Shown here: piece by piece, positions 1 through 64,000 of the stretch
Layout of the letters: each line of letters begins with the position of its first letter
How positions within the stretch are numbered: the stretch's first letter is position 1
DNA from: Blastocatellia bacterium
GTDB taxonomy: Bacteria; Acidobacteriota; Blastocatellia; UBA7656
Assembly: GCA_036505875.1 (NCBI GenBank)
Contig: DASXSR010000324.1
Coordinates: forward strand, 2,225-66,224
Direction of reading: 5' to 3'
Length of the DNA stretch: 64,000 bases
Made by a program: the position numbers and the translations under genes
The notes under the pieces: model-generated
Seen by the model: the letters and a program-made list of their open reading frames with translations, nothing else
Database searches by the model: none
Told to the model about the DNA's origin: nothing

Positions 1-210
1 TTGATCGTCCCGCTTGGCGTACTCGGCATCGCCGCCCGCCGGCGAGCAATGCGACATGGGCCGCACGTTGGTCGTGTCAAGCTCGTTAAGCTTTTGCACA
101 TGCTCGAGGATCGAGCCGAGCTGTTGGGTGAACAGATCGGTTTCCTCCGCGGTGAGATCGAGTCTCGCAAGCTCAGCGATTTTCTCCACGTCGGCTCTAT
201 CAATCGCCAT
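1..210 (-). CDS. gatC: Asp/Glu-tRNA amidotransferase subunit C (GatC); 3' end runs off the window
   Basis: Absent from the ORF track because no stop lies in the window. The reverse complement from ATG (210-208) reads MAIDRADVEKIAELARLDLTAEETDLFTQQLGSILEHVQKLNELDTTNVRPMSH..., the canonical GatC N-terminal pattern. Confidence 0.8.
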   Translation of the reverse strand, partial: MAIDRADVEKIAELARLDLTAEETDLFTQQLGSILEHVQKLNELDTTNVRPMSHCSPAGGDAEYAKRDDQ

Positions 211-290
211 ACAGTCTCCTGTAGGAGCGCTCCATGAACCAAACGATTATAGGAAGCGTGTGACCCTCTATCAAGGACCGACGCTGAGGA

Positions 291-328
291 CAAAAAAGAA
301 GCGCACCAGCCGCCTTGGCTGGTGCGCT
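291..328 (-). terminator. Rho-independent terminator of TBDR-1
   Basis: GC-rich stem AGCGCACCAGCC (300-311) pairs with GGCTGGTGCGCT (317-328). On the minus strand it is followed by TTCTTTTTTG (complement of 291-300). It lies 24 nt past the TBDR-1 stop at 352. Confidence 0.65.
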
Positions 329-351
329 CCGGTGAGACCATTTTGCGACTC

Positions 352-3300
352 TCAGAAGATGAACTTCATCGCAAACTGAATCTGGCGCGATGAACCCGAA
401 TCGCCGGTCGGGAAGCGCGTATTCGTTATCGTCCCAAAAGTTGCGGATCCCGGCACGGCAACTCGAACCGGCTGGCCGAAGTTTGCGTGGTTGAAAATGT
501 CGAAAACTTCGGCGCGGAATTGCATCCTGACCCTTTCGACAATCTTGGTAGTCTTGAGCACCGAGAAGTCGGTATTGCTGAAGCCCGGACCGGTGAGAAT
601 ATTGCGGCCCAGATTCCCGAAGTGGAAAACGCCAGCTGCTGAGACCGGCAAGGCGAATACCGTTCCCGGCGCGCAACTCGTCCGCGGGTCGCACACCGTG
701 TTTGTGAACCACTGGTTCGGGTGCCCGAGCACCGTTAGCTGTCCGATCAGGTCCGGCCTCAACGTCGCCACGCCGGTGAACGTATTGATGTTCGTGACTA
801 TTGTTACTGGGTTGCCGCTCTGCAACTGGGTGATGCTGGAAAGCTGCCACCCTTCGGCCAGTCGATTTCCGTGGAACGGAAGCTGGTAAATCCAGTTGAT
901 CACAAACCGATGGCGGGCATCGAAGTCCGACAGCCCGCGATCGCCGCGGATGTTGAAGCTGTCCTGGACAACTGTGCCCTGTGAATTGAGCGAGTTATAG
1001 TCCAGCGACTTGGACCAGGTGTAGGACGCGTTGAACTGGAGCCCGCGAGTCAGCCGCTTGTTCGCCGCGACCCATAGCGCGTTGTAGCTGGAGTTGGCGC
1101 CGCTGCCAATCTCGGAGATGTTGCCAAGCGTCGCGCCCGGCAGAATCGGACTCGAGGCGGAAAGAGCCGGGAAGGGCCTTACGCCGTTTCGAAACTGATT
1201 GATGTTGCGTTGTATTCGAAGGTGAGTGCCTTTTGATCCGAAGTAGCCGACCGTCAATCCGAGGCTTGGGGTAAGTTCACGCTGGACGTTGACGTTCCAT
1301 GACTGAACGTAGGCACTGTCGAAGCTATGATCGACTGTGGCGGGTGCGAGACCCGCAGATTTTGCGACCGTGACCGCATTGCTGAGCTTGATGGTTCCCG
1401 TGAACGTAAGCGGCGTTGCAAGCGGAGGGTTTCCCGATGCGGGAGTGACGAGATTTGTGACCGGCTGGTCGGCCAGTATCGAGTACGCGGCGCGCAAGGA
1501 CGTCTTGCCGTCACCGAACGGGTCCCACGCGATCCCCAGCCTAGGCTGAACGTTCTTGTTGCCGGTGTGATAAATCTGATCGATCCCCGATCCGACTCGT
1601 ATAAGCGAGTCGTTTCCGGGATCGAAGATCACAAAGCGATTGAAGCGCTCGGTTGGGGACATCAGCCAATCGTAGCGCAAGCCGAGCTCGAGCGTCAGAT
1701 TCGGCCTCGCTTTGAAGCTGTCCTGAACGAAGAAGCCGAGCGCGCCTTGGGCGATGCTGCTGGAGACGTCCCCCAACGTAATGCTGAATGCATTTGCATT
1801 GCCCGCCAAGAAAGCTGCAACGTTGGGAAACGTAAACGTTCCCGGCGTCTTGCCGAAGTTGTTGTTGAAGAAGCGGCGCCACTCGCCGCCAATCTTGAAC
1901 GAGTGCTTGCCGTGCAGGTAACTGGCGGTGTCTGACACAACGTAAGTTACATCGCCTCGGCCTTGCGGGAAGCCGGCGGGCCCTCCAAAGTTGAAATTGA
2001 AACCGGTGATGCTGATCTGCGGCAGCGCCAGCGGCTCGGTCACTCCGCTGTTGATTCCGAAATCGGCGGCGCTGACCACGAGGTTGGGGTTGAAGGTGAT
2101 GTGGATGCGGTTGAGGCCCAGGCGCGCTTCGTTGACCAGATTCGGCCCGAACGAGTGCACTTCATTCAGCGTGAATATCTGGCGCCGCCCTTGACGCGTG
2201 TCGCCGAAGCCGGGGAACGTGTTGCCCTGAAGCGTGGGCTCCCCTCGCAGATCGCGCTGGAACGCGTAGTAGCCGTGCAGCCGATCATCCTTGCCGAGAA
2301 CGTAGTTCGCGTCGCCGGTCCACTGGTCGATGTTCACCGGGGCTGTCGCGGACCCTAGAAACGCTGCGCCGCCCGTCGAGTTCACCGCGTTGGGCGGAGG
2401 AATCAGAGTGAGCAGCTTAACTATCGAAGGATCAGTAGCGCTGGCGCGCTGCGCGGCGGTGAGGTCGTTGCTGTTAATCGTTATCCCCTGCCTCTGGCGA
2501 AGTCCTTCGTAACTGAAAAAGAAGAACATTCTATCCTTGCGAACAGGTCCGCCAACCGCTCCGCCAAACTGGTTACGCTTGAATGGACCTTTCTTTGCGC
2601 CGTCGAAAAAGTTGCGCGCGTCCAGCGCGTCGTTGCGGATGAACTCGAATGCTTCGCCATGAAACGAGTTCGTGCCTGACCGCGTGGCGATGTTTACGAT
2701 TGCGCCCGAGTTGCGGCCGTATTCCGCGCTGTAAGTGGAGTTGTCGACTTTGAATTCCTGCACCGTGTTAATCGACGGCTGGAACGTGATTTGGTTCTGA
2801 ACCATGTCGTTCAAGTTGATGCCGTTAATCATGAAATTGACGGTATCCTCGCGCTGGCCCGCAGTGTTGAACGCAAATGATCCTTGCCCACGCAGCGGCG
2901 CGGTCAGAAATCCGTTCTGCGGCGGCGTCACCGAGCCCGGTATCAACAACCCCAGATCGACGAAGTGACGCCCGTTGAGCGGAATCTCCTGCACGGTCTT
3001 CTGATTGATGACCTGTCCCACGGTGATCGTAGCCGTTTCGACCACCGGAGCTTCGGCGGTGACGGTCACAGCTTCCGCAGCCCCGCCAACTTTGAGCTGG
3101 AAGTTCTGCACAACCGTCTGGCTCACTTCCATCGTCAATCCACTAACAACCGCTTTCTGAAACCCGGTGGCCTCGACCTCAATGCGGTACGTGCCGACTG
3201 GCAGCGCGGCGATCTGGAAACTGCCGGAGCTGTCGGTTTGCGTAGTCCGCTCGACGCCGGTCGCCTCGTTGTGCGCGCTGACCTTCGCATTAGCAACTAC

Positions 3301-3435
3301 GCCTCCTTGAGAATCAACCACTGAGCCTTGAAGCGTAGCGGTAGATTGCGCGAGTGAAATCGAAGCAGAAATCGAAAGTAGAAGTAACGCCGTCACACAG
3401 GCGACGATCCTGCGCGACCGAATCTTCCTAAACAT
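352..3435 (-). CDS. TonB-dependent receptor-like outer-membrane protein with N-terminal carboxypeptidase-regulatory-like domain (TBDR-1)
   Basis: Track ORF is 352..3465. Start moved to ATG 3435, which has GGAGG 6 nt upstream and gives the signal peptide MFRKIRSRRIVACVTALLLLSISASISLAQS. An Ig-like CarboxypepD_reg pattern is present (LQGSVVDSQGGVVANAKVSAHNEATGVERTTQTDSSGSFQIAALPVGTYRIEVEATGF), followed by a long barrel ending in an aromatic ...AMKFIF. Confidence 0.85.
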   Translation of the reverse strand: MFRKIRSRRIVACVTALLLLSISASISLAQSTATLQGSVVDSQGGVVANAKVSAHNEATGVERTTQTDSSGSFQIAALPVGTYRIEVEATGFQKAVVSGLTMEVSQTVVQNFQLKVGGAAEAVTVTAEAPVVETATITVGQVINQKTVQEIPLNGRHFVDLGLLIPGSVTPPQNGFLTAPLRGQGSFAFNTAGQREDTVNFMINGINLNDMVQNQITFQPSINTVQEFKVDNSTYSAEYGRNSGAIVNIATRSGTNSFHGEAFEFIRNDALDARNFFDGAKKGPFKRNQFGGAVGGPVRKDRMFFFFSYEGLRQRQGITINSNDLTAAQRASATDPSIVKLLTLIPPPNAVNSTGGAAFLGSATAPVNIDQWTGDANYVLGKDDRLHGYYAFQRDLRGEPTLQGNTFPGFGDTRQGRRQIFTLNEVHSFGPNLVNEARLGLNRIHITFNPNLVVSAADFGINSGVTEPLALPQISITGFNFNFGGPAGFPQGRGDVTYVVSDTASYLHGKHSFKIGGEWRRFFNNNFGKTPGTFTFPNVAAFLAGNANAFSITLGDVSSSIAQGALGFFVQDSFKARPNLTLELGLRYDWLMSPTERFNRFVIFDPGNDSLIRVGSGIDQIYHTGNKNVQPRLGIAWDPFGDGKTSLRAAYSILADQPVTNLVTPASGNPPLATPLTFTGTIKLSNAVTVAKSAGLAPATVDHSFDSAYVQSWNVNVQRELTPSLGLTVGYFGSKGTHLRIQRNINQFRNGVRPFPALSASSPILPGATLGNISEIGSGANSSYNALWVAANKRLTRGLQFNASYTWSKSLDYNSLNSQGTVVQDSFNIRGDRGLSDFDARHRFVINWIYQLPFHGNRLAEGWQLSSITQLQSGNPVTIVTNINTFTGVATLRPDLIGQLTVLGHPNQWFTNTVCDPRTSCAPGTVFALPVSAAGVFHFGNLGRNILTGPGFSNTDFSVLKTTKIVERVRMQFRAEVFDIFNHANFGQPVRVAVPGSATFGTITNTRFPTGDSGSSRQIQFAMKFIF

Positions 3436-3647
3436 ACATGCCTCCTTTTTGTTGGTGAGCGGCAAATCACGCCAATTAAGGTTTGTCTGAAACCCGCTTG
3501 GCGTCCCTTATTTTTTTGGGCGAAACCGTGCTCGACCCAATGACTAGACCAAATCAGCATAGCACGCAGGCTCTTCCACGCAAATCGAACAAGACATAGC
3601 CAAATTGTTCCAGTTCCTGCAATAACGAATTAAATACGCGGCTAAGG

Positions 3648-4604
3648 TTATCCGGCCAATATTGAAGCGGCTAGCAGGGGAATCATAATCTCGTGATGAC
3701 CGACGAACGAGAACCCGCGCCCGCTACCGGCAACCGGGCGGCGAACCACATTGGTCAAAGGTCGATACTGCTGGATGAAATCGAAGTTCGCGGTGTAGAA
3801 ATCTTCCAGCTTGAATCCGAGGTTGCGAACGACCGTGACCGTCTTCAAAAAGACTTCCGGCAGCACCACCGCCGAGCCTAGATTCAAGTAAACACCGCCG
3901 CCATCAAGCTCTCTGACGAGAGAGCACAACAAGCGGAAGTCGTTCTGGCTCGTTTGACCGATGCTGGCGCCGTCAGCCGAAGGGTGAATGTGAACGATGT
4001 CGGTCCCGACCGCAACGTGAACGGTCACCGGAACACCTGCTTCGTATGCCGCGTGAAGCAGCGACTTGTCAGGGTGCGGCGGCTGCATCCTTTGGAGCCG
4101 GCGGCCAACTGATTCACCCATTCCGATGCCGTCTTTCGCGCCGGCAACGACCGCCTCATTAACCAAGCGGCCGGTCTCCTCAGCCATCCCGAAGCTGCCT
4201 GAACCGAGCGTCGCGTCCACGTCTTCAGAGGTTGCGCCCACAAGCGCGATCTCGAAATCGTGAATCATTGCCGAGCCGTTCATCGCAAACGCCGTGATGT
4301 AACCTCGCTGCATCAGATCGATCAAGATCGCCGCTAGACCGGTCTTTATCACGTGACCGCCCATCCCGACGATGATCGCTCGCCGCTTGCGTTTTGCTGC
4401 TCTGATCAACTCGGCAAGTTCGCTAAGCTCGCGCGCGGCGAGAATGTTAGGCAGCCCATCCAGGAAATCTTTCAGCGATGAGTCAGAGGTCGGCGGCTTT
4501 GCGAAGTCATCAGCGGTAACCTTGCTCGGACGCGAATCGAGCGGATAAGTTTTAATCCCGGTGAGATCGATTGGCTCGACTTTGTATCGCGACTTCGTCA
4601 TCAC
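3648..4604 (-). CDS. Conserved protein, tentatively deoxyhypusine-synthase-like Rossmann family
   Basis: 318-aa ORF starting 3 nt after the gmhA stop. The segment GMGGHVIKTGLAAILIDLMQRGYITAFAMNGSAMIHDFEIAL resembles the DHS-family core. The function call is tentative. Confidence 0.5.
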   Translation of the reverse strand: MMTKSRYKVEPIDLTGIKTYPLDSRPSKVTADDFAKPPTSDSSLKDFLDGLPNILAARELSELAELIRAAKRKRRAIIVGMGGHVIKTGLAAILIDLMQRGYITAFAMNGSAMIHDFEIALVGATSEDVDATLGSGSFGMAEETGRLVNEAVVAGAKDGIGMGESVGRRLQRMQPPHPDKSLLHAAYEAGVPVTVHVAVGTDIVHIHPSADGASIGQTSQNDFRLLCSLVRELDGGGVYLNLGSAVVLPEVFLKTVTVVRNLGFKLEDFYTANFDFIQQYRPLTNVVRRPVAGSGRGFSFVGHHEIMIPLLAASILAG

Positions 4605-4607
4605 AAA

Positions 4608-5189
4608 TCACGTATTCGAACCTTTGTACAGCGCGTCCTCGACCAGTTCACAAAGGATATGTCCGATTGTAATATGAGTCTCTTGAATTCGCTGAGTCGA
4701 GCCGGCGTTCACGACGAGAGCCACGTCAACGGCCTTCGCCAATTTTCCACCGTCCCGGCCCGCCAGCGCAATGGTCTTGACGCCAAGCTCGCGAGCGGCT
4801 TCCACTGCGCGCAAAACATTGGGCGAGTTGCCGCTTGTGGAGATCGCCAGTGCCACATCGCCGCCACGACCCAGCGCGCGCAGCTGACGCTCAAACAACT
4901 CATCGAAGGACGAATCATTTCCAACGGAGGTGAGAATCGAAGTGTCGGTAGTAAGCGCCACCGCTGCGATTGGAGGGCGATCGTAGTTCAGCCGATTCAC
5001 AAGCTCGGCCGCGATGTGTTGGGCATCAGCCGCCGACCCTCCGTTTCCGAATGTCAGCACCTTGCCGCCCGCTCTGACCGACGAGATTATCAACTCTGCG
5101 GCGCGGGCGACCAGTTCAGCATTGGTGTCGAAGAAATTCCTCTTGGTCTCAATGCTTTCGCGCGCGATCTGATGAATGCGTTCTATCAT
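4608..5189 (-). CDS. gmhA: D-sedoheptulose-7-phosphate isomerase (SIS domain)
   Basis: 193 aa. GKVLTFGNGGSAADAQHIAAEL and AISTSGNSPNV are typical phosphoheptose isomerase motifs. Confidence 0.8.
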   Translation of the reverse strand: MIERIHQIARESIETKRNFFDTNAELVARAAELIISSVRAGGKVLTFGNGGSAADAQHIAAELVNRLNYDRPPIAAVALTTDTSILTSVGNDSSFDELFERQLRALGRGGDVALAISTSGNSPNVLRAVEAARELGVKTIALAGRDGGKLAKAVDVALVVNAGSTQRIQETHITIGHILCELVEDALYKGSNT

Positions 5190-5236
5190 CGTAGCGGTTT
5201 AGTTTATTGGCCGAGGTTTGATAAAACAAGCTCGCT

Positions 5237-5322
5237 GTTCGTAGTCCCGCCTTCAGGCGGAGGTTCGTACTTAACGAAGGGACATGCGATACAAACTTCC
5301 GCCTGAAGGCGGGACTACGAAC
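5237..5322. repeat. 86-bp nested inverted repeat (element D)
   Basis: Arm GTTCGTAGTCCCGCCTTCAGGCGGAGGTT (5237-5265) versus AACTTCCGCCTGAAGGCGGGACTACGAAC (5294-5322): 28 of 29 positions complementary. Each arm contains its own mini-palindrome CCGCC-TTCA-GGCGG. It lies in the divergent gmhA/bla-like intergenic region. Confidence 0.85.
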
Positions 5323-5402
5323 CGCAGTGAATTGACTTCGCTGATGCCGTCGTCTATATCTGACGTGCCGCGAAAGAAACTTAACGCCAGGAGAAAGCCG
5401 TT

Positions 5403-6344
5403 ATGTGCAAAGCTGTCGCGCGCTCGTTGTGTGTACTCATCAGCGTGTTCGTCGCAGTTCAGACTAATGTTGCATTTCAACAGCCTCAACAGGCGACACC
5501 TTTAGCGCGCTTGCAGGCGAACATCGAACGCATAACCCGCTCGGTCAACGCGAAGTGGGGAATCTACATCAAGTGCGTCGAAACCGGCGAAGAAATCGCG
5601 CTGAACGCCGACGAAACAATGGACACAATGAGCGTGATCAAGATACCGCTTATGGTGGAGGTCTTCCGACAGATCGAAGCCGGCAAGTTTTCGCTCACGG
5701 ATCGAGTGACGCTCAAGGAATCGGACAAGCGTCCCGGAACAGGCGTAATCCGCTCGCTGGACGCGGGAGCTTTGCTGACGATCAAAGACCTGATTACTCT
5801 TATGATAATCGTGAGCGACAACACCGCGACTGATCTGCTTTATGAAAAGGTCGGCGGACCAGAACCGGTAAATAAGATGATGCAAAGCTATGGTCTCAAT
5901 TCGATAAAAGCCACAGGCACAGCCGACGTTTGGTTCAAAGCGATTGCCGCCGAACCAGACCGATGGAAGTTTCACACCGAAGGCAAGACGCCTTTTGGCT
6001 TGTCGTCTCCGCGTGATATGGGCAAGCTGCTGGAAAAGATTCACAAAGGAGAAGCGGTGAGCAAGCAGGCCAGCGAGCATATGCTTCAAATCATGCGCGG
6101 ACAGGTTTACAGCTCGCGATTGCCGAAGTACGTGACGGGCTTTCGAGTGCCACACAAGACTGGAGACTTTCTGCCTTACATCGGCAACGACGTCGGAATC
6201 CTCGAAAGTCAAAACCGGCACGTCATCATTTCTGTCTTTACGGCTCGTCACAACGGCATCGGTGCGAACCTCGAAGATGCGATCGCGCGCACAGCCGAGC
6301 AAGTCGCGAACTACTTCAGTTGGCGGGAAGTCATTATCAAATAG
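5403..6344 (+). CDS. Class A beta-lactamase-family serine hydrolase
   Basis: 313 aa with an N-terminal signal-like segment. The ordered motifs S-V-I-K (SxxK), S-D-N and K-T-G are all present. Confidence 0.8.
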   Translation: MCKAVARSLCVLISVFVAVQTNVAFQQPQQATPLARLQANIERITRSVNAKWGIYIKCVETGEEIALNADETMDTMSVIKIPLMVEVFRQIEAGKFSLTDRVTLKESDKRPGTGVIRSLDAGALLTIKDLITLMIIVSDNTATDLLYEKVGGPEPVNKMMQSYGLNSIKATGTADVWFKAIAAEPDRWKFHTEGKTPFGLSSPRDMGKLLEKIHKGEAVSKQASEHMLQIMRGQVYSSRLPKYVTGFRVPHKTGDFLPYIGNDVGILESQNRHVIISVFTARHNGIGANLEDAIARTAEQVANYFSWREVIIK

Positions 6345-6382
6345 CCTCAGCGAAGGCGACGATCGCGAGGATTTATTTTCTC
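6345..6382 (+). terminator. Intrinsic terminator after the beta-lactamase-like gene
   Basis: Stem CCTC(a)GCGA (6345-6353) pairs with TCGCGAGG (6363-6370), with a 9-nt loop, followed by ATTTATTTTCTC. It overlaps the stop of the convergent ORF. Confidence 0.55.
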
Positions 6383-6675
6383 GCACGCTTTAGAAGTTCT
6401 AGTATCTCGGTCGGACCGGAACCTTGACCGCCACCAGAAAGTAGGGAGACAGCCTGAAAGCCGTCCACAACGTAGCCTTGTTCAGCAAGCCTGTTAATCT
6501 GAGTGTCCACAAAACCCATATAGGACCTAGTGCCATAAACAAACTTGTGTTCCCATATCACTCCCAGATTAGTCGAAGCCGCTTGCTGCCGCGGCGTCAA
6601 GACGGCTGAACTCTGACGCACATGGGCTGAAAGCAAGTCAGGACCCAAGGCAGTTACTCCACGGCAGAACTCCAA
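6373..6675 (-). CDS. DUF4177-like small protein (start uncertain)
   Basis: The C-terminal part IWEHKFVYG...INRLAEQGYVVDGFQAV...ILELLKRA fits the DUF4177 pattern. The track ORF begins at TTG 6675. A well-placed SD plus ATG sits at 6706 but in another frame. Confidence 0.45.
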   Translation of the reverse strand: MEFCRGVTALGPDLLSAHVRQSSAVLTPRQQAASTNLGVIWEHKFVYGTRSYMGFVDTQINRLAEQGYVVDGFQAVSLLSGGGQGSGPTEILELLKRARK

Positions 6676-6748
6676 CAGTAAGAAGCGTAAGGTGTTTCTT
6701 TGTCATACTCGGAACCTCCTCGTTCTGTTCGTAGTCAGTCGATCACAT

Positions 6749-7279
6749 CTAGTGCGAAGTTAGATTACACCTAATGGTACTTTGACCGGCGCTCTTGGAT
6801 TCGACTAATTCGTGAAACTTTTTTCGTGCCTTCACGTGCAAGTCATCCCACTCGAGCATCCACCACCACGGCGCGCTCTCCTGTCGCGCTACGAAGTTTG
6901 AAACCTGATCCCACGTTACGAGTCCCAGCCGCTCGACAAAGTATCTCGGAAGAAGCAGCGGCGAGAAGCCAACTTGCATCCAGTCGAGCAGCCCATCGCC
7001 GCCCGAGGTCAAGAAGTCTGATGTGTTTCCGTAGACGACACGATGAGGTTTATGTTCATCCAGGAAGCGACGTACCGAGGGGAGCACTTCGCTTCGGAGC
7101 CAGTTGGCGCTGTCAGTCTCGAACGGCGTCCAATAGTCTCTTGCCGCAAGAACTGAATCGACGGACACAGGCTCGCCTCGCCTCACCACGCCGCGTTCTT
7201 CGAGCCACCACACTGCCCATCGGTATCCGGCGTCGACGTAGACCTTGCATTCGGTGCATGCGAAATAGATGTTGGACAT
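6749..7279 (-). CDS. Hypothetical Trp-rich protein
   Basis: 176-aa ORF starting 11 nt downstream of the OMP gene on the same strand. No motif recognised. Confidence 0.6.
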   Translation of the reverse strand: MSNIYFACTECKVYVDAGYRWAVWWLEERGVVRRGEPVSVDSVLAARDYWTPFETDSANWLRSEVLPSVRRFLDEHKPHRVVYGNTSDFLTSGGDGLLDWMQVGFSPLLLPRYFVERLGLVTWDQVSNFVARQESAPWWWMLEWDDLHVKARKKFHELVESKSAGQSTIRCNLTSH

Positions 7280-7290
7280 CGGTGACCTCG

Positions 7291-7866
7291 TCAGACTTTT
7301 CCAAAGCGCAAGACTATGCCGCAGGAGAATCGGTACTGCCTGGTCGAATAACTCTCCTGCAGAAAGGTCTGCGAATAGTCAGGAACTTTGGTGTGAAAGA
7401 TCAGGTCGAACTGAGCGATTCGCAACGCAATGTTTCTCGTCAACACGATATCGGCGCCGCCGCCACCGGGCGCGAAGGTGAACCACACGCGTTGTTTTGG
7501 GGCGATTTCTTGATCGCGAAAAAGCGGCGGATGTCCAAACGATACTCCGTACAACGTGTGCGCGAACAAGACAAGTCTTCCAATCTGAAGCGAGGTCCGG
7601 AATCCAGCCATAGCGACATTGGTTTTAGTCGTCGCTTCACCAAGCGATCCACGGTGAGAACTGAAATCCGCGACGAGGTCGACCCAGCCTAGCGCTGAAT
7701 TCACCGTGACCATGGCGTGCCAGCCATTGGCTGTGAGATTTTCATCAGGGAGCCGGACTCGCGTGTAAGACACACCGCCGAACACCTCAACTTTGGGCCT
7801 GTCCTGCGCGTGGATCTTCGGCGAGAGAAGCAGCGACAATCCCACAAGGACGATCAAATTTGTCAT
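7291..7866 (-). CDS. Outer-membrane beta-barrel protein (OmpW/porin-like)
   Basis: Signal peptide MTNLIVLVGLSLLLSPKIHAQ. Alternating beta-strand pattern with a C-terminal aromatic (..IVLRFGKV). GGAGGTGA lies 8 nt upstream of the ATG. Confidence 0.7.
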   Translation of the reverse strand: MTNLIVLVGLSLLLSPKIHAQDRPKVEVFGGVSYTRVRLPDENLTANGWHAMVTVNSALGWVDLVADFSSHRGSLGEATTKTNVAMAGFRTSLQIGRLVLFAHTLYGVSFGHPPLFRDQEIAPKQRVWFTFAPGGGGADIVLTRNIALRIAQFDLIFHTKVPDYSQTFLQESYSTRQYRFSCGIVLRFGKV

Positions 7867-8162
7867 TCCCGGTCACCTCCGTTCTGACTGCGGGTCAAAA
7901 GATGAACGACAGACCGAGTTGTCCACTGATCCAGCCTTCGCGGTCGCGTTGATAGTAGCTTTGTCATGGGGATCTCCCTGGTTAATGAGGCGGTTGTTTC
8001 TTTTGCTTGCGCGACTGCGACTCAGCTAAAATGTGCGCGTCGTCGAGACCGCCCGAATCTGATTCGCCACTTCGAATCGAGCACACGATACCGAGCGTTC
8101 GGTTCGGAAGTCCTCAGAACGGGCTCAATTTTCCATCAAAGAGGTTTCTCAAAGGCAACCTT

Positions 8163-10028
8163 ATGGGCGAGCAGGCGAAGCATTTCTACGAGTTTGGCCG
8201 CTTCCGCGTAAGCGCCGCCCAACGACTGCTCTTCCGCGACGAGGAAGTCGTCCCGCTCACGCCTAAGGTGTTCGATATCCTGCTCACGCTAATTGAGAGC
8301 AGCGGCCAGGTGATCTCAAAGGACAGTCTAATGAAGAAAGTCTGGCCGGATACTTTTGTAGAAGAAGGAAACCTCACGCAAAACATCTCGCTGTTGAGGA
8401 AAGCCCTGGGCGAAGGGCAGAACGGGAACCAGTACATCGAAACGGTTGCCAGACGAGGATACCGATTCGTGGCGCCCGTGCGTGAGTTGAGCGATGCCGC
8501 AAACGGTGAGCCGAGCTCTGCAACTGGTTCGATAGCAAGCCGTGGACGGAGTGTCCGCCGAGCGGCCAGTTGGAACAGCCGCCGCGTTGCGTTCGTGACG
8601 CTAATCGCGCTTCTTGCGACGGCACCCGCCCTTATTTATTTCACACGAGGCAAAACGGTTGACGGTGGCAGTGCGTTAATCGAATCGATAGCAGTGCTTC
8701 CCTTCGTCAACGAAACTCCGGACACGGATGCCGAGTATTTCAGCGATGAGATCACCGAAAGCCTGATCAACAGTCTCTCGCAACTCCCCAAGCTTCGAGT
8801 TGTACCTCGCAGCGTAGTCCTAAACTACAAGAACCAGGCGGCGGATCCTCGCAAGATCGCGCGAGAGCTGAACGTTCGCGCGGTGCTCACCGGAAGAGTT
8901 CATCGGCGAGGCGACAACCTGAGCATACAGGCTGAGTTGATCGACGTAGCTAACATCTCGCAGGTGTGGGGTCAGCACTACGATCGTAGGGTGTCGGACA
9001 TTTTGCTCGTGCAGGAGGATATCTCGCGGGATATCTTCGAGAATTTGCGGCTCAAGCTGAGCGTCGAAGAGAAGAAACAAGTCGAGGCTTTCAGCCTATA
9101 TCTGAAAGGCCGCAACTACTGGAACAAGCGAACCGAAGACGGTCTTCTGCAAGGCATAGAGTATTTCCGAAAAGCGATTGAGGCAGACAAGAGCTACGCT
9201 CCCGCATACGCCGGGCTGGCGGACTGTTACAACATGCTCGTGGTCTATGGGATCAACCAGCCGAAAGAAGCGTTCCCAAAGGCCAAGGAGGCTGCGACGC
9301 AGGCGCTGAAGATTGACGATACGCTGGCCGAGGCGCACACGTCGCTTGCGTTCATCAAGCATCGCTGGGATTGGCAGCGCGCGGAAGCTGAGCGAGAGTT
9401 TCAGCTTGCTATCAGTTACAAACCATCTTATGCGCCGGCCCATCAATGGTACAGCTCGTACCTTGTTGCGATGGGCAGATTCGACGAGGCGATCGCGGAA
9501 GCGAAGCGCGCCGAGGAGCTCGAACCGCTTTCATTTATCAGCAACTCACACCTCGGCTGGATTCTCTATCTTGCAGGTCGCAACGAAGAGGCGATCCAGC
9601 ATTGCAAGAGACTGCTCGATGTCGATCCGAATTTCTTCCCCGCGCGGCGATACCTTGGACTCTGCTACGAGCAAAATGGAATGTATAAGGAAGCGATCGC
9701 CGAGTTTCAACAAGGCGCTAAGCTGTCGGGCAGCCCATTGATGCTCTCGCTTTTGGGTCACGCTTACGCGGCGTCGGGAAACAGAGCGGAGGCGTTGCGA
9801 GTACTGACGGAGCTTGATCGACAAAAACAGCTATACGTATCGCCGTACACGATTGCGACTATCTATGCCGGGCTCGGCGACAGGGATACCGCGTTCAAAT
9901 GGTTGGAGAAGGCGTTCGAGGATCGCGACATCTGGTTGATGAACTTGAAAGTGGACCCGTTACTTAGACCGCTTGTATCGGATCACAGGTTTGAAACTCT
10001 CTTGAAGCGCGTCGGCATGGCCCCTTGA
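8163..10028 (+). CDS. CadC-like transcriptional regulator: OmpR/PhoB-type winged helix, TM segment, TPR domain
   Basis: Start set at ATG 8163 (MGEQAKHFYEFGRFRV...). The wHTH pattern is LTPKVFDILLTLIESSGQVISKDSLMKKVWPDTFVEEGNLTQNISLLRKAL...RRGYRF. A TM segment (VAFVTLIALLATAPALIYF) is followed by C-terminal TPR repeats. Confidence 0.85.
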   Translation: MGEQAKHFYEFGRFRVSAAQRLLFRDEEVVPLTPKVFDILLTLIESSGQVISKDSLMKKVWPDTFVEEGNLTQNISLLRKALGEGQNGNQYIETVARRGYRFVAPVRELSDAANGEPSSATGSIASRGRSVRRAASWNSRRVAFVTLIALLATAPALIYFTRGKTVDGGSALIESIAVLPFVNETPDTDAEYFSDEITESLINSLSQLPKLRVVPRSVVLNYKNQAADPRKIARELNVRAVLTGRVHRRGDNLSIQAELIDVANISQVWGQHYDRRVSDILLVQEDISRDIFENLRLKLSVEEKKQVEAFSLYLKGRNYWNKRTEDGLLQGIEYFRKAIEADKSYAPAYAGLADCYNMLVVYGINQPKEAFPKAKEAATQALKIDDTLAEAHTSLAFIKHRWDWQRAEAEREFQLAISYKPSYAPAHQWYSSYLVAMGRFDEAIAEAKRAEELEPLSFISNSHLGWILYLAGRNEEAIQHCKRLLDVDPNFFPARRYLGLCYEQNGMYKEAIAEFQQGAKLSGSPLMLSLLGHAYAASGNRAEALRVLTELDRQKQLYVSPYTIATIYAGLGDRDTAFKWLEKAFEDRDIWLMNLKVDPLLRPLVSDHRFETLLKRVGMAP

Positions 10029-10065
10029 GTCGATAGAGCGTGTCGGAAATCAATTCGGAGAAAAC

Positions 10066-10263
10066 ATGGAAAACAACGGAAGGCAGCGATCAAAGGCGCA
10101 GATTCTGCTGATCGTCGTAGTCATCACGGTGCTCGGCGTTCTGGTGGCCGTTGCGGTTCAGGAACTCTTGTTCCGCAAGACGATAGTCGCGGTTACGAGC
10201 GCTGTTGGAGTCGTAACCGGGATGGTCGCAGCGACTCAGTTGATGCGCAAGTCTCAGAAATAA
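10066..10263 (+). CDS. Small two-TM membrane protein
   Basis: 65 aa. GGAG lies 7 nt upstream of the ATG. Two hydrophobic helices. Confidence 0.5.
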   Translation: MENNGRQRSKAQILLIVVVITVLGVLVAVAVQELLFRKTIVAVTSAVGVVTGMVAATQLMRKSQK

Positions 10264-10272
10264 TCGACAAGC

Positions 10273-11436
10273 TTAAATCGTCTCGATCAAGCGTGTGAGC
10301 AGGGCCGCGCGTCGAGGTATATCAGGGATGATGATGTGCTCATGCTCGGCGTGGGCGCCCGCGCCGTCCACTCCCAACCCGTCGAGCACAGGGACGCCAA
10401 GCGCCGCAATGAAGTTTCCATCAGAGCCTCCGCCCACCGAGCCCTCCTGAAGATTGAGCCCAATTTCGGCAGCCAATCGCTTTGCGCGCCCAAACAGCTC
10501 TCCGGCCTCGGTCGTCCGAACCAGCGGCGGACGATTTATTCCGCCGCGCACTTCGATGCGAGCGCCGTCAAGAACCGGCTGCAGATTCGCAAGCGCTTCA
10601 GTGATTCGATAGCCTTCGTCGACGGTCGCAAACCGCATGTCAATGAAAGCGTGAGCTTCCGCGGCGATCACATTTGAAAGCACTCCCCCTCGCGCGACGC
10701 CGACGTTGAGTGTTGTTCCGCGCGCGTAATCGTTCAGCTTGTTGATCGCCAGGACCTGATGCGCAAGCTCGGTAATCGCGCTAACACCTGCTCGAGGATC
10801 GTTGCCGGCGTGAGCCGGGCGGCCGCGAATTATCAGCTCGAATTCGCCGACGCCTTTTCGCCCGGTCTTGACCGTCCCTCCAGGTATCGGCGGCTCGAGA
10901 ACCAGCGCAGCGTGCGAACGACGTGCTTCGTCTTCGACAATATTGCGTGAAAAGTGGCTGCCGGTTTCTTCGTCGCAAGACATCAGCAACGTGACACGTC
11001 TCCGAGTACGCAGGCCGAGGTCTTTGATTGCTCGCATGGCAAAAGTGGCGAGCATCACGCCGGCCTTCATATCGAAGATGCCTGGTCCGAACGCCCGATC
11101 GCTTTCGACTTTGAAGGGACGGGTTGCGAGCGTGCCAAGAGGCCATACAGTATCCAGATGCCCAACGACGAGTAGCTGCTTGTCTTCCGCCGACGGTTTG
11201 TCAGGGCAGTCGAACCGCGCGACCAGCGTCGATCCGTAAGCGGGGTCGCTGAACAGTTCAATGGCCGCCCCATGCCGACCGAGCGCCTCACCGAGATTCT
11301 CGGCGATCCGTCGCGTGGCTTCGGGCTCGCGCGACATCGACTCTTGTTCGACCAACCAGCGGGCGAAACCGAGCATCTCCGGAAGACGATCATCAAAATA
11401 AGACAATAGCGAAGGGACGCGAGGATCGTTTGTCAT
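10273..11436 (-). CDS. M20-family metallopeptidase (glutamate carboxypeptidase-like)
   Basis: 387 aa with metal-ligand motifs GHLDTVWP, CDEETGS and HAGNDP. Confidence 0.85.
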   Translation of the reverse strand: MTNDPRVPSLLSYFDDRLPEMLGFARWLVEQESMSREPEATRRIAENLGEALGRHGAAIELFSDPAYGSTLVARFDCPDKPSAEDKQLLVVGHLDTVWPLGTLATRPFKVESDRAFGPGIFDMKAGVMLATFAMRAIKDLGLRTRRRVTLLMSCDEETGSHFSRNIVEDEARRSHAALVLEPPIPGGTVKTGRKGVGEFELIIRGRPAHAGNDPRAGVSAITELAHQVLAINKLNDYARGTTLNVGVARGGVLSNVIAAEAHAFIDMRFATVDEGYRITEALANLQPVLDGARIEVRGGINRPPLVRTTEAGELFGRAKRLAAEIGLNLQEGSVGGGSDGNFIAALGVPVLDGLGVDGAGAHAEHEHIIIPDIPRRAALLTRLIETI

Positions 11437-11551
11437 CGCTCCTTTTTAGCAGAGCGTCTGGCACTCATGCCAGCAATCGCTTGTCTGGGCGCAGCCGTCC
11501 TTGCCTGCTGGTTGGTGGCTATGGCAGCAGACAGGTCTGCGCTCCCAGGGA

Positions 11552-12034
11552 CTACTTGTTTTGCAGCGCAGTGTCGATAACAGAAGCGAGGTCGTTGACG
11601 AAGTCGGAATTAGGATTGAATCCGCCGCGAGGCCGGCCAACCGGGTTGCCCTGGCGGTCCAGAATGACGATGGTCGGAAGTTGGCCGCTCTTCCCGCTGA
11701 GACGCTTGAAGGCCGCTTGGCTTGTATCGCGCAATACCACAACCGACTTGGCTGCGCCGCAGGGGTCACCGGTGGGGCCAACGTTCACCCAGTAAATGCC
11801 AACGTCCTTTCCTTGGACCCGTTCAGCAAGCGTCTCGAGCGCCTTAAACCCGTCGCGGCACTGTGGGTCCTGAGGACCGCTGAACATCAGCACGATCACC
11901 CTTCCGCGCAAGCTCGAAAGAGTGACGGTTTGTCCATTGGAGCCCGTGAAGCCGAAATCTTGCGCACTAGCAGAAATTACGGCTAGCGCTATGATTGCAA
12001 TCGCTACAACTATTCTCTTGACTCTGTTCACCAT
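11552..12034 (-). CDS. Thioredoxin-fold (TlpA/redoxin-like) periplasmic protein lacking a canonical CxxC
   Basis: Start set at ATG 12034 (MVNRVKRIVVAIAIIALAVISASAQ signal peptide). Redoxin-like layout (LRGRVIVLMFSGPQDPQC...), but only single Cys residues. Confidence 0.6.
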   Translation of the reverse strand: MVNRVKRIVVAIAIIALAVISASAQDFGFTGSNGQTVTLSSLRGRVIVLMFSGPQDPQCRDGFKALETLAERVQGKDVGIYWVNVGPTGDPCGAAKSVVVLRDTSQAAFKRLSGKSGQLPTIVILDRQGNPVGRPRGGFNPNSDFVNDLASVIDTALQNK

Positions 12035-12191
12035 TGATACATCCCTCAACGCGAAAACCGTGACGAAGGTTAGATGCTGCTCGACGCCAAGTTGTTTCAC
12101 GCTTGTTGTTCTCGATCAACTCTCAGTCTACCACAATCGAGTATATGTGCGCTTGGATGACTGCCGGGCTGACTCTATAATCTGCTCGATT

Positions 12192-12779
12192 ATGGTTTCA
12201 GCAGTGCTTTTGGCCGCGGGCGAGTCGCGCCGAATGGGAGAGTTCAAACAGTTGCTCCTCTTCGGCGACAAGACTTTCGTCGAAACCTGTGCCGTCAACC
12301 TGCTTGAATCTCACGTCAGTGAAGTCATCATTGTGACCGGCCATCGCGATCCGGACGTCAGACGCGCAGTCGGCAATCGTCCTGTCAGATTCGTACATAA
12401 CTCTGACTATCAGTCTGGCATGGCTTCATCGATCAAGCGCGGCGTAGAAGCAGTTTCGCAGGACTCGCAAGCTTGCATAATCGCACTTGTTGATCAGCCG
12501 CAGGTGGGCGCCGGCGTCATCAACCGGTTGATCCAAACATACGAACGGCTGTCACACCCCCTCATTGTCATTCCATCTTACGAAGGAAAGAACGGTCATC
12601 CGATCCTTTTCGATATCAGTCTTCGAAAAGAAATTCTCGATATGGATTCCGAACAGGGATTGCGGCAGGTGGTTCACGCGCACGCAAACCTGATCGCGCG
12701 GGTCGAAGTTTCAAGCCCGGCGGTGCTCGAAGATTGCGATTTGCCGGAAGACTATCAGCGAATGCTGGATAGGACGTGA
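12192..12779 (+). CDS. MobA-like NTP transferase (MocA-type molybdenum cofactor cytidylyltransferase family)
   Basis: Start set at ATG 12192. MVSAVLLAAGESRRMGEFKQLL is the LAAGxSxRMG nucleotide-binding signature, and ...ALVDQP follows. Confidence 0.8.
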   Translation: MVSAVLLAAGESRRMGEFKQLLLFGDKTFVETCAVNLLESHVSEVIIVTGHRDPDVRRAVGNRPVRFVHNSDYQSGMASSIKRGVEAVSQDSQACIIALVDQPQVGAGVINRLIQTYERLSHPLIVIPSYEGKNGHPILFDISLRKEILDMDSEQGLRQVVHAHANLIARVEVSSPAVLEDCDLPEDYQRMLDRT

Positions 12780-12898
12780 GGAAGCCGGGGTGGTTACAAG
12801 CTGCTCACCACTTATTACCCATCGGCTACGCTGTGACCAAGAAAGAAAAGAAGGCCCTCAGGTCGAGGACCTTCTCGCTACTTCACTCGTGCAGATCT

Positions 12899-13252
12899 CT
12901 AAACGGCTATTCTTTCAGATCGCGAGGCGAACGGAATGACACGGGCCTGGCGGCGTGCGAAATGCGCTTCTCTCAGACGCGCAGCTCTCAACACCGCGCT
13001 GTTTGCGGCGACCGATGACGCAAGCAGATAGCTACGACCGCCGCATTGCGAGCAGTTACCGCGCCGATCCAAATAAGTTCTGATCGCGTGCTCTCCTTCG
13101 CCCGAACAGTTGCCGCAGATTATTTGAACTCCAACCGTCAGCAAGGCTGTACGCGGCTCGTTCAACTGCGACGGATCAGCGTTCCGTCCTCTCATCAAAA
13201 CAATACATGCCAAGGTAACCGCAACCGTTATCGCTGCAATGATCGTCAGCAT
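12899..13252 (-). CDS. Membrane-anchored small protein with DnaJ-type zinc-ribbon motifs
   Basis: 117 aa. GAGGAG SD before the ATG. N-terminal TM helix. CGNCSGEG matches CxxCxGxG, and a second motif CSQCGG follows. Confidence 0.55.
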   Translation of the reverse strand: MLTIIAAITVAVTLACIVLMRGRNADPSQLNEPRTALLTVGVQIICGNCSGEGEHAIRTYLDRRGNCSQCGGRSYLLASSVAANSAVLRAARLREAHFARRQARVIPFASRSERIAV

Positions 13253-13591
13253 AGTTTCTCCTCGAAGCTGTACTCTAAGTCCTTATCAATCCCACGTTTC
13301 AGTATCGACTACCTACCATACGAGCAAAACCGAAGCAAAAGATCGATAATCGGGTTCCAGCAATGCTCGTGCCAATCTCTTTGGGGGCAGCAGCACCATT
13401 AAGAGAAATGTGATCCCGTATTGGGCAGCGAATTAGAAAGCGTCTGATGGTTGGGATTTAGGGACTAGTGGGATAGATTTGCACTCGGCCGGTACAAAGC
13501 TGCGCATCGGAAATTTCAAATCGACCGCGTTGCTTTATACTTTCGAAGCCGGTTGCGATGCCCTTATCAATTGGCTTTCGACTTGTGATTC

Positions 13592-13867
13592 TCAAGCACG
13601 CCGGCCTGTTATGGCGCGCCATAACAGAAGAACTAAGACCGCCCCGACTACCGCCAGCAAGAAGTGAAGCAACCGATGGGGATGAGTGTAGCTCGTTGCA
13701 GTTGTAGGCCAGATCATGCTTCCTATCAATCCTCCGACTATCGACCCTACAATTCCGAGCAGCGAGGTGGCGAAACAACCCATTGGATCGCGACCGGGCA
13801 CCAGAAAGCGCGCAATCGCGCCGACGATGAGACCGATTATCAGCGCGCCGATTATGGAAGTGAGCAT
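13592..13867 (-). CDS. GlsB/YeaQ/YmgE-family transglycosylase-associated membrane protein
   Basis: 91 aa. MLTSIIGALIIGLIVGAIARFLVPGRDPMGCFATSLLGIVGSIVGGLIG is the classic family pattern. AAGGAGGGG SD. Confidence 0.85.
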   Translation of the reverse strand: MLTSIIGALIIGLIVGAIARFLVPGRDPMGCFATSLLGIVGSIVGGLIGSMIWPTTATSYTHPHRLLHFLLAVVGAVLVLLLWRAITGRRA

Positions 13868-13890
13868 GTGGTCCCCTCCTTTGCCTGACG

Positions 13891-13919
13891 ATGTTATCCG
13901 GCGCTTGCTGTGGTGTCAA
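13891..13919 (-). promoter_or_regulatory. Sigma70-type promoter candidate for the yeaQ-like gene
   Basis: Minus strand reads TTGACA (13919-13914), 17-nt spacer, TAACAT (13896-13891), about 25 nt upstream of the ATG at 13867. Confidence 0.45.
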
Positions 13920-14174
13920 TCGAGATCAGGCCGCGTCGCGGCTGATTTTCGCACAATCAAGAAGCTCTCTCCCCCCTCTGAGATCCGCAAAAGAAGCTTG
14001 GAGCAGTTAAATCCTCAGGCGCCGGCCGAGCCGTAGCGTGGAGGATAGAAATCTGCCCGAGATTCGATCACGTCAGGGATTATTGTCAACGCAAACGCGC
14101 GTTTGTTACCATTCTTGACTAGCTGACGAGGTTTACAGCTACAGCTCCCGTGCCCATAACCGGAGGAATCATCC

Positions 14175-14783
14175 GTGAAACTTATCTGGCGTTCGCTGCT
14201 AGCGATCGCGGTGACGCTGTCATTCATAGCAGTCGTCGCCTTCGCCCGAGAGCTTGGCGCGCGTGAGGCTCGCGAAAAAATCGCGCAAGCGTTAGGCTTC
14301 GACAAGCCTGATCGCGTCCACATAAAACACATCAGCCACGGTCCCGGTAGCGAGGCAATCGTCGAGGCTCAGTTCGATGCTGCTTTCAGATTCACAACTG
14401 ACAAAGACGGCAAGTGGCAAGCGGTTGAGGTTCGCACCGCTGACCGTCAGTGGGAGTCGATCGAGCTTATTCAGACTGCGATACAAAAAGAGAAGGCCTT
14501 GAGAACAACCGCAGAGCTTCGAACGATAGCCACTGCGCTCGAAGCCTATCGCCGTGAAACCGGTTCGTACGTGAAAGCCGAGACCGGAGCGGCGCTGATC
14601 GATCAGCTTACCCCGCGCTACATGAATACAATCCTCAGGCTTGATGCCTGGTCGCATGAGTTGGATTACAGGGGCACCCCCGCCAGCTATCGGCTGGCCA
14701 GCTCGGGAGCGGATGGGAAGAGCGGCACTGAGGACGACATCGTATTCGAGAACGGCCGGCTGACAAAAGGGGCGAAAGAGTGA
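14175..14783 (+). CDS. Membrane-anchored protein with type II secretion GspG-like C-terminal domain
   Basis: GTG start with GGAGG 8 nt upstream and an N-terminal TM helix. ELRTIATALEAYRRETGSY...DAWSHELDYRG...SSGADGKSGTEDDIVFENG matches the GspG C-terminal pattern. Confidence 0.6.
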   Translation: MKLIWRSLLAIAVTLSFIAVVAFARELGAREAREKIAQALGFDKPDRVHIKHISHGPGSEAIVEAQFDAAFRFTTDKDGKWQAVEVRTADRQWESIELIQTAIQKEKALRTTAELRTIATALEAYRRETGSYVKAETGAALIDQLTPRYMNTILRLDAWSHELDYRGTPASYRLASSGADGKSGTEDDIVFENGRLTKGAKE

Positions 14784-15283
14784 CGCAAAACTCCGAACAG
14801 TTGCGCGACCGCGTCGCCGTCGCTCACAAGACCGCTCTCACGTTGGTGTTGGCCTTTTCGCTGTGCATTGTAATTTACACCGGCGTCGGGTTGCTCATCT
14901 TGAATCGTCGGGGCGCAACACCGCAAGCGGAGTTGCCGATTCCGTTCTACGCAGCAGCGGCGTTGCTGGCAATCGGCTCGATTGTGTTTCGACGCGCGCA
15001 GTTGCACAGCGCTAGGCTTGAGATCGTAGCTGCGCATCGAGGAGTCGAAGGATTAATCAAGCACCTGCTGAATGTGACGATCATCGCCGCCGCCATTGCG
15101 GAAATAATAGGAGTGCTGGCGCTGGTGGTTGTCTTCTTCGGCGGAGATCAGAACGACGTCATAAGGCTTGGGATAGTTGGGCTGATCGTTTCTTTGTATA
15201 ACTACCCGCGGCGTACGGCTTGGCAGCGAGCCGTGGATTATTTTTCCGCAACGATGCCGGGCGAAAGCCCGCTTGGCTTGTGA
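14780..15283 (+). CDS. Hypothetical polytopic membrane protein
   Basis: 167 aa with four hydrophobic segments. Its start overlaps the upstream stop (GTGA). Confidence 0.6.
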   Translation: MTQNSEQLRDRVAVAHKTALTLVLAFSLCIVIYTGVGLLILNRRGATPQAELPIPFYAAAALLAIGSIVFRRAQLHSARLEIVAAHRGVEGLIKHLLNVTIIAAAIAEIIGVLALVVVFFGGDQNDVIRLGIVGLIVSLYNYPRRTAWQRAVDYFSATMPGESPLGL

Positions 15284-15286
15284 GGA

Positions 15287-17500
15287 GTGGGTGTGAGCAT
15301 TGATAGTTTGATCAAAGAGGCGCACACTAAAATCGGACACTTTAAGATAGGCGCAGCAGGAAGGAACCTTATTTTGAGAAACGACAAAATCGCAACCAGC
15401 GCAGTTCTCGTTCTGGTGATGACGCTGGCGGTGAGCACGAAGGCGAAACCGGCTCCAGGAGCCGATTTCAGGGCACAGGACAAACAGACGCAGGACAAAC
15501 AGACGCAGGGCACTGACAAGCGCGCGGAAGCGCTGAAGAAGTACCTGGAGGCTCAGCGGCTCGAACAAGCAGGCAACTATTCCGGAGCGGTGTCGGCTTA
15601 CAAAGAAGCGCTGGCGCTGGACCCGAAATCGATCGAGCTGAGAATCGCGCTCGGCTCCTTGTACCTGAAGAACCGAAACGTCATCGACGCCGAGACGCAA
15701 GCGCAGGAAGCGATGAAACTGGCGGCGGATAATGTCGACGCGCGCAAATTGCTGGCGCGGATCTACCTCGCGCAGACCTTCGTTGGAACGACAACGGTAA
15801 AGGAGAAGGCTCGCGCGGCGCTCAAGGAGTTGGAAGAAGTCGCGCGTTTGAACCCAAGCGCAAAGATCGAAGTGGGCGATCAAGAGCAGCCGGTGCTTGC
15901 CGTTATCGGTGAGCTGTATTACACGCTTGACGAGCCCGACAAGGCGCTGGAGGCGTTGAAGCGGGTTTCTGAGGGCAGCTCGACCGCAGACCGCGCGCAT
16001 TTTCAGCTTGCAATGCTTTACTTTCAGAAGAACAAGTTCCGCGAAGCGGCGGCGACGGCGCGCAAGGCTTACGACATAGACCCGAAGTCTACCCAGTATG
16101 CGGGGCTGTTGGCTAAGTCGCTATTGCGAATCGGTCGCTCACAAGAAGCCCTGGATATTTACAAGAAGGCTATTGGAATCAAAGATACGACTGGCAAAGA
16201 GACCAAGCTCAAACCCAAACCTTCCGATGACAAGGAAGACAAGGATGACGAAACCGGCACGCTGATCAGCTCGCCGTTGTTTTTCGACTACACCGAGGCG
16301 TTGGTTTACGCCGGTCGCTACGAGGAAGCGAACAAGGTGCTCGATCCGGTCATGAAGGCTGTTCGCAAGGACACACCGGTTTATCTGAATATAGTCAAGT
16401 ATAAAGCGATCGTGCTGCGGCGAACCGGCAAGCGAGAAGAAGCCGCCGGGCTTCTCGAATCGGCTCTTAAGGGTCAGGACGTATCGGAAAGCCTCGAGGT
16501 GTTGTTCTCGCTGGGTGAGACCTACGAGGAGATGCTTCAATTCGACAAAGCAATCTCATCGTATGAAGAAGCGCTGACATCGATCGTAAATCCTGATGGA
16601 ACGGTCGGCGGCCGCGAGCAAGACAAGCAGGCCGCCGAGGTTGTGCTTCAACGTATTGGCGTGGCTTACCGAATGGCCGGCAAGCGCGACAAGGCGATGG
16701 AAACCTTCGAGCGGATGAAGAAGGTCGTTGGCAAGGACCGCCCTCGCGCTGACCAATTGATCGTCGACACGCTGATCAACGAAGGCAAATACAAAGAAGC
16801 GCTCGCGGCGGCGACCGAGGCTGCTACGCGATTTCCCGACGAGAGGTCGTTCAAGTTCTTGCGCGCGCAGGCGGCCGGAAAATTGGGCGAAACGTCGACC
16901 GCCGATTCAACTCTGAAATCGATGTTGAAAGATGCGCCTGATGACGCTGACGTCTATCTGTTCTGGTCGAGCGTCCAACTGGATGCCAACCAGGTGAAGG
17001 AAGCTGAAGAGAGCGCGCGCAAAGCGGTCGCTATCGAACCAAACGACATTGGCCCGCTTGTGACTCTCGCCAGCGTTCAAGACCGTGAGAAGAAGTACAA
17101 GGAATCCGAAGCGACGTTAAAAAAGGCGCTCGAGATTGATCCTGATAATGCGACGGTTTTGAACAACCTCGGTTACTTCCTCGCCGATCGCAACGAGCGA
17201 CTGCCTGAAGCTGAGGCGCTGATACGTCGCGCCGTGAACATCGAGCCTACTAACGGCTCGTTCCTAGATTCGCTGGGGTGGTTGTTGTATAGGCAGGGCA
17301 AGCTTGGCGAGGCGCAGAAGTACCTGGAGCAGGCAGTGATTTATCAGGCGCGCTCAGCAACGATTCACGATCACCTCGGCGACCTGTATAAGAAGCAAGG
17401 CCAGATGGACAAGGCTCGCGCTAAGTGGGAAGATGCGCTCAAGCTTTCGAGTGACCCGGAAGAGACGAAGAAGATCAAGGAGAAGCTGGGAAGGAAGTAG
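15287..17500 (+). CDS. Secreted TPR-repeat protein
   Basis: 737-aa ORF. The likely true start is TTG 15374, which has GGAAGGAA upstream and gives the signal peptide RNDKIATSAVLVLVMTLAVSTKA. Many TPR units (e.g. AEALIRRAVNIEPTNGSFLDSLGWLLYRQGKLGEAQKYLEQAV). Confidence 0.85.
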   Translation: MGVSIDSLIKEAHTKIGHFKIGAAGRNLILRNDKIATSAVLVLVMTLAVSTKAKPAPGADFRAQDKQTQDKQTQGTDKRAEALKKYLEAQRLEQAGNYSGAVSAYKEALALDPKSIELRIALGSLYLKNRNVIDAETQAQEAMKLAADNVDARKLLARIYLAQTFVGTTTVKEKARAALKELEEVARLNPSAKIEVGDQEQPVLAVIGELYYTLDEPDKALEALKRVSEGSSTADRAHFQLAMLYFQKNKFREAAATARKAYDIDPKSTQYAGLLAKSLLRIGRSQEALDIYKKAIGIKDTTGKETKLKPKPSDDKEDKDDETGTLISSPLFFDYTEALVYAGRYEEANKVLDPVMKAVRKDTPVYLNIVKYKAIVLRRTGKREEAAGLLESALKGQDVSESLEVLFSLGETYEEMLQFDKAISSYEEALTSIVNPDGTVGGREQDKQAAEVVLQRIGVAYRMAGKRDKAMETFERMKKVVGKDRPRADQLIVDTLINEGKYKEALAAATEAATRFPDERSFKFLRAQAAGKLGETSTADSTLKSMLKDAPDDADVYLFWSSVQLDANQVKEAEESARKAVAIEPNDIGPLVTLASVQDREKKYKESEATLKKALEIDPDNATVLNNLGYFLADRNERLPEAEALIRRAVNIEPTNGSFLDSLGWLLYRQGKLGEAQKYLEQAVIYQARSATIHDHLGDLYKKQGQMDKARAKWEDALKLSSDPEETKKIKEKLGRK

Positions 17501-17610
17501 GCTTTGATATTTAAAGAAAATATGTATCGCGATTTTCGAATCTCGGTTAAACTCATGATCTGAACTGGGAGGCGTCTGAAATCTAAGCAGTTTGAGACCC
17601 CGAAGGTAGT

Positions 17611-18237
17611 ATGCGAATCAAACCTGGTCCGCTCCTCACGCTCGCGACGATACTGCTGGCATTAGCTCCGTTTACCGCCCAACGGGTCTACTCGCAAGAG
17701 AAGCGCGCAGGAGTCGCTGGCAGCACCGGAGCGGCTCGCGGCAGTTCCAAGGCTCGCAGCACGAGAAATTCTCCGCGCGACGCGACGGCTGCAGATGAGG
17801 ATGAGTCGGCGCCCCGCATCTCGAGTCGACGCATTCGGGAGATCGAATCTCTCGAGCAGCAGTGCCTGGACGAAGTGAACCGAGTGCGCCGCGCTCGCCA
17901 TCTCTTGCCGCTTGAGCTTTATGAAGGCTTACTGCCGGTAGCTCGCGACTACAGCCGCCGGATGGCCGAAGAGCATTTCTTTTCGCACAATGATCCCGAC
18001 GGGCGCACGGTTCGCGAGCGAGTTGGCGAAGCGGACATCAAGTGGCGAATGGTGGGTGAGAACCTCGCTTATTCCAACGGCTACGTCAATCCGGTAGCAG
18101 CCAGCCTTCACGGATGGATGGAGAGTCCCGGCCATCGCGCGAATATTCTTGAACCGGATTACCGGCTGACTGCAATCGGCGCATGGATCGGCTCGGACGG
18201 GACAGTTTTTTTCACTGAGATTTTCCTCAAACCATAA
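17611..18237 (+). CDS. CAP/SCP/PR1-like domain protein (YkwD-like)
   Basis: Signal peptide; motifs FFSHNDPDG, GENLAY and HGWMESPGHRANIL. Confidence 0.85.
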   Translation: MRIKPGPLLTLATILLALAPFTAQRVYSQEKRAGVAGSTGAARGSSKARSTRNSPRDATAADEDESAPRISSRRIREIESLEQQCLDEVNRVRRARHLLPLELYEGLLPVARDYSRRMAEEHFFSHNDPDGRTVRERVGEADIKWRMVGENLAYSNGYVNPVAASLHGWMESPGHRANILEPDYRLTAIGAWIGSDGTVFFTEIFLKP

Positions 18238-18294
18238 TTGCGCTCGTCGACCCGCCCCAAGAAGCGACGATCAGTCTGATGATCACGCTCAAGA

Positions 18295-19179
18295 ATGTCC
18301 TCCTTGTTTCAAGTTAATTCCTACGCCAAAATCAACTGGACTCTCGACATACTCTTCAAGCGTGAGGACGGCTATCACGAGCTTCAAACGATCTATCAAA
18401 CTGTTTCACTTCACGACCGACTTCGAATTACCGAGAGCGCCGACGCAATCGAAATAGCTTGCGACGATCTGCGGGTTCCCTGTAATGAGACCAATCTGAT
18501 CTTTAAAGCTGCGACGTTGCTGCGCGAAGCTGCGCGCATTACAAAGGGGGCGCGGATTGAGATCGATAAACGCATTCCCGTAGCGGCTGGGTTGGGTGGC
18601 GGGTCTTCGAACGCCGCAACTACCCTTTTGGCATTGGTCAAACTGTGGCGGCTTGAAATCGATCAACGCGAGCTTACTCGAATCGCTTCGGCGCTCGGTT
18701 CAGACGTGCCCTTCTTTTTGATCGGAGGCACTGCAATGGGTGTGGGCAGAGGCGAACAGGTCCATCCGGTTGAACAGGTTTCCCGCGAACATTTGCTGCT
18801 CGTTAATCCCGGGTTCGCAGTCTCTACTCGCGATGCCTACGAAGGCTACGCGCGGTTGACAAGGCCAGAGCCGGCTTCTATCATGCCTTTTACTTTGCCG
18901 ACCGCTAACGGCGTCCGTGAGCTGCCGCTTGCGGCGAGAAACGATCTCGAAGAGGTTGTGCTCGCCAGCTACCCAGAAATCGCGGAAGTCAAACGCCGGT
19001 TGATAGCCGCAGGTGCAAGGCACGCGGTGATGTCCGGCAGCGGCGCAACTGTCTTTGGGGTCTTTGATAATTCGCAGGTTACCGAGCGAGCCGAGTCCGA
19101 GATGCGCGCGCTCGGTTACTGGACTGAGCGTGTGCGAACGGTTGACCAACAGGAGTATCAGGCCACGATCTTCTCGTGA
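18295..19179 (+). CDS. ispE: 4-diphosphocytidyl-2-C-methyl-D-erythritol kinase
   Basis: AKINWTLDI...REDGYHEL...IPVAAGLGGGSSNAA (GHMP kinase motif). Conserved ispE-tRNA-Gln-prs-rplY-pth synteny. Confidence 0.9.
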   Translation: MSSLFQVNSYAKINWTLDILFKREDGYHELQTIYQTVSLHDRLRITESADAIEIACDDLRVPCNETNLIFKAATLLREAARITKGARIEIDKRIPVAAGLGGGSSNAATTLLALVKLWRLEIDQRELTRIASALGSDVPFFLIGGTAMGVGRGEQVHPVEQVSREHLLLVNPGFAVSTRDAYEGYARLTRPEPASIMPFTLPTANGVRELPLAARNDLEEVVLASYPEIAEVKRRLIAAGARHAVMSGSGATVFGVFDNSQVTERAESEMRALGYWTERVRTVDQQEYQATIFS

Positions 19180-19245
19180 GCGGAGTCACACGCAAGAGTC
19201 TACCAAGCGGTTTAGCTGGTCTTTCTGGTAACGCGGCGCTTCGAA

Positions 19246-19251
19246 TATAAT
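19246..19251 (+). promoter_or_regulatory. Consensus -10 hexamer upstream of tRNA-Gln
   Basis: TATAAT at 19246-19251, 18 nt before the tRNA 5' end. The -35 region (TTCTGG at 17-nt spacing) is weak. Confidence 0.35.
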
Positions 19252-19268
19252 CCTTGTCAGACTAACAC

Positions 19269-19343
19269 TGGGGAGTCGCCAAGCGGTAAGGCAGCGGCCT
19301 TTGGAGCCGCCATCCGGAGGTTCGAATCCTCCCTCCCCAGCCA
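19269..19343 (+). tRNA. tRNA-Gln (anticodon UUG), CCA encoded
   Basis: Cloverleaf read by hand: acceptor TGGGGAG/CTCCCCA, D arm GCCAAGCGGTAAGGC, anticodon stem GCGGC/GCCGC with loop CT-TTG-GA, T arm GGAGG-TTCGAAT-CCTCC, discriminator G, then CCA. Confidence 0.95.
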
Positions 19344-19359
19344 AATTCGAGAATCGAAG

Positions 19360-20364
19360 ATGGAGGATGGAGGATCGATCCTCGATCCATCCCTCCTCGA
19401 TCGTCTTTCTTGTGGGGGCTGTGTGAACAACATCAAAGTCTTTTCGGGAAATGCGAACCGGCCGCTTGCTGAGGAGATCTGTTTTCACTTGGGGATCGAG
19501 ATCGGCAAGGCGCAAGTCGGGCGGTTCTCCGACGGCGAGTTCAACTTTCAGATTCTGGAGAACGTTCGCGGAGAAGACTGCTTCATCGTTCAACCGACTT
19601 GCCCGCCGGTCGATTCGAACGCGATGGAGTTGCTGATCATGCTCGACGCGTTTAGGCGGTCGTCGGCGAAACGGATCACGGCGGTGATACCGTATTACGG
19701 GTACGCGCGCAAGGATCGGAAGGATCGGCCACGAGTTCCGATCTCGTCGAAGCTCGTGGCGAATCTGATAACGGGTGCTGGAGCGGATCGTGTGCTGTTG
19801 TTCGATTTGCACGCCGGTCAGATTCAAGGGTTCTTCGACATACCGGCTGACCACTTGTTTGCGGCGCCCGTGCTGGTTGGGTACTTCCAGTCGTTGGAAT
19901 TGCGCGACCTCACGGTGGTTGCGCCCGACGCGGGAGGCGTCGAACGAGCCCGCGCTTATGCGAAGCGATTGAGCGCGGAGCTGGCGATTATCGACAAGCG
20001 TCGCGACTACGAGCGACTTGGTGAGGTCGAGGTGCTTCACGTGGTCGGGGATGTCGAGGCACGAACGGCGCTGATCGTAGACGATATGGTGGACACTGCA
20101 GGGACGTTGGTCAAAGCAGCCGAGGCTCTCAAGGAGAACGGCGCAAAAGCGGTGCTTGCTTCTGCTACGCACGCAGTGCTTAGCGGGAATGCGATTCAAC
20201 GAATCGAGGATTCGGTGATCGAGCAGTTGGTGGTGACCAACACTATTCCCACCGAGTCCGCTTGCCGCTCGCCCAAGATTAAATGCCTGAGTGTGGCGAA
20301 GCTGCTGGCTGAGGCGATTTTATCGATACACGACGAGACATCAGTGAGTAAACTGTTTATTTGA
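19360..20364 (+). CDS. prs: Ribose-phosphate pyrophosphokinase
   Basis: [27 protein letters not shown] and [10 protein letters not shown] motifs. ATG 19360 lies inside a palindrome (GAGGATCGATCCTC, 19370-19383) just after the tRNA. GTG 19423 (VNNIKVFSG) matches the usual Prs N-terminus better. Confidence 0.9.
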
Positions 20365-20381
20365 AGGAAGCGATTTGATGA

Positions 20382-20451
20382 GTGACTCGTGATGCGTGAT
20401 TCGTGAAGAACCTACTCACGAATTACGCATAACGGATCACGAATCACTTTT
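20382..20451. repeat. Family A heptad-periodic inverted repeat (copy A1), terminator-like
   Basis: Left arm GTGACTC GTGATGC GTGATTC GTGAAGA, loop, right arm TCACGAA TTACGCA TAACGGA TCACGAA TCAC, then TTTT (20448-20451). Lies between prs and rplY. Confidence 0.8.
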
Positions 20452-20464
20452 GGAGTTCTAGGAA

Positions 20465-21142
20465 ATGATCAAGGACATAACAATCAATGCAAAGCCGCGC
20501 GACGGCGTAGGCAAAGGACCGACTCGCAGGCTGCGCGCGCAAGGAATGATCCCGGCCGCAGTCTATGGCGAGGGGGGAGACTCCGTGGCTGTGGCGGTGA
20601 GCGCCAAGGACATCGCGACGATACTGCGCTCGGACACGGGCCACAACACAATTTTCAAGCTCGCGCTGCCGCATGCCGACGGCGAGCCGGCAAATGTGAT
20701 CATCAAAGACTATCAGGTCGATCCTGTACGCGGCCGCTTGCTGCACGCGGACTTGTTTCGATTGTCCATGACGACGGTGACGCGAGTGAGCGTTGAAGTT
20801 GAGCCGGTTGGTGATCCGGTTGGAGTCAAGACCGAAGGAGGCATATTCGAGCTCCAGCTTCGCGAGCTTGATGTCGAATGTCTGCCGGGCGACATTCCCG
20901 AGCACTTGAAGGTGGAAGTGTGGAACCTCCACATCGGAGACCACGTGACCGTCGCCGATTTGATTTATGACCGCGAAAAAGTCAAGGTGCTTGCCGATGA
21001 AAGTCAGATAGTTGCCGGCGTGTTGGCGCCGCGTATGATCGAGGAAGTTGCGCCTGCGGCTGAGGTTCCTGAAGGCGAGGCTGCGCCTGCCGCCGAGCCT
21101 GAAGTAATCAAGAAGGGCAAGGCCGAGGAAGAAGGTCAGTAG
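20465..21142 (+). CDS. rplY: 50S ribosomal protein L25 / general stress protein Ctc (long form)
   Basis: 225 aa. N-terminus INAKPRDGVGKGPTRRLRAQGMIPAVYG... is typical of L25/Ctc. Acidic Ala/Pro/Glu-rich tail. Confidence 0.9.
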   Translation: MIKDITINAKPRDGVGKGPTRRLRAQGMIPAAVYGEGGDSVAVAVSAKDIATILRSDTGHNTIFKLALPHADGEPANVIIKDYQVDPVRGRLLHADLFRLSMTTVTRVSVEVEPVGDPVGVKTEGGIFELQLRELDVECLPGDIPEHLKVEVWNLHIGDHVTVADLIYDREKVKVLADESQIVAGVLAPRMIEEVAPAAEVPEGEAAPAAEPEVIKKGKAEEEGQ

Positions 21143-21205
21143 TCCGTAGTCCGTTGTCCGTAGTGAGCGGGAACGACTACGGACCGCTGACCACGGACTA
21201 AGGAC
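21142..21205. repeat. Family B heptad-periodic inverted repeat (copy B1)
   Basis: Left arm GTCCGTA GTCCGTT GTCCGTA GT, 11-nt loop, right arm AC TACGGAC CGCTGAC CACGGAC TAAGGAC. It fills the whole rplY-pth spacer from the TAG stop to the ATG. Confidence 0.85.
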
Positions 21206-21206
21206 T

Positions 21207-21794
21207 ATGAAGCTGATAGTTGGGCTTGGGAATCCGGGACGCGAATATGAAATGACGCGTCATAACATTGGGTTCTTGCTCGTTGACAACTTATTTGAGC
21301 GGGCCGGGGGTCGCCGCTTTCGCGGTGAAGCAAACGCGAAAGTTGCGGACGTCACGCTCGCTGGCCAGCGAGTGTTGCTGGTGAAGCCGCAGACCTTTAT
21401 GAATTTGAGCGGGGATGCCGTTCGACCGCTAGTTGAGCGGTACACCGACGCGAACGCCGCTGATTTGATCGTCGCTTGCGATGATGTAGCTCTGCCGGTC
21501 GGGATGATCCGCGTGCGAGCGCGGGGAAGCGCCGGCGGGCATAACGGACTGAAGTCGATAATTGAACGGCTGGGTACTCGGGAGTTCGCAAGAGTAAGGT
21601 TTGGTGTAAAGCCCGGCCATCCGGTCGACGATCTTGTTAGCTTTGTGCTTTCGCCGATTCCAACGCGCGGCCGCGACCACTTGGAGCAGATGCTCGATCG
21701 GGGCGCGGAAGCAGTGGAAGTAATCTTGACCGAAGGCGTCGAGCGCGCAATGGCGCGCTTTAATGAACGAGTGAAGAGTGAGAATGGTTCGTGA
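21207..21794 (+). CDS. pth: Peptidyl-tRNA hydrolase
   Basis: MKLIVGLGNPGREYEMTRHNIGF... is the canonical Pth N-terminus. Confidence 0.92.
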   Translation: MKLIVGLGNPGREYEMTRHNIGFLLVDNLFERAGGRRFRGEANAKVADVTLAGQRVLLVKPQTFMNLSGDAVRPLVERYTDANAADLIVACDDVALPVGMIRVRARGSAGGHNGLKSIIERLGTREFARVRFGVKPGHPVDDLVSFVLSPIPTRGRDHLEQMLDRGAEAVEVILTEGVERAMARFNERVKSENGS

Positions 21795-21869
21795 GGCGTG
21801 ATGCGTGATTCGTGAAACGATCGAACAAAATGACGGTTCACTAATCACGTTTCACGGATCACGAATCAC
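21791..21869. repeat. Family A inverted repeat (copy A2), terminator-like
   Basis: Left arm GTGAGGC GTGATGC GTGATTC GTGAAAC, whose first unit contains the pth TGA stop. An 18-nt loop, then TTCACTA ATCACGT TTCACGG ATCACGA ATCAC, followed by TTGTTGTTCTTTCTC. Confidence 0.8.
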
Positions 21870-21969
21870 TTGTTGTTCTTTCTCAAAGAGGTTCTACAAC
21901 GAACCTCCTTGCTCCGGCCTTGGAGACCGGGGCTTTAACCGAAGCGTTGCAAGCTGCGACGGGTAAACA

Positions 21970-22009
21970 ATTTCAAATCTCAAATTTGAAATTTGAGATG
22001 ACGTGAAAT
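21970..22009. repeat. Family C heptad-periodic palindrome (copy C1) in the rpsF leader
   Basis: ATTTCAA-ATCTCAAATTT-G-AAATTTGAGAT-GACG-TGAAAT. The 11-bp core stem is 21977-21987 paired with 21989-21999. Confidence 0.8.
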
Positions 22010-22063
22010 TCGTAACTCGATGTGGTTAGCAACTGAAGTAATCCAAAAGGAGGACACTCTCTA

Positions 22064-22498
22064 ATGAGAGTCTACGAAGTTCTGTTCATAATCGCTCCTA
22101 ACATCGAGGAGAGCGACATCGAGACCCTAATCACTCAACTGAGTGAGGTCGCAACCAACCAGGGCGCCCAGATAGCTAGAGTCGAACGAATGGGCCGCCG
22201 CAGGCTCGCCTACCCCGTTCGGAAATTCAACGAGGGCCATTACGTTGTGCTTACAGTTGAGGGAAGCGGCGCGGAGATTGCCGAGATAGAACGGCGAATG
22301 CGCGTGACCGACGCGGTGATTCGTTATATCACAATCCGGATCGATGAAGACTTGAAGCGCGCCGAAAAATTCCGCGTGCGTCGCGCCGCGCATGCCGCCG
22401 CGGCCGCGAGCACCCGACGCACTCGGCAGACCGAGCCCGTCCTTCCGATAGGCCGGGACGAAGAGGATGGGGAATCTGAAGAGCGGGAGGGAGAATAG
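22064..22498 (+). CDS. rpsF: 30S ribosomal protein S6 with long basic/acidic C-terminal tail
   Basis: [16 protein letters not shown]...[32 protein letters not shown]. Confidence 0.92.
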
Positions 22499-22499
22499 T

Positions 22500-22796
22500 A
22501 TGAGCAGCGAACCCAGAGAGCAGGGGCGCCGCGATGACCGTGGCGGCAGGCAAGGCGGCGGACAAGGCGGGCCTGCGCGACGCTTTGTGCGAGTGCGCAA
22601 GTCGTGCAGATTCTGCGCCGACAAAGTTGATTACATCGATTACAAAGACGGGCGATTGCTCGGCGGTTACATCCCCGAACGCGGGAAGATTCTGCCGCGA
22701 CGAATATCAGGCACCTGCGCGCCGCACCAGCGCATGCTCGCGACCGCAATCAAGCGCGCGCGCAACGCCGCGATTCTTCCGTTCAGCACGGATTAG
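22500..22796 (+). CDS. rpsR: 30S ribosomal protein S18 with Arg/Gly-rich N-terminal extension
   Basis: Start at ATG 22500, 1 nt after the rpsF stop. Core [60 protein letters not shown]. Confidence 0.92.
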
Positions 22797-22859
22797 TCCG
22801 TAGTCCTTGGTCCGTAGTCCGTAGCTGCAGCTACCGACTATGGACTACGGACCACGGAC
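22796..22859. repeat. Family B inverted repeat (copy B2), 64-nt near-palindrome
   Basis: GTCCGTA GTCCTTG GTCCGTA GTCCGTA GCTG | CAGC TACCGAC TATGGAC TACGGAC CACGGAC. Of 32 positions, 27 are Watson-Crick pairs and 2 are GU. It starts at the G of the rpsR TAG stop. Confidence 0.88.
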
Positions 22860-22880
22860 CAGCTAATGAGGATTTCATCA

Positions 22881-23459
22881 ATGGCACATATGGATGTTTT
22901 GCTTTGCGAAGACGTCGATAACCTTGGGCAGCGCGGGCAGGTAGTGCGTGTGCGCGCAGGGTATGGGCGAAACTATTTGTTGCCTCAGCGGCTGGCGATC
23001 GAGGCCAGCGCCGGGAACAAGCGCATGATCGACGAGCAGCGGCGGCTGCTTGTCAAACGCGAGGATCGCGAGCGCGTGTCGGCTCGAACTGAAGCCGAAA
23101 GGTTGCAGGGGCTCGAGCTGCGTTTCAATCGTCGTGTCGGCGAGCACGGAGTATTGTACGGGTCAGTGACGGCGCTTGATGTAGCCGAAGCGCTGAAGGA
23201 GCGCGGAGTGCCGGTTGAGCGCCGCAAGATCGGACTGCGCGAGCACATCAAAGAAATCGGCGAATATGATGTGGCGATCAGGCTACACCGCGACGTGGTG
23301 CCGGTAATCAAGGTAAGTATTCATAAGCTAGGAGAAGAGGAGAAGGCTCTGGAAATGGCTCCAGAAGCCGATTCTGCGGCATCGGAGGGTGTGGGCGTTG
23401 AGGCGTCAACGGAATCAACCGAGGCCGCTGTTGTCGATGCGGGAGCTGCCGAGGAGTGA
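22881..23459 (+). CDS. rplI: 50S ribosomal protein L9 with acidic C-terminal extension
   Basis: Start chosen at ATG 22881, which has GAGGA 8 nt upstream; the track ORF starts at 22866. MDVLLCEDVDNLGQRGQVVRVRAGYGRNYLLPQRLA is the L9 N-domain. Confidence 0.9.
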   Translation: MAHMDVLLCEDVDNLGQRGQVVRVRAGYGRNYLLPQRLAIEASAGNKRMIDEQRRLLVKREDRERVSARTEAERLQGLELRFNRRVGEHGVLYGSVTALDVAEALKERGVPVERRKIGLREHIKEIGEYDVAIRLHRDVVPVIKVSIHKLGEEEKALEMAPEADSAASEGVGVEASTESTEAAVVDAGAAEE

Positions 23460-23477
23460 TAACAACACTGCCGCCGG

Positions 23478-23520
23478 AGAATCTCAGATCTGAAATACTC
23501 GAACTTTGAGATTTCTGATT
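23478..23520. repeat. Family C-like heptad element (copy C2, degenerate)
   Basis: Units GAGAATC TCAGATC TGAAATA CTCGAAC TTTGAGA TTTCTGA. AATCTCA (23480-23486) pairs with TGAGATT (23507-23513). An internal palindrome CAGATCTG is present. Confidence 0.55.
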
Positions 23521-23522
23521 TG

Positions 23523-23549
23523 GCAGCCTCAATGGCTGTTATCTTTTTT
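23523..23549 (+). terminator. Rho-independent terminator after rplI
   Basis: Stem (G)CAGCC pairs with GGCTG(T), with a 5-nt loop, followed by TATCTTTTTTC (six T at 23544-23549). Confidence 0.55.
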
Positions 23550-23712
23550 CGTCGAAGGCTCGACTGACCTTGGTCTTCTTGTTATCATCGCGCGCGGAAT
23601 GCTGAGGGCACAGCGCTCCGCGGTGTAGTTGGTTGCAATCAAAACTCTTAGGTTGTCCCGCTCAAGTCGCACGCCTTACGGAATGGGTTCTCAAACAAAT
23701 ATAGGTTAAGAG

Positions 23713-25059
23713 ATGTCACGAACGGCCATGGGGGGTGATCCTTTTTTTGAGAAGGGTCTTCCGTCCAACATCGAAGCCGAACGATCTATTCTTGGCGCGA
23801 TCTTGCTCGACAGCCAAGTCTGCAATCAGGCGATCGAGCTCCTGCGCCGTGACGATTTCTTTTTGGACTCACACCGTCGAATCTTCGATAAGATGATAGT
23901 CCTCAGCGAGCGAATGACGCCGATCGATCTAGTCACGCTTCGCGAAGAGCTGCAGCGCGCTGGCGAGTTCGAACAGATCGGTGGCGCAACCTACATCGCG
24001 TCGCTGATTGACGGCGTCCCGCGCACCGACAACATCGAACCTTACGCGAGGATAGTCAAAGCCAAGTCGATGCTCCGCAAGCTCATCACCGCGTCTAATC
24101 AAATCGTCGCTCTCGCCTTTGAGGAAGAGGACGAACCCGATGTGATCATCGACAAAGCGGAACAGATGATCTTCCAGATCGCCGAAGATCGCGTGCGGCA
24201 GGGCTTTCAATACGTCGGCGACGTGGCGCATCGAAGGCTGGAGCAGATCGAGCAAATGGCCGGCCGGCCCGAGATGATCACCGGCGTGCCCACAGGCTTT
24301 ACCGACTTTGATCGAATGACCTCCGGTTTGCAGCGGCAAGAGTTGATCGTAATCGCCGGTCGGCCCTCTACCGGCAAGACAGCGCTGGCTTTGAACATGG
24401 CCCAGTACGCCGCAAAGAACGCCAACGTCGTTGGAATCTTCAGCCTTGAGATGTCAGCAGAACAGCTTGTGTCGCGATTGCTCTGCTCGGAAGCGCGGGT
24501 CGATGCGCACCGCCTGCGAACCGGCTATCTTAATCGCGAGGAGTGGGCGCGACTGGCCGACGCGCTGCGGCGATTGTGCGAAACGAAGGTCTACATCGAC
24601 GACACGCCGGGCATCGGAGTGATGGAGATGCGCGCGAAGAGCCGGCGACTCAAGGCCGAGCACGGATTGGACCTTCTGATCATCGATTACCTTCAGTTGA
24701 TGGCTGGGCGAGGGAGAATCGAGTCGCGGCAACAGGAGGTGTCGCAAATCTCGCGCGATCTTAAAGCGCTTGCAAAAGAACTGGAAGTGCCTGTCGTTGC
24801 ATTGTCGCAGCTTTCGCGTGCGCCCGAGCAGCGCACCGAGCACAAGCCTCAGCTTTCCGATCTCAGAGAAAGCGGCGCGATAGAACAAGACAGCGATGTA
24901 GTTGCGTTCATCTATCGCGAAGAACTCTACAACCCGACTGATGAGAATCAGGGCGTGGCCGAGTTAATCATCGGCAAGCAAAGAAACGGTCCGACTGGCA
25001 CGGTTCCACTAGCTTTCCTGAAAGAGTTTACGCGGTTCGAGAATATGTGGCGAGAGTGA
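23713..25059 (+). CDS. dnaB: Replicative DNA helicase DnaB
   Basis: 448 aa. [18 protein letters not shown]-domain, Walker A GRPSTGKT, and LIIDYLQLM...[23 protein letters not shown]. No intein. Confidence 0.95.
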
Positions 25060-25131
25060 TGCGTGATTCGTGATGCGTGATCCGTGACGCGAGACTGTCC
25101 GATCACGGATCACGCATCACGAATCACGGAC
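25056..25131. repeat. Family A inverted repeat (copy A3), perfect 25-bp stem
   Basis: Left arm GTGATGC GTGATTC GTGATGC GTGATCC GTGACGC, loop, right arm GATCACG GATCACG CATCACG AATCACG. Positions 25063-25087 pair perfectly with 25103-25127. The first unit contains the dnaB TGA stop. The element ends 12 nt before the mutM ATG. Confidence 0.92.
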
Positions 25132-25140
25132 AACTCTCCT

Positions 25141-25929
25141 ATGCCCGAGCTCCCCGAGGTAGAAAGCCAACTCCGCTATTTTCGCAGCACTGCTTTAGGC
25201 CAGTGCGTCGAGCGAGTCAGGATCACCTCTCCGAACATCATAAAAAAGCCCGCTGCTCAAGCGTTCGCGCGGGGGTTGCGCGGGCGATGTTTCCAACAGG
25301 CATCGAGACGCGGCAAGTACTTAATTGTCACCCTCGACAATCGCCGAACGATGATTCTGCATTTTGGAATGGGGGGTGATCTCGGCTACTATACGACCGC
25401 CAGGGACCGTCCGGAATATACGCGCCTTGAGTTCATTCTCAAGAACGGCTGGCGATTGGCATTCACTTGCCCGCGGAAAATCTGTCGCGTGATGCTGGTC
25501 GATAAACCCGACGACGTCCCAGCTCTTCGAGAGATGGGACCCGAGCCGCTCGGCGAATCTTTCAGCCTCGCGTTTTTCGAGCGCTTGATTGAAGAGCATC
25601 CTCGTCGTCAAATCAAAGCGCTCCTAATGGACCAGAGACTGATAGCCGGGGTGGGAAATATCTACGCGGATGAGATTCTGTTCGAGGCGCGAGTGCGCCC
25701 CGACAGGCTCGCATCGACTTTGAGCGAAGAAGAAATCAAGCGCCTTCATCGCGAGACGCGCCGCGTGCTCAGGCGCTCGATTCGGACGGCGGGCGACGAC
25801 AAGTTCCCCTCGGACTTTTTGTCATTGCGCGCCTCGCGCGGCAAGGGGTGCCCAGTCTGCGGAGGTCCCATCAAGAAGAAAACGATTGCCGGCCGCACGG
25901 CGCATTTCTGCCCTAGATGTCAGGTGTGA
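25141..25929 (+). CDS. mutM: Formamidopyrimidine-DNA glycosylase (Fpg/Nei family)
   Basis: Start fixed at ATG 25141 because Fpg/Nei enzymes need the N-terminal MPELPEVE (catalytic Pro after Met removal). C-terminal zinc finger CPVCGGPIKKKTIAGRTAHFCPRCQ. The track ORF from 25084 merely translates the hairpin. Confidence 0.9.
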   Translation: MPELPEVESQLRYFRSTALGQCVERVRITSPNIIKKPAAQAFARGLRGRCFQQASRRGKYLIVTLDNRRTMILHFGMGGDLGYYTTARDRPEYTRLEFILKNGWRLAFTCPRKICRVMLVDKPDDVPALREMGPEPLGESFSLAFFERLIEEHPRRQIKALLMDQRLIAGVGNIYADEILFEARVRPDRLASTLSEEEIKRLHRETRRVLRRSIRTAGDDKFPSDFLSLRASRGKGCPVCGGPIKKKTIAGRTAHFCPRCQV

Positions 25930-25992
25930 TCACGTATTATTCTGCTGTGCTAGGACCTCGTCGCGACTAAGACATGAAGGAGCAACAAACGC

Positions 25993-26574
25993 ATGGACCC
26001 AAAGTTCTGGAGCGACTTGCTTCATCCCGACGTGTCGATTTTAGAGAAGATAGTTCGGCCGGTGATTGTCTACGTCTTCTTGATCATTGGCCTGCGTCTT
26101 GCGGGCAAGCGCGAGCTGGCTCAACTGAACCCGTTTGATCTGGTCGTGCTGCTGACGCTTTCCAACACCGTCCAGAATGCGATCATCGGCAACGACAATT
26201 CAGTGGCCGGCGGGCTCATCGGCGCGGCAACGCTGCTGACCGTGAACTACTTTGTTGTACGATTTCTCTTCAAACACGAAAAACTCGAGCGTCTCGTGGA
26301 GGGCGATGCTGATGTGCTGATTGAAAACGGAGAAATCAAACACGATCGGCTGAGGAAGGAGCTGATCACTCTGCCCGAGCTTAAGATGGCCGCCCATAAG
26401 CAAGGATTCGCATCGTTTGACGAGGTTGACCGTGCGGTGCTCGAACCGGGTGGAACGATATCGTTCTCCGCCAAGCGACCAACGCCTGAAGCCGAACGCC
26501 ACGCCGAGCTAATGGCAGCTCTTCAGCAGATGCGCGATGAGCTGGCCATGGTGCGCGCCGCACTACGGACTTAA
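25993..26574 (+). CDS. DUF421 (YetF-like) membrane protein
   Basis: RPVIVYVFLIIGLRLAGKRELAQLNPFDLVVLLTLSNTVQNAIIG is the family signature. Confidence 0.8.
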   Translation: MDPKFWSDLLHPDVSILEKIVRPVIVYVFLIIGLRLAGKRELAQLNPFDLVVLLTLSNTVQNAIIGNDNSVAGGLIGAATLLTVNYFVVRFLFKHEKLERLVEGDADVLIENGEIKHDRLRKELITLPELKMAAHKQGFASFDEVDRAVLEPGGTISFSAKRPTPEAERHAELMAALQQMRDELAMVRAALRT

Positions 26575-26578
26575 GACG

Positions 26579-27352
26579 ATGGCAATTCACCCAACCGCGA
26601 TCCTCAGTTCTGGTGCGAGAGTTGGCGAGAACGTAAGTGTCGGGCCTTACGCCGCGATCGAGCCGGACACCGAGATCGGAGCAGGCTGTGAGATCCGCGC
26701 ACACGCCGTCATCAAGCGATTCACGACCCTCGGCCTGAGTAACGTTGTTCACGAAGGCGCGGTGCTCGGGGGCGAGCCTCAGGACGTCGGCTTCGTCGAT
26801 TGCACAAGTTATCTTCGAGTTGGCTCGAACAATCGCATTCGCGAAGGCGTGACGATGCACCGAGGAACGCAACCGGAATCTGCCACGGTGGTAGGATCAA
26901 ACTGTTTCATCATGGCAAATGCGCACGTGGCTCATAACTGCCGGTTGGGCGACGGCGTGATAATCGCTAACAACGTCGCGCTTGCAGGTTACATCGACAT
27001 CGACGATCTTGCGTTCATCTCGGGCGGAGTTGTGGTGCATCAGTTTTGCCGAATCGGTCGTCTGGCGATGATCGGAGGGAACTCAAAAATTGTTCAAGAT
27101 TGTCTGCCCTTCGTCATCACCGACGGCGTGCCGGGACGCGCTCGTGGACTTAATTTGGTCGGTCTGAGACGAGCCGGCATACGGTCGAGTAAAATTCAGA
27201 AACTCAAAGAGGCGTATCGAATCTTGCTTCGTTCTGGGCTTTCGCTTGAGGAGGCGATCGTTCGGCTTACGGGTCTGGCAGATCCGCTGGTCAATGAGCT
27301 AGTAGAGTTCGTCCGTACGTCAACCCGCGGCTTCTGTCACGACGAAAAGTAA
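26579..27352 (+). CDS. lpxA: Acyl-ACP--UDP-N-acetylglucosamine O-acyltransferase
   Basis: Start at ATG 26579. MAIHPTAILSSGARVGENVSVGPYAAIEPDTEIGAGCEI hexapeptide repeats, plus a C-terminal helical domain (NLVGLRRAGI...). Confidence 0.85.
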   Translation: MAIHPTAILSSGARVGENVSVGPYAAIEPDTEIGAGCEIRAHAVIKRFTTLGLSNVVHEGAVLGGEPQDVGFVDCTSYLRVGSNNRIREGVTMHRGTQPESATVVGSNCFIMANAHVAHNCRLGDGVIIANNVALAGYIDIDDLAFISGGVVVHQFCRIGRLAMIGGNSKIVQDCLPFVITDGVPGRARGLNLVGLRRAGIRSSKIQKLKEAYRILLRSGLSLEEAIVRLTGLADPLVNELVEFVRTSTRGFCHDEK

Positions 27353-27444
27353 GGACTCAACTAACGCCCCACAATATTCAGCGAAGGCCGTCGCTGGCGT
27401 CGTTCATTCGCCCGATTGTATAATCCGGCTCTCGTCTCCGATTT

Positions 27445-29136
27445 ATGGGGTCCCGTTCAAGAAAACCGACTTCCTCATTCCTGGAAAAAAACTGGCGCGC
27501 GATTGAGATCGGCGCGCTCTCGTTAATCATTCTGCTAACTGCGGTTGAGAGGCTTCGATTTCTGAACGTCCCGCTCGAGCGAGATGAGGGGGAGTATGCC
27601 TATGCTGGGCAGCTCATCCTTCGCGGCTTTCCGCCCTACCTGCACGCTTACAACATGAAGTTTCCAGGGGTGTACGCGGGCTACGCGCTGGTGATGGCGG
27701 TGTTTGGGGAGACAATCGCGGGGATCCGCATCGGACTTCTGATTGTGAACGCCGCCACGATCCTGCTGGTGTTTTTGGCTGCCAAGCGGTTAACCGAACC
27801 GTTGTGGGCGCTGGCCGCCGCCGCAAGCTTTGCCTTTCTTTCGCTCGGCGAGCCGGTGCTGGGGACATTCGCTCATGCAACTCACTTCGTGATGTTATTT
27901 GCGGTCGCCGGCTCGCTTGCTTTGTTGAAAGGAATCGACGACGCACGCATTGCGTGGTTGATAGCGAGCGGGGCTCTTTTCGGCGTTGCGGTTCTCATGA
28001 AGCAACACGGCGTTCTCTTCATTTTATTCGCCGCGGCTTACATCGCCTGGGATGAGTATCGCGTGAGGAACGGATCGCTGCGGGCTCTTATCACCAAAGG
28101 CGCAGCTCTCACGTTGGGCGCGTCGATCCCGCTGGCTCTCACCGCGCTGCTGCTCTTGCGCGCGGGTGTGTTGGGAAAGTTTTGGTTTTGGACATTCAAG
28201 TACGCGGCCAACTATGTCACTGAAATGTCTTTGTCGACAGGCGCGCACATTTTCTGGGTTAAGGTGAGGGAAATTGCTGGCCCCTCGATAGCGCTGTGGC
28301 TATTGGCCGGAGCGGGGCTAGTCGCGATCTGGAGTAGAACTCAGCCGCGTGAGTCACGACCGCTTCTTGTCGGGCTGCTGTTGGCGTCGTTTTTGGCGAT
28401 GGTGCCGGGCCTCTACTTTCGACCGCACTATTTCGTTCTTATTCTTCCGGCGGTGGCGCTGCTGATAAGTTCAGCACTCAGTTGGCTGAATAAACTCTTC
28501 AGAAATAGACGCATGACCACAGCCTCTGTAGTTCTGCCGCTTTCGGTGTTCATTATCGCAATCGGCAGCGCGGCGTATCAGCAGGAGTTTTTTCTTTTTG
28601 AGATGAGGCCGGAGCAAGCCAGTCGCGTTATCTATAACGCGGCGGCTTTCCCGGAGAGCATCCCGGTCGCCGAGTATATCAAGTCACACACTGATCAGTC
28701 GGATCGCATCGCGGTTCTGGGGTCCGAGCCGCAAATTTATTTCTATTCCGATCGGTTATCGGCGACGGGCTACATTTATATGTATAGTCTGATGGAATCA
28801 CACAGTTATGCCGAACAGATGCAGCACGAGATGATCAACGAAATCGAGACCACAAAGCCGAAGTATGTTGTCCAGGTCTTCGCTCCCGGCTCCTGGGTCG
28901 CCCGCCCGTTCTCGCCACAACTCGTGTTTCAGTGGATGAAAGGGTTCGTTAAGGATAATTTCGATCTGGTTGGCGTCGCCGAAATAGTCTCTCTTGATAC
29001 AACGAAATACTATTGGGACAAGGAGGCGACTGCATACGCCAGACGCTCGCGCGATATCACCGATCCTCTTCGACAATTCCCCACGGTGTTGGTTTTCAGG
29101 AGAAAAGACGCGGCAGCGGTTGCTCCGGCTGGGTAG
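27445..29136 (+). CDS. GT-C fold (ArnT/PMT-like) membrane glycosyltransferase
   Basis: 563 aa with more than 10 TM segments. The first periplasmic loop, ERDEGEYAYAGQLILRGFPPY, is typical of the ArnT/GT39-like family. Confidence 0.7.
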   Translation: MGSRSRKPTSSFLEKNWRAIEIGALSLIILLTAVERLRFLNVPLERDEGEYAYAGQLILRGFPPYLHAYNMKFPGVYAGYALVMAVFGETIAGIRIGLLIVNAATILLVFLAAKRLTEPLWALAAAASFAFLSLGEPVLGTFAHATHFVMLFAVAGSLALLKGIDDARIAWLIASGALFGVAVLMKQHGVLFILFAAAYIAWDEYRVRNGSLRALITKGAALTLGASIPLALTALLLLRAGVLGKFWFWTFKYAANYVTEMSLSTGAHIFWVKVREIAGPSIALWLLAGAGLVAIWSRTQPRESRPLLVGLLLASFLAMVPGLYFRPHYFVLILPAVALLISSALSWLNKLFRNRRMTTASVVLPLSVFIIAIGSAAYQQEFFLFEMRPEQASRVIYNAAAFPESIPVAEYIKSHTDQSDRIAVLGSEPQIYFYSDRLSATGYIYMYSLMESHSYAEQMQHEMINEIETTKPKYVVQVFAPGSWVARPFSPQLVFQWMKGFVKDNFDLVGVAEIVSLDTTKYYWDKEATAYARRSRDITDPLRQFPTVLVFRRKDAAAVAPAG

Positions 29137-29144
29137 CTGACGGC

Positions 29145-29930
29145 TCAACGCCTCCAGGCTTCGCCCTCGTCACGCAGATCGTCGAGCGCAGACTGCAACG
29201 CTTGTTGCTTGGCCGCCACCTCTGCGCTGCTTGCGTGTCGCGACACGTAGATCGGCTCGGAAATCAAAACTGCCGCGCGAGTGAACGGCAGGGGAATCTG
29301 CAAACGGTCCCAGCTCGGAAGCTCGACGTATTTGCGCGCCGCGATGTGAAATGGAAGTATTGCCTGCCCGGTGTGTCGCGCAAGCGTCACAGCCCCGGTC
29401 TTTGCGATGTAAGCCGGGCCGCGGGGTCCATCGATTGTGAACCCCGCTTCGATTCCGTTCTTCAAACATTCGGCCATCTCGGCAAGAGCGCGCCCTCCGC
29501 CTCGCGTCGAAGAACCGCGCGCAGTGCCGTAACCGAATCGCTTGATCACCCGGCCGGTGTATTCGGCATCGCGACTGACGCTCGACATGACCACGATGCC
29601 GCGCCCGCGAAAAAACCACGTAGCGCCCAGTATGCAAGTGTGCCAGAAGGCGAAGATTGGCCGATGCCCGCGGTCGATAATTGAGTCAAGATGTTGACGA
29701 CCGCGCATTTCCCATCTCAGCGTCGAACAGATCGCTCGAATCAGCCAATAAAGGAATAGATCGGCGGTACGGATGATCAACCGATCAAGTTGTCGATAGG
29801 TGGAGAGATCGCTGAATTCGTAGACGCGGCGCCGCAACAGGTCCAGATCAACTCCCTGGCGGTCGTTAGAGCCGGCAGCGGCTACTGGTTGCGAGATTCG
29901 GGATGCGGAGCTGTCGATCGGAGCTGCCAT
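29145..29930 (-). CDS. DUF374 lysophospholipid-acyltransferase-like protein
   Basis: FAFWHTCIL...MSSVSRDAEYTGRVIKRFGYGTARGSSTRGG...GFTIDGPRGP matches the DUF374 pattern often linked to Kdo/lipid A genes. Confidence 0.75.
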   Translation of the reverse strand: MAAPIDSSASRISQPVAAAGSNDRQGVDLDLLRRRVYEFSDLSTYRQLDRLIIRTADLFLYWLIRAICSTLRWEMRGRQHLDSIIDRGHRPIFAFWHTCILGATWFFRGRGIVVMSSVSRDAEYTGRVIKRFGYGTARGSSTRGGGRALAEMAECLKNGIEAGFTIDGPRGPAYIAKTGAVTLARHTGQAILPFHIAARKYVELPSWDRLQIPLPFTRAAVLISEPIYVSRHASSAEVAAKQQALQSALDDLRDEGEAWRR

Positions 29931-29937
29931 TGTTTCA

Positions 29938-30711
29938 CTAGAATTTTAAACCGACACCCGCACGCACCATCGTTTGGCTCGAGAAATTCACGTGTGGGTC
30001 GTAGTAAGCTTTCCAAAACCACGAAGGCCGATCGTAGTAAACGCCGATCCCAACTGCGCGCACATACGCGCCGTCATCTCCGTGACCCGACTTGTACAAG
30101 CCGTCAACAGTAATCCCGTTGGCCGAATTCAGCTTGTGCCGCCATAGCACATGAGTGTCCTGTTGGTGTGTGTGCAAACGAACGTCGAAGATTGTGTAGC
30201 CGTAAATCTTGTCGTACTGATTGATCTTTCGACCGGCGCCCAACTGCAGCGATTCACTTGGATCGAAAAACAGGTCGTTGAAAGGCTTCAAGTTTGTTTG
30301 CGAGTAACCGACGATGCCATAGTTCTTCGAGCCCAACTCCGCGTACAGCGAGCCGGCCAATGCTCCATTCGAGCCGACTTCGAGCGTCGGGATAAACAGC
30401 AGCCATTTGTGTTGAAAGTCATACTCTGCGCCGATGCGCGCCTGACTGTCGCCGTTTGGATCATAGAAGCCGGCGAGCCACGCGACCACGTGCCCGAACT
30501 GATGTCGAAGGTTTATGTCGTAGTTACGGTCGTTCGACAGAAAATAAACGGCGAACGTAATCTTTGACTTCTTATCATCAGCTCGCTCTATTGCAGGGGT
30601 CTGCCCTTGTTGAGGAGGTTGAGATAGCTGTTGGGCCGAGGCCGGCGCGTTTAGAACGCCGATCAGCGCAGCAAGCACCAGAATTGACGACCTCACTGCT
30701 TTAAAGGACAA
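29938..30711 (-). CDS. Outer-membrane beta-barrel protein, hypothetical
   Basis: The track ORF extends to 30771 but would overlap the upstream gene by 50 nt. TTG 30711 gives a clean signal peptide (SFKAVRSSILVLAALIGVLNAPASAQ). C-terminus ...AGVGLKF. Confidence 0.6.
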   Translation of the reverse strand: MSFKAVRSSILVLAALIGVLNAPASAQQLSQPPQQGQTPAIERADDKKSKITFAVYFLSNDRNYDINLRHQFGHVVAWLAGFYDPNGDSQARIGAEYDFQHKWLLFIPTLEVGSNGALAGSLYAELGSKNYGIVGYSQTNLKPFNDLFFDPSESLQLGAGRKINQYDKIYGYTIFDVRLHTHQQDTHVLWRHKLNSANGITVDGLYKSGHGDDGAYVRAVGIGVYYDRPSWFWKAYYDPHVNFSSQTMVRAGVGLKF

Positions 30712-30721
30712 GTCAGCTCGC

Positions 30722-31750
30722 TCAGAATGGCCAGTAACCTTCGATTTCCATTTGTATGCGGAATAGCTCACGGTTGGTCGCGACGATCATATTTCCGTGA
30801 TCATCGAAGCACAATCCAATGATTCCAATTCCGGCGACTACCATCTCGGCTTCTGCGTCGGGTGTAATCTTGATTATGCCGCGATGCCCTCGCCGGCTTG
30901 CGGCGACGTATAGATTACCCTCGCGATCGAACGCGAGACCTTGCGGTCGCCCCATCCCGGAAAAGAATCTGGTCACCTCGCCGTCAGGACTAATCCGGAT
31001 GATCGAATCGAAGCTGGAAAGCGTCGGCCCGGTCACGTACAAATTGCCGTCGGGCCCAAATGCCAGGTGATAAGCCGCGACGCTTGGTTCCAACGTGGCA
31101 AAGGGTGTGCCCTCGCCGATCTCGTTAACGAGGAAAATCGTGCCGCTGCGGTCGCCGACAAACATCCGACCGTCGGGATCGAACGCGATGCCAGTGGCGA
31201 TGCCGAGATTATGGGCGAACTCCTCTGCTTCTTTGAACGGAGTCACTCGATAAACCGTCCCGTCATATCGACTGGTAATGAACATCTCGCCAGCCGGGCT
31301 GAACGCGAGGCCTGTAGGATTGATCAAATCAGTAAGGAAGGGTTCGCTTTCGCCGTCCGGGGTTATCTTGTAAACGGAAACCGGCACCTTCTGTCCGCGC
31401 GATCCCGAAAGCGTCGTATAGATAGCGCCGTTGTCGCGATCGTATGCGGGATTTGCTACCGGGTGAAGGTTCTCGGCGAGCTTCTGACCCACGACGAACG
31501 GCATGCCTTCGCTGATCGAGCCGTTCGATTCGAGTGTAATGTAGACTTCCGTGCTGTCGAGCAGCACGCTCGAAGGCACCGGCGCGATCACCCGGCTGCT
31601 CGACGCGCTGATGGGTCTGATTTCAGCGTCTCCGAAGCGGATTCGCACTCGGTCGTAGGCAGAGAAAGCGAAATTCTTGCAGGTGATTATGATTTCGCCG
31701 CCTTCGACCCCGGCGCTGGGCACGACGCTTTCGATTACAGGTTGAGGCAT
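30722..31750 (-). CDS. IPT/TIG domain plus NHL/SMP-30-like beta-propeller protein
   Basis: The N-terminus PVIESVVPSAGVEGGEIIITCKNF is IPT-like. Repeated blades follow (GLAFSPAGEMFITS, GIAFDPDGRMFVGD, HLAFGPDGNLYVTG, GLAFDREGNLYVA). Confidence 0.75.
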   Translation of the reverse strand: MPQPVIESVVPSAGVEGGEIIITCKNFAFSAYDRVRIRFGDAEIRPISASSSRVIAPVPSSVLLDSTEVYITLESNGSISEGMPFVVGQKLAENLHPVANPAYDRDNGAIYTTLSGSRGQKVPVSVYKITPDGESEPFLTDLINPTGLAFSPAGEMFITSRYDGTVYRVTPFKEAEEFAHNLGIATGIAFDPDGRMFVGDRSGTIFLVNEIGEGTPFATLEPSVAAYHLAFGPDGNLYVTGPTLSSFDSIIRISPDGEVTRFFSGMGRPQGLAFDREGNLYVAASRRGHRGIIKITPDAEAEMVVAGIGIIGLCFDDHGNMIVATNRELFRIQMEIEGYWPF

Positions 31751-31825
31751 CCGCTTCCTCGTCCTCGTGGCACTTAATGAGACGAGTATATTACGATGCG
31801 ACGTATGGATTGTCCATAAACAGGC

Positions 31826-32500
31826 TCAGCGGGTGAACAACGTGTCGAGGTCTTCCGCCGTCAGCTCGGCGAGGCTCTCGACCACAAGATCGGCTTCGAG
31901 AAGCTTCTCGCGAGGATACGAGTTCGTTATGGCAAGACATCGCATCCCGGCATTGTGCGCAGCAATGACGCCGTGAATGGAATCTTCAATTACCAGGCAC
32001 TCCTCGCGGCCCAAATCGTCGCCGCTCGCGAGCAACTCCCACGCTCGGATGAACGGCTCGGGATCAGGTTTGCTATGCGTTACGTCTTCCGAACTGACGA
32101 TAACTTTGAAACAGTCGCGTACGCCGCCGTACTTCAGCACAAGATCGATCTCGCGTCGAAGCGCGCCAGACGCAACCGCAAGCGGATAGCGGCCTGCGGC
32201 CTGCCGAATGAACTCAGTCGCGCCCGGCAACAGTTGCAGCGTGGCTCGCATCACCGGCTCGACCACCTGGGCCTTTCGATTGACCAAGTCCTCCAGTTCT
32301 TTTGGAGTTAGCGAAGCGTCGCGTTCGGCAAACGCCTTCGTGAAACAAGCTCGGTCATCCAGCGCGAGATAGTGGCTGAAATATTCTTCTTTGGTGAGAA
32401 TGATTCCTTCTTCTTCAAGCACTCGCTGAAACGACGCCATGTGGATCGGTTCCGTATCGGCTATCACGCCGTCGCAGTCGAAGATGATTGCTCGGAGCAT
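31826..32500 (-). CDS. HAD-superfamily hydrolase (beta-phosphoglucomutase-like subfamily IA)
   Basis: Start at ATG 32500. MLRAIIFDCDGVIADTEP (DxDGV motif I) and a distal EDSIHGVIAAHNAGM. Confidence 0.8.
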   Translation of the reverse strand: MLRAIIFDCDGVIADTEPIHMASFQRVLEEEGIILTKEEYFSHYLALDDRACFTKAFAERDASLTPKELEDLVNRKAQVVEPVMRATLQLLPGATEFIRQAAGRYPLAVASGALRREIDLVLKYGGVRDCFKVIVSSEDVTHSKPDPEPFIRAWELLASGDDLGREECLVIEDSIHGVIAAHNAGMRCLAITNSYPREKLLEADLVVESLAELTAEDLDTLFTR

Positions 32501-32576
32501 AGATCTGTTGGAGTTTAGCCGAATGTCCGGATTCGCGCGATGTTCTGGTGCATAAAGCAATCGAGGAGAGACGGAT

Positions 32577-32630
32577 CGAAAATCTCGAATCTCAAAGTTC
32601 AAATTTCAAATTTGAGATTTGAGACTTCGA
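32577..32630. repeat. Family C heptad-periodic inverted repeat (copy C3)
   Basis: Units TCGAAAA TCTCGAA TCTCAAA GTTCAAA TTTCAAA TTTGAGA TTTGAGA CTTCGA. Positions 32584-32597 pair with 32611-32624 (13 of 14), and TCGAA pairs with TTCGA at the ends. Confidence 0.85.
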
Positions 32631-32644
32631 CCCATCGCTCCTCG

Positions 32645-32691
32645 AGAAAAAGTGGTTCGATCTGATATGTCCCACCCGACTCGATCGAACC
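32645..32691 (-). terminator. Rho-independent terminator of the EF-hand gene
   Basis: Minus strand: GGTTCGATC, 20-nt loop, GATCGAACC (32691-32654), then ACTTTTTCTC. Confidence 0.6.
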
Positions 32692-32709
32692 CGCTGAACT
32701 CTGACATAC

Positions 32710-33405
32710 TCAGTTGTTTGGCGTCTGCGCCTTCTTGGCGTCGGCAGCCTTTTTCAACTGCTTAAGAGCGGCGTCTGCTTCTTCACGTGTGATGACGCCA
32801 TCCTTGTTCAGGTCCAGCGATTTGAATATCCGCTCGTTACCAAGCTCTTCGGGTGTAATCTTGCCGTCTTTGTTCTTGTCGTATTTCTCGAACAGGTTGT
32901 TAAGCTCGACGCCGCCGGTCGCCTGCGTCTGAGCTTCGTTCACCGCGCGGAAGAACCCGTTGAGCTCTTCAGCGTTAAGCTCGCCGTTGTGGTCCTTGTC
33001 CAGCGCGTCAAATAGCGAAAGAATCTTGCCAAATTCCTCACGCGAGATCTTACCGTCGCCGTTCGCGTCCAGAAGCTTGATCAAACTGTCGCCTACGCGT
33101 TGAAAGCCTCCGCCACCGCCGCCAAACCCCCGACGCATCGCGTTGAATTCTTCTTCGTCGATGAATCCGTCGTGGTTGCTGTCGAGCCGATCAAACATCT
33201 GTGGAGGCAACTGGCTGCTCGCCCATTCCTCTTTGCTGATCTTCTTGTCTTTATTCTTGTCGATGTCAGCGAAGGTCGGCAGTTGAATCTGCATTCGCTG
33301 GCCTCCTCCGCCAAACCCGCCCGGCGGCATCGGCGGAGGTTCCTGCGCGAACGCGCAGCTCGAAACTAAACTGATGAAAAGTACTAGTCCAAAGAATCTC
33401 TTCAT
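32710..33405 (-). CDS. Secreted multi-EF-hand calcium-binding protein
   Basis: Start at ATG 33405 (GAGGAG SD) with signal peptide MKRFFGLVLFISLVSSCAFAQ. At least five EF loops (DIDKNKDKKISKEE, DSNHDGFIDEEE, DANGDGKISREE, DKDHNGELNAEE, DKNKDGKITPEE, DLNKDGVITREE), separated by poly-Gly tracts. Confidence 0.85.
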   Translation of the reverse strand: MKRFFGLVLFISLVSSCAFAQEPPPMPPGGFGGGGQRMQIQLPTFADIDKNKDKKISKEEWASSQLPPQMFDRLDSNHDGFIDEEEFNAMRRGFGGGGGGFQRVGDSLIKLLDANGDGKISREEFGKILSLFDALDKDHNGELNAEELNGFFRAVNEAQTQATGGVELNNLFEKYDKNKDGKITPEELGNERIFKSLDLNKDGVITREEADAALKQLKKAADAKKAQTPNN

Positions 33406-33446
33406 GAATTTACTCCTCAAACTTTCACAAGCGTCCACAGTCCGAC

Positions 33447-36400
33447 TCAAAAATTGAATCTCAAGCTCACGTCAATTCTTCGTGACCCGGCGCCGCCACC
33501 AAAAAATCCGCCGCCAAAGCCTCCTCCGCCAAGGCTGCTGCTCGCCGTTCTGTTTGCTCTGCCGAAGAAAGGCGACGTGAGCACCCCGTTGTAGTTCGCG
33601 AAGTTGACATGGTTTAGGATGTCATTGGCATTGACGGAAATCGTGAGGTTGTATTTGTGGCGCACGTCGCCGCCCCCGCCCATCATCATCACGTTTCCGC
33701 CGCCGCCGCCTGGTCCGCCGCCTCGCGTAATCATCTGGGCGCCGCCGCCTCCGCCTCCCCCGCGATTCGGGGTGGCACCGCCGCCTCCGCCTCGATTGCC
33801 GCGATTTTGGCCTTGTGAATTGGCCTGGTTTTGGCCTCGGCCATTCTGACCGTCCCTGCCCCGATTAGCCATCGCGTTCCCATAGTTGTTGGGCGGTGGA
33901 CCGAAGCCGAACGTCTTTGATACGCCGAGATTGACGCTGAAAAATCCCGGGCCCTGGCCGAAGTTGCGAGGGATGATCGCCTCTCCCGGAAGCGGATCGG
34001 GATTGAAGGTCCCAAAGCGGGTCACGATCGCGCCGGGATCACCCGGATTAGCGAAGGAAGGCCGATCGGAGAACTGATTGTCGCGGTTATTGTCGCGTCC
34101 GGTCAGAATGTTGAACGGCGCGCCAGATCGTGCTTGCACAAACGGAGTGAGCCGAAATCCCCTCGGAAGCGAGATGTTCGCGCTAGCAAAGAAGTTGTGA
34201 CGAATATCGCCGCCCGCGCGCCCCCATTCAGCCGACAGATCATACGGATTGGCAGGGTTCGAACCCGCGCCATCCGTGTTGTTATGCATTGTGGCGAGAG
34301 TGTAACCGCCGAACAAAGTGATCTTCTGGCTGAAGCCCGTTCGCAGGTTTACGTTCATCTGATGCCGCTCAGACAAGCCGTTAGATTCGTACTCGAGAAT
34401 CGGCCCTTGGCCGGCAAAAGGAAGCACCGGAACTCCGTTGTCAAACCTCGTTGGCGCGTTGATGTTGCGCGAGCGAAGCAGGTGAACGCCCCTGCTCCAC
34501 GTGTAGCCAACGGAGCCGAACAGCTTAAACGGCAATTGTCGCTCGTAGCTTAAGTTTGCGACCATCGTGTACGGATCCTTAAAGTTCGCCTCTTTGATGC
34601 GAGTGGTAGGCAACCGAGACGTAGTTCCATTCTCGAGGGTCGGAGGAATGTTCAAGAAGAAGTTCGGCTGTTGAATGACGAATTGCTCCTGGTGGCCGCT
34701 GCTGAGACGAATCACTTCTGACGTAATTCCGGAATCAACGTAGTTATAAAAAATGCCGCCGCCACCGCGAATCGTGCTCTTGCGGCCCTTGTCGGGATTA
34801 AAAGCGATCGAAAAGCGAGGAGCCAGGTTCAGCCTGTCTTGCAAATGCGTTTGAAACTCCTGACGCACACCGCCCGACAGAGATAAGCGCTGCGAAACCT
34901 TCCAGTCGTCCTGCGCAAAAACTCCATATTCCCACTGCGAGAAACCGATAAATGGATCGCCGCGATTAATTGAAAACTGCGATGGGTGATAACCCGGCAC
35001 GCCGCGCACCACCCGGCTGTACAGCTCGATCGGGCTTATGGGAATCGGCGCCCCGTCTGCGCCAAGTAATATCTTCCCCTGAGCGTCGCGCTCGAAGTCC
35101 TGCCCGAACGTGAATGATCCGCCGAAGTTCGAGCGATTGAGATTATTAGGCTGAACGCCTTCGGCCCGAAACCCCGCCTTGAAAGTGTGCTTCTTGCGCG
35201 AGTAAGTGAACGTATCGGTGAAGTCGAGATTCTGATTTTGGTTATCGCTAAAAGTCTGGCTTCCGCCGCCGTTGAACGCGTCGAGCACGTTGATTGCCAC
35301 AGCATCAGACAAGGCCCGAGACATGCTCTCACGGCGGCTCAACTGAATCCGCATCTCATTGACCGCGCGCTCGCTGGCGATTGTGGTGAGCGAAAGCCGG
35401 AGCGTGTTCTCACTCGAAGTGGAGTTTGACCCGCGCTCTGGAAGCGTGAATCCGCCACCCCCGCCTCTATGAGATTCGTTTTGAGAATGGCGAAACTGTA
35501 TGCCGATCGTGTGCTGTTTGGTTGCAAGATAGTCGCTGCGAATTGAAAAGTTTGAGCTCCGAATTGGAGTCAACACCGTAGCGGCGAAGGGCGTAGGTTG
35601 AAAAGTAGCGGGGTCGATCACTATCGCGTTGACGTAATCGTTGCCGTCTATTTCATTTCGCCGCATGTCGAAGAAGAAGCCCCAGCGATTGCGAATGATC
35701 GGTCCGCTGAAATAGCCGCCGTAGTTGCGATACTGAAAGGGCGCCCTGAATGTTGCAAAAGCATCGCGGGCGTTCAGTGATTCGTCATTGAAGCTGAAAT
35801 TGAAACCGCCGTGAAACGTGTCCGCGCCGGGCTTGGTGATGATTTCGATGCGGGCATCGCCGCGCTCCGAGAACTCAGCCGAATAAGGGTTTTGATTTAT
35901 GTTTATTCGCAGAATAGCTTCTTTCGGAGGAAGCTGGCCGCGCTCGCGAAAGCCGCCGACGTAGACTGCCGCGTCATCGGCCCCACCTGCCGCGCCCGCC
36001 ATCTGCTTCAATGTTTGAAGCAACTCGTCCGGGTCGTCGGGAAGAGCCTGCAGGTCTTTTTCTGTGAGAGTGATTGCCGACAGATTCTTGTCCGGGTCTG
36101 TAGAAATCCCGGCAGAATCGTCCTTAACGTCGACCTTCTCGGCAATTATCACTTTGAGCTTCACGTCGAATGGACCGCTCGGTTTCGTAGTGAGATCTAT
36201 CTCCTGTGAGAACCTTGCGAAACCTTCGACTTCAACGGTCAACGTGTAAACGCCCGGCTTGACCGTGAAGCGATAACGCCCGTGGTCGTCGGACACGGTG
36301 GTGAACTTCAGCCCGTTCTCCGACTGCAGCGTTAGCGGCGCAGCAGCGATATAGGCGTTAGTCTCGTCGATGACAGTTCCACGCAGCTCGATCGATCCTT

Positions 36401-36467
36401 GCCCGTAGGCGGCGAAGTTGATCGTCAGCAGCAGCGAGCAGAGTGATACGGCTATGGTTTTTTTCAT
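33447..36467 (-). CDS. TonB-dependent receptor-like OM protein with CarboxypepD_reg domain and Gly/Asn/Arg-rich insert (TBDR-2)
   Basis: Signal peptide MKKTIAVSLCSLLLTINFAAYGQ. LRGTVIDETNAYIAAAPLTLQSENGLKFTTVSDDHGRYRFTVKPGVYTLTVEVEGF. Barrel ends in ...VSLRFNF. Confidence 0.85.
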   Translation of the reverse strand: MKKTIAVSLCSLLLTINFAAYGQGSIELRGTVIDETNAYIAAAPLTLQSENGLKFTTVSDDHGRYRFTVKPGVYTLTVEVEGFARFSQEIDLTTKPSGPFDVKLKVIIAEKVDVKDDSAGISTDPDKNLSAITLTEKDLQALPDDPDELLQTLKQMAGAAGGADDAAVYVGGFRERGQLPPKEAILRININQNPYSAEFSERGDARIEIITKPGADTFHGGFNFSFNDESLNARDAFATFRAPFQYRNYGGYFSGPIIRNRWGFFFDMRRNEIDGNDYVNAIVIDPATFQPTPFAATVLTPIRSSNFSIRSDYLATKQHTIGIQFRHSQNESHRGGGGGFTLPERGSNSTSSENTLRLSLTTIASERAVNEMRIQLSRRESMSRALSDAVAINVLDAFNGGGSQTFSDNQNQNLDFTDTFTYSRKKHTFKAGFRAEGVQPNNLNRSNFGGSFTFGQDFERDAQGKILLGADGAPIPISPIELYSRVVRGVPGYHPSQFSINRGDPFIGFSQWEYGVFAQDDWKVSQRLSLSGGVRQEFQTHLQDRLNLAPRFSIAFNPDKGRKSTIRGGGGIFYNYVDSGITSEVIRLSSGHQEQFVIQQPNFFLNIPPTLENGTTSRLPTTRIKEANFKDPYTMVANLSYERQLPFKLFGSVGYTWSRGVHLLRSRNINAPTRFDNGVPVLPFAGQGPILEYESNGLSERHQMNVNLRTGFSQKITLFGGYTLATMHNNTDGAGSNPANPYDLSAEWGRAGGDIRHNFFASANISLPRGFRLTPFVQARSGAPFNILTGRDNNRDNQFSDRPSFANPGDPGAIVTRFGTFNPDPLPGEAIIPRNFGQGPGFFSVNLGVSKTFGFGPPPNNYGNAMANRGRDGQNGRGQNQANSQGQNRGNRGGGGGATPNRGGGGGGGAQMITRGGGPGGGGGNVMMMGGGGDVRHKYNLTISVNANDILNHVNFANYNGVLTSPFFGRANRTASSSLGGGGFGGGFFGGGAGSRRIDVSLRFNF

Positions 36468-36521
36468 CTATCTGTCCTTCTTCTTGCTGATTCGCTCCGC
36501 GAAGCGTAGAAGTTCCACTAC

Positions 36522-36959
36522 TTACTGCTTTTTGTGGCCCTGCTCTCTTTCCTCTTGCATCTTCTTGTCGTGTTCCTCCACCATCTGCTCGTACTTTGGC
36601 AGTTGTTCGGGAGTCAGCAACGCGCGGATGCGGTCGCGCGACTCTTGCCGCACGGCGTTAAATCTTGGCACGAAGGGTTTGACCGCCGGATCCATTTCCT
36701 GCCGGATCGCTCGATACTTCTCGCTGGTCTCGTCGAGAATCTTTTTGATTTGATCCTGCTGATCGCCGGTGAGTCCCACTCTTTGGTTCATGCGGTTAAG
36801 CAAGAATTCGGTGCCGCCGCGAGTCGGTTCCTTTTTTCTATCAGAGCCCGTAAGGCTCTGATAGAGATTGAGCGACAGGGCGCCGGCTGCAAAACCGATC
36901 ACGAACACTGTCACCACAATGAGACGAGCCTTTGTCTGGCTGGTTGTCTTACTTTCCAT
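36522..36959 (-). CDS. Periplasmic Spy/CpxP-like (LTxxQ motif) protein
   Basis: Start at ATG 36959 (AGGAGAGG SD) with a TM/signal segment. Two LTxxQ motifs (LTGDQQDQIKKILDE, LTPEQLPKYEQM). Confidence 0.75.
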   Translation of the reverse strand: MESKTTSQTKARLIVVTVFVIGFAAGALSLNLYQSLTGSDRKKEPTRGGTEFLLNRMNQRVGLTGDQQDQIKKILDETSEKYRAIRQEMDPAVKPFVPRFNAVRQESRDRIRALLTPEQLPKYEQMVEEHDKKMQEEREQGHKKQ

Positions 36960-37455
36960 TTTGCCTCTCCTCGATCGCAACTAAGGTCTCGAGCACGTCG
37001 TCGCGCGTTGGGGCAGGATAATCATACATATCGCTGAACATCACGCGCTCTCTTGGACGAATTGCAGCCTGGCTAGCGCCAGGAGGTTGTTGATTCCACA
37101 ACAATGTCGCGCCGAGGATCACGAGCAGCAGCACTGCCATTGCCGGAACAAGTTGACGAGCGGTCAGCAGCAATGCAGCCGCCCAGGATTCTTCAGCGCG
37201 AGTCGGGGAGAGTTCTGGGCCGCGCGCGATCCTCGCGCGCAGCGCTCTAAAGAAATCTTTATCAGGCACCACCTGCTCCGGCGAGGCAGCCAGATCCAAC
37301 GCCCGCCGTTGCAAGTCAAACAACCGATACTCAAACGCACAGTGCGCACAGCTCTGCAAGTGACGCGCGAGAGTCGCATCGCCGGCCGCCTGCGCAAATA
37401 GCCTCCGCGCCTGTCGGCATCCGACAGGCGCTTCTTTACTCAACTTCCTTTTCAT
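36949..37455 (-). CDS. Anti-sigma factor (zf-HC2 type), single-pass membrane
   Basis: CRQARRLFAQAAGDATLARHLQSCAHCAFEY carries the H-x3-C-x2-C motif. One TM segment (LVPAMAVLLLVILGATLLW). The 4-nt overlap with the sigma gene indicates coupling. Confidence 0.8.
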   Translation of the reverse strand: MKRKLSKEAPVGCRQARRLFAQAAGDATLARHLQSCAHCAFEYRLFDLQRRALDLAASPEQVVPDKDFFRALRARIARGPELSPTRAEESWAAALLLTARQLVPAMAVLLLVILGATLLWNQQPPGASQAAIRPRERVMFSDMYDYPAPTRDDVLETLVAIEERQNGK

Positions 37456-38180
37456 TTCTTTTTACTCCTCTGCATTCGCTCTCCACTGAGGACCAATCGC
37501 TTCATCGCTGCTCGAAGAACGCGGCGCGCGCGGAAGGCTCGCACCTTGACCTTCGATTGGCCCCACCCGGTCATCTCCGAAACTTCCTTCACCGAGAAAC
37601 CGTCCCTATCGATTAGCACCACCACCAACCGGTCTTCAGGATCGAGCTTTGCCAACAATCGCTCGGCGATCTCGGCCGCGTCGCGCTGACGCTCCGCGCT
37701 TGCGTGACGCTCCTGCGCGACTTCGAACATCTGCAGCTCGAACCACTCATCTTCCTTCTGCGTCTCGTGCGCCCACTGCTGCTCGATCCGCCGCCGCTGC
37801 GCGCGCAGGTGATCGTAACAAGCGTTCACTGTGATCTTAGCCACCCACGCTTCGAATGACCGCCCAAGAGTAAAAGTGCCCAGCGAGAAGTACGCTTTGG
37901 CGAAGACTTCCTGCGCGATGTCATCGATCATATCGCGGCGCCGGAAGAAGCTGCCGACTATGCTGAACACTCGTTGGCTGTGACGCCGCACCAGCGCCTC
38001 GAAGGCGTCGCCGTCCCCCGCCAGGCTACGCCTGATCAGCTCATCTTCATCCCTTGCGCGAGCTGTTTCATCAGGCGTCGGCGCGTGTTCGTCCGCCAGG
38101 TGATCGAACTGTTCGTCAACGACAGCTTGACGAACAGTGCTATGCGCGTTGGGGTTATCTACGTTCAATCCACGCTCCAC
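37452..38180 (-). CDS. ECF-type RNA polymerase sigma-70 factor
   Basis: Region 2 (DAFEALVRRHSQRVFSIVGSFFRR..DIAQEVFAKAY) and region 4 (FSVKEVSEMTGWGQSKVKVRAFRARRVL). GTG 38180 or TTG 38168 could be the start. The N-terminal extension is unusually long (about 50 aa). Confidence 0.85.
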   Translation of the reverse strand: MERGLNVDNPNAHSTVRQAVVDEQFDHLADEHAPTPDETARARDEDELIRRSLAGDGDAFEALVRRHSQRVFSIVGSFFRRRDMIDDIAQEVFAKAYFSLGTFTLGRSFEAWVAKITVNACYDHLRAQRRRIEQQWAHETQKEDEWFELQMFEVAQERHASAERQRDAAEIAERLLAKLDPEDRLVVVLIDRDGFSVKEVSEMTGWGQSKVKVRAFRARRVLRAAMKRLVLSGERMQRSKKK

Positions 38181-38263
38181 TGTGTTGCTGGATAATCGTA
38201 CCGGATGCTGCTCTCACAGACTGCCGGCGCGATCGGGGTTGATCAGTTTAACTAAACTCGACT

Positions 38264-38287
38264 AACGCTCTAACGCTAGCTTTGTTC
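38264..38287 (-). promoter_or_regulatory. Candidate ECF-type autoregulated promoter
   Basis: Minus strand reads GAAC (38287-38284), 16 nt, CGTT (38267-38264), about 85 nt upstream of the sigma start. This resembles the generic GGAAC-N16-CGTT ECF architecture, but only 4+4 nt match. Confidence 0.3.
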
Positions 38288-38471
38288 GGCTTTTTCATCA
38301 ACCCGCAGCCACTCTAATCGGCTGCGTCCCACAGCGAGTCGTCGCGTGGAATGACCCGCTCCCCGGCCACGTGTATTTGCAAAGAGCTGTTGCTGACCTG
38401 CGCGCTACTCGGCCAGCACCGTATAAGACGATAAGAATACGGGAATGGTTACTAAAAGTCTGAAGATATTA

Positions 38472-39815
38472 CTAGTACAACGGTTTGATCGCCGCGCCTG
38501 TGAAGTAGTGGGAGAGGATTTCTTGATGCCGATATTCGCGATCTGCCATCACTGCCGCGCCGATCTGGCAAAGTCCCACGCCGTGTCCCCATCCCGCACC
38601 GATCAGGCTGAATCGGGCTGGATACTCGGAAGGTTCTCCGCCTGCGACTTGAACTACAAACGCCGAGCTGTACAGGTGCGAGCGCGAAAGTGCGCGGCGA
38701 ATCTCCAGTTCCTTGCCGATCACCAGCGTTCGCTTCTCACCGGCGATCCTCAGCTTTATGATCCGACCCGACTCACCGCGCTCGATGGGGACCAACGCCC
38801 TGAGCCGTCCAAAGTCCACACCCAGCTTCGAAAGTAAGATCGAGCACAACTCGTCTTGCGAATAGTCGACGCGCCAACGATAGAAGTCTCGCGTCTCCTG
38901 GTCCAGGCCCGGCAGAATATTGGCCAGAAGCTCCGGTGTCGGCATGCCGCAGTAGGCGAGCGGCGATTCGGTGATCCAATCCTCCGCGTTGGCATCGATC
39001 GACAGCGGAAGCCGATAACCCGGGGCGATGTTTCCCGGACCGTCAAACACCGGCTTGAGATAAGGCACGTCGCGATCTTGCCACGCGGCGCTGTAGCTCT
39101 CGGTCATTCCGCCGCAGCACTTCGAATAGCGGGCGTCGCAAACGTCATCACCGTACATCAGCGCCTGGCCCTTGGTGTCGCGGACGGCCGCAAAGGCGGT
39201 CTCAGACAGAGCCTTCGATATGCCTTGATATCTCTGGCAGTGATCGTCCGCGCAAACGTCAAAGTCTTGATGGTTGTCGCGGCTATACCAGCGTATGATT
39301 TCTTCGTCCGAACCGTCGCTTTGCGCTGCTCGCGTTAATGTTGGAGCCGCGGGGTCTGCTCTTCTCAATTGCGCGAGCAGCCAGCTCCGGGACACGATGG
39401 CGTGGGCTCGAAGAAACTCAGGCGGGCAAGACGCGCTCATCTCCGAGGAGATGACGCTTACCAGATAAGACTCGAGCGGCAACTCGTTGATGAAAGTTAC
39501 ACCATTGCCGCTCGGAATCAGTTTCAGAGTGCCCTGGAACTGCTCGGTCTCCTCGCGCTCCCAGTGGAAGTCGATGCCGATCTTCACGTTGTGAACTATG
39601 AAACGGCACGAGTCGAAGTCAACCGGGGTTAGAGCGATCGTCGGCGCGCTGATTGCGGTTTCGCCTTCCAGCCTGACCGCGCCGTTTTGAGGTGATGCTG
39701 TGTAGATGCCTGCCTTGACCGGACGGCGGTCACCGGTCACAAAAGCGCCTTCCAACGCGAAGCGCACCGCGGTCGCGGTCATCAACCCAACTCTGATTGT
39801 GGGCATACTGGACAA
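38472..39815 (-). CDS. SpoIID/LytB domain protein
   Basis: Motifs AIVSRSWLLAQL, DVCADDHCQRYQG and GWGHGVGLCQIGA. Confidence 0.85.
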   Translation of the reverse strand: MSSMPTIRVGLMTATAVRFALEGAFVTGDRRPVKAGIYTASPQNGAVRLEGETAISAPTIALTPVDFDSCRFIVHNVKIGIDFHWEREETEQFQGTLKLIPSGNGVTFINELPLESYLVSVISSEMSASCPPEFLRAHAIVSRSWLLAQLRRADPAAPTLTRAAQSDGSDEEIIRWYSRDNHQDFDVCADDHCQRYQGISKALSETAFAAVRDTKGQALMYGDDVCDARYSKCCGGMTESYSAAWQDRDVPYLKPVFDGPGNIAPGYRLPLSIDANAEDWITESPLAYCGMPTPELLANILPGLDQETRDFYRWRVDYSQDELCSILLSKLGVDFGRLRALVPIERGESGRIIKLRIAGEKRTLVIGKELEIRRALSRSHLYSSAFVVQVAGGEPSEYPARFSLIGAGWGHGVGLCQIGAAVMADREYRHQEILSHYFTGAAIKPLY

Positions 39816-39901
39816 TGTTCAGTGAATATAAAGGCTGTGAGTATGACGAGACAAGCTGGGATACAAGCGCGCTCGCCGCGGCGAAGCGCGAGAGCTCGTG
39901 C

Positions 39902-42073
39902 CTAAAACTTTAACTTGATCCCGCCGTTGAAGACTCGGCCTTCGGTGTGAGTATAGATCTCGCTGAACGTCGGGCTTTGGTGAGGCGGAAGCACCACCGG
40001 TCCGAAGCGGCTTTGACGCGTGTCGGTGATGTTCTCGGCGTTTACGAACAGACTCATCTTCCCGAAGGTCTTCTCGCCGAACAGGCCGAAGACCGAGAAA
40101 GACTTCGTCTTGACCCCGGTGCTCAAGAGCTGGCTGCTGCTGTAGTAGGCTTCCAGACCGGCTTTGAAATCCCCATCTTTTTCAAACAGCAACGCTGAGT
40201 TTATTCGGCTTCTCGGAACGAGTGGCAATGTTTGATCTCCCGTCAGGTAGCTCGCTTTTGCGTCAGTGAAGGTGTAGCCGGCGAATAGTTTCACCAGGTC
40301 ATAAACGATGCGCACGTTCGTCTCAAAGCCGGCGCTTCGGATCGGCTGGCCGGCATTCACGAAACTGAAAACGCCGCCGCCGCTCGCGTTCAATAACAGC
40401 GGGTTCTCGATTCTCGTGTAGAAGAACATCTGATTGAGCGACCAGGAGACTTTCTCGCCCATCCTTTTTCGGTAATTCACATCGAAGGTCCCGCCACCGC
40501 TGCGCTCGGCCTTGATCGTACGATCAATCGGAAGGACGTTTCGAAAGAGCAGCATTTCGGCTTGCTCGGCGAAAATGCTCGGCGCTTTGTAGCCAAGGCC
40601 CACACCGAAGCGGCTGGTGAGATTGTCAGTGAGCCTGTACAAGATCGACACGCGAGGCAAAGGGAAAACACCGTAATGTCGAAGGTGATCGAGACGAAGC
40701 CCGGCTTCGAGAGATAATCTGCTGGTGAGATCGAAATTGTCCTGAGCGTATACCCCAATGGTTGTTCGTGTTTCGTTGCGCTTGATCAGACTGCTGTCTG
40801 AGGACTCCCTGAACCGGTCGTAGACAGAGTTGAAACCGAACACAAGCGCGTGATTTCCCGCGGGCTGAAAATACGAAACGTCGGTGTAAGAGTTGAACTG
40901 CCGGCCTTTGAACAAGTAATCCGGAATCTCGATCTTCCGGCTGAAAGAGGCAATGCTTTGTTTGGCGATGATCTTTTTGCCGGAGGAGAATTCACGCTCG
41001 AACTGCGCGGTGGTGATGTTTCGAAGCGACCTATCTTCCTCGAAGTATCGGTGGAAGTCATCGGCCCTACCGCGAATGAGAAAGATGTCGCCGCCCTTTC
41101 GGTTCTGGTATGTCGTCGAATTTCCGATTATCAGGCGGGTCTTGTCGTCAAGATAAAAGAAACCTCTCGGGTTGAGATTGAACGATTGAGTCCTTGGAAG
41201 CTCGGTGAAATCGTCAGCGTCAACATCATATTCTCTCTGATAGTTGACTGAACCGAGAAACGTGTAGCCCAGTCGCCTGAACCTCTGTGAGTCGAACAAG
41301 GAAAAGTCAGTTCCGAGCGCCGTCGTTTGATTGAAGATCATCGACGTAACGCGTTTCTGTTGCGGGTCTTTGCTGATGAAATTGACGACTCCGGCGATCG
41401 CTCCACCGCCGTAAAATGTCGCCGAGGGCCCTTTGATGATCTCGACCTGTTTCAGGTCGAGCGGCGGAATGTCCAGGAGACTCAGGCTCCCCGAGAACCC
41501 GCCAAACGCAGGAAACCCATCTTTGAGGATTTGCGTGTATCTGCCGTCCAGCCCTTGAATGCGAATGCTCTGAGTGTTGGATGTGGCGGAAGTCTGCTGG
41601 ACCTTGATTCCCGTGCTCTCGTTGAGGACCATCGAAACGTTCGACGGGCGCATGCTAATTTTCTCGTCCAGCTCTTCTTCATTAATGGCTTCGATGCGCG
41701 TCGGCACATCTTCAATCTCACGGCTGATGCGGGTAGTTGACGTGATGGTCACTTCACCAAGCTCGTTGTGGACCTTGATGAGAATTGATCGCTCACCCTG
41801 GTCGAGAAGCGGGAAAGTGAATTTCGTCTCTTTAGTTTCGTAGCCCGGTGAAAAGACTTCGATGATATGCTCGCCGTTGGGGACGTTGGTCAATTCGACT
41901 CTTCCATTGGCGTCGGTCGTTGCGGTGATTTCCGTGCCTTTGACCGAAACGGTTGCGCCCGCCACTGGTTGCTTAGTCTCCGCGTTCTTGATCGAGGCCT
42001 TGAATGTGTTTTGCGCGAAGGCGACCTGCCAGGTCAGCAGGAAGGAAAGAAGTAGGAGGATGCCGTGTCTCAT
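39902..42073 (-). CDS. TonB-dependent receptor with CarboxypepD_reg domain and plug (TBDR-3)
   Basis: Signal peptide MRHGILLLLSFLLTWQVAFAQ. The plug region contains VQQTSATSNTQSIRIQGLDGRYTQILKDGFP and VEIIKGPSATFYGGGAIAGVVNFI. C-terminus ...GGIKLKF. Confidence 0.88.
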   Translation of the reverse strand: MRHGILLLLSFLLTWQVAFAQNTFKASIKNAETKQPVAGATVSVKGTEITATTDANGRVELTNVPNGEHIIEVFSPGYETKETKFTFPLLDQGERSILIKVHNELGEVTITSTTRISREIEDVPTRIEAINEEELDEKISMRPSNVSMVLNESTGIKVQQTSATSNTQSIRIQGLDGRYTQILKDGFPAFGGFSGSLSLLDIPPLDLKQVEIIKGPSATFYGGGAIAGVVNFISKDPQQKRVTSMIFNQTTALGTDFSLFDSQRFRRLGYTFLGSVNYQREYDVDADDFTELPRTQSFNLNPRGFFYLDDKTRLIIGNSTTYQNRKGGDIFLIRGRADDFHRYFEEDRSLRNITTAQFEREFSSGKKIIAKQSIASFSRKIEIPDYLFKGRQFNSYTDVSYFQPAGNHALVFGFNSVYDRFRESSDSSLIKRNETRTTIGVYAQDNFDLTSRLSLEAGLRLDHLRHYGVFPLPRVSILYRLTDNLTSRFGVGLGYKAPSIFAEQAEMLLFRNVLPIDRTIKAERSGGGTFDVNYRKRMGEKVSWSLNQMFFYTRIENPLLLNASGGGVFSFVNAGQPIRSAGFETNVRIVYDLVKLFAGYTFTDAKASYLTGDQTLPLVPRSRINSALLFEKDGDFKAGLEAYYSSSQLLSTGVKTKSFSVFGLFGEKTFGKMSLFVNAENITDTRQSRFGPVVLPPHQSPTFSEIYTHTEGRVFNGGIKLKF

Positions 42074-42181
42074 GATCTTAATTAACCCTTTCGAAACTTA
42101 AGCCAACAAGATCGACGCACACCTGATGAGCATTTGGCTAACGCCGAATGAAATGCGGATTAGAAGTCTAAACGCCGGCAG

Positions 42182-42544
42182 CTAAATCTGAAGTTGAGGC
42201 AGGCTCTTGAGCGGCGGGACTGCGAATGGCTGCCGTTGCTGAAGCGAGGCCAACGCGAGACTATCAATCTGAGATTGAACGGAATCATTTAGGCCGGAAA
42301 CCACAACTGATGTGTGAAGGTCTAGCCCATTGCCTTCGCGTTCGCGAATTGCCGCCTTCGGAAAGGAAGTCAGCGGACAGCCTTCGCAATCAGATCCGGC
42401 CATTCTCTCGGTTGCTGTTGAAACTCTGTCGTTACGGTGCTCTACACCTTCCCGGGTACAAATCGAAACACAGGCGACAAAAAGCCAGAGCAAACTGACG
42501 GGCAGCAAAATCGCGATCCACTTATTGAGCGAAGCGCATTTCAT
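42182..42544 (-). CDS. Small Cys-containing membrane protein upstream of TBDR-3
   Basis: Start taken at ATG 42544 (MKCASLNKWIAILLPVSLLWLFVACVSIC...). Carries CVSIC and CEGC motifs. No family recognised. Confidence 0.45.
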   Translation of the reverse strand: MKCASLNKWIAILLPVSLLWLFVACVSICTREGVEHRNDRVSTATERMAGSDCEGCPLTSFPKAAIREREGNGLDLHTSVVVSGLNDSVQSQIDSLALASLQQRQPFAVPPLKSLPQLQI

Positions 42545-42612
42545 TAGCAGCGCAAAATGATACAAGACGGATTCCAATTAGGCAATTGGCTTCCTGAATA
42601 TAGGACTGCGGC

Positions 42613-43614
42613 TCAGTCAATCGCAAATGCATCGATCATCGCGCACACATCGTCTCCAAGCGGATAGAGAACCGGACAAGTGCAACCGGTGTCGATGTAT
42701 TCCTGCACTTTCGCGTGACACTCGTCAGGCGTGCCCGAGGCTGTGATGAGCTGAACGACTTCATCGGGGACCAGCTTCATAGCTTCACGAATCTGACGCT
42801 CTTCAGCAGGCCAAGTCAAGACACGACTGATCTCGTCAAGCAAGTCCGGTCTCACGCCGCTCGCTTTCATTATGTGCGGCTGCTGGCCGAGATACTGAGT
42901 GACTAACTCGCGAGCATTGTCCAACGCTCGAGAACGGTCCTTGTCCAGCGAGCAAACCACGAGTTGGGGGCGATCGATCTGCTCGAGGGTGCGACCCGCG
43001 CGTTCGGCGCCGGCGCGAAGATGTTCCATCGCTTCGCGGTTGTAAGCGGGCGACACGAGATAGTTGAGCAAGACTCCGTCGGCTATCTCGCCTGCAAGCT
43101 CCATCATCTTCATTCCAGTCGCGCCGACGTAAATTGGAACCGCCTTGGGCGAGCGGTCGCCATGAACGATGTCGATCTCGATGTCCTCGACCTGGACGAA
43201 CTCGCCCTTGAAGGTGACCTTCTCCATCGCGAGCAACCGGCGCACGACCTCAACGGTTTCGCGCATTGCTTGAAGCGGCTTGCGACGATTGACTCCGACT
43301 TTTGACGCAAGCGGCTCCCACCACACGCCCAGTCCGCACATCGCGCGACCAGGCGCGAGATCGTCTAAGGTTGAAAACGTGGCAGCGATCAAAGCCGCGT
43401 TGCGGGTCCAGTTGTTGATCACGCCAGAACCGATTTTGATTCGCTCGGTGGTCGCAGCATAAGCCGCCATCGGAACGATCGCATCGCGCACGAGTCGTGA
43501 TTCGGCCTGCCACACGGCTTCGAAGCCTCGCGACTCGGCGTAACGCACATAGTCTATCGCTTCACGAAGCGGATGTTTGTCCTGGAGGTAAAGTGCAACT
43601 CGGCTGTTCGTCAT
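42613..43614 (-). CDS. Luciferase-like (LLM class) flavin/F420-dependent oxidoreductase
   Basis: The domain starts at ATG 43614 ([41 protein letters not shown]...). The 175-aa upstream extension of the track ORF overlaps the divergent VOC gene and looks non-coding. Confidence 0.8.
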
Positions 43615-43803
43615 ATTCCTACGGGTCCTTTTAGCGAAATTGCTTGGGACATTATACAATTGTGCGGTCGCGAGCAAGTGGAACAGATCCCAGCGTATTT
43701 TGAGTGTTGAACATGCAACCACTACGTGGTTGTAAAACGAGGTTGTCCTGTTTTCGACGTTGCACGACACACCGAAGTGTCGGGCACGTTGGAAGGAGTC
43801 AAT

Positions 43804-44181
43804 ATGCTGCCAATACGAGGAGTTTACGAAGTCGCGATTCGCGTCAAAGACCTGACGAAAGCCGAGCCTTTTTATCGCGAAGTGCTTGGTCTGGAAGTCG
43901 GCATTCGAGATGAAAAGCGGAACTGGCTGTTCTTGCGAGCGGGCGGCGATGGGGGAATCGTTGTGCTTCAAGAAGATAAAGGGGAATGGCCGTTGCAGCA
44001 TTTCGCGTTCACGATTGATGAATCTGATATTGAACAGGCGGCATCGGCTCTTCGAGAACAAGGTGTCGAAGTGGAAGGGCCGATTTTTCACGGTTGGATG
44101 CCCGCAACTTCGCTTTACTTCAAAGATCCGGATGGCCACGCGCTTGAGTTGTGCGCCAATGCAAAGCGAGCAAGGCAGTGA
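43804..44181 (+). CDS. VOC/glyoxalase-family protein
   Basis: Start at ATG 43804. [25 protein letters not shown]...HFAFTI...[13 protein letters not shown]. Confidence 0.8.
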
Positions 44182-45818
44182 TTAAGACACCAGACCTAAT
44201 ACTCAGGCGAGGCGAGATCATAGACGGCACGGGCTGCCCTGCATTCATCGGCGACGTTGCGATCCGTCACAACTGGATTCTCGCGGTCGACGACGCGCCG
44301 GGATCGCTTCACTGCGCTGTGCAAGAGCTCGATTGCAAAGACTTGGTTATCGCACCGGGCTTCATCGACACTCACAGCCACTCAGACCTTCGCGTGTTAA
44401 CCGAGCCCGAGCTACCGATGAAGGTCCGCCAGGGCATCACCCTTGAAGTATTCGGACAGGACGGCATCTCTGTCGCTCCCATTCGCAGGGCTGACCGCCC
44501 GCAGATGGAGCGAACGCTCGCCGGTCTGCTTGGCAAGCTTGATCGCGAATGGGACTGGGAGTCGGTGGGTGAGTACCTTGCGGCGATTGACCGAGCGAGG
44601 CCGTCGCTTGATTGCAGCTATTTGATCCCGCACGGAGCAGTTCGGTTGAGCGCGATGGGAATGGAAGATCGGCAGGCGACGCCTCAGGAAATCACGGCGA
44701 TGCAGGAGCTGATTCGCCAATCGATGCGCGAGGGCGCGCTCGGAATGTCGACCGGTTTGATCTATCCGCCTTGTTGTTTTGCAGACACATCGGAGTTGAT
44801 CGAGCTGTGCAAAGCCGTCGCCGAATTTGACGGCGTTTTCGTCGCGCACATGCGCAGCGAGAGCGATTACCTCGAAGACGCCGTCGCTGAGATGATTGAG
44901 ATTGGAAAGCGCTCAGGTGTGCGTGTGCACATCTCCCACTTCAAAGTCGCCGGGCGCGAGAATTGGCCGATCATCGACGGCGTGCTGGAGATGGTCCGCA
45001 TCGCCCGGGCCGAAGGCTTGCGACTGACGGCGGATCAATATCCCTACATAGCGGGGTCGACCATGCTCGGCGCGATCTTGCCTCCGTGGGCGCACGCGGG
45101 AGGAGTCGAAGAAACTCTCGCGCGGCTTGCCGGCGCAGAGGAGCGCGAGCGAATGCGCGACGCTATGCTCTCGCGCGAGCGGTCGGAGTGGGACAACTTT
45201 TGGAAGTGGTCGGGCCCGGAAGGGATCATCGTGTCGGACATTCCTTCGGGGCGTCATCCAGAATTCGTTGGCAAGAATCTGGCTGAAGCGGGGGCGCTCT
45301 CAAACAAATCTGACAGCCGAGTCAGCGAAGAAGCCGCCGCCGATTTCGCATTTGATCTCTTAGCCGAAGAGCGCATGGGCGTCGGGATGATTTCATTCAG
45401 CCAATCCGAAGAAGTCGTCCAAAAGATCATGCGCGAGCCTTACGTGAACGTTTGCACCGATGGTCTGCTTGGAGGCAAGCCTCACCCTCGGGCGTACGGA
45501 ACCTACCCGCGAATACTTGGGCGCTACGTGCGGGAGTTGAATGTATTGAAGCTCGAAGAAGCCGTGCGCAAGATGAGCGGGCTTGCGGCGGAGACTTTCA
45601 GCCTTAAGCACTACGGCTGCATCGAAGAGGGCTGGCAGGCAAACCTGGTGGTGTTCGATCCTCAACGAGTGATTGATCGCGCGACCTTCGAAGATTCAAA
45701 GCAATATCCGGAGGGAATCGAGCACGTGATTGTTGAGGGCCAGCCGGTGGTTCGGCATCGAGAAAATTACAATTCAGGAAGCGGTACTGCAATTAAGTTG
45801 GAGCCCCGCACGTTGTAG
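44151..45818 (+). CDS. N-acyl-D-amino-acid deacylase (D-aminoacylase, amidohydrolase superfamily)
   Basis: [14 protein letters not shown]...[14 protein letters not shown]... An alternative start, GTG 44178, overlaps the VOC stop (GTGA). Confidence 0.8.
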
Positions 45819-45865
45819 CGAGGTTCTCATAATCACGGATAGTTAGTAGTTCCTAAAAATCCCGT

Positions 45866-46156
45866 TCACCTGCTGACAACGGTTCTGGTCTCGCGCGTTG
45901 CTTCCCAACCGGACTCGTCATCCGAGTATCTTGACAGAAGCTCACCCAGAACTTTCTCACCATGAATCTTGCCGCTACTGAAGAATTTTTCTATTTCAAC
46001 CGAGCCGTCGCGGAAAAACTCGATTTCCCAGCGCTCTCCCGGCGCGGCGGCGATGACCATGACTGCATCAGGGCGATTATGGGCGAGTGTGTAGTTGATT
46101 CCCCTTTGTTCCAAATCCCCCAAGAACGTGTCTAGTTTGTCAAATGCAGCGCTCAT
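45866..46156 (-). CDS. Hypothetical small protein
   Basis: 96-aa ORF. No motif recognised. Confidence 0.5.
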   Translation of the reverse strand: MSAAFDKLDTFLGDLEQRGINYTLAHNRPDAVMVIAAAPGERWEIEFFRDGSVEIEKFFSSGKIHGEKVLGELLSRYSDDESGWEATRETRTVVSR

Positions 46157-46211
46157 CTGTCGAACCTCTTATCGGTTAGTAGCTTCCGAACAATTTTAAA
46201 GCCGGGTGCGT

Positions 46212-46955
46212 TTATCGACTCCTCGCTCGCTTTACTTTCCGACCAACGAAAGCGATACATCCCTCCGGCAATACTTGCTCTCCATACGCGTGAAGCGTTC
46301 GCACCTGAAAACCTGACTCGCGTAACTCCCTCGCCACCTCACCGCGATTGTAAAGCTGAAGCTGATGAAGCTCCTCGTCTCGCCGATAGAGGTTTCCGAT
46401 CTTACGAAAAGTTATGATCCGACGAGTCAGCCTGTTGGCAGCCTCGTCTTCTTCCACTTCGACAATAACCGCCCAGTCAAGTCCTGCTCGATGCTTCTGG
46501 CGCGGGCCTTTCCCACGTCCAGGCTCGGCAATGTCGAATACAAACACACCGCCTGGTTTCAGAGCCGAATAAACGCGACGAAAGAGGTTACGAAGCTGAT
46601 CGATGCTATTGATCTCGTCGAACAGGTAGTTCAGGCACTCGCCGAGCGACGTGACTGCATCGCAGACAGGAACTTCAACCTTGAGCAAAGATCCTACTCG
46701 GAACTCTGCTTTTGGCGCACGCTTGCGAGCGATCTCAATCATTGCCGGAGAAAGATCAATTCCGAGGACGTCGTAGCCGGCGCGCGAGAGCTCGCTTGCC
46801 CAGATTCCACTCCCGCAGCCCAGATCAACCACCAGACCGCTTGCTATGCCGGAGTTGTGAAGAATCTGGAGCAGGCCCGGCGCAGAGTTCTTGGCGAAGT
46901 CGCCAAATCCAACATCGTGAATGTAGGCGAGATCGCTGCTGTACGCTTCAACCAT
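46212..46955 (-). CDS. Class I SAM-dependent methyltransferase
   Basis: Motif I VVDLGCGSGIWASEL, plus DVLGIDLSPAMIEIAR. Confidence 0.85.
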   Translation of the reverse strand: MVEAYSSDLAYIHDVGFGDFAKNSAPGLLQILHNSGIASGLVVDLGCGSGIWASELSRAGYDVLGIDLSPAMIEIARKRAPKAEFRVGSLLKVEVPVCDAVTSLGECLNYLFDEINSIDQLRNLFRRVYSALKPGGVFVFDIAEPGRGKGPRQKHRAGLDWAVIVEVEEDEAANRLTRRIITFRKIGNLYRRDEELHQLQLYNRGEVARELRESGFQVRTLHAYGEQVLPEGCIAFVGRKVKRARSR

Positions 46956-47361
46956 TCTTTCAAAGTTGCATCGTTGGTGGTGGTCAGACCGGCTGCCTAC
47001 TGAACGTCAACACTGCCTTCACGAAGTATTCTGTCAGGCGGCGGTGTTCGCTGACTTCACACTTGCGCGAGACGACGATGCAGACCGAGTACTGCGCAAC
47101 ACATCATGGTGCAGCGAATACTAGCGCTGGCGAAAGTCGTCTTGCAACCGAATGGATTCGCGAAAGACCCGCGATCAAAGCGCAAGCGTGTTGCGACGCG
47201 CTGCAAACTTACGGTTTTCGCAACTGGACTAGTCTCGCCGGTGCTGCGATGAAAAATGATCAGGCCCAAATGGAAAACAGAAATCCTCTCTGATATACTC
47301 AACTCGATTTGAACGCAAAACCCCGTTTCGACCGTAGCCATGCGTCTGTGAAGGAGTTGCC

Positions 47362-48876
47362 ATGTACGAAAGAAGCGAACCCGCCGCACGCCAGCCTGAA
47401 AGTTATCCAACGTCACGACCTATCCGATTGATTATCACACTGATCGCAATCACTTGTCTTTCAATCGGTATCGCCGTAGGTGCAATGGTCCAGGAGATCG
47501 CGCGTGCCCGATCGGAAGACAACCGATTGACGATCAGCAGCACGGTTGCGACGCCTGACGCGTTGTCGGCGACCTTCGCGCGCGTGTCGCGAGACGTCGA
47601 ACCTTGCGTCGCCCACATAAAAGTATTCGAGAGTGAAGTGTACGCCCGCGAAGGCGCAGGTTCGGGCGTAATCGTTAACTCGGCTGGTTTCATCTTGACT
47701 AACGCGCATGTCGTCAGGCGCGCTAATAAGATCAGGGTCAAACTGTCAGACGGGACCGAAACCGACGCGAAGGTAATCGGCGTCGACACCCAGACAGACT
47801 TAGCTGTGATTAAGATCGCAGTCAGTAAACCGCTCCCAGTCGCGAGAATGGGCGATTCGGACAAGCTCAGCGTCGGCGATTGGGTGCTCGCCATTGGTTC
47901 GCCTTTCGGGCTCGAGCAAACTGTGACTGCTGGAATCATCAGCGCCAAAGATCGCGTGACCGGCAATGATGCGACGCCGTTCCAGCAATTTCTTCAGACG
48001 GACGCCGCCATCAACCCCGGTAACTCCGGAGGTCCGCTGGTTAGCCTAGCTGGCGAAGTGATAGGCATTAACACACAGATCGCGACCAACACCGGAGCTT
48101 ACAACGGAATCGGGTTCGCGCTTCCGTCTTCGACTGCCGTGGAGATTTACAATCAGCTCGCGACCGATGGTCGAGTGCGTCGCGGGTTCCTGGGCATCGC
48201 TCCGCAAGAAATAACACCGCAGATCACCCGTTTGAATAACATCCCGAGCGGCCAGGGCGTCGTTGTGAAAGACCTAACGAGTGAAACGAGCCCGGCTGCA
48301 CGAGCGGGCTTGCAAAGCGGCGACGTGATCACAACAGTCAACGGACAAAAAGTGGCGACCACGCGTGAGCTCATACGGCGGATCGCTGCCCTTCCGGTTG
48401 GCAGTGTGGCCGACATTGAATACGTGAGGGCAGGCCAGCGGCACATCGCGAAGGTGAAGCTCGAAGAGAGAAACGATTCGACAGAGGACCCGCTGAACGT
48501 TCGCCCGATACCGTTGCCTCGGAGTCCGCGACGAGCGCCGGAGAATGATGACGGAACGCAGCGCAAGAGCAAATCAATTTCAGGTCTTGGGGCCAATGTG
48601 AAAACGCTGACGCCGGAACTCGCTCGAACTCAGGGGCTGGAAGGCGCGCGAGGCGCGTTCGTTTTCAGCGTAGAGCCCGGAAGCCTCGCCGACGAAAACA
48701 ATCTCACGGCGGATGATCTCATCGTCGAGGCTAACAACAGACCGATCGCCAGCCAGGAAGATTTTTTGCGCTTCACCCAAGAGCTCAACAGCGGCAACGA
48801 TGTGGTCTTAAAGGTGTTGCGAAAGGAGCGCGGTCCGCTGCGACGCGCGTGGATCATTTCGTTCACGATGCCGTAA
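47362..48876 (+). CDS. HtrA/DegP-family serine protease with two PDZ domains (HtrA-1)
   Basis: N-terminal TM anchor. Catalytic triad context TNAHVV, DLAVIK, GNSGGPLV. Two PDZ-like regions follow. Confidence 0.88.
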   Translation: MYERSEPAARQPESYPTSRPIRLIITLIAITCLSIGIAVGAMVQEIARARSEDNRLTISSTVATPDALSATFARVSRDVEPCVAHIKVFESEVYAREGAGSGVIVNSAGFILTNAHVVRRANKIRVKLSDGTETDAKVIGVDTQTDLAVIKIAVSKPLPVARMGDSDKLSVGDWVLAIGSPFGLEQTVTAGIISAKDRVTGNDATPFQQFLQTDAAINPGNSGGPLVSLAGEVIGINTQIATNTGAYNGIGFALPSSTAVEIYNQLATDGRVRRGFLGIAPQEITPQITRLNNIPSGQGVVVKDLTSETSPAARAGLQSGDVITTVNGQKVATTRELIRRIAALPVGSVADIEYVRAGQRHIAKVKLEERNDSTEDPLNVRPIPLPRSPRRAPENDDGTQRKSKSISGLGANVKTLTPELARTQGLEGARGAFVFSVEPGSLADENNLTADDLIVEANNRPIASQEDFLRFTQELNSGNDVVLKVLRKERGPLRRAWIISFTMP

Positions 48877-48878
48877 GA

Positions 48879-48949
48879 GTGATGCGCGATCCGTAGTTCG
48901 TGAAGCAGTTCTTCGTTCGCGAATCACGCATCACGATTCACGCATCATT
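48879..48949. repeat. Family A inverted repeat (copy A4, degenerate), terminator-like
   Basis: Left arm GTGATGC GCGATCC GTAGTTC GTGAAGC, loop, right arm GTTCGCG AATCACG CATCACG ATTCACG CATCATT, then CTTTT (48950-48954). Begins 3 nt after the htrA-1 stop. Confidence 0.75.
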
Positions 48950-48965
48950 CTTTTACGAACTTCGC

Positions 48966-48995
48966 TTGACCCTCTCGGATCGACTGCTGTAAACT
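48966..48995 (+). promoter_or_regulatory. Sigma70-type promoter candidate upstream of carD
   Basis: TTGACC (48966-48971), 18 nt, TAAACT (48990-48995). This would give a leader of about 200 nt. Confidence 0.3.
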
Positions 48996-49198
48996 CCGAG
49001 TGGTTAGATCAGTAAAATGGGTGGGTCAAGATCGATTCAAAGATCGATCTTGCTCCAAAGGTTCAGGCAACTCCTCCGACGAGTTCAGTTCGCGGCTCGT
49101 TGTCAATAACAGAGTATTGATTATGTCAATGGGTAGTTCACCCCTGGAGCCCTCACTTCGAGGCGTATTTCCGTTCCAATGGTTACAAGGAGGTATCT

Positions 49199-49753
49199 GT
49201 GAGCTTCAAAATAGGCGAGAAGGTTGTGTATCCCAATCACGGTATTGGTGTAATCGAGAACATTACCCATACCGAGGTCGAGGGTCGCAGGAACAGCTTT
49301 TATCTGCTCAGGCTGAGGGGCACTGAATCGACCGTAATGGTTCCGATCGCCAACGCTCTGGAAATAGGCCTGAGGTCGCCAATCAACAACAGCCAGTGCG
49401 ACAGGCTGTTGAAAGCGCTCTCGGCGGACTTTACAAACCCCCCTATCGATTGGAAGGACCGCTACAAAGAATTCCAGGAGAGGATGAAGAGCGGGGACGT
49501 CTTTCACGTCGCGGAAGTATTGAAGAATCTCACTTATCTGTCCACGAGCAAGCCGCTTTCGTTCCGCGAGAAGCGGATGCTCGAACGCGCGAGATACTTG
49601 GTGATCAGCGAGCTTTCCATCGTGTGCCGCAAGTCGGAGTGCGTGGTTGAGCCGCTGGTGGACCAGGCGTTGCGCCAGTCTTGCTCGAAGCATACGCGCG
49701 CAGTGCCGGCGAGGCCATTCTCCAGGTCATCGCGGGCGGCAACCGCGCATTGA
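49199..49753 (+). CDS. carD: CarD/CdnL-family RNA polymerase-binding transcription factor
   Basis: GTG start with AAGGAGG upstream. FKIGEKVVYPNHGIGVIENI...FYLLRL...STVMVPI. Confidence 0.88.
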   Translation: MSFKIGEKVVYPNHGIGVIENITHTEVEGRRNSFYLLRLRGTESTVMVPIANALEIGLRSPINNSQCDRLLKALSADFTNPPIDWKDRYKEFQERMKSGDVFHVAEVLKNLTYLSTSKPLSFREKRMLERARYLVISELSIVCRKSECVVEPLVDQALRQSCSKHTRAVPARPFSRSSRAATAH

Positions 49754-49771
49754 GTCAGCGCTAGATCTTTT

Positions 49772-49797
49772 GGATGGGAGTAGGCCCACTCCCATCC
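49772..49797 (+). terminator. Stable hairpin 19 nt after the carD stop (no U-tract)
   Basis: GGATGGGAGT (49772-49781) pairs with ACTCCCATCC (49788-49797), 10 bp with a 6-nt loop. It is followed by (AAATC)x3, not by T residues. Confidence 0.45.
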
Positions 49798-49929
49798 GAA
49801 ATCAAATCAAATCATTTGCTCCGAACGCGATCCCTTTGCCGCGCAGGGTGACTTGTGTGTGCCTTATTATTCCCACAAGTCCCAAACATCTAATGGCGGC
49901 GAAGCGGCCCACGTGTTGACGTTAATCCG

Positions 49930-49959
49930 TTGACTTTTCAACTCGAGTCGCCCTAGAAT
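49930..49959 (+). promoter_or_regulatory. Sigma70-type promoter candidate for the ogg-like gene
   Basis: TTGACT (49930-49935), 18 nt, TAGAAT (49954-49959), about 35 nt before the TTG start at 49995. Confidence 0.35.
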
Positions 49960-49994
49960 TCTCGCGTCTGCACAGCGCCGAAGGTGCAACCCAC

Positions 49995-50636
49995 TTGACG
50001 TTGGAAGAGCTTAAGCGAATCCATTTCGATAAGCGCCGCGAAATAAGAAAAAGGTTGGCTGAGTTCAGGAAGGTGGGGCAGACGCGCTCCGCTGAGCGCT
50101 TCTTTGAAGAACTGACTTTTTGCATCTTTACCGCCGGCGCCAGCGCGCGAATGGGGCTGCGCTCTTTGGAAGGCGTTCGACCGGTTTTGATGAGCGGCTC
50201 GAAGCCGGATATTCAACTTGCGCTCGCCGGGCGGCACAGATTCCCAAACAGTCGCGCAGGTTACGTCTTTGAGACTCGCGAGTACTTGCGCCAAGGGTGT
50301 AATCTTGAACTGCCCGACGCGCTTCGCAGTTTGAAGGACCCGGACGAGCGCCGCGACTTTCTGGCCGCCAACCGAGACGTGCGGGGCATCGGTTACAAAG
50401 AAGCGAGTCACTTCTTGCGGAACGTCGGCTACTTTGGATACGCGATACTTGACAAACACGTGCTGTCGCGGCTGGCGGAGTTTGAGGTTATCGAAGCGCC
50501 CAAGCCTCCTTCGACGAGGACCGGCTATCTGGCAATCGAAGAAAAGGTGAAGCGCTTCGCCCAGTCCGTCGGGATCGACTTCGACGAACTCGACCTGCTG
50601 TTGTGGTATACGAAGACCGGAGAGATCTTAAAGTGA
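49995..50636 (+). CDS. ogg: 8-oxoguanine DNA glycosylase/AP lyase, Ogg2 (archaeal-type) family
   Basis: ELTFCIFTAGASA..., helix-hairpin-helix VRGIGYKEASHFLRNVG with the catalytic Lys, then AILDKHV with the Asp. Confidence 0.8.
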   Translation: MTLEELKRIHFDKRREIRKRLAEFRKVGQTRSAERFFEELTFCIFTAGASARMGLRSLEGVRPVLMSGSKPDIQLALAGRHRFPNSRAGYVFETREYLRQGCNLELPDALRSLKDPDERRDFLAANRDVRGIGYKEASHFLRNVGYFGYAILDKHVLSRLAEFEVIEAPKPPSTRTGYLAIEEKVKRFAQSVGIDFDELDLLLWYTKTGEILK

Positions 50637-52198
50637 CGGCTTGCAGTTGTCTGTTGGTCATCGTGCTCGCCCTCTCGGCGCTGGTTGCCGCGCCTGTCCG
50701 CGCAACGATTCCGCAACAACAGTTCAAAGAATACACTGACAAAGTGAACCGCGATGCAAGGAAGGCAATGCGAAGCGGCAGATACGATGACGCGTTGAAG
50801 ATCTACAGCCTTTTGATCAATGCCGATCCGCGAGACATTCAAGCTCGGCTGGGCGCCAGCTTCGCCTACCTGAAGAACGCGAACTATCTTCTATCCTTTG
50901 AGCAGGCTAGTGAGGCTGTCAGCCTCGACAACAACAACGCGCGCGCGCACGCGCTTGCGGGGATCTCATTGCTGAGGTCGGGCTTCATCAGAGCGGCGGT
51001 GGGCGAGCTTCAGCAAGCCATCACGCTAGACCCGAAAGGAGCTCTCGCCTACGGCGGCGCTGCAGAGATCGACTATTACGAGGGCCGAACGAAAGAGTCA
51101 CGCGAGAAGGCCTACTACGCGCACCGGCTGGATCCGGATGAGCCGGATTACCTGGTGACCTACGCGCGATCTTCGTCAAGACTTGAAGACTTCAAGGAGG
51201 CGGCCGACGCCTACCAAATGTTCCTTGAGGTTGCGCCGCTTACCGACACCGAGCGCCGTGACCGAATCCGCGGGTTGATCCAATTCTACCGTCAACTGGC
51301 GGGACTCCAGGTCCATCAAATATCCGGCGCGCTCATTACGGAAGTTGCTTTTCAACTGGGCGCCGATCGAAGACCTTACGTCCACTTGAAGCTCAATGGT
51401 CGCGACGCGACGTTTGTGATAGACACAGGATCGGGGTTCACGGTCATCTCGAAAGACGCGGCAAAGCGGTTCGGGGTCTCCGACATTGCCCGCGGCGGAA
51501 AGTCTCAGGGAATCGGCGGAACAGGCAAGTTTCAAATCGTCTATGGTTTGATCAAGTCGATTCAAATCGGTCAAGCAAGAGTGAAAATGGTCCCCTGTTT
51601 TATTCGTCCGTTTCACAGCACTAAAGATCGACCTCCCGAGGAACGGGCCGACGGATTCGTCGGACTGTCCATCCTGTCGCATTTTCTGACTGAGTTGGAT
51701 TACAAAGCGCTGCGAATGCGCCTGGATCGCAGCGATAGCCGCTCGTTGCCGGTTGCAGGGTCGCCAGGCGCCACTTTGGTTCCGTTTCGTACCACGCAGA
51801 ACGGGCTGATCAGCGTCGAAGCCGAGATCGACGGGAACCACAACGTCAATACTATTATCGACTCGGGCGCGAGCTCAACAGTGATCTCGGTAGCAGCAGT
51901 CGAGAGACTGAAATTACACGACCAGATAATCAAGGGCCAGACGGCGAGCGTCATCGGCGCGGCCGGAGTGACCGACAATGTTCAGATGTTGTTCATTCGC
52001 AAGTGCCGCGTAGCCGACCAATTTCAGAGCAACCTGAGGGCGCTGGTGTTGGATTTCGGCGCGATCAACGAGACCTCTGGCTTCGAGCAGAGCGGAATAC
52101 TCGGCGGGGACTTCTTGCGGCACTTCAAACTGACAATCGATTTCAACCGCGCGCAACTTGCGCTCCAACCATATGCCCTTGATGTGACCAAACAGTAG
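50633..52198 (+). CDS. Secreted TPR protein with two retropepsin-like aspartyl protease domains
   Basis: The GTG 50633 start overlaps the ogg stop (GTGA). Signal peptide VTACSCLLVIVLALSALVAAPVRA, then TPRs, then two clan AA motifs FVIDTGSGFTVIS and TIIDSGASSTVIS. Confidence 0.8.
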   Translation: MTACSCLLVIVLALSALVAAPVRATIPQQQFKEYTDKVNRDARKAMRSGRYDDALKIYSLLINADPRDIQARLGASFAYLKNANYLLSFEQASEAVSLDNNNARAHALAGISLLRSGFIRAAVGELQQAITLDPKGALAYGGAAEIDYYEGRTKESREKAYYAHRLDPDEPDYLVTYARSSSRLEDFKEAADAYQMFLEVAPLTDTERRDRIRGLIQFYRQLAGLQVHQISGALITEVAFQLGADRRPYVHLKLNGRDATFVIDTGSGFTVISKDAAKRFGVSDIARGGKSQGIGGTGKFQIVYGLIKSIQIGQARVKMVPCFIRPFHSTKDRPPEERADGFVGLSILSHFLTELDYKALRMRLDRSDSRSLPVAGSPGATLVPFRTTQNGLISVEAEIDGNHNVNTIIDSGASSTVISVAAVERLKLHDQIIKGQTASVIGAAGVTDNVQMLFIRKCRVADQFQSNLRALVLDFGAINETSGFEQSGILGGDFLRHFKLTIDFNRAQLALQPYALDVTKQ

Positions 52199-52437
52199 CA
52201 GCGCCACGGCACGGAAAACCAGCTTCGAGTGACGGTGCAAGGAGAGAGGGAAATCATGTTGGCAGGCGAGTGACGAGCGGCAAAAGTCACAATATCAAGC
52301 CTGACACGTCCGCTCGCTGTCTCCCGTGTGTGCTGATCAAGACGCTCGATGACCGCGCGGCTTCGGTGCGGGACTCTGCAGCAAACTCCTCAGGGTAACG
52401 CGACAGGTCCAGCTTCTCTTCATCTCGGAACATTTAT

Positions 52438-52722
52438 CTAGTTGGCTTTAGCCGCATTATCCGGGCTAAGCTGTTCAGTTCCAGAGTGGACTATCTCAAT
52501 TGGCAAATCGCAATCCAAGGTGGCCAGCGCTCTCCGCACAGCCTCATCGTCATTGTGCGTGGCGGTAGCAACGAGGTCCACTCTTATTCGAGGCGGGACC
52601 CCTAAACGGGTGTACACACGCCGCACACTGGGCATATGCGCCAATCGTCGAGCGACTTGATCTTGGACTTCACGCAGGTTCATTTGATGAAGCTTCAAAG
52701 TATCGAATTCCTTAAAGATCAT
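52438..52722 (-). CDS. Hypothetical 94-aa protein translationally coupled to the S1 protease
   Basis: Its ATG overlaps the protease TGA (ATGA at 52722-52719). No motif recognised. Confidence 0.55.
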   Translation of the reverse strand: MIFKEFDTLKLHQMNLREVQDQVARRLAHMPSVRRVYTRLGVPPRIRVDLVATATHNDDEAVRRALATLDCDLPIEIVHSGTEQLSPDNAAKAN

Positions 52723-53663
52723 AACAGCGCAAGGTGATAGACGTCCATGACTTGTGATATTGGGCAGGCATAAGAGACTTTAGCAGTCTTCCGCGTTCCG
52801 CCGATTTTTCGAGTGATCTCGCCGCTGGCGACGTGGAGTCCAAAGATGGTACGGTCACCTTCTTGGTAAATCGCGCTTCCCGAATCACCGGGTTTAGCGA
52901 ACGGTCGACGACCGTCTGACCATTCAATTTCAATCATGTTATCGAACCGGTGGTTCCCGGCTCCAGGAATCTCAATAGTGACGTCATTTATGCCGACCGA
53001 AACATTCTCGGCGGGTTCGCTCGTGTAGCCAGTGGTCCTTCCAATTTTGGCGATGCGTTGGTCGAGCTTAAGATCGAACGGATCGACAATGGATTCAAAC
53101 GCCTGGCCGGCATCGGGCGCGCCGCTTTCAGGCGAGATCACATTCTCGTTAATATCGACTTCGTCCTCCAGAATGCAGTAGGCGGCGTCTATGTAGTTCG
53201 AGCCGATTCGAGTAAGTGCTCTGAAATTTGCAAGCCTTCCAATCCGATTTTGGGTATCGGCTGCCAAGTCGGGCGGGCCCGGCTGGTAAATCCATTGTCC
53301 CGCATTGGCCTCATTTACCAAGGCAAGCACATGATTGCAGGATACGGCGGCGACGCCGTTGGCAGCGCTGGCGAATAGCCCGATAGTTCCCGGCCCGCCG
53401 TCGAGATGTCCTATGGAATACCCGATTGAAAGCGGGCGGAGATGTTTGGTCCCGAAACTGCCGCGGGATCCGGTTTCGGCTACAGCCTTTTGAGAGGGCA
53501 CCGTTAGTTCAGAGGATTCGGCGGATTTGACTGATTGCTCTCTTCCCCCAACCTCTGTGGTAGAATTAGTCGGCAAGTTGATGAAAAAGAGTCTGTACCT
53601 AGAGACTTCGGTGATCGGCGCGTATCTTGACAACGGCGAGCCGTTCCGCCGCGACCTGACCAT
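52719..53663 (-). CDS. Cytoplasmic chymotrypsin-fold (S1-like) serine protease
   Basis: Ordered triad contexts SCNHVLA (His), YIDAAYC (Asp) and PGDSGSAIY (Ser). No signal peptide. The 5' end is uncertain: ATG 53663 would overlap the divergent PIN gene by 83 nt, and GTG 53501 is an alternative. Confidence 0.7.
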   Translation of the reverse strand: MVRSRRNGSPLSRYAPITEVSRYRLFFINLPTNSTTEVGGREQSVKSAESSELTVPSQKAVAETGSRGSFGTKHLRPLSIGYSIGHLDGGPGTIGLFASAANGVAAVSCNHVLALVNEANAGQWIYQPGPPDLAADTQNRIGRLANFRALTRIGSNYIDAAYCILEDEVDINENVISPESGAPDAGQAFESIVDPFDLKLDQRIAKIGRTTGYTSEPAENVSVGINDVTIEIPGAGNHRFDNMIEIEWSDGRRPFAKPGDSGSAIYQEGDRTIFGLHVASGEITRKIGGTRKTAKVSYACPISQVMDVYHLALL

Positions 53664-54045
53664 ACGCTGGTGGGAGCATGAACTCGCTGACTATTCGCCT
53701 TACATTTCACCGTTGGTTGTCCGAGAACTCGAGCGCACCGAGGAGCCACGCCGGTCTGCGTATCTGAATCTAGTCCGAGATGTGCCGAAGTTCGAGATCA
53801 GCGAGGAAGCGGCTATTCTTGCCGACGGATACGTGTCGCGCGGGATATTTCATCGCAAGTACGTGGCAGACGCGCTGCACGTGGCAATCGCCTCGGTTAA
53901 TAAGGCTGATCTGCTGGTCACGTGGGATTTCGGATACATCGCGAATGTGCACCGGCAAGCGCGGGTGCAGTTATTCAACACGATTGCAGGGTTTTTCGTA
54001 CCGATGATTGTTACGCCCGAGTTTTTGATTAACGCGGAATTCTGA
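53581..54045 (+). CDS. PIN-domain (VapC-like) putative ribonuclease
   Basis: Start at ATG 53581. Acidic residues at PIN positions (LYLETSV, VVRELER, ADALHVAIA, LLVTWDFG). Confidence 0.6.
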   Translation: MKKSLYLETSVIGAYLDNGEPFRRDLTIRWWEHELADYSPYISPLVVRELERTEEPRRSAYLNLVRDVPKFEISEEAAILADGYVSRGIFHRKYVADALHVAIASVNKADLLVTWDFGYIANVHRQARVQLFNTIAGFFVPMIVTPEFLINAEF

Positions 54046-54048
54046 GGG

Positions 54049-54092
54049 TTCGCGATGCGTGATCCTGAAAGGAGTCACGCATCACGAATCAC
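54049..54092. repeat. Family A inverted repeat (copy A5, short)
   Basis: Left arm TTC GCGATGC GTGA (tcc), 12-nt loop, right arm TCACGC ATCACGA A. 14-bp stem with one mismatch (54049-54062 with 54075-54088). Followed by TCTTTACTTTT, then the ATG at 54104. Confidence 0.75.
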
Positions 54093-54103
54093 TCTTTACT
54101 TTT

Positions 54104-54319
54104 ATGTATCGGAAGCCGAGATTTCTGGAAGAGCTGCACGCCATTCGCGAAGAAATGTCTCGCGAGTGCGACTACGACGTTGACCTGTTCGCCGAGATGG
54201 TTCGCTCCGGCCAACGCCCGCGATTCGGAGCCGCCAGAAACGTTCGCAGCGTTCGTGCGCGAGCGTCGCTCGCGCACAGCCAGGACGCAAACACAAGATC
54301 AGGACAAGGGAATGATTAA
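54104..54319 (+). CDS. Small protein downstream of PIN (possible cognate partner)
   Basis: 71 aa, MYRKPRFLEELHAIREEMSRECDYDVDLFAEMVRSG... The N-terminal half looks like a small helical antitoxin-type protein, and the C-terminal half is low complexity. Overlaps the htrA-2 start by 8 nt. Confidence 0.4.
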   Translation: MYRKPRFLEELHAIREEMSRECDYDVDLFAEMVRSGQRPRFGAARNVRSVRARASLAHSQDANTRSGQGND

Positions 54320-55367
54320 GAGATCCTTCGGTTTAACAATGCTTGGGATGTTGACCGCGACGGTCGTGAGCGTTCGCGCCGAGCCGAGTCGCGATCAGGG
54401 CAAGACCGTGCTGCTCGATGTGCCGTCGATCGCTGAGCGTGTCAACGAAGTAGTTGTTAACGTGCGCGCTCTGTCGGAGGGCGGCGAGAATCTCGGAAGC
54501 GGATTCATAATCGATAAGCGGGGATTGATCGCAACTAACTTTCATCTGATCTCGAATGCCGAGCCTCGCCGCGGGTCGAGTCAGCGCGGACCCGAAGGTA
54601 AGACGCCAGTCAAGCTTTCGGGCAGCGTGACGGTGACGTTGCACGACGGCCGCCAATTTCCAGCGTCGATCAAAGGTTACGACGAAGCTACCGACATTGC
54701 TTTGCTCGAAATCGCGCCGGCCGGAGCGTCGCTTCCGGTTGCCGATCTTGGTGACAGCGATTCGCTGAGGGTGGGCGAGTGGGTAATCGCGATCGGCAAC
54801 CCGCTCGGACTGGACCACACGGTCACGCTCGGAATCCTCAGCGCGAAGGGTCGAACAGGATTCGGCGGACAGTTCGATGATTTTCTGCAGACGGACGCGG
54901 CGATCAACCCAGGGAACTCCGGCGGTCCTTTGTTGAACGCCCAAGCCAAGATTGTGGGCATCAACACCCTTGTGCTCGAGCGCACGCAGGGGTTGAGCTT
55001 TGCCATTCCGATCAACACTCTCAAGTCGATAATGCCGCAGTTGATCGAGCGCGGTCGAGTGGCCCGCGGATTTCTGGGCGTCGAGACGCGAGACATCGAT
55101 GCCGACGTTCGAGGGGCACTGAAGTTGGCGCCCGATGCGAAGGGCGTCCTTGTGATCCGCGCCGAGCGCGCAACGCCCGCGGCGCGAGCAGGTCTCCGCA
55201 AGGATGACTTGATTACACTGGTGGATGGCCAGCCAATCACTTCCTACGTCCAGTTCAACCGAATCGTTGCCGCCAAGCCTCCCGGAACTAAGGTCGCTAT
55301 CCGCATTCTTCGCGACGGCCGCGAATACACGTTGAATGCGGAGATCGGCGAGGAGACGAAGAAATGA
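54312..55367 (+). CDS. HtrA-family serine protease with one PDZ domain (HtrA-2)
   Basis: Start at ATG 54312 with signal peptide MIKRSFGLTMLGMLTATVVSVRA. Triad contexts TNFHLI, DIALLE, GNSGGPLL. Confidence 0.88.
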   Translation: MIKRSFGLTMLGMLTATVVSVRAEPSRDQGKTVLLDVPSIAERVNEVVVNVRALSEGGENLGSGFIIDKRGLIATNFHLISNAEPRRGSSQRGPEGKTPVKLSGSVTVTLHDGRQFPASIKGYDEATDIALLEIAPAGASLPVADLGDSDSLRVGEWVIAIGNPLGLDHTVTLGILSAKGRTGFGGQFDDFLQTDAAINPGNSGGPLLNAQAKIVGINTLVLERTQGLSFAIPINTLKSIMPQLIERGRVARGFLGVETRDIDADVRGALKLAPDAKGVLVIRAERATPAARAGLRKDDLITLVDGQPITSYVQFNRIVAAKPPGTKVAIRILRDGREYTLNAEIGEETKK

Positions 55368-55370
55368 TGA

Positions 55371-55452
55371 GTGATGCGTGATTCGTGATTCGTGATCTGA
55401 AACGTCACGCATCACGGATCACGCGTCACGAATCGCGAGTCATACGTCACGG
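55371..55452. repeat. Family A inverted repeat (copy A6)
   Basis: Left arm GTGATGC GTGATTC GTGATTC GTGATCT, loop GAAAC, right arm GTCACGC ATCACGG ATCACGC GTCACGA ATCGCGA GTCATAC GTCACGG. About 22 of 26 stem positions pair. It ends 4 nt before the ATG at 55457. Confidence 0.85.
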
Positions 55453-55456
55453 TTCG

Positions 55457-56293
55457 ATGAGCAAGCAAATCAGGGAACAAACTGTGGAGCAATCGTTGGC
55501 AGACACCTCTGCGATGGCCGAGCTTTTCGAAGCCATCGGATTCGAAGTCGCAGACGAGCGATCGTACAACGCGATTGTCGAGCAGGTCGAGTCAAACGGC
55601 GAGTGGACTCAGTTGCAGCGAGGGGAGACCGCTCTGCACGGAAGGTGCTGGCGGCTCGGAGACGGACTGGAAGTTTGGTCCTTACTCTACCAGCGCGACG
55701 CCGATTTTTATTATGCTGATTGCCGCCCCGCATTTCGCAGCCGGTACGTCCACAGAATTGAGCGGTGGGAGCTAGTCGAGTATGAAGAAGAAGGTGAAGC
55801 GACCGTGCGTGGCGTCGTTAGCGGGCCCACCGAGGTCGTTTTCGAACTTCAGAATCTGACCGAGCTCAAAGATGAAGCATTTCGCCAACCACAACTAAAC
55901 GTGGGCCTGGCAGGAATCACTTATACCGCGCGCGTGAACGCCGAGCTGTATTATCACTTTGAGTTGGCCGAGCGATTGGAGGGACTAGTCGACAACCTTT
56001 GTGAAAACGACTATGTGATCGGCGGGCGCGTAATGGCCTGGCGCGATATTCGCAACCCTGTCACGTCCGCGGAGCTCGTTTGGATCTATGTGGATGCCGG
56101 GGTGATTCGACTCGAAGTCCTGGCCAACCGCCAGGCACTGGATGGGCAGCTCAAGGTAGGCGCGGGGATTACCGCCAACATCTGGCTCCAGGGTCACCTC
56201 CTGGAGCATCGTGAGATATCCGCCCGGTACGAGGGCGTGGATAGAGACGTCGAACCTGCCGATTATTGGGCCGCGTTGCGCAAGGATAACTGA
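55457..56293 (+). CDS. Hypothetical 278-aa protein
   Basis: Start at ATG 55457; the track's upstream extension only translates hairpin A6. No motif recognised. Confidence 0.65.
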   Translation: MSKQIREQTVEQSLADTSAMAELFEAIGFEVADERSYNAIVEQVESNGEWTQLQRGETALHGRCWRLGDGLEVWSLLYQRDADFYYADCRPAFRSRYVHRIERWELVEYEEEGEATVRGVVSGPTEVVFELQNLTELKDEAFRQPQLNVGLAGITYTARVNAELYYHFELAERLEGLVDNLCENDYVIGGRVMAWRDIRNPVTSAELVWIYVDAGVIRLEVLANRQALDGQLKVGAGITANIWLQGHLLEHREISARYEGVDRDVEPADYWAALRKDN

Positions 56294-56521
56294 GCGATGT
56301 CGGCCGGTCATTGTGAATGAATCAACCCACCACGACGGCCCCACTTTGACTGTTGCGATCCGGCAAACCTTCATCTCCTCACAAAAGCTGCTGTTGTAAT
56401 TCCAACACTCAAAAGGACCTCGCGTCTTTTCTCGAGGCGGGCCGCCCGCGGCACATGCGTTGAGTAGTCAAGCTTTCGCGCTTCTCGTCGGGGATTGCCC
56501 CTGCGACATATCTCATTTCCC

Positions 56522-56547
56522 GTGGTGTTTAAATGTGGTGTTTAGAT
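56522..56547 (+). repeat. Tandem 13-nt direct repeat immediately upstream of the HD-GYP/GGDEF gene
   Basis: GTGGTGTTTAAAT followed by GTGGTGTTTAGAT (12 of 13 identical), ending 5 nt before the ATG at 56553. Confidence 0.8.
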
Positions 56548-56552
56548 AAGGC

Positions 56553-59009
56553 ATGAAGGGCGCGAGCAATCTGAAAACGAAGTCGTTCACCCTCATCGTT
56601 GCGACGGTGGGAAGCCTAGCCGTGATGTATTCGATTTACCGGCTGTGGTCGGAGCCAGTACGGCTCGACTGGATGTTGGTGCTCATGCTCACAATGTTGC
56701 TGAGCTTAAGGGCCGAAGTCTGGATTCCCGGCGTGCGCAGCAAGATCACCCTGAGCGACATGTTCATCTGCATCGCGATGCTAATGCTCGGACCCTGGGC
56801 GGCGACGGCTCTGGCGTCGATGGACGGGCTCGCACGATCGTTGCGGGGCAGCAAGAGCAGACCCGGGACGACTGCCTTTATTAACATGGGAGCGATGAAC
56901 GTCTCGGTGCTTGCGGCCGCTGCTCTCGCGACCAGGCTCTTCGGGCCGCTGGATCGTCTTCTACAGGGACGCGATCGACTCAACGAGTTGGCGTTGGCCG
57001 TCGGGATTATCACGCTGGTGAATTACCTGGTCAACAGCGGAATCGCTGCGGCCGCAGTCGCGTTGTACCGAGGTCGAAATGTGATCAAGACTTGGACTGA
57101 AGATTATCTTTGGACCTCGCCGGCTTTCTTCGTGGGGGCATTAGCGGCTGGTGTAGTTTCCAAGGCGATAACAATCCTCGGCTTCTATTTGTTCTTAATT
57201 TCGCTACCCATTCTGCTGTTGATCTACGCGGCGTACAGAGTCTTCCTGGGCAGAGTCGAAAAGTCCAACAAGCGCATCGAGGGGTTGAGCAAGCTGCACT
57301 TGTCGACCGTCGAGTCCCTGAGCATGGCGATCGACGCGAAGGATGACCACTCGCTTGGTCACATCCAACGCGTGCGAGTGCTGGCCGAAGGGTTGGGGCG
57401 CGCGGTCGGCTATCCCGAAGACCAGATGGAGGGCCTGAAGGCGGCCGCCTTGCTTCACGATATCGGCAAGCTGGCGGTCCCCGAATACATTTTGAGCAAG
57501 CCGGGCAAGCTCAGCGCCGCTGAGTTCGCGAAAGTAATGATCCACCCAGTCGTCGCCGCTGATATTCTGAGCAGCATTGAGTTCCCTTACGAGGTGGTGC
57601 CAATAGTCAAACACCATCACGAAAAGTGGGACGGCACCGGATACCCGAGCGGTCTGAGAGGCGAAGAGATTCCGCTGGGCGCGCGAATTCTCACGATTGT
57701 GGATTGCTACGACGCGCTCACCACGAATCGGTCGCACCGGCCACGCTATGCGCGCGAGCAAGCTCTCGAGCTGATGCGTGAAGAAACCGGGCGGACCTTC
57801 GACCCGGCCTTGATAGGGGCTTTTCTCGAATCAATTGATTCGCTCGAAGTCGCTTTGCCGGTGCTCAGCCCGAGGCCCGCCTCGTTAATCGGGCTTCAGC
57901 CCTTAGCTGCTGATCGCGCTTTAGGGCACAGCTTCGGACCTCCGCCTAGAACTCCAACGGAAAAAGCCCTTCGCGACATCGCCGCCGCCCAACGTGAGGT
58001 CCTCTCCTTATACGAAATCTCGCAAACGCTGGGCTCGACTTTGAAGCTTTCCGAAGTTTTGCCAATCGTGGCCGCAAAACTCGAGCACATCGCCAACTTC
58101 ACCACTGTGATGATACATCTGGCCCATGGAGACCGCTTGCGCGCCGCCTATGTGATGGGCAAGCACGCCGATGCGCTTAAGGGTCTGGAGATCATCATCG
58201 GCAAGGGCGGCCCAGGTTGGGTCGCTGAGCATCGGCAGGTCCTGATCGGCGGCAGCGCGGTGCCGGATCTCCAGGGCGCGCTAGGACTGGCCGCTGCGGC
58301 TTACCGTTCGACTGCGATATTCCCGCTCGCGCATTCCGACTCGCTCATCGGAACGCTTGCTCTCTACTGCGAAGAAGACCGTGGTTACTCGTCGGATGAA
58401 GTGAGGTTGCTGGAAACCATCTCGCGTCATGCGGCCGCTGCCATTCACAACGCGCTGACCTTCGAGCGGACTCAGGAGTCGGCGCTCACCGACAACCTTA
58501 CCGGTCTGCCAAACTCGCGTTACATGTATAGCTTCTTCGATCAGGAACGCAGCAGGTCCGAGCGTCACGGATACCCGCTGGTCCTGATGATGATGGATCT
58601 GGACGGCTTCAAGAAGGTCAACGACACCTACGGCCATCACGTTGGGGACGAGATTCTGCGACGCGTATCACAAGCCGCTCGCGCGCAAGTCCGAGGCGGT
58701 GACACGCTGATCAGATACGCCGGAGATGAATTCGTCGTCGTGCTGCACCGCGTGACGCCGGATATGGTGATTGACATGAAGGATCGGATGCAGTCTGTAG
58801 TAGGCAATCTGGCTTACGAGGTGAGACCAGGCCGCGTCGCGCGAGTCGGCGTGTCAATCGGGCACGCGACGTATGGAGTTGACGGCACCGCCATTGATGA
58901 GTTGATGGAGGTGGCCGATCAGCGCATGTATCAAGACAAGATCGCGCGCCGTCGAAACGCGACGTCCTTGCGGGTCGCGACTTTTCCCGCGCGCTCGATG
59001 GCAATTTGA
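56553..59009 (+). CDS. Multi-pass membrane HD-GYP, GAF and GGDEF signalling protein
   Basis: About 230 aa of TM helices. HD-GYP domain (HSLGHIQRV...LLHDIGKLAVP...HHEKWDGTGYPSGL). A GAF-like region. GGDEF domain (DLDGFKKVNDTYGHHVGD...RYAGDEFVVVL). Confidence 0.88.
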   Translation: MKGASNLKTKSFTLIVATVGSLAVMYSIYRLWSEPVRLDWMLVLMLTMLLSLRAEVWIPGVRSKITLSDMFICIAMLMLGPWAATALASMDGLARSLRGSKSRPGTTAFINMGAMNVSVLAAAALATRLFGPLDRLLQGRDRLNELALAVGIITLVNYLVNSGIAAAAVALYRGRNVIKTWTEDYLWTSPAFFVGALAAGVVSKAITILGFYLFLISLPILLLIYAAYRVFLGRVEKSNKRIEGLSKLHLSTVESLSMAIDAKDDHSLGHIQRVRVLAEGLGRAVGYPEDQMEGLKAAALLHDIGKLAVPEYILSKPGKLSAAEFAKVMIHPVVAADILSSIEFPYEVVPIVKHHHEKWDGTGYPSGLRGEEIPLGARILTIVDCYDALTTNRSHRPRYAREQALELMREETGRTFDPALIGAFLESIDSLEVALPVLSPRPASLIGLQPLAADRALGHSFGPPPRTPTEKALRDIAAAQREVLSLYEISQTLGSTLKLSEVLPIVAAKLEHIANFTTVMIHLAHGDRLRAAYVMGKHADALKGLEIIIGKGGPGWVAEHRQVLIGGSAVPDLQGALGLAAAAYRSTAIFPLAHSDSLIGTLALYCEEDRGYSSDEVRLLETISRHAAAAIHNALTFERTQESALTDNLTGLPNSRYMYSFFDQERSRSERHGYPLVLMMMDLDGFKKVNDTYGHHVGDEILRRVSQAARAQVRGGDTLIRYAGDEFVVVLHRVTPDMVIDMKDRMQSVVGNLAYEVRPGRVARVGVSIGHATYGVDGTAIDELMEVADQRMYQDKIARRRNATSLRVATFPARSMAI

Positions 59010-59020
59010 ACGAGAACACT

Positions 59021-59311
59021 ATGACTGCGCTGGCAAAACAGAGCCAACCGACCGGGGCAAAGATGAGAATGCTGGAACAAATGGCCGAGGCTCTCGACGA
59101 GGAAGTCGCAGGACTCTTTCGACGCGCTGCGACGTTTGAAGAAGAGGAATTTCTGCTCAACTGCGAAATCGAGGAGCGGCAGACCGAGATCAACCGACTG
59201 CTGTTGAAGCTGGAATCAATGCGCGCCCATCGCGAGCGGGTGATGGAGAGAATCGAATCCATCTCGCGCGAGGCCCAAGCGATAAGGGAAAGTCTTCAAC
59301 AAACTTCTTGA
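59021..59311 (+). CDS. Small coiled-coil protein
   Basis: 96 aa from ATG 59021; TTG 59006 is also possible and overlaps the upstream stop. Heptad-rich, Glu/Arg/Leu composition. Confidence 0.5.
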   Translation: MTALAKQSQPTGAKMRMLEQMAEALDEEVAGLFRRAATFEEEEFLLNCEIEERQTEINRLLLKLESMRAHRERVMERIESISREAQAIRESLQQTS

Positions 59312-59486
59312 CGGCCCGAATCGACTCCTGCGGGGATCACCCACCAATGCTTCTTAACGTGGCGCCGCGTTGGCTCACGAAGTCAGGATTCTGAAAATGG
59401 GACTGCAATCGATCTTTACAATAGGTGTGGTTTTCCGTGTCTGAGTCAATTCAGCGCGGGGATAATTTCGGCAGCAAAGGTTTGCA

Positions 59487-59708
59487 ATGGCTTCGTGGCA
59501 AGGTCCCGACAGGCGCAGCGGCCAAGAGCGCCGGCGAGGAGAGCGACGTCGCTCGATTCGCTACACCGCCGACACCCTGGTAATCATTGGCGGCGTAACC
59601 TGGATCGACAACGAAGGGACAGACCGCCGGCGAAAAGTCCGCCGCAAAGATGACCGCGAGCGCGTCGCAAGAACGATCCTCGATCATCCCTGGTTCAACG
59701 AGAGTTAA
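59487..59708 (+). CDS. Small Arg-rich protein (hypothetical)
   Basis: 73 aa with GC-rich third codon positions. DRRSGQERRRGERRR and DRRRKVRRKDDRER tracts. The competing antisense ORF 59451..59819 looks less protein-like. Confidence 0.4.
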   Translation: MASWQGPDRRSGQERRRGERRRSIRYTADTLVIIGGVTWIDNEGTDRRRKVRRKDDRERVARTILDHPWFNES

Positions 59709-59839
59709 CCGCCCAACCCTCTTGCCCCTGGAGCGCACGTACAGCGCCGCACACGTCACAAGTTTCCAGCCCATAGCGCTTTCACCGAAGAGCTTGCCGT
59801 GGTAAATTCCCTTTCTCACGCAAGTCTCAACTGAATGAT

Positions 59840-61866
<2,027 letters not shown>

Positions 61867-61870
<4 letters not shown>

Positions 61871-63237
61871 GCGAGCATCAAGCTTCAGCCGTTCAGGAAG
61901 GCGCGCAATTGGCGCGCCGGCTTGGATTGTTCGATGCGACGATGATTGTGATGGGCGGAATCATCGGCTCGGGCATCTTCATCAATCCTTACGTCGTTGC
62001 TCGGCAGGTTCACACGCCTTTGTTAATCCTTGGCGCGTGGGCCGCAGGCGGTTTGATCGCGCTGGCAGGCGCGTTCATTTACGCCGAGCTGGCAGCGTTG
62101 CGTCCACAGGTTGGTGGACAGTACGCGTACATTCGCGAAGCATTTCACCCGGTTGTCGCGTTCAGCTACGGGTGGACGCTGTTGTTGGTCGTTCAAAGCG
62201 GTGGAATGGCGGCAGTGGCTATAACCTTCGCGCGTTATTTCATCGCTCTCTCTCAAATTGGAACGAGCGACTGGCTCGTTGCCGCGGTTGCTCTCGCAGT
62301 CCTGACCGTTGTCAACTGTTTCGGCGTGAGAGCAGGAAGCAGCGTCCAGAGCGTATTGATGGTGCTGAAGGTTCTGGCAATCGCAGTGCTGATCGTCGCA
62401 GGGTTGTGGTGGTCCGGGCGCCATCCATCGATCAACGCGCAAACACAGCCGGCTCAACCGATGTCCGACATCTGGTCTGCGATTACCGCGTTTGGAGCGG
62501 CAATGGTGCCGGTGCTGTTCGCATACGGTGGATGGCAAACCGCGAGCTTCGTCGCGGGCGAAATGCGAGAGCCCAGAAAGAATCTGCCGCGGGGTTTATT
62601 GCTGGGCGTCGTCGGAGTGATTGTGCTTTATCTCGCAGTCAACTTTGTTTACGTCAGGGCGCTCGGAGTTGAGGGACTTGCTGCGACCACGACTCCGGCT
62701 TCTGAAGTGATGCGGCTGGTCCTCGGCGAGAAGGGCAGAACAATGATCGCGGTTGGGATCGCAATCTCGACGCTCGGTTTCTTGAGTCAGGGAATGCTCA
62801 CCGCGCCGCGAGTTTATTTTGCTATGGCTGACGACGGTTCGTTCTTCAAGCAAGTCGCGTGGCTTCATCCGCGCACTCGAGTCCCGGTCGTGGCGATCGG
62901 ATTGCAAGGCGCGCTTGCAATCGTGATCGCGCTTTCGGGCAAGTACGAGCAAATACTCGACTACGTCGTTTCAGTTGATTCAATTTTCTTCGGGCTCACC
63001 GCAGCGTGCTTGTTCGCCCTTCGGAAATCTGGGAGCGCACGCATCCTGCCTGCCGACTCAGGCGCTCCCGGGCTGAAGGTCAACTCACTGGTGATCGTGT
63101 TGTTTATCGCGGCGGAGTGGCTCGTGGCCGCGAGCGCGATCCATAAAGATCCGGACAACAGCCTTATCGGCCTGGCGATTCTGCTCGCCGGGATTCCCGT
63201 ATATTTCTTCTGGCGGAGGAGGCGCGAGCGTGGTTGA
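61867..63237 (+). CDS. APC-superfamily amino acid permease
   Basis: The ATG at 61867 overlaps the kinase stop (ATGA). Twelve TM-like segments. IGSGIFINP motif. Confidence 0.85.
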
Positions 63238-64000
63238 TAGGAGGCGCGCTACAGGCTCCGACTACATCGAGTGGGCGAAGACGCGCTCGCAAGCAAGATT
63301 CAACCTGGCAACCAGCGGTGTTCTTCATTACCCCATTGCTGAACTCCCCGTGGCCATCGACGACATCGAGCTGAGCGGACCGAGCTGGTACGGGTACGAG
63401 CCGCTTCAGCAGGCGCTTGCTGCCAAGTGCGGCGTGTCAAGGGAGAACGTCGTGGCCGCGATTGGGACGTCGATGGCGAATCATCTCGCGATGGCTGCGA
63501 TACTCGAAGCTGGCGATGAGGCGTTGATCGAGCACCCAGCCTACGATCCTATAGTTTCGACGGCAAGCTACCTTGGCGCGACCGTTAAGCGATTCGAGCG
63601 GCGTTTCGAGGAGGACTTTCGCATTGACCTCGACGAAGTCGAGCGCGCAGTAACAGATCGCACGCGGCTGATCGCGATAACTAACCTGCACAATCCAAGC
63701 AGCGCGCTTGTCGACGACGCAACGCTGCGACAGCTTGGAGAGATTGCCCGTCGCGTGGGAGCGCGGGTGCTGGTTGACGAAGTCTATCTTGAAGCGTTGT
63801 TCGATCGGGCCCCTTCCTCGGCCTTTCATCTTGGAAATGAATTCGTCATCACGAGCAGTCTCACGAAAGCTTACGGTCTGAGCGGGCTGCGATGCGGATG
63901 GGTGCTCGCCGAAGCGGAGCTTGCCGAGAGGATGTGGCGGCTGAACGATTTGTTCGGCAACATCCCGGCTCATCCAGCCGAGCGGCTGAGCGTAATCGCG
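63230..64000 (+). CDS. Class I/II pyridoxal-phosphate aminotransferase (3' end off window)
   Basis: Not in the ORF track because no stop lies in the window. GTG 63230 has GGAGGAGG 7 nt upstream. Reads ...GTSMANHLAMAAILEAGDEALIEHPAYDP...ITNLHNPSS...VDEVYLE...SSLTKAYGLSGLRCGW (PLP-Lys motif). Confidence 0.75.
   Translation, partial: MVDRRRATGSDYIEWAKTRSQARFNLATSGVLHYPIAELPVAIDDIELSGPSWYGYEPLQQALAAKCGVSRENVVAAIGTSMANHLAMAAILEAGDEALIEHPAYDPIVSTASYLGATVKRFERRFEEDFRIDLDEVERAVTDRTRLIAITNLHNPSSALVDDATLRQLGEIARRVGARVLVDEVYLEALFDRAPSSAFHLGNEFVITSSLTKAYGLSGLRCGWVLAEAELAERMWRLNDLFGNIPAHPAERLSVIA

Follow-up and report, generated by a model that had tools for sequence, protein, structure and literature searches.

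In a soil acidobacterium (class Blastocatellia), nearly every gap between the genes of a housekeeping block carries a long hairpin built from seven-nucleotide units. These elements are inverted heptanucleotide microsatellite arrays, akin to the STRR hairpins of cyanobacteria and to paired GGGAATC repeats in Xanthomonas; this poorly understood kind of repeat is already known from both. We favour, with a probability of about 0.6, the reading that the heptad arrays arise by slippage and persist as hairpins that are read through within operons. The window is the whole stretch of DNA analysed (64,000 nt), and L-numbers denote loci of Blastocatellia relatives.

Heptad hairpins between tRNA-Gln and mutM

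The original prediction described seven heptad-built hairpins in the gaps from prs to mutM. TRF found period-7 arrays at every one of them, and seven-periodic runs numbered 24 in the window, compared with ~1.6 in shuffles. All seven elements were confirmed, C1 with a weak fold, but an eighth (D), between tRNA-Gln and prs, had been missed. The gene order was as first read, with all genes on the + strand (NCBIfam). At least one hairpin with arms of tandem 7-nt units was found in 7 of the 8 junctions from tRNA-Gln to mutM, and the junction between mutM and the next gene carried no heptad element. Genes and elements are as follows:

+ strand, ispE, first gene of the listed order (NCBIfam)
19269-19343, + strand, tRNA-Gln(UUG) (Rfam/ARAGORN)
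19348..19412, + strand, D, heptad hairpin with units GATGGAG / CTCCATC, between tRNA-Gln and prs (TRF arrays 19359-19402)
+ strand, prs, between tRNA-Gln and rplY (NCBIfam)
20377..20447, + strand, A1, GTGANNC units, loop and GNNTCAC units in the spacer between prs and rplY (TRF 20376-20406)
20465-21142, + strand, rplY/ctc (NCBIfam)
21135..21209, + strand, B1, TAGTCCG units / CGGACTA units, the entire spacer between rplY and pth (TRF 21135-21164)
21207-21794, + strand, pth (NCBIfam)
21785..21869, + strand, A2, A-type hairpin directly 3' of pth (TRF 21790-21815 and 21838-21869)
21967..22012, + strand, C1, short AT-rich heptad hairpin (AAATCTC / AAATTTG ... GAGATTT) in the rpsF 5' region (TRF 21969-21994)
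22064-22498, + strand, rpsF (NCBIfam)
22500-22796, + strand, rpsR (NCBIfam)
22794..22860, + strand, B2, B-type hairpin between rpsR and rplI (TRF 22794-22824 and 22831-22859)
+ strand, rplI, between rpsR and dnaB (NCBIfam)
23485..23522, + strand, C2, short C-type hairpin 3' of rplI (folding; below the heptad-hairpin threshold of the analysis)
23521..23550, + strand, canonical intrinsic terminator, GC stem plus T6 (terminator scan)
23560-23588, + strand, promoter-like site for dnaB, 3' of the terminator (promoter scan)
23713-25059, + strand, dnaB (NCBIfam)
25052..25138, + strand, A3, between dnaB and mutM, the longest element (TRF 25056-25091 and 25101-25130)
25141-25929, + strand, mutM (NCBIfam)

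Six of the eight block elements fold far better than shuffled sequences, and C1 and D weakly so. The values against shuffles were dG -38.1 kcal/mol and z -5.7 for A1, -39.7 and -5.9 for B1, -41.9 and -5.5 for A2, -45.3 and -6.3 for B2, and -67.7 and -11.8 for A3, in which the hairpin scan paired 33 of 36 stem positions; D reached -35.7 kcal/mol and z -2.6. C1 and C2 are short, and their hairpins are far weaker than those of types A and B: C2 together with the terminator gave z -3.5, and C1, the weakest element with only ~2 units per arm, gave z -1.4.

Arrays take up the gap between genes, beginning at the upstream stop codon and either stopping shortly ahead of the following ribosome-binding site or covering it, with a median of ~2 nt between the stop codon and the hairpin start. 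At five elements the stop codon lies within the array: rplY TAG is part of the first B1 unit, pth TGA and dnaB TGA lie inside the first units of A2 and A3, the first B2 unit begins with rpsR TAG, and the same holds for an element at 55.4 kb. Direct sequence reading bore out the tight downstream spacing that had been described, as A1 is followed by TTTT and then directly by the rplY Shine-Dalgarno GGAG, and the pth ATG abuts the B1 3' arm, which holds or adjoins the SD-like AAGGA and the ATG. The mutM ATG, placed 12 nt after A3 in the original prediction, lies ~10-12 nt past its last heptad and 2 nt past the outer stem GAGAG/CTCTC. The rplI Shine-Dalgarno GAGGA lies outside B2, downstream, and between A2 and rpsF come T-rich sequence and a conserved leader-like region.

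Four further heptad hairpins were found in the window outside the block, near 32.6, 48.9, 54.06 and 55.4 kb:

32570..32630, C-type heptad hairpin between two minus-strand genes (HAD hydrolase, EF-hand protein)
48877..48950, A-type hairpin with degenerate left arm, starting 2 nt past the stop of an HtrA-like protease gene
54050..54092, short A-type hairpin, ~2 units per arm, 8 nt past a stop codon
55362..55445, A-type hairpin between two + strand genes, upstream stop TGA within the first unit

With 7 of 8 junctions occupied, compared with ~4 of 44 elsewhere in the window, the block is a hot spot (Fisher p = 2e-5, on approximate junction counts), beyond what pure slippage explains. It is true, as first noted, that no two neighbouring elements share a family. 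Of the 210 possible orderings of AAABBCC, however, 38 comply (p = 0.18, or 0.23 with D), and a meaning of the alternation is not supported, as alternation is expected by chance (p ~0.2). Moreover, the family order of the block is inherited in relatives and therefore counts as one event.

Unit diversity, polarity and orthologous junctions

A typical element consists of ~4 copies of a 7-nt unit, a loop of ~13 nt and a reverse-complement array; loops are long and variable (median 13 nt). Among the 225 long hairpins in 654 kb of Blastocatellia DNA, 104 had heptad-built arms, and every other period from 4 to 11 accounted for only 1-4; in 439 kb of outgroup loci the figure was 1 of 60 hairpins. By a test independent of hairpin detection, 134 of 196 heptad arrays had an inverted partner <=90 nt away. 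The discrete sequence families first proposed did not hold: the 104 elements of Blastocatellia relatives comprise 58 unit types, and the units at one junction drift between relatives (GTCCGTA, GTCATTK, GTCAGGG), with both arms shifting together. Across 58 or more unit types, it is the build of the element that recurs rather than any one sequence. Distant relatives lack heptad elements and have spacers of only 12-20 nt; the elements are lineage-enriched and dispensable in relatives.

G exceeded C in the 5' arm in 86 elements versus 12 (60 versus 15 for distinct non-A units), a non-circular test gave 51 to 3 for 5'-arm G-richness, and stop triplets were confined to the 5'-arm sense in 43 units versus the 3'-arm sense in 13. 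Polarity is fixed, with the G-rich, stop-codon-bearing arm first, whichever the strand. This polarity, the strict two-strand symmetry, and the A-type unit with its strongly conserved 5-nt core and 2 variable positions would suit protein-binding arrays or structural DNA (cruciform, nucleoid, or replication/recombination signals) read via a CGTGA-type core. We regard such a DNA-level role as very improbable, as one sequence-specific binder is impossible for 58 or more unrelated units, and sites spaced 7 bp apart would not line up along one side of the B-DNA helix. Cruciform extrusion is disfavoured by long loops, such as the elements have. The CGTGANN / GTGANNC type is widespread, occurring in metagenome contigs of 40-72% GC, and this recurrence could reflect a sequence-specific partner or horizontal spread rather than independent birth.

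Hairpins recur at orthologous junctions of relatives, but unit types differ, and distant relatives are without elements. A-type hairpins occur between prs and rplY also in L020, L024, L001, L003 and L008, and between dnaB and mutM in L030, L024, L008 and L006. The hairpins between tRNA-Gln and prs have other units in relatives (GCAGTAG, GGTTTCT, AGAGATC, GATGAAC), while a hairpin is always present between pth and rpsF, with a sequence unrelated to A2. C1 has longer counterparts in L020 and L024, and C2 has a conserved one in L020. Between rplY and pth, the hairpin spans stop codon to start codon in 12 genomes, with 8 unit types and matched arms. The junction of rpsR and rplI carries a B-type element in L003, L005, L007, L008 and L024, an A-type in L020 and L001, and a GATTTTR-type in L009, L002, L033, L046 and L054. 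Here L007 is 21 nt longer than L003 and L005, and seven CTACTGA units replace CTACGGA in its right arm only; this arm faces 3-4 units, each pairing with one mismatch. L007 is also 21 nt longer than L003 between rplY and pth. Array length changes in 7-nt steps, and arms can re-homogenise independently. Unit type is kept at a junction across genomes 72-85% identical in flanking genes, a persistence for which selection on the element is no worse an explanation than neutral concerted evolution.

Unrelated hairpins at one junction, such as the B- or A-type between rpsR and rplI, would also be expected of mobile or copied elements (REP/BIME- or MITE-like) handled by a hairpin-recognising enzyme, the 'families' landing in the same permissive sites. 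In accordance with this, small GACCTAT repeats are nested within A-type loops, the GTGANNC type spans the GC range given above, a REP palindrome stands in place of the A-type hairpin between prs and rplY in L007, and REPs with a Y1 transposase gene occupy the dnaB and mutM junction in L003 and L007. However, the flanks of 118 A-type elements held <=0.2 bit of information past the last partial unit, without conserved ends; neither a target site nor a target duplication was found for the elements, and A-type length is not fixed. Copy number and units vary continuously, a transposase (including Y1) was found in 0 of 129 flanking regions, and a search of 2.9 million viral contigs returned only 9 matches. 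Mobility is therefore quite unlikely.

Termination, proposed read-through and possible RNA-level roles

The original prediction argued that the hairpins cannot all be full terminators, and this stood. The orders prs-rplY-pth and rpsF-rpsR-rplI are kept across ~40 Blastocatellia loci, the canonical terminator with its promoter-like site (23521-23588) is the only one in the block, hairpins run from stop to start codon in the 12 genomes above, and downstream T-tracts showed no excess over a mirror control (19 versus 14 in 115 oriented elements, 18 versus 20 in 95). These results speak against reading the hairpins as a series of full terminators.

Termination without a U-tract has reportedly been proposed in other phyla, and the elements might be terminators or attenuators of this kind ('I-shaped' hairpins or hairpin clusters), each partial. 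Their location directly after stop codons is terminator-like, T-rich sequence lies 3' of A1, A2 and D, and the post-pth hairpin is followed by a conserved T-rich stretch in every relative. Even so, this is unlikely given the T-tract counts, the position of several elements inside operons conserved across bacteria with promoter space missing, the separate canonical terminator adjoining C2, and stems and loops whose lengths greatly exceed what is typical of terminators.

A preference for intercistronic junctions, which a census had been proposed to test, was not seen. Tandem, convergent and divergent junctions carried 92, 17 and 13 elements, roughly proportional to the 351, 58 and 57 junctions of these types (120 independent metagenome loci; here and in the other statistics on gene context, genes were called by a rough codon-usage caller made for the analysis).

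Near-perfect long stems are RNase III substrates, and stems such as that of A3 would suit this enzyme. The elements may be selected RNA devices in operons (sites of RNase III or RNase E processing, stabilisers of 3' ends, or switches of translational coupling), kept for tuning the relative output of neighbouring cistrons, with heptads as the easiest route to a long stem. The hot spot is made of translation-related genes, the pth ribosome-binding site is covered by B1-type hairpins in the 12 genomes, the arms change together as the unit drifts, and a heptad hairpin, often of unchanged unit, is retained at the same junctions in the 72-85% identical genomes; a matching proposal exists for STRR hairpins (PMC2670836). 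Positive signs of an RNA-level role were sought, but sense-strand G·U and A·C mismatches numbered 92 and 94, without bias, and arm-to-arm mirroring of the variable unit positions was 0.70 against a shuffled null of 0.69. Moreover, the long and variable loops, the tolerated mismatches of the 7-unit arm in L007, the equal occupancy of convergent junctions and the absence from distant relatives speak against such devices, which we consider possible but doubtful.

In the slippage and read-through reading that we prefer, the arrays would originate where they now stand, through replication slippage that multiplies 7-nt units in both arms of a seed hairpin. Complementarity of the arms would persist because, beside genes, versions that fail to form a hairpin or to stop translation are not tolerated. 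The hairpins would be transcribed through within the prs-rplY-pth and rpsF-rpsR-rplI mRNAs, not terminating them, and may act as barriers to 3' exonucleases or as processing sites. Where the 3' arm lies over the next ribosome-binding site (B1, A3), downstream translation could depend on ribosomes finishing the upstream gene.

Comparison with known repeat systems

Cyanobacterial STRR units have sequences such as CCCCAGT, TTGGTCA and CAACAGT. A literature check for an already described class led to these STRRs (PMC2670836), to Xanthomonas heptamers (PMC4692102) and to heptanucleotide repeats (PMC4679880). Like the Blastocatellia elements, STRRs are 7-bp tandem units that fold to a hairpin in spacers of co-transcribed genes, with many copies per genome, and for those between hupS and hupL transcript stabilisation and translational coupling were proposed (PMC2670836). 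The REP-like intercistronic hairpin of the original prediction is a fair functional analogy, and the idea had already been put forward for STRR hairpins (PMC2670836). In contrast to STRRs, the Blastocatellia elements belong to another phylum, with other unit sequences and very high unit diversity, and ~2/3 of their arrays are in inverted pairs, whereas many STRRs are direct arrays only.

Among long simple sequence repeats, a unit of 7 nt is over-represented and polymerase slippage has been proposed (Mrazek et al. 2007, as cited in PMC4679880). The TAACTGA repeats of Beggiatoaceae are intergenic, including within ribosomal-protein operons, and lie just upstream of start codons in 169 direct sets and 1 inverted set (PMC4679880), whereas the Blastocatellia elements form inverted pairs and have their anchor at stop codons.

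REP/BIME elements with RAYT (Y1) are similar in being intergenic hairpins after stop codons, in operons and between convergent genes, and in varying between relatives, and a true REP/RAYT system occupies the same junctions in L003 and L007. REPs have a conserved family sequence, a fixed length and a cognate transposase, whereas heptad hairpins have neither sequence nor length fixed and no RAYT nearby.

The GGGAATC / GGGGA(C/T)T heptameric repeats of Xanthomonas and Nostoc are ~90% intergenic, far nearer the upstream ORF (average 28 nt) than the downstream ORF, and mostly between co-oriented genes (convergent 16%, divergent few), with 70-75 stem-loop-capable inverted pairs per genome, usually ~4 units, and, at a given junction, length and sequence that differ between sister species (Rehm et al. 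2015, PMC4692102). The Blastocatellia elements share the intergenic, upstream-ORF-biased location, the inverted pairs, the ~4 units and the variability between relatives. However, the Xanthomonas and Nostoc repeats constitute a single G-tract family, studied for its formation of G-quadruplexes, while the Blastocatellia units are mostly not G4-capable, comprise dozens of types and are concentrated here in one operon block.

Heptad hairpins of the prs-to-mutM block

The gene order of the block was corroborated by NCBIfam, Rfam and ARAGORN, with every gene on the + strand:

ispE, + strand, first gene of the order
19269-19343, + strand, tRNA-Gln(UUG)
prs, + strand, between tRNA-Gln and rplY
20465-21142, + strand, rplY/ctc
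21207-21794, + strand, pth
22064-22498, + strand, rpsF
22500-22796, + strand, rpsR
about 22881-23459, + strand, rplI
23713-25059, + strand, dnaB
25141-25929, + strand, mutM

The original prediction had claimed long hairpins built of 7-nt units (heptads) between these genes, and the hairpins are real, as Tandem Repeats Finder identified period-7 arrays at each of them, paired in opposite orientation. We name them by unit type: A, GTGANNC / GNNTCAC; B, TAGTCCG / CGGACTA; C, AAATCTC / AAATTTG...GAGATTT; and D, GATGGAG / CTCCATC. Element D, located between tRNA-Gln and prs (GATGGAG units, 19348-19412, z -2.6), had been overlooked in that prediction.

Table. Folding of the other hairpins of the block; z against shuffled sequences
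A1 (prs/rplY): dG -38 kcal/mol, z -5.7
B1 (rplY/pth): dG -40 kcal/mol, z -5.9
A2 (pth/rpsF): dG -42 kcal/mol, z -5.5
C1 (pth/rpsF): z -1.4
B2 (rpsR/rplI): dG -45 kcal/mol, z -6.3
C2 with terminator (after rplI): z -3.5
A3 (dnaB/mutM): dG -68 kcal/mol, z -11.8

The whole window contains 24 seven-periodic runs, compared with about 1.6 (0-4) in shuffles. Elsewhere in the window, ordinary genes precede four further heptad hairpins; their products are a HAD hydrolase, a PIN-domain protein and a pair of HtrA-like proteases. Even so, the block stands out as a hot spot, where hairpins occupy 7/8 junctions versus about 4/44 outside it (Fisher p = 2e-5; counts approximate). A stop codon is located within the first unit at B1, A2, B2, A3 and the element at 55.4 kb. 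No Rfam family besides tRNA-Gln was detected, either at the gathering threshold over the whole window or at E <= 1 over 19150-25300.

Two other repeats were observed in the window. A SIS-domain gene and a class A beta-lactamase-like gene diverge from a spacer that contains an 86-nt near-perfect palindrome (GTTCGTAGTCCCGCCTTCAGGCGGAGG..., 5237-5322); the palindrome pairs 31/33 stem positions, lacks heptad structure and has a REP-like look. A 737-aa ORF (15287-17500) contains a perfect tandem repeat of 15 nt (CAGGACAAACAGACG x 2.3, 15476-15509).

Architecture and orthologous junctions in Blastocatellia

The window was compared with 40 DnaB-anchored loci from public genomes (654 kb in all); such loci assign it to the class Blastocatellia (Acidobacteriota). 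In this Blastocatellia set we found 225 long hairpins, and 104 of them showed strong 7-nt periodicity of the arms, while any other arm period from 4 to 11 was found in just 1-4 hairpins each. The heptad form is enriched in this lineage: among 60 hairpins from outgroup loci totalling 439 kb (Bacillota, Patescibacteria, Planctomycetota, Gemmatimonadota and others), a single one was heptad-built. An inverted partner was present within 90 nt for 134/196 heptad arrays, and a typical hairpin has a stem of about 27 nt (median 27.5; 4 units), a median loop of 13 nt and a total length of 71 nt, the lengths spanning 27-169 nt. Because the 104 heptad hairpins use 58 different units and period 7 dominates, what recurs is an architecture rather than the three discrete sequence families originally proposed. 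The predicted alternation of families held insofar as like elements are not adjacent; its significance did not, since 18-23% of orderings achieve this by chance. The order in the window (D, A, B, A+C, B, ..., A) recurs in one relative (L024) and partly in others; it was therefore inherited once.

TGATTGA arrays followed by TCAATCA arrays form a giant heptad hairpin of roughly 400 nt directly after dnaB in L015 (11367-11762). The sole outgroup heptad hairpin (L021 5545-5622, units CAGCTTC / GCTGGCA) comes from a more distant MAG of the Acidobacteriota (DnaB 61% identical), where it separates rplI from dnaB, and for this reason the habit may reach beyond Blastocatellia inside Acidobacteriota.

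Synteny from ispE to dnaB is kept across the Blastocatellia loci. DNA identity over the block is about 85% for the nearest genome (L020/L030) and falls to 72-76% in the group after it. The nearer relatives carry heptad hairpins at the corresponding junctions, and more distant Blastocatellia have bare and short spacers (12-20 nt at prs/rplY); the hairpins are dispensable in these relatives. At rplY/pth, a hairpin of the B1 kind, reaching from stop to start codon, was found in 12 genomes, and the unit differs between genomes.

Table. Units at the rplY/pth junction
GTCCGTA: window, L001, L003, L007, L024; arms match
GTCATTK: L020, L008; arms match
GTCAGGG: L026, L046; arms match
Mixed units: L010, L017; arms match
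A-type: L054; arms match

The mixed arrays include intermediates such as GTCAGTA and GTCATTA, which fits drift with homogenisation. Length changes in steps of 7 nt. The right arm at rpsR/rplI has seven CTACTGA units in L007 versus four in L003 and L005 (+21 nt, three units), while the left arm of L007 is unaltered, leaving one mismatch per unit; at rplY/pth, L007 and L003 likewise differ by 21 nt.

Unrelated hairpins have taken over some junctions. Between dnaB and mutM, the junction held by A3 in the window, L003 (11342-12214) and L007 carry a Y1_Tnp gene (IS200-like, RAYT-type) flanked by REP sequences (CCTGGGAGCGCAGGCATCCCTGCCTGC...), and this REP palindrome also replaces the heptad hairpin at prs/rplY and follows rplI (L007, L009). 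A second small dispersed repeat (GACCTAT / ATAGGNCCTAT, for example AGGACCTATGCGACCTATATGACCTAT) occupies the rpsR/rplI, dnaB/mutM and pth/rpsF spacers in L001, dnaB/mutM in L006 and L009, pth/rpsF in L003 and L008, and rplI/dnaB in L023. A-type heptad hairpins at times carry it nested in their loops, and we take it to resemble the small mobile repeats nested in heptamer arrays of cyanobacteria.

Three further features of the block were noted in this comparison. The segment 21870-21955 of the window, between A2 and C1, is kept in all close relatives despite differing flanking hairpins; it reads TTGTTCTTTCTCAAAGAGGTTCTACAAcGAACCTCCTTGCTCCGGCC...GGGGCTTTAACCGAAGCG, contains two small hairpins and has no Rfam match at E <= 1. 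It looks like a leader or promoter serving the rpsF-rpsR-rplI operon, and may be an autoregulatory leader of the S6:S18 type. Upstream of dnaB, 23560-23640 combines a promoter-like site (TCGACT-17-TATCAT, preceded by TG) with a hairpin downstream of it, GCGGAATGCTGAGGGCACAGCGCTCCGC; the hairpin is kept in essentially all Blastocatellia loci and may be a dnaB leader element. Split DnaB matches occur in L018, L019, L026, L031-L033, L044, L046, L047, L054, L042 and L051, where the parts (residues 1-222 or 1-397, and 214/220-448) are 1.2-2.5 kb apart and the insert starts directly behind the P-loop with an intein-like reading (…GKAQPL…VIGVFPQGVKQIYKVTFSDGR…); dnaB of the window is uninterrupted.

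Genomic context, polarity and the readings they bear on

We then scanned metagenomes for the pattern GTGANNC x2 ... GNNTCAC x2, which matched at least 120 contigs, with GC of 40 to 72% among the matches listed. Judged by GC content alone, the GTGANNC type appears to be broadly distributed and widespread in environmental contigs. The loci listed also carry about 40 heptad hairpins of other units. Among viral sequences, just nine contigs show the pattern. By approximate gene calls for the matches listed, 92 elements lie at tandem, 17 at convergent and 13 at divergent junctions, against a background of 351/58/57 in the same loci, and 5 lie in genes (5/166). Comparison with this background indicates that the elements have no preference for intercistronic sites. 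What they follow is the upstream gene: among the matches listed, the hairpin starts mostly about -19 to +20 nt from the upstream stop codon, with a median of about 2 nt.

The arms are also strongly polar. G exceeds C in the 5' arm of 86 elements versus 12, and of 60 versus 15 distinct non-A units; a test that did without hairpin detection gave 51 versus 3 for G>C among arrays whose inverted partner lies downstream. Moreover, stop triplets occur solely in the 5'-arm sense in 43 units and solely in the 3'-arm sense in 13. Since an array with its reverse complement reads alike on both strands, the polarity rule applies to transcripts from either direction. We did not find this polarity or the anchoring at upstream stop codons stated in the literature on heptanucleotide repeats in an incomplete search. 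That the G-rich arm comes first could, speculatively, stem from the stop-codon requirement, or from avoiding a C-rich, unpaired, Rho-loading arm that emerges first.

In an intrinsic terminator the stem is short and GC-rich, the loop has 3-8 nt, and the U-tract follows the stem without a gap. This reading was rejected for most elements, given their median stem of 27.5 nt and loop of 13 nt and the absence of a T-tract excess: downstream T-tracts and mirror-image A-tracts numbered 19 versus 14 of 115, and 18 versus 20 of 95. A terminator and promoter scan of the block returned a single canonical terminator (23521-23550), which together with a promoter-like site makes up the one such pair of the block, over 23521-23588. 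The prediction that not all elements are full terminators agrees with these results.

Mobile and family-type origins were likewise weighed. In 118 A-type elements, the flanks carry no information past the last partial unit, so that the elements have no defined ends. No Y1 transposase or RAYT was detected in the window or in the flanks of 129 element-bearing loci, and the REP that borders the RAYT of L003 and L007 is of another, non-heptad type. A classical mobile element was rejected on the lack of conserved flanks, the lack of a nearby RAYT and the few viral matches (9). A MITE, with terminal inverted repeats around a defined interior and a target-site duplication, was rejected because no conserved ends or flanks are present and the element consists of arrays and a variable loop only. 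REP/BIME as a conserved family of fixed length (about 20-40 nt) does not agree with 58 unit types, lengths of 27-169 nt and flanks without information; the term REP-like used in the original prediction was apt for behaviour only. Strict palindromic copying of the arms was also rejected, as variable A-type positions are complementary in 70%, no more than in the null with shuffled right-arm units (69 +/- 1%), indicating that the A-type arms are two arrays of one unit family.

Proposed origin and relation to known heptanucleotide repeats

Because lengths change in 7-nt steps and single arms are re-homogenised, we infer that replication slippage of 7-nt units, acting in both arms of a seed hairpin, would most probably give rise to the arrays in situ. 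They would persist where harmless, after stop codons and with each of the three frames of the first-met arm closed by a stop, and a central asymmetry may preserve replicability. Within the prs-rplY-pth and rpsF-rpsR-rplI mRNAs the hairpins would be transcribed and read through. A hairpin spanning stop to start is the classical geometry of translational coupling; for B1 in 12 genomes and for A3, termination within the 5' arm would let the ribosome unfold the stem base, making the following start site accessible. Near-perfect stems, A3 among them, may also be substrates of RNase III.

A selected RNA role for the hairpins competes with neutral slippage. Sense-strand G·U and A·C mismatches numbered 92 versus 94 in the metagenome loci listed and 95 versus 76 in the Blastocatellia set, whose members are non-independent; neither set gave an RNA-strand signature, and with mismatches unbiased a sense-RNA constraint is unsupported. 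The retention of the unit type at a junction across 72-85% DNA identity, the hot spot in the block and the recurrence of the CGTGANN unit across very different GC backgrounds all fit poorly with pure neutrality. On these three grounds a selected RNA role, which we consider doubtful, stays alive, and so, to a lesser degree, does the action of some further factor. To us quite unlikely as a whole is a joint reading of inverted heptad arrays as a distinct cross-phylum class of self-extending palindromic microsatellite, with the G-rich, stop-bearing arm always first, selected as operon-internal control points. The arrays would then bring stray ribosomes to a halt in every frame, keep C-rich Rho-loading RNA from being exposed, and gate the RBS of the next cistron or direct RNase III cuts; CGTGANN would serve as a favoured solution, or as the target of some factor, common to many soil and freshwater lineages.

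The block offers an unusually clean natural series, with eight hairpins in 6 kb among universally conserved, highly expressed genes, and orthologous junctions in dozens of genomes make presence and absence, unit drift and 7-nt steps visible. Should the hairpins turn out to act on translational coupling or mRNA processing, this would account for the tuning of operon stoichiometry in Acidobacteria, a major soil phylum that has received little study; neutral hairpins would serve well as a model for the shaping of bacterial spacers by slippage and hairpin constraints. They also call for caution with terminator predictors, sRNA predictors and assemblers. Worth notice are how densely they populate a core operon block, how strict their polarity is, their anchoring at stop codons and the environmental spread of GTGANNC. 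An incomplete literature search found no paper describing heptad elements in Acidobacteria or their unit strings; strings such as GTGAAACGTGA and TAGTCCGTAGTCCG returned primer coincidences only, and large surveys of tandem and inverted repeats made no mention of heptamers or Acidobacteria.

Among the long simple repeats (LSSRs) of bacteria, those with heptanucleotide units show the strongest over-representation, and their function is described in the literature as unknown. Slippage favouring 7 nt has been offered as their general cause (Mrazek et al. 2007, as cited in PMC4679880). Cyanobacterial STRR repeats consist of hairpin-forming 7-bp units, with examples between hupS and hupL in four cyanobacteria and proposed roles in transcript stabilisation and translational coupling (PMC2670836). 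In Xanthomonas, GGGAATC repeats are about 90% intergenic, at a mean of 28 nt to the upstream ORF, lie chiefly between co-oriented genes, form 70-75 stem-loop-capable inverted pairs per genome and differ at identical junctions between sister species (PMC4692102), and in Beggiatoaceae TAACTGA direct repeats are found within ribosomal-protein operons (PMC4679880). Like STRR and heptanucleotide LSSR inverted arrays, the Blastocatellia elements have tandem 7-nt units in at least 2-3 copies, with an inverted partner array nearby in 134/196 arrays. They are likewise intergenic, nearer the 3' end of the upstream gene and rare within genes, and their copy number and sequence vary at one junction between genomes. 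Taken together, the Blastocatellia elements agree with the STRR-like kind in every structural respect, differ from terminators, REP/BIME, MITEs and Rfam families, and belong to a known yet neglected kind of repeat.

Follow-up and report, generated by a model that had tools for sequence, protein, structure and literature searches.

Family A heptamer hairpins between stop and start codons in a Blastocatellia bacterium, a probable gene-less form of an IVS-like cassette

The window analysed here is a stretch of 64,000 nucleotides from an uncultured Blastocatellia bacterium of soil (Acidobacteriota), to which the relatives of its DnaB also assign it. The assembly, a MAG, comprises 5.85 Mb in 426 contigs (56% G+C). 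The window contains six copies of a hairpin, referred to as family A, in which tandem 7-nt units of the form (GTGATNC)n are followed by the inverted complement (GNATCAC)n. The original prediction had placed six such hairpins in the window, each downstream of an ORF on the + strand, and all six were recovered at these positions and in this context (Table 1). By Pfam, the upstream ORFs are prs, pth, dnaB and two HtrA-like proteases, while one ORF had no Pfam hit. The window contains GTGATNCGTGA 22 times, whereas shuffled sequences predict 0.16 occurrences, and Tandem Repeats Finder reported period-7 arrays at each of the six sites. At the gathering threshold, Rfam yielded only a tRNA-Gln for the window, which holds no rRNA. 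The sole canonical intrinsic terminator found by a pattern scan on the + strand of the block scanned lies outside family A and is listed for contrast.

Table 1. Family A copies in the window, a contrasting terminator, and the two family A-wrapped cassettes elsewhere in the genome.
Feature	Coordinates	Strand	Location	Arms and flanks	MFE (kcal/mol)	z
A1, family A hairpin	20382..20451		prs/rplY (L25) spacer	5' arm GTGACTC GTGATGC GTGATTC GTGA; 3' arm TCACGAA TTACGCA TAACGGA TCACGAA TCAC; prs stop TGA 20362-20364, 17 nt upstream; downstream SD GGAG, then ATG at 20465	-35.7	-7.7
A2, family A hairpin	21791..21869		immediately 3' of pth, before conserved rpsF leader		-37	-6.3
A3, family A hairpin	25056..25131		fills dnaB/mutM spacer	mutM ATG at 25141	-54.5	-9.1
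A4, degenerate hairpin	48879..48949		after HtrA-like protease gene 47362-48876	2 nt past TAA stop (48874-48876)	-25.4	-2.5
A5, short hairpin	54049..54092		after ORF 53527-54045 (no Pfam hit)	3 nt past TGA stop; ATG at 54104, 11 nt beyond 3' arm	-28	-6.8
A6, family A hairpin	55371..55452		after HtrA-like protease gene 54180-55367	next in-frame ATG 55457	-44.8	-5.5
Canonical intrinsic terminator (outside family A)	23521..23551	+	after rplI	GC stem and T-tract		
PF05635 cassette, family A-wrapped	C228:1233-1770					
PF05635 cassette, family A-wrapped	C298:14163-14709					

Folding of the individual copies predicted a hairpin in all six cases, with minimum free energies of −25 to −54.5 kcal/mol and z-scores of −2.5 to −9.1. 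The weakest fold was that of A4, the most degenerate copy, and the strongest that of A3, for which a perfect 25-bp stem had been claimed and whose stem indeed runs without interruption for at least 25 bp. As predicted, the stop codon of the gene is the TGA of the first unit in A2 (21792-21794) and A3 (25057-25059). In A6, a degenerate outer unit holds the stop TGA (55365-55367) in phase. Because 7 mod 3 equals 1, three consecutive units place a TGA in every reading frame. T-rich tracts had also been noted after four copies; these are visible after A1, A2, A4 and A5, but none of the four fits a terminator pattern, and the pattern scan flagged none of A1-A3.

Scans of the whole genome and of related genomes had been proposed together with the original prediction, and both place family A at other loci and in relatives. 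The genome contains 416 matches to the core motif in 109 clusters and, with a looser seed, 76 two-armed family A hairpins, in every one of which the GTGA arm forms the 5' side. Convergent, closely spaced array pairs numbered 67 and 76 clusters in two genome scans. The number of units ranges from 2 to 11 in the 5' arm and from 2 to 20 in the 3' arm, and positions 5-6 of the unit are variable. Among periods of 4-12 nt, a period of 7 stands out (110 arrays, versus 3-15 for periods 5, 6, 8 and 9). A scan blind to the family detected 107 heptamer-armed hairpins with about 31 unit families; after merging with the family A list, the genome counts ∼148 heptamer hairpins, a class of which family A is the largest member. 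In a set of 401 Acidobacteriota genomes, a three-unit family A pattern had 245 matches in the present genome; a congener had 31, another Blastocatellia family 24 and a family from a different class 6-26, and the remaining genomes had essentially none. Viral contigs gave seven matches, mainly one-armed arrays or short runs of units.

The position of the hairpins relative to genes was determined with a crude gene caller of our own (5026 genes in the genome). The gene pairs around family A hairpins were oriented ++ in 33 cases, -- in 24, +- in 10 and -+ in 3; divergent gaps make up 15% of spacers, yet only these 3 hairpins are found there. At 72 of 77 junctions between a gene 3' end and an arm, the stop codon lies no more than 25 nt from the arm, and at 52 of the 72 it is in exact phase with the units (∼10 expected if the phase were random), in agreement with the claim that ORFs end in the first units. 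The stop beside family A is TGA in 58 of 77 cases, compared with 48.5% genome-wide (p = 2e-6). For the 120 junctions with co-directional genes, the median distance from the 3' arm to the next in-frame start, an ATG in 98 of them, was 12 nt, and the element occupied a median of 84% of the stop-to-start spacer. With the next gene starting at such a short distance, most copies lie inside operons. The gap was 10 nt or less at 49 of 95 junctions, and a free SD 4-mer was present at 19 of 95, versus 41% of control genes. About 5% of the co-directional junctions of the genome carry a hairpin. Overall, the elements sit in transcribed spacers, flush with the stop, and in operons end a few nucleotides before the next start.

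Unit families that contain no stop (GCGGATT, GGATTTT, AAGGCAG) likewise begin a few nucleotides from the stop, and their first unit is often a stop-making variant, for example TGATTTT before GGATTTT or TGATTGC before GGATTGC. The C-terminus of DnaB reads ...MWRE in relatives with and without the element, the stop being TGA, TAA or TAG; the element therefore abuts the original stop position. The two arms differ in polarity. The 5' arm has more G than C in 80 elements of this genome and the reverse in 7, with 17 versus 2 for cassette arms in relatives, and in 84 of 107 elements the unit of the 3' arm contains neither a start nor a stop codon. The 3' arm of family A is open in all + frames, and gene callers therefore push downstream genes into it. 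The spurious ...ITHHESR... peptides pointed out in the original prediction are real and have this open arm as their source; in annotations they appear as false N-termini of downstream genes. The polarity of the arms fits a leader that must neither start nor stop translation.

Within a copy, the left and right arms often differ in the number of units (e.g. 11 vs 18 and 3 vs 11). Compensatory expansion of the arms, for which a test had been suggested, was not borne out: left and right unit numbers are weakly correlated (Spearman 0.18, p = 0.11), and variant units are not mirrored between the arms (60 matches observed, 57.5 after shuffling). The weak correlation and the unmirrored variant triplets show that each arm gains and loses 7-nt units independently of the other, and the perfect stem of A3 is an exception. 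With tandem units on both sides, pairing is possible in any 7-nt register.

Orthologous junctions (prs/rplY, rplY/pth, rpsR/rplI and dnaB/mutM) were compared in ∼20 Blastocatellia MAGs. Unit numbers vary at all four junctions, as anticipated for arms that change in 7-nt steps. Family A is also found in relatives at the junctions of A1 (L001, L003, L008, L020, L024), A2 (L023, L024, L054) and A3 (L006, L008, L024, L030, with different unit numbers). The family at a junction may change even relative to the closest relative: the rpsR/rplI spacer has GTCCGTA in the window and family A in L020. The dnaB/mutM site is empty in L023, and smaller palindromes are nested within loops in L006 and L001. 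Of 67 orthologous spacers, 41 fold with z < −3. The hairpins are dispensable, being missing at the same junctions in some relatives, and the copies turn over fast between related species. Folding of the sense and antisense strands showed no strand bias (54 vs 65, p = 0.36) and G-U pairs were not in excess in the sense strand; selection on one RNA strand is not supported by these comparisons. No target-site duplication was seen at the fuzzy ends of the elements. Near-identical copies or a master-copy signature were not found either; the loops are diverse, GTGACCGGA recurring only ∼8 times.

A feature missed in the original prediction is the enclosure of a PF05635 gene by the same arms. The genome has 11 matches to PF05635 (23S_rRNA_IVP), a family described as Avd-like (PMC10053308), and at least 9 of the 11 genes are enclosed by inverted short-period repeat arms, mostly heptamers. 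No other gene in the genome was found between such arms. Two of the cassettes are wrapped in family A (Table 1); in both, the TGA of the upstream gene lies within the first unit, and shortly past the 3' arm comes the next ATG. The protein of the C298 cassette is encoded at 14204-14656. The two encoded proteins, here called A-type, share 74% identity and resemble the other nine only remotely; they match PF05635 and TIGR02436 ("four helix bundle protein"), and their closest solved structure is that of Xanthomonas XCC0516 (2GSC). Wrapped PF05635 loci also occur in six related genomes, 23 of 32 in total, and every one has arms of its own unit. The six copies in the window carry no ORF between their arms, and no remnants of an A-type ORF were found in family A loops; the one decayed cassette seen (C126) belongs to another family. 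A Mantel test of protein similarity against unit distance for 26 cassettes gave r = −0.14 (p = 0.03), a weak relation that is partly confounded by orthology. A search limited to journals readable outside subscription returned no paper linking S23p/IVS proteins with heptamer repeats.

More than 5000 members of the A-type subfamily are found in public data, and those of ∼70% identity occur in MAGs of Pseudomonadota, Anaerolineae and Chloroflexota. Eight further homologues (54-72% identity; Pseudomonadota, Anaerolineae, Chloroflexota, an acidobacterium and metagenomes) all have GTRANNC arms and are all placed between co-directional genes. Seven of them, at retrieved loci, have GTGANNC or GTAAAAC arms and are wedged into gene pairs (HK/RR, Fer2/MoCoBD, JetB/JetC, FtsX/FtsX and others). 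The eighth, with GTAAAAC arms, is the only other A-type gene among the 401 Acidobacteriota (genome G057, 54% identity). Together with the two genes of the present genome, 10 of 10 A-type genes are thus flanked by GTRANNC arms. A second subfamily, taken as a control (C39 type, also matching PF22296, bAvd), has AGAAGGC/AGTAGGC arms in 4 of 4 homologues, one of them from a Desulfobacterales MAG, as it does in this genome.

Family A matches number 192 in the Anaerolineae genome that carries an A-type cassette, and the Pseudomonadota genome with such a cassette has the cassette's own arm as its sole match. Several genomes lacking an A-type gene hold 20-30 family A matches; two of the genomes considered (G187 and G333, 22-26 matches) have no PF05635 gene at all, and G221 and G291 are without an A-type gene. 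Conversely, G057 has the gene and only one array match. A present-day link between amplification and the A-type protein was considered and rejected, as among the 401 Acidobacteriota the gene is confined to this genome and G057. From the arrays in gene-less genomes, and the gene with a single array in G057, it follows that copy number is independent of the present-day presence of the protein. Arrays persist without the PF05635 protein.

What could such elements be? The original prediction viewed them as a dedicated six-frame translational stop fused to a transcription terminator. The TGA in each frame over three units, the 52 of 72 stops in unit phase, the enrichment of TGA stops and the T-rich tails of four window copies all speak for that view; even so, we regard it as very improbable. 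An intrinsic terminator combines a GC-rich stem with a directly following U-tract at the end of a transcription unit. A TTTT within 12 nt of the element was found in only 9 of 120 cases, which argues that the elements are not intrinsic terminators, and the next start is a median of 12 nt from the arm. The pattern scan, which passed over A1-A3, did find the canonical terminator at 23521. A dedicated stop is further contradicted by GCGGATT and GGATTTT, which have no stop in the unit and occupy the same position, and by the 3' arm, which is open in all + frames. The functional reading of the original prediction is therefore mostly unsupported, and its interpretation holds in part.

Two other readings were weighed. 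In one, the hairpin is an adaptive operon device under selection, serving to couple the translation of adjacent cistrons, or to adjust relative mRNA levels as an RNase III processing site or a stop for 3'-exonucleases, and the PF05635 cassettes are incidental. Many species have a hairpin at corresponding junctions despite differences in family, one arm always matches the other, the stop and start codons are placed at the stem's foot with few free SDs and short gaps, and the 3' arm unit mostly lacks start and stop codons. For REP elements, a role of this kind was reportedly described by Liang, Rudd and Deutscher in 2015. The 23S rRNA intervening sequences (IVS) provide another precedent (PMC4990558). 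Several observations make this reading unlikely: several close relatives lack a hairpin at the corresponding junctions, only ∼5% of co-directional junctions have one, G-U pairs are not in excess in the sense strand, and variable positions are often mismatched between the arms. Somewhat more doubtful still is the reading that the arrays are immobile and grew in place by 7-nt slippage from short hairpins, with mobile PF05635 genes homing into the loops of cognate hairpins. It draws on the distant relative L018, which has a one-unit hairpin TGGTCAGT…ACTGACCA at rplY/pth where close relatives have multi-unit GTCNGTA, on mixed intermediate units in L017, on the independently evolving arms, on the arrays in gene-less genomes, on the other small palindromes nested in loops, and on the slippage bias towards heptamers proposed by Mrazek 2007, as cited in PMC4679880. 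Growth in place has difficulty with the family A unit at 76 unlinked loci and its association with the same protein subfamily in distant phyla. It also has difficulty with the Pseudomonadota genome, which has a family A-armed cassette and no other family A array; this lone cassette fits a joint arrival of arms and gene.

In our view, family A probably represents, in gene-less form, a palindromic cassette of the IVS type that has spread horizontally. The full cassette consists of a 5' array of tandem GTRANNC heptamers, a gene of ∼145 aa for a PF05635/TIGR02436 (S23p/Avd-like) protein of a single subfamily and a complementary 3' arm, and is seen in at least three phyla. Cassette and arms would spread together and leave gene-less copies behind; we infer that family A descends from cassettes by deletion. 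The junction would form at the stop codon, making the first unit a hybrid of stop codon and unit, as might be expected if the join occurs at short homology and is followed by selection for intact genes. Surviving insertions would be those that disrupt neither the stop nor the next start. Within the mRNA of an operon, the arms could pair in any 7-nt register and loop out the insert, bringing stop and start together, and the element would be tolerated because of this pairing. A terminating ribosome might then melt the base of the stem and free the next start, and translation may be coupled across the stem foot. By analogy with the 23S rRNA IVS, the stem is likely a substrate of RNase III. The all-frame TGA would allow the element to adjoin or supply the stop, and would be a condition for its tolerance rather than its purpose.

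The pairing of arms and subfamilies raises the possibility, which we put forward tentatively, that pentamers of the PF05635 (Avd/S23p-like) proteins are sequence-specific partners of the heptamer arrays. Each subfamily would recognize its own unit (GTRANNC for the A type, AGAAGGC for the bAvd-like C39 type), bind to the arms in their DNA or RNA form, and help to copy, spread or renew the cassette and the gene-less elements derived from it, in a manner resembling RAYT and REP and possibly with a reverse transcriptase. To our knowledge, no class of long microsatellite is commoner in bacteria than tandem repeats of heptanucleotides, and we know of no accepted cause or function for them. If the proposal is correct, it would provide a molecular cause for the heptanucleotide repeats of the STRR, Xanthomonas and Beggiatoa types, which have lacked an explanation since 1990. 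The arrays appear as register-free "zipper" hairpins wedged from stop to start inside essential operons, the same arms surround one subfamily of a widespread four-helix-bundle gene across phyla, and a second subfamily has its own unit. An old, descriptive repeat puzzle thereby becomes a question of binding and mobility, and the specificity between protein and unit is the part worth an experiment. The observations also tie together three oddities that have been described separately, namely heptamer SSRs, 23S rRNA intervening sequences and Avd-like proteins.

Several known systems can be compared with family A. A MITE has terminal inverted repeats, a target-site duplication and an autonomous, transposase-encoding partner; family A has inverted arms, no duplication is seen at its fuzzy ends, and the candidate partner, PF05635, has no known transposase activity. 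In diversity-generating retroelements, Avd lies beside a reverse transcriptase and TR/VR repeats. The recorded relation to these is the family resemblance of PF05635 and PF22296 to bAvd; the observed neighbours of the cassettes are genes of host operons. The cyanobacterial STRR, which Mazel et al. are said to have reported in 1990, are tandem heptanucleotide repeats of several families per genome with no known function; their units and phylum are other than those of family A. REP/BIME elements and their RAYT proteins are similar in that dispersed extragenic palindromes at 3' ends or between cistrons have a suspected family-specific protein partner. The arms of family A begin with GTGA, unlike the REP head GTAG or CGTC given in PMC3733652. 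They are also tandem arms of variable number, and the candidate partner is a four-helix bundle and not a transposase. A RAYT partner was sought and rejected: the genome has six Y1_Tnp matches, none near heptamer arrays (two at contig ends).

The TAACTGA repeats of Beggiatoaceae, cyanobacteria and Bacteroidetes (MacGregor 2015, PMC4679880) are, as family A, heptamers that contain a stop. They are intergenic, located just before starts, including those in ribosomal-protein operons, with few canonical RBS and a patchy distribution across phyla; containing a stop, they can overlap the end of an ORF only briefly (PMC4679880). They are direct repeats predicted to be unstructured, whereas family A is inverted and hairpin-forming. 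A closer match is provided by the heptameric SSRs of Xanthomonas (GGGAATC) and Nostoc (GGGGAYT), which form 70-75 inverted pairs per genome from tandem 7-nt units (Rehm et al. 2015, PMC4692102). These SSRs, too, lie between aligned ORFs and rarely between divergent ones, are found within 50 bp of the stop or overlap it, have the G-rich arm first, and vary strongly in length and sequence among close relatives. Family A has at least two tandem 7-nt units that are heterogeneous at one or two positions, convergent pairs and the same ORF context; the G-tract for a G-quadruplex is lacking, as GTGATNC has no run of G. Further differences are the TGA in every unit and the acidobacterial host. In the Xanthomonas table a GGGAATC array overlaps the start of XCC0516 (PDB 2GSC, PF05635), without comment by the authors (PMC4692102), who do not mention a link to PF05635.

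A parallel to the full cassette is the 23S rRNA IVS of, for example, Coxiella, Leptospira and Salmonella (PMC4990558), a selfish insert with a long terminal stem and an optional PF05635 ORF that is transcribed as part of the host RNA, its terminal stem being cut by RNase III. The IVS resides in helix 25 or 45 of 23S rRNA, whereas all family A copies lie between protein genes, and the stems of family A are built of tandem heptamers, unlike those of the IVS. The distribution of the IVS is sporadic, suggesting horizontal transfer (PMC4990558), like that of the cassette described here, and a stem-closed insert that optionally encodes a PF05635 protein is what is found in the C228 and C298 cassettes.

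In family A hairpins, (GTGATNC)n forms the 5' arm and its inverted complement the 3' arm; further small palindromes seem to insert into the loops. In the genome of the window, a second palindrome is present in identical form in the loops of two such hairpins, on contigs C30 and C213 (table). An element of about 30 nt was found within family A loops of relatives and also solo, at sites lacking family A arms, which suggests turnover through nesting and decay. In some relatives, the junctions that otherwise carry a heptamer hairpin have a long REP-like palindrome in its place.

Palindromes, heptamer families and associated features (L-numbers, loci of relatives; C-numbers, contigs of the window genome)
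Feature	Position	Sequence or site
Family A hairpins with nested palindrome	C30:4618-4730; C213:3380-3511	GTAACGAATTCATTCGTT…AACGAATGAATTCGTTAC in the loops
Element of ~30 nt	L006:2192-2280; L001	AATAGGACCTATGCGACCTATATGACC; in L001, dnaB-mutM, rpsR-rplI and pth-rpsF spacers
Long REP-like palindrome	L007, L003, L002	CCTGGGAGCGCAGGCATCCCTGCCTGC…GCAGGCAGGGATGCCTGCGCTCCCAGG; prs-rplY and dnaB downstream spacers
Second heptamer family	window 21135-21205 and 22794-22859	(TAGTCCG)n…(CGGACTA)n; rplY-pth and rpsR-rplI spacers
Third heptamer family	window 21969-21994 and 32580-32624	GAAATTT/AAATTTC arrays; one copy lies in the rpsF leader region
Conserved block 3' of A2, the family A copy after pth	window 21872-21950	ttgttctttctcaa…ctccttgctccgg…ccggggcttaaccgaag
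Decayed PF05635 cassette	C126:14827-15095	GATAGAG…CTCAATC arms

Hairpins of the second heptamer family fill their two spacers end to end, from TAG stop to ATG. Related GTCAKTN units occupy both spacers in relatives; one distant relative (L018) has a hairpin with just one unit. The block upstream of rpsF is kept in nearly all Blastocatellia relatives and is possibly the leader of a ribosomal-protein operon (S6); Rfam gave no family at threshold for it.

PF05635 cassettes consist of an Avd/S23p-like four-helix-bundle gene enclosed by inverted short-period repeat arms, in most cases heptamers. In the non-family-A cassette on C126 the arms are just 215 nt apart, and what remains of the PF05635 gene codes for a 43-residue fragment and contains an in-frame TGA; this cassette is an intermediate from full cassette to gene-less hairpin. 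The control pattern of the genome scan, reversed family A (AGTGCNNAGTGCNTAGTG), gave 106 matches in one Blastocatellia genome (G211); these are a separate amplified heptamer family, AGTGCNN, and AGTGCAA arms surround a PF05635 gene (L095) in G211. On two viral contigs from IMG/VR (L076, L082), arrays of 8-9 GTGATGC/GTGATTC units have one arm only, without the inverted arm.

In many Blastocatellia relatives (L026-L052) the DnaB match was split: residues 1-222 matched at one location and residues 220-448 at another. This suggests that dnaB is interrupted there, by an intein or another kind of insert, an interruption absent from the window copy.

Arm polarity followed a rule genome-wide: the G/T-rich arm was the 5' arm in 95 of 107 heptamer hairpins, and G exceeded C in the 5' arm of 80 elements versus 7. 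The arms of cassettes in relatives obey this rule too, as do the Xanthomonas heptamer pairs.
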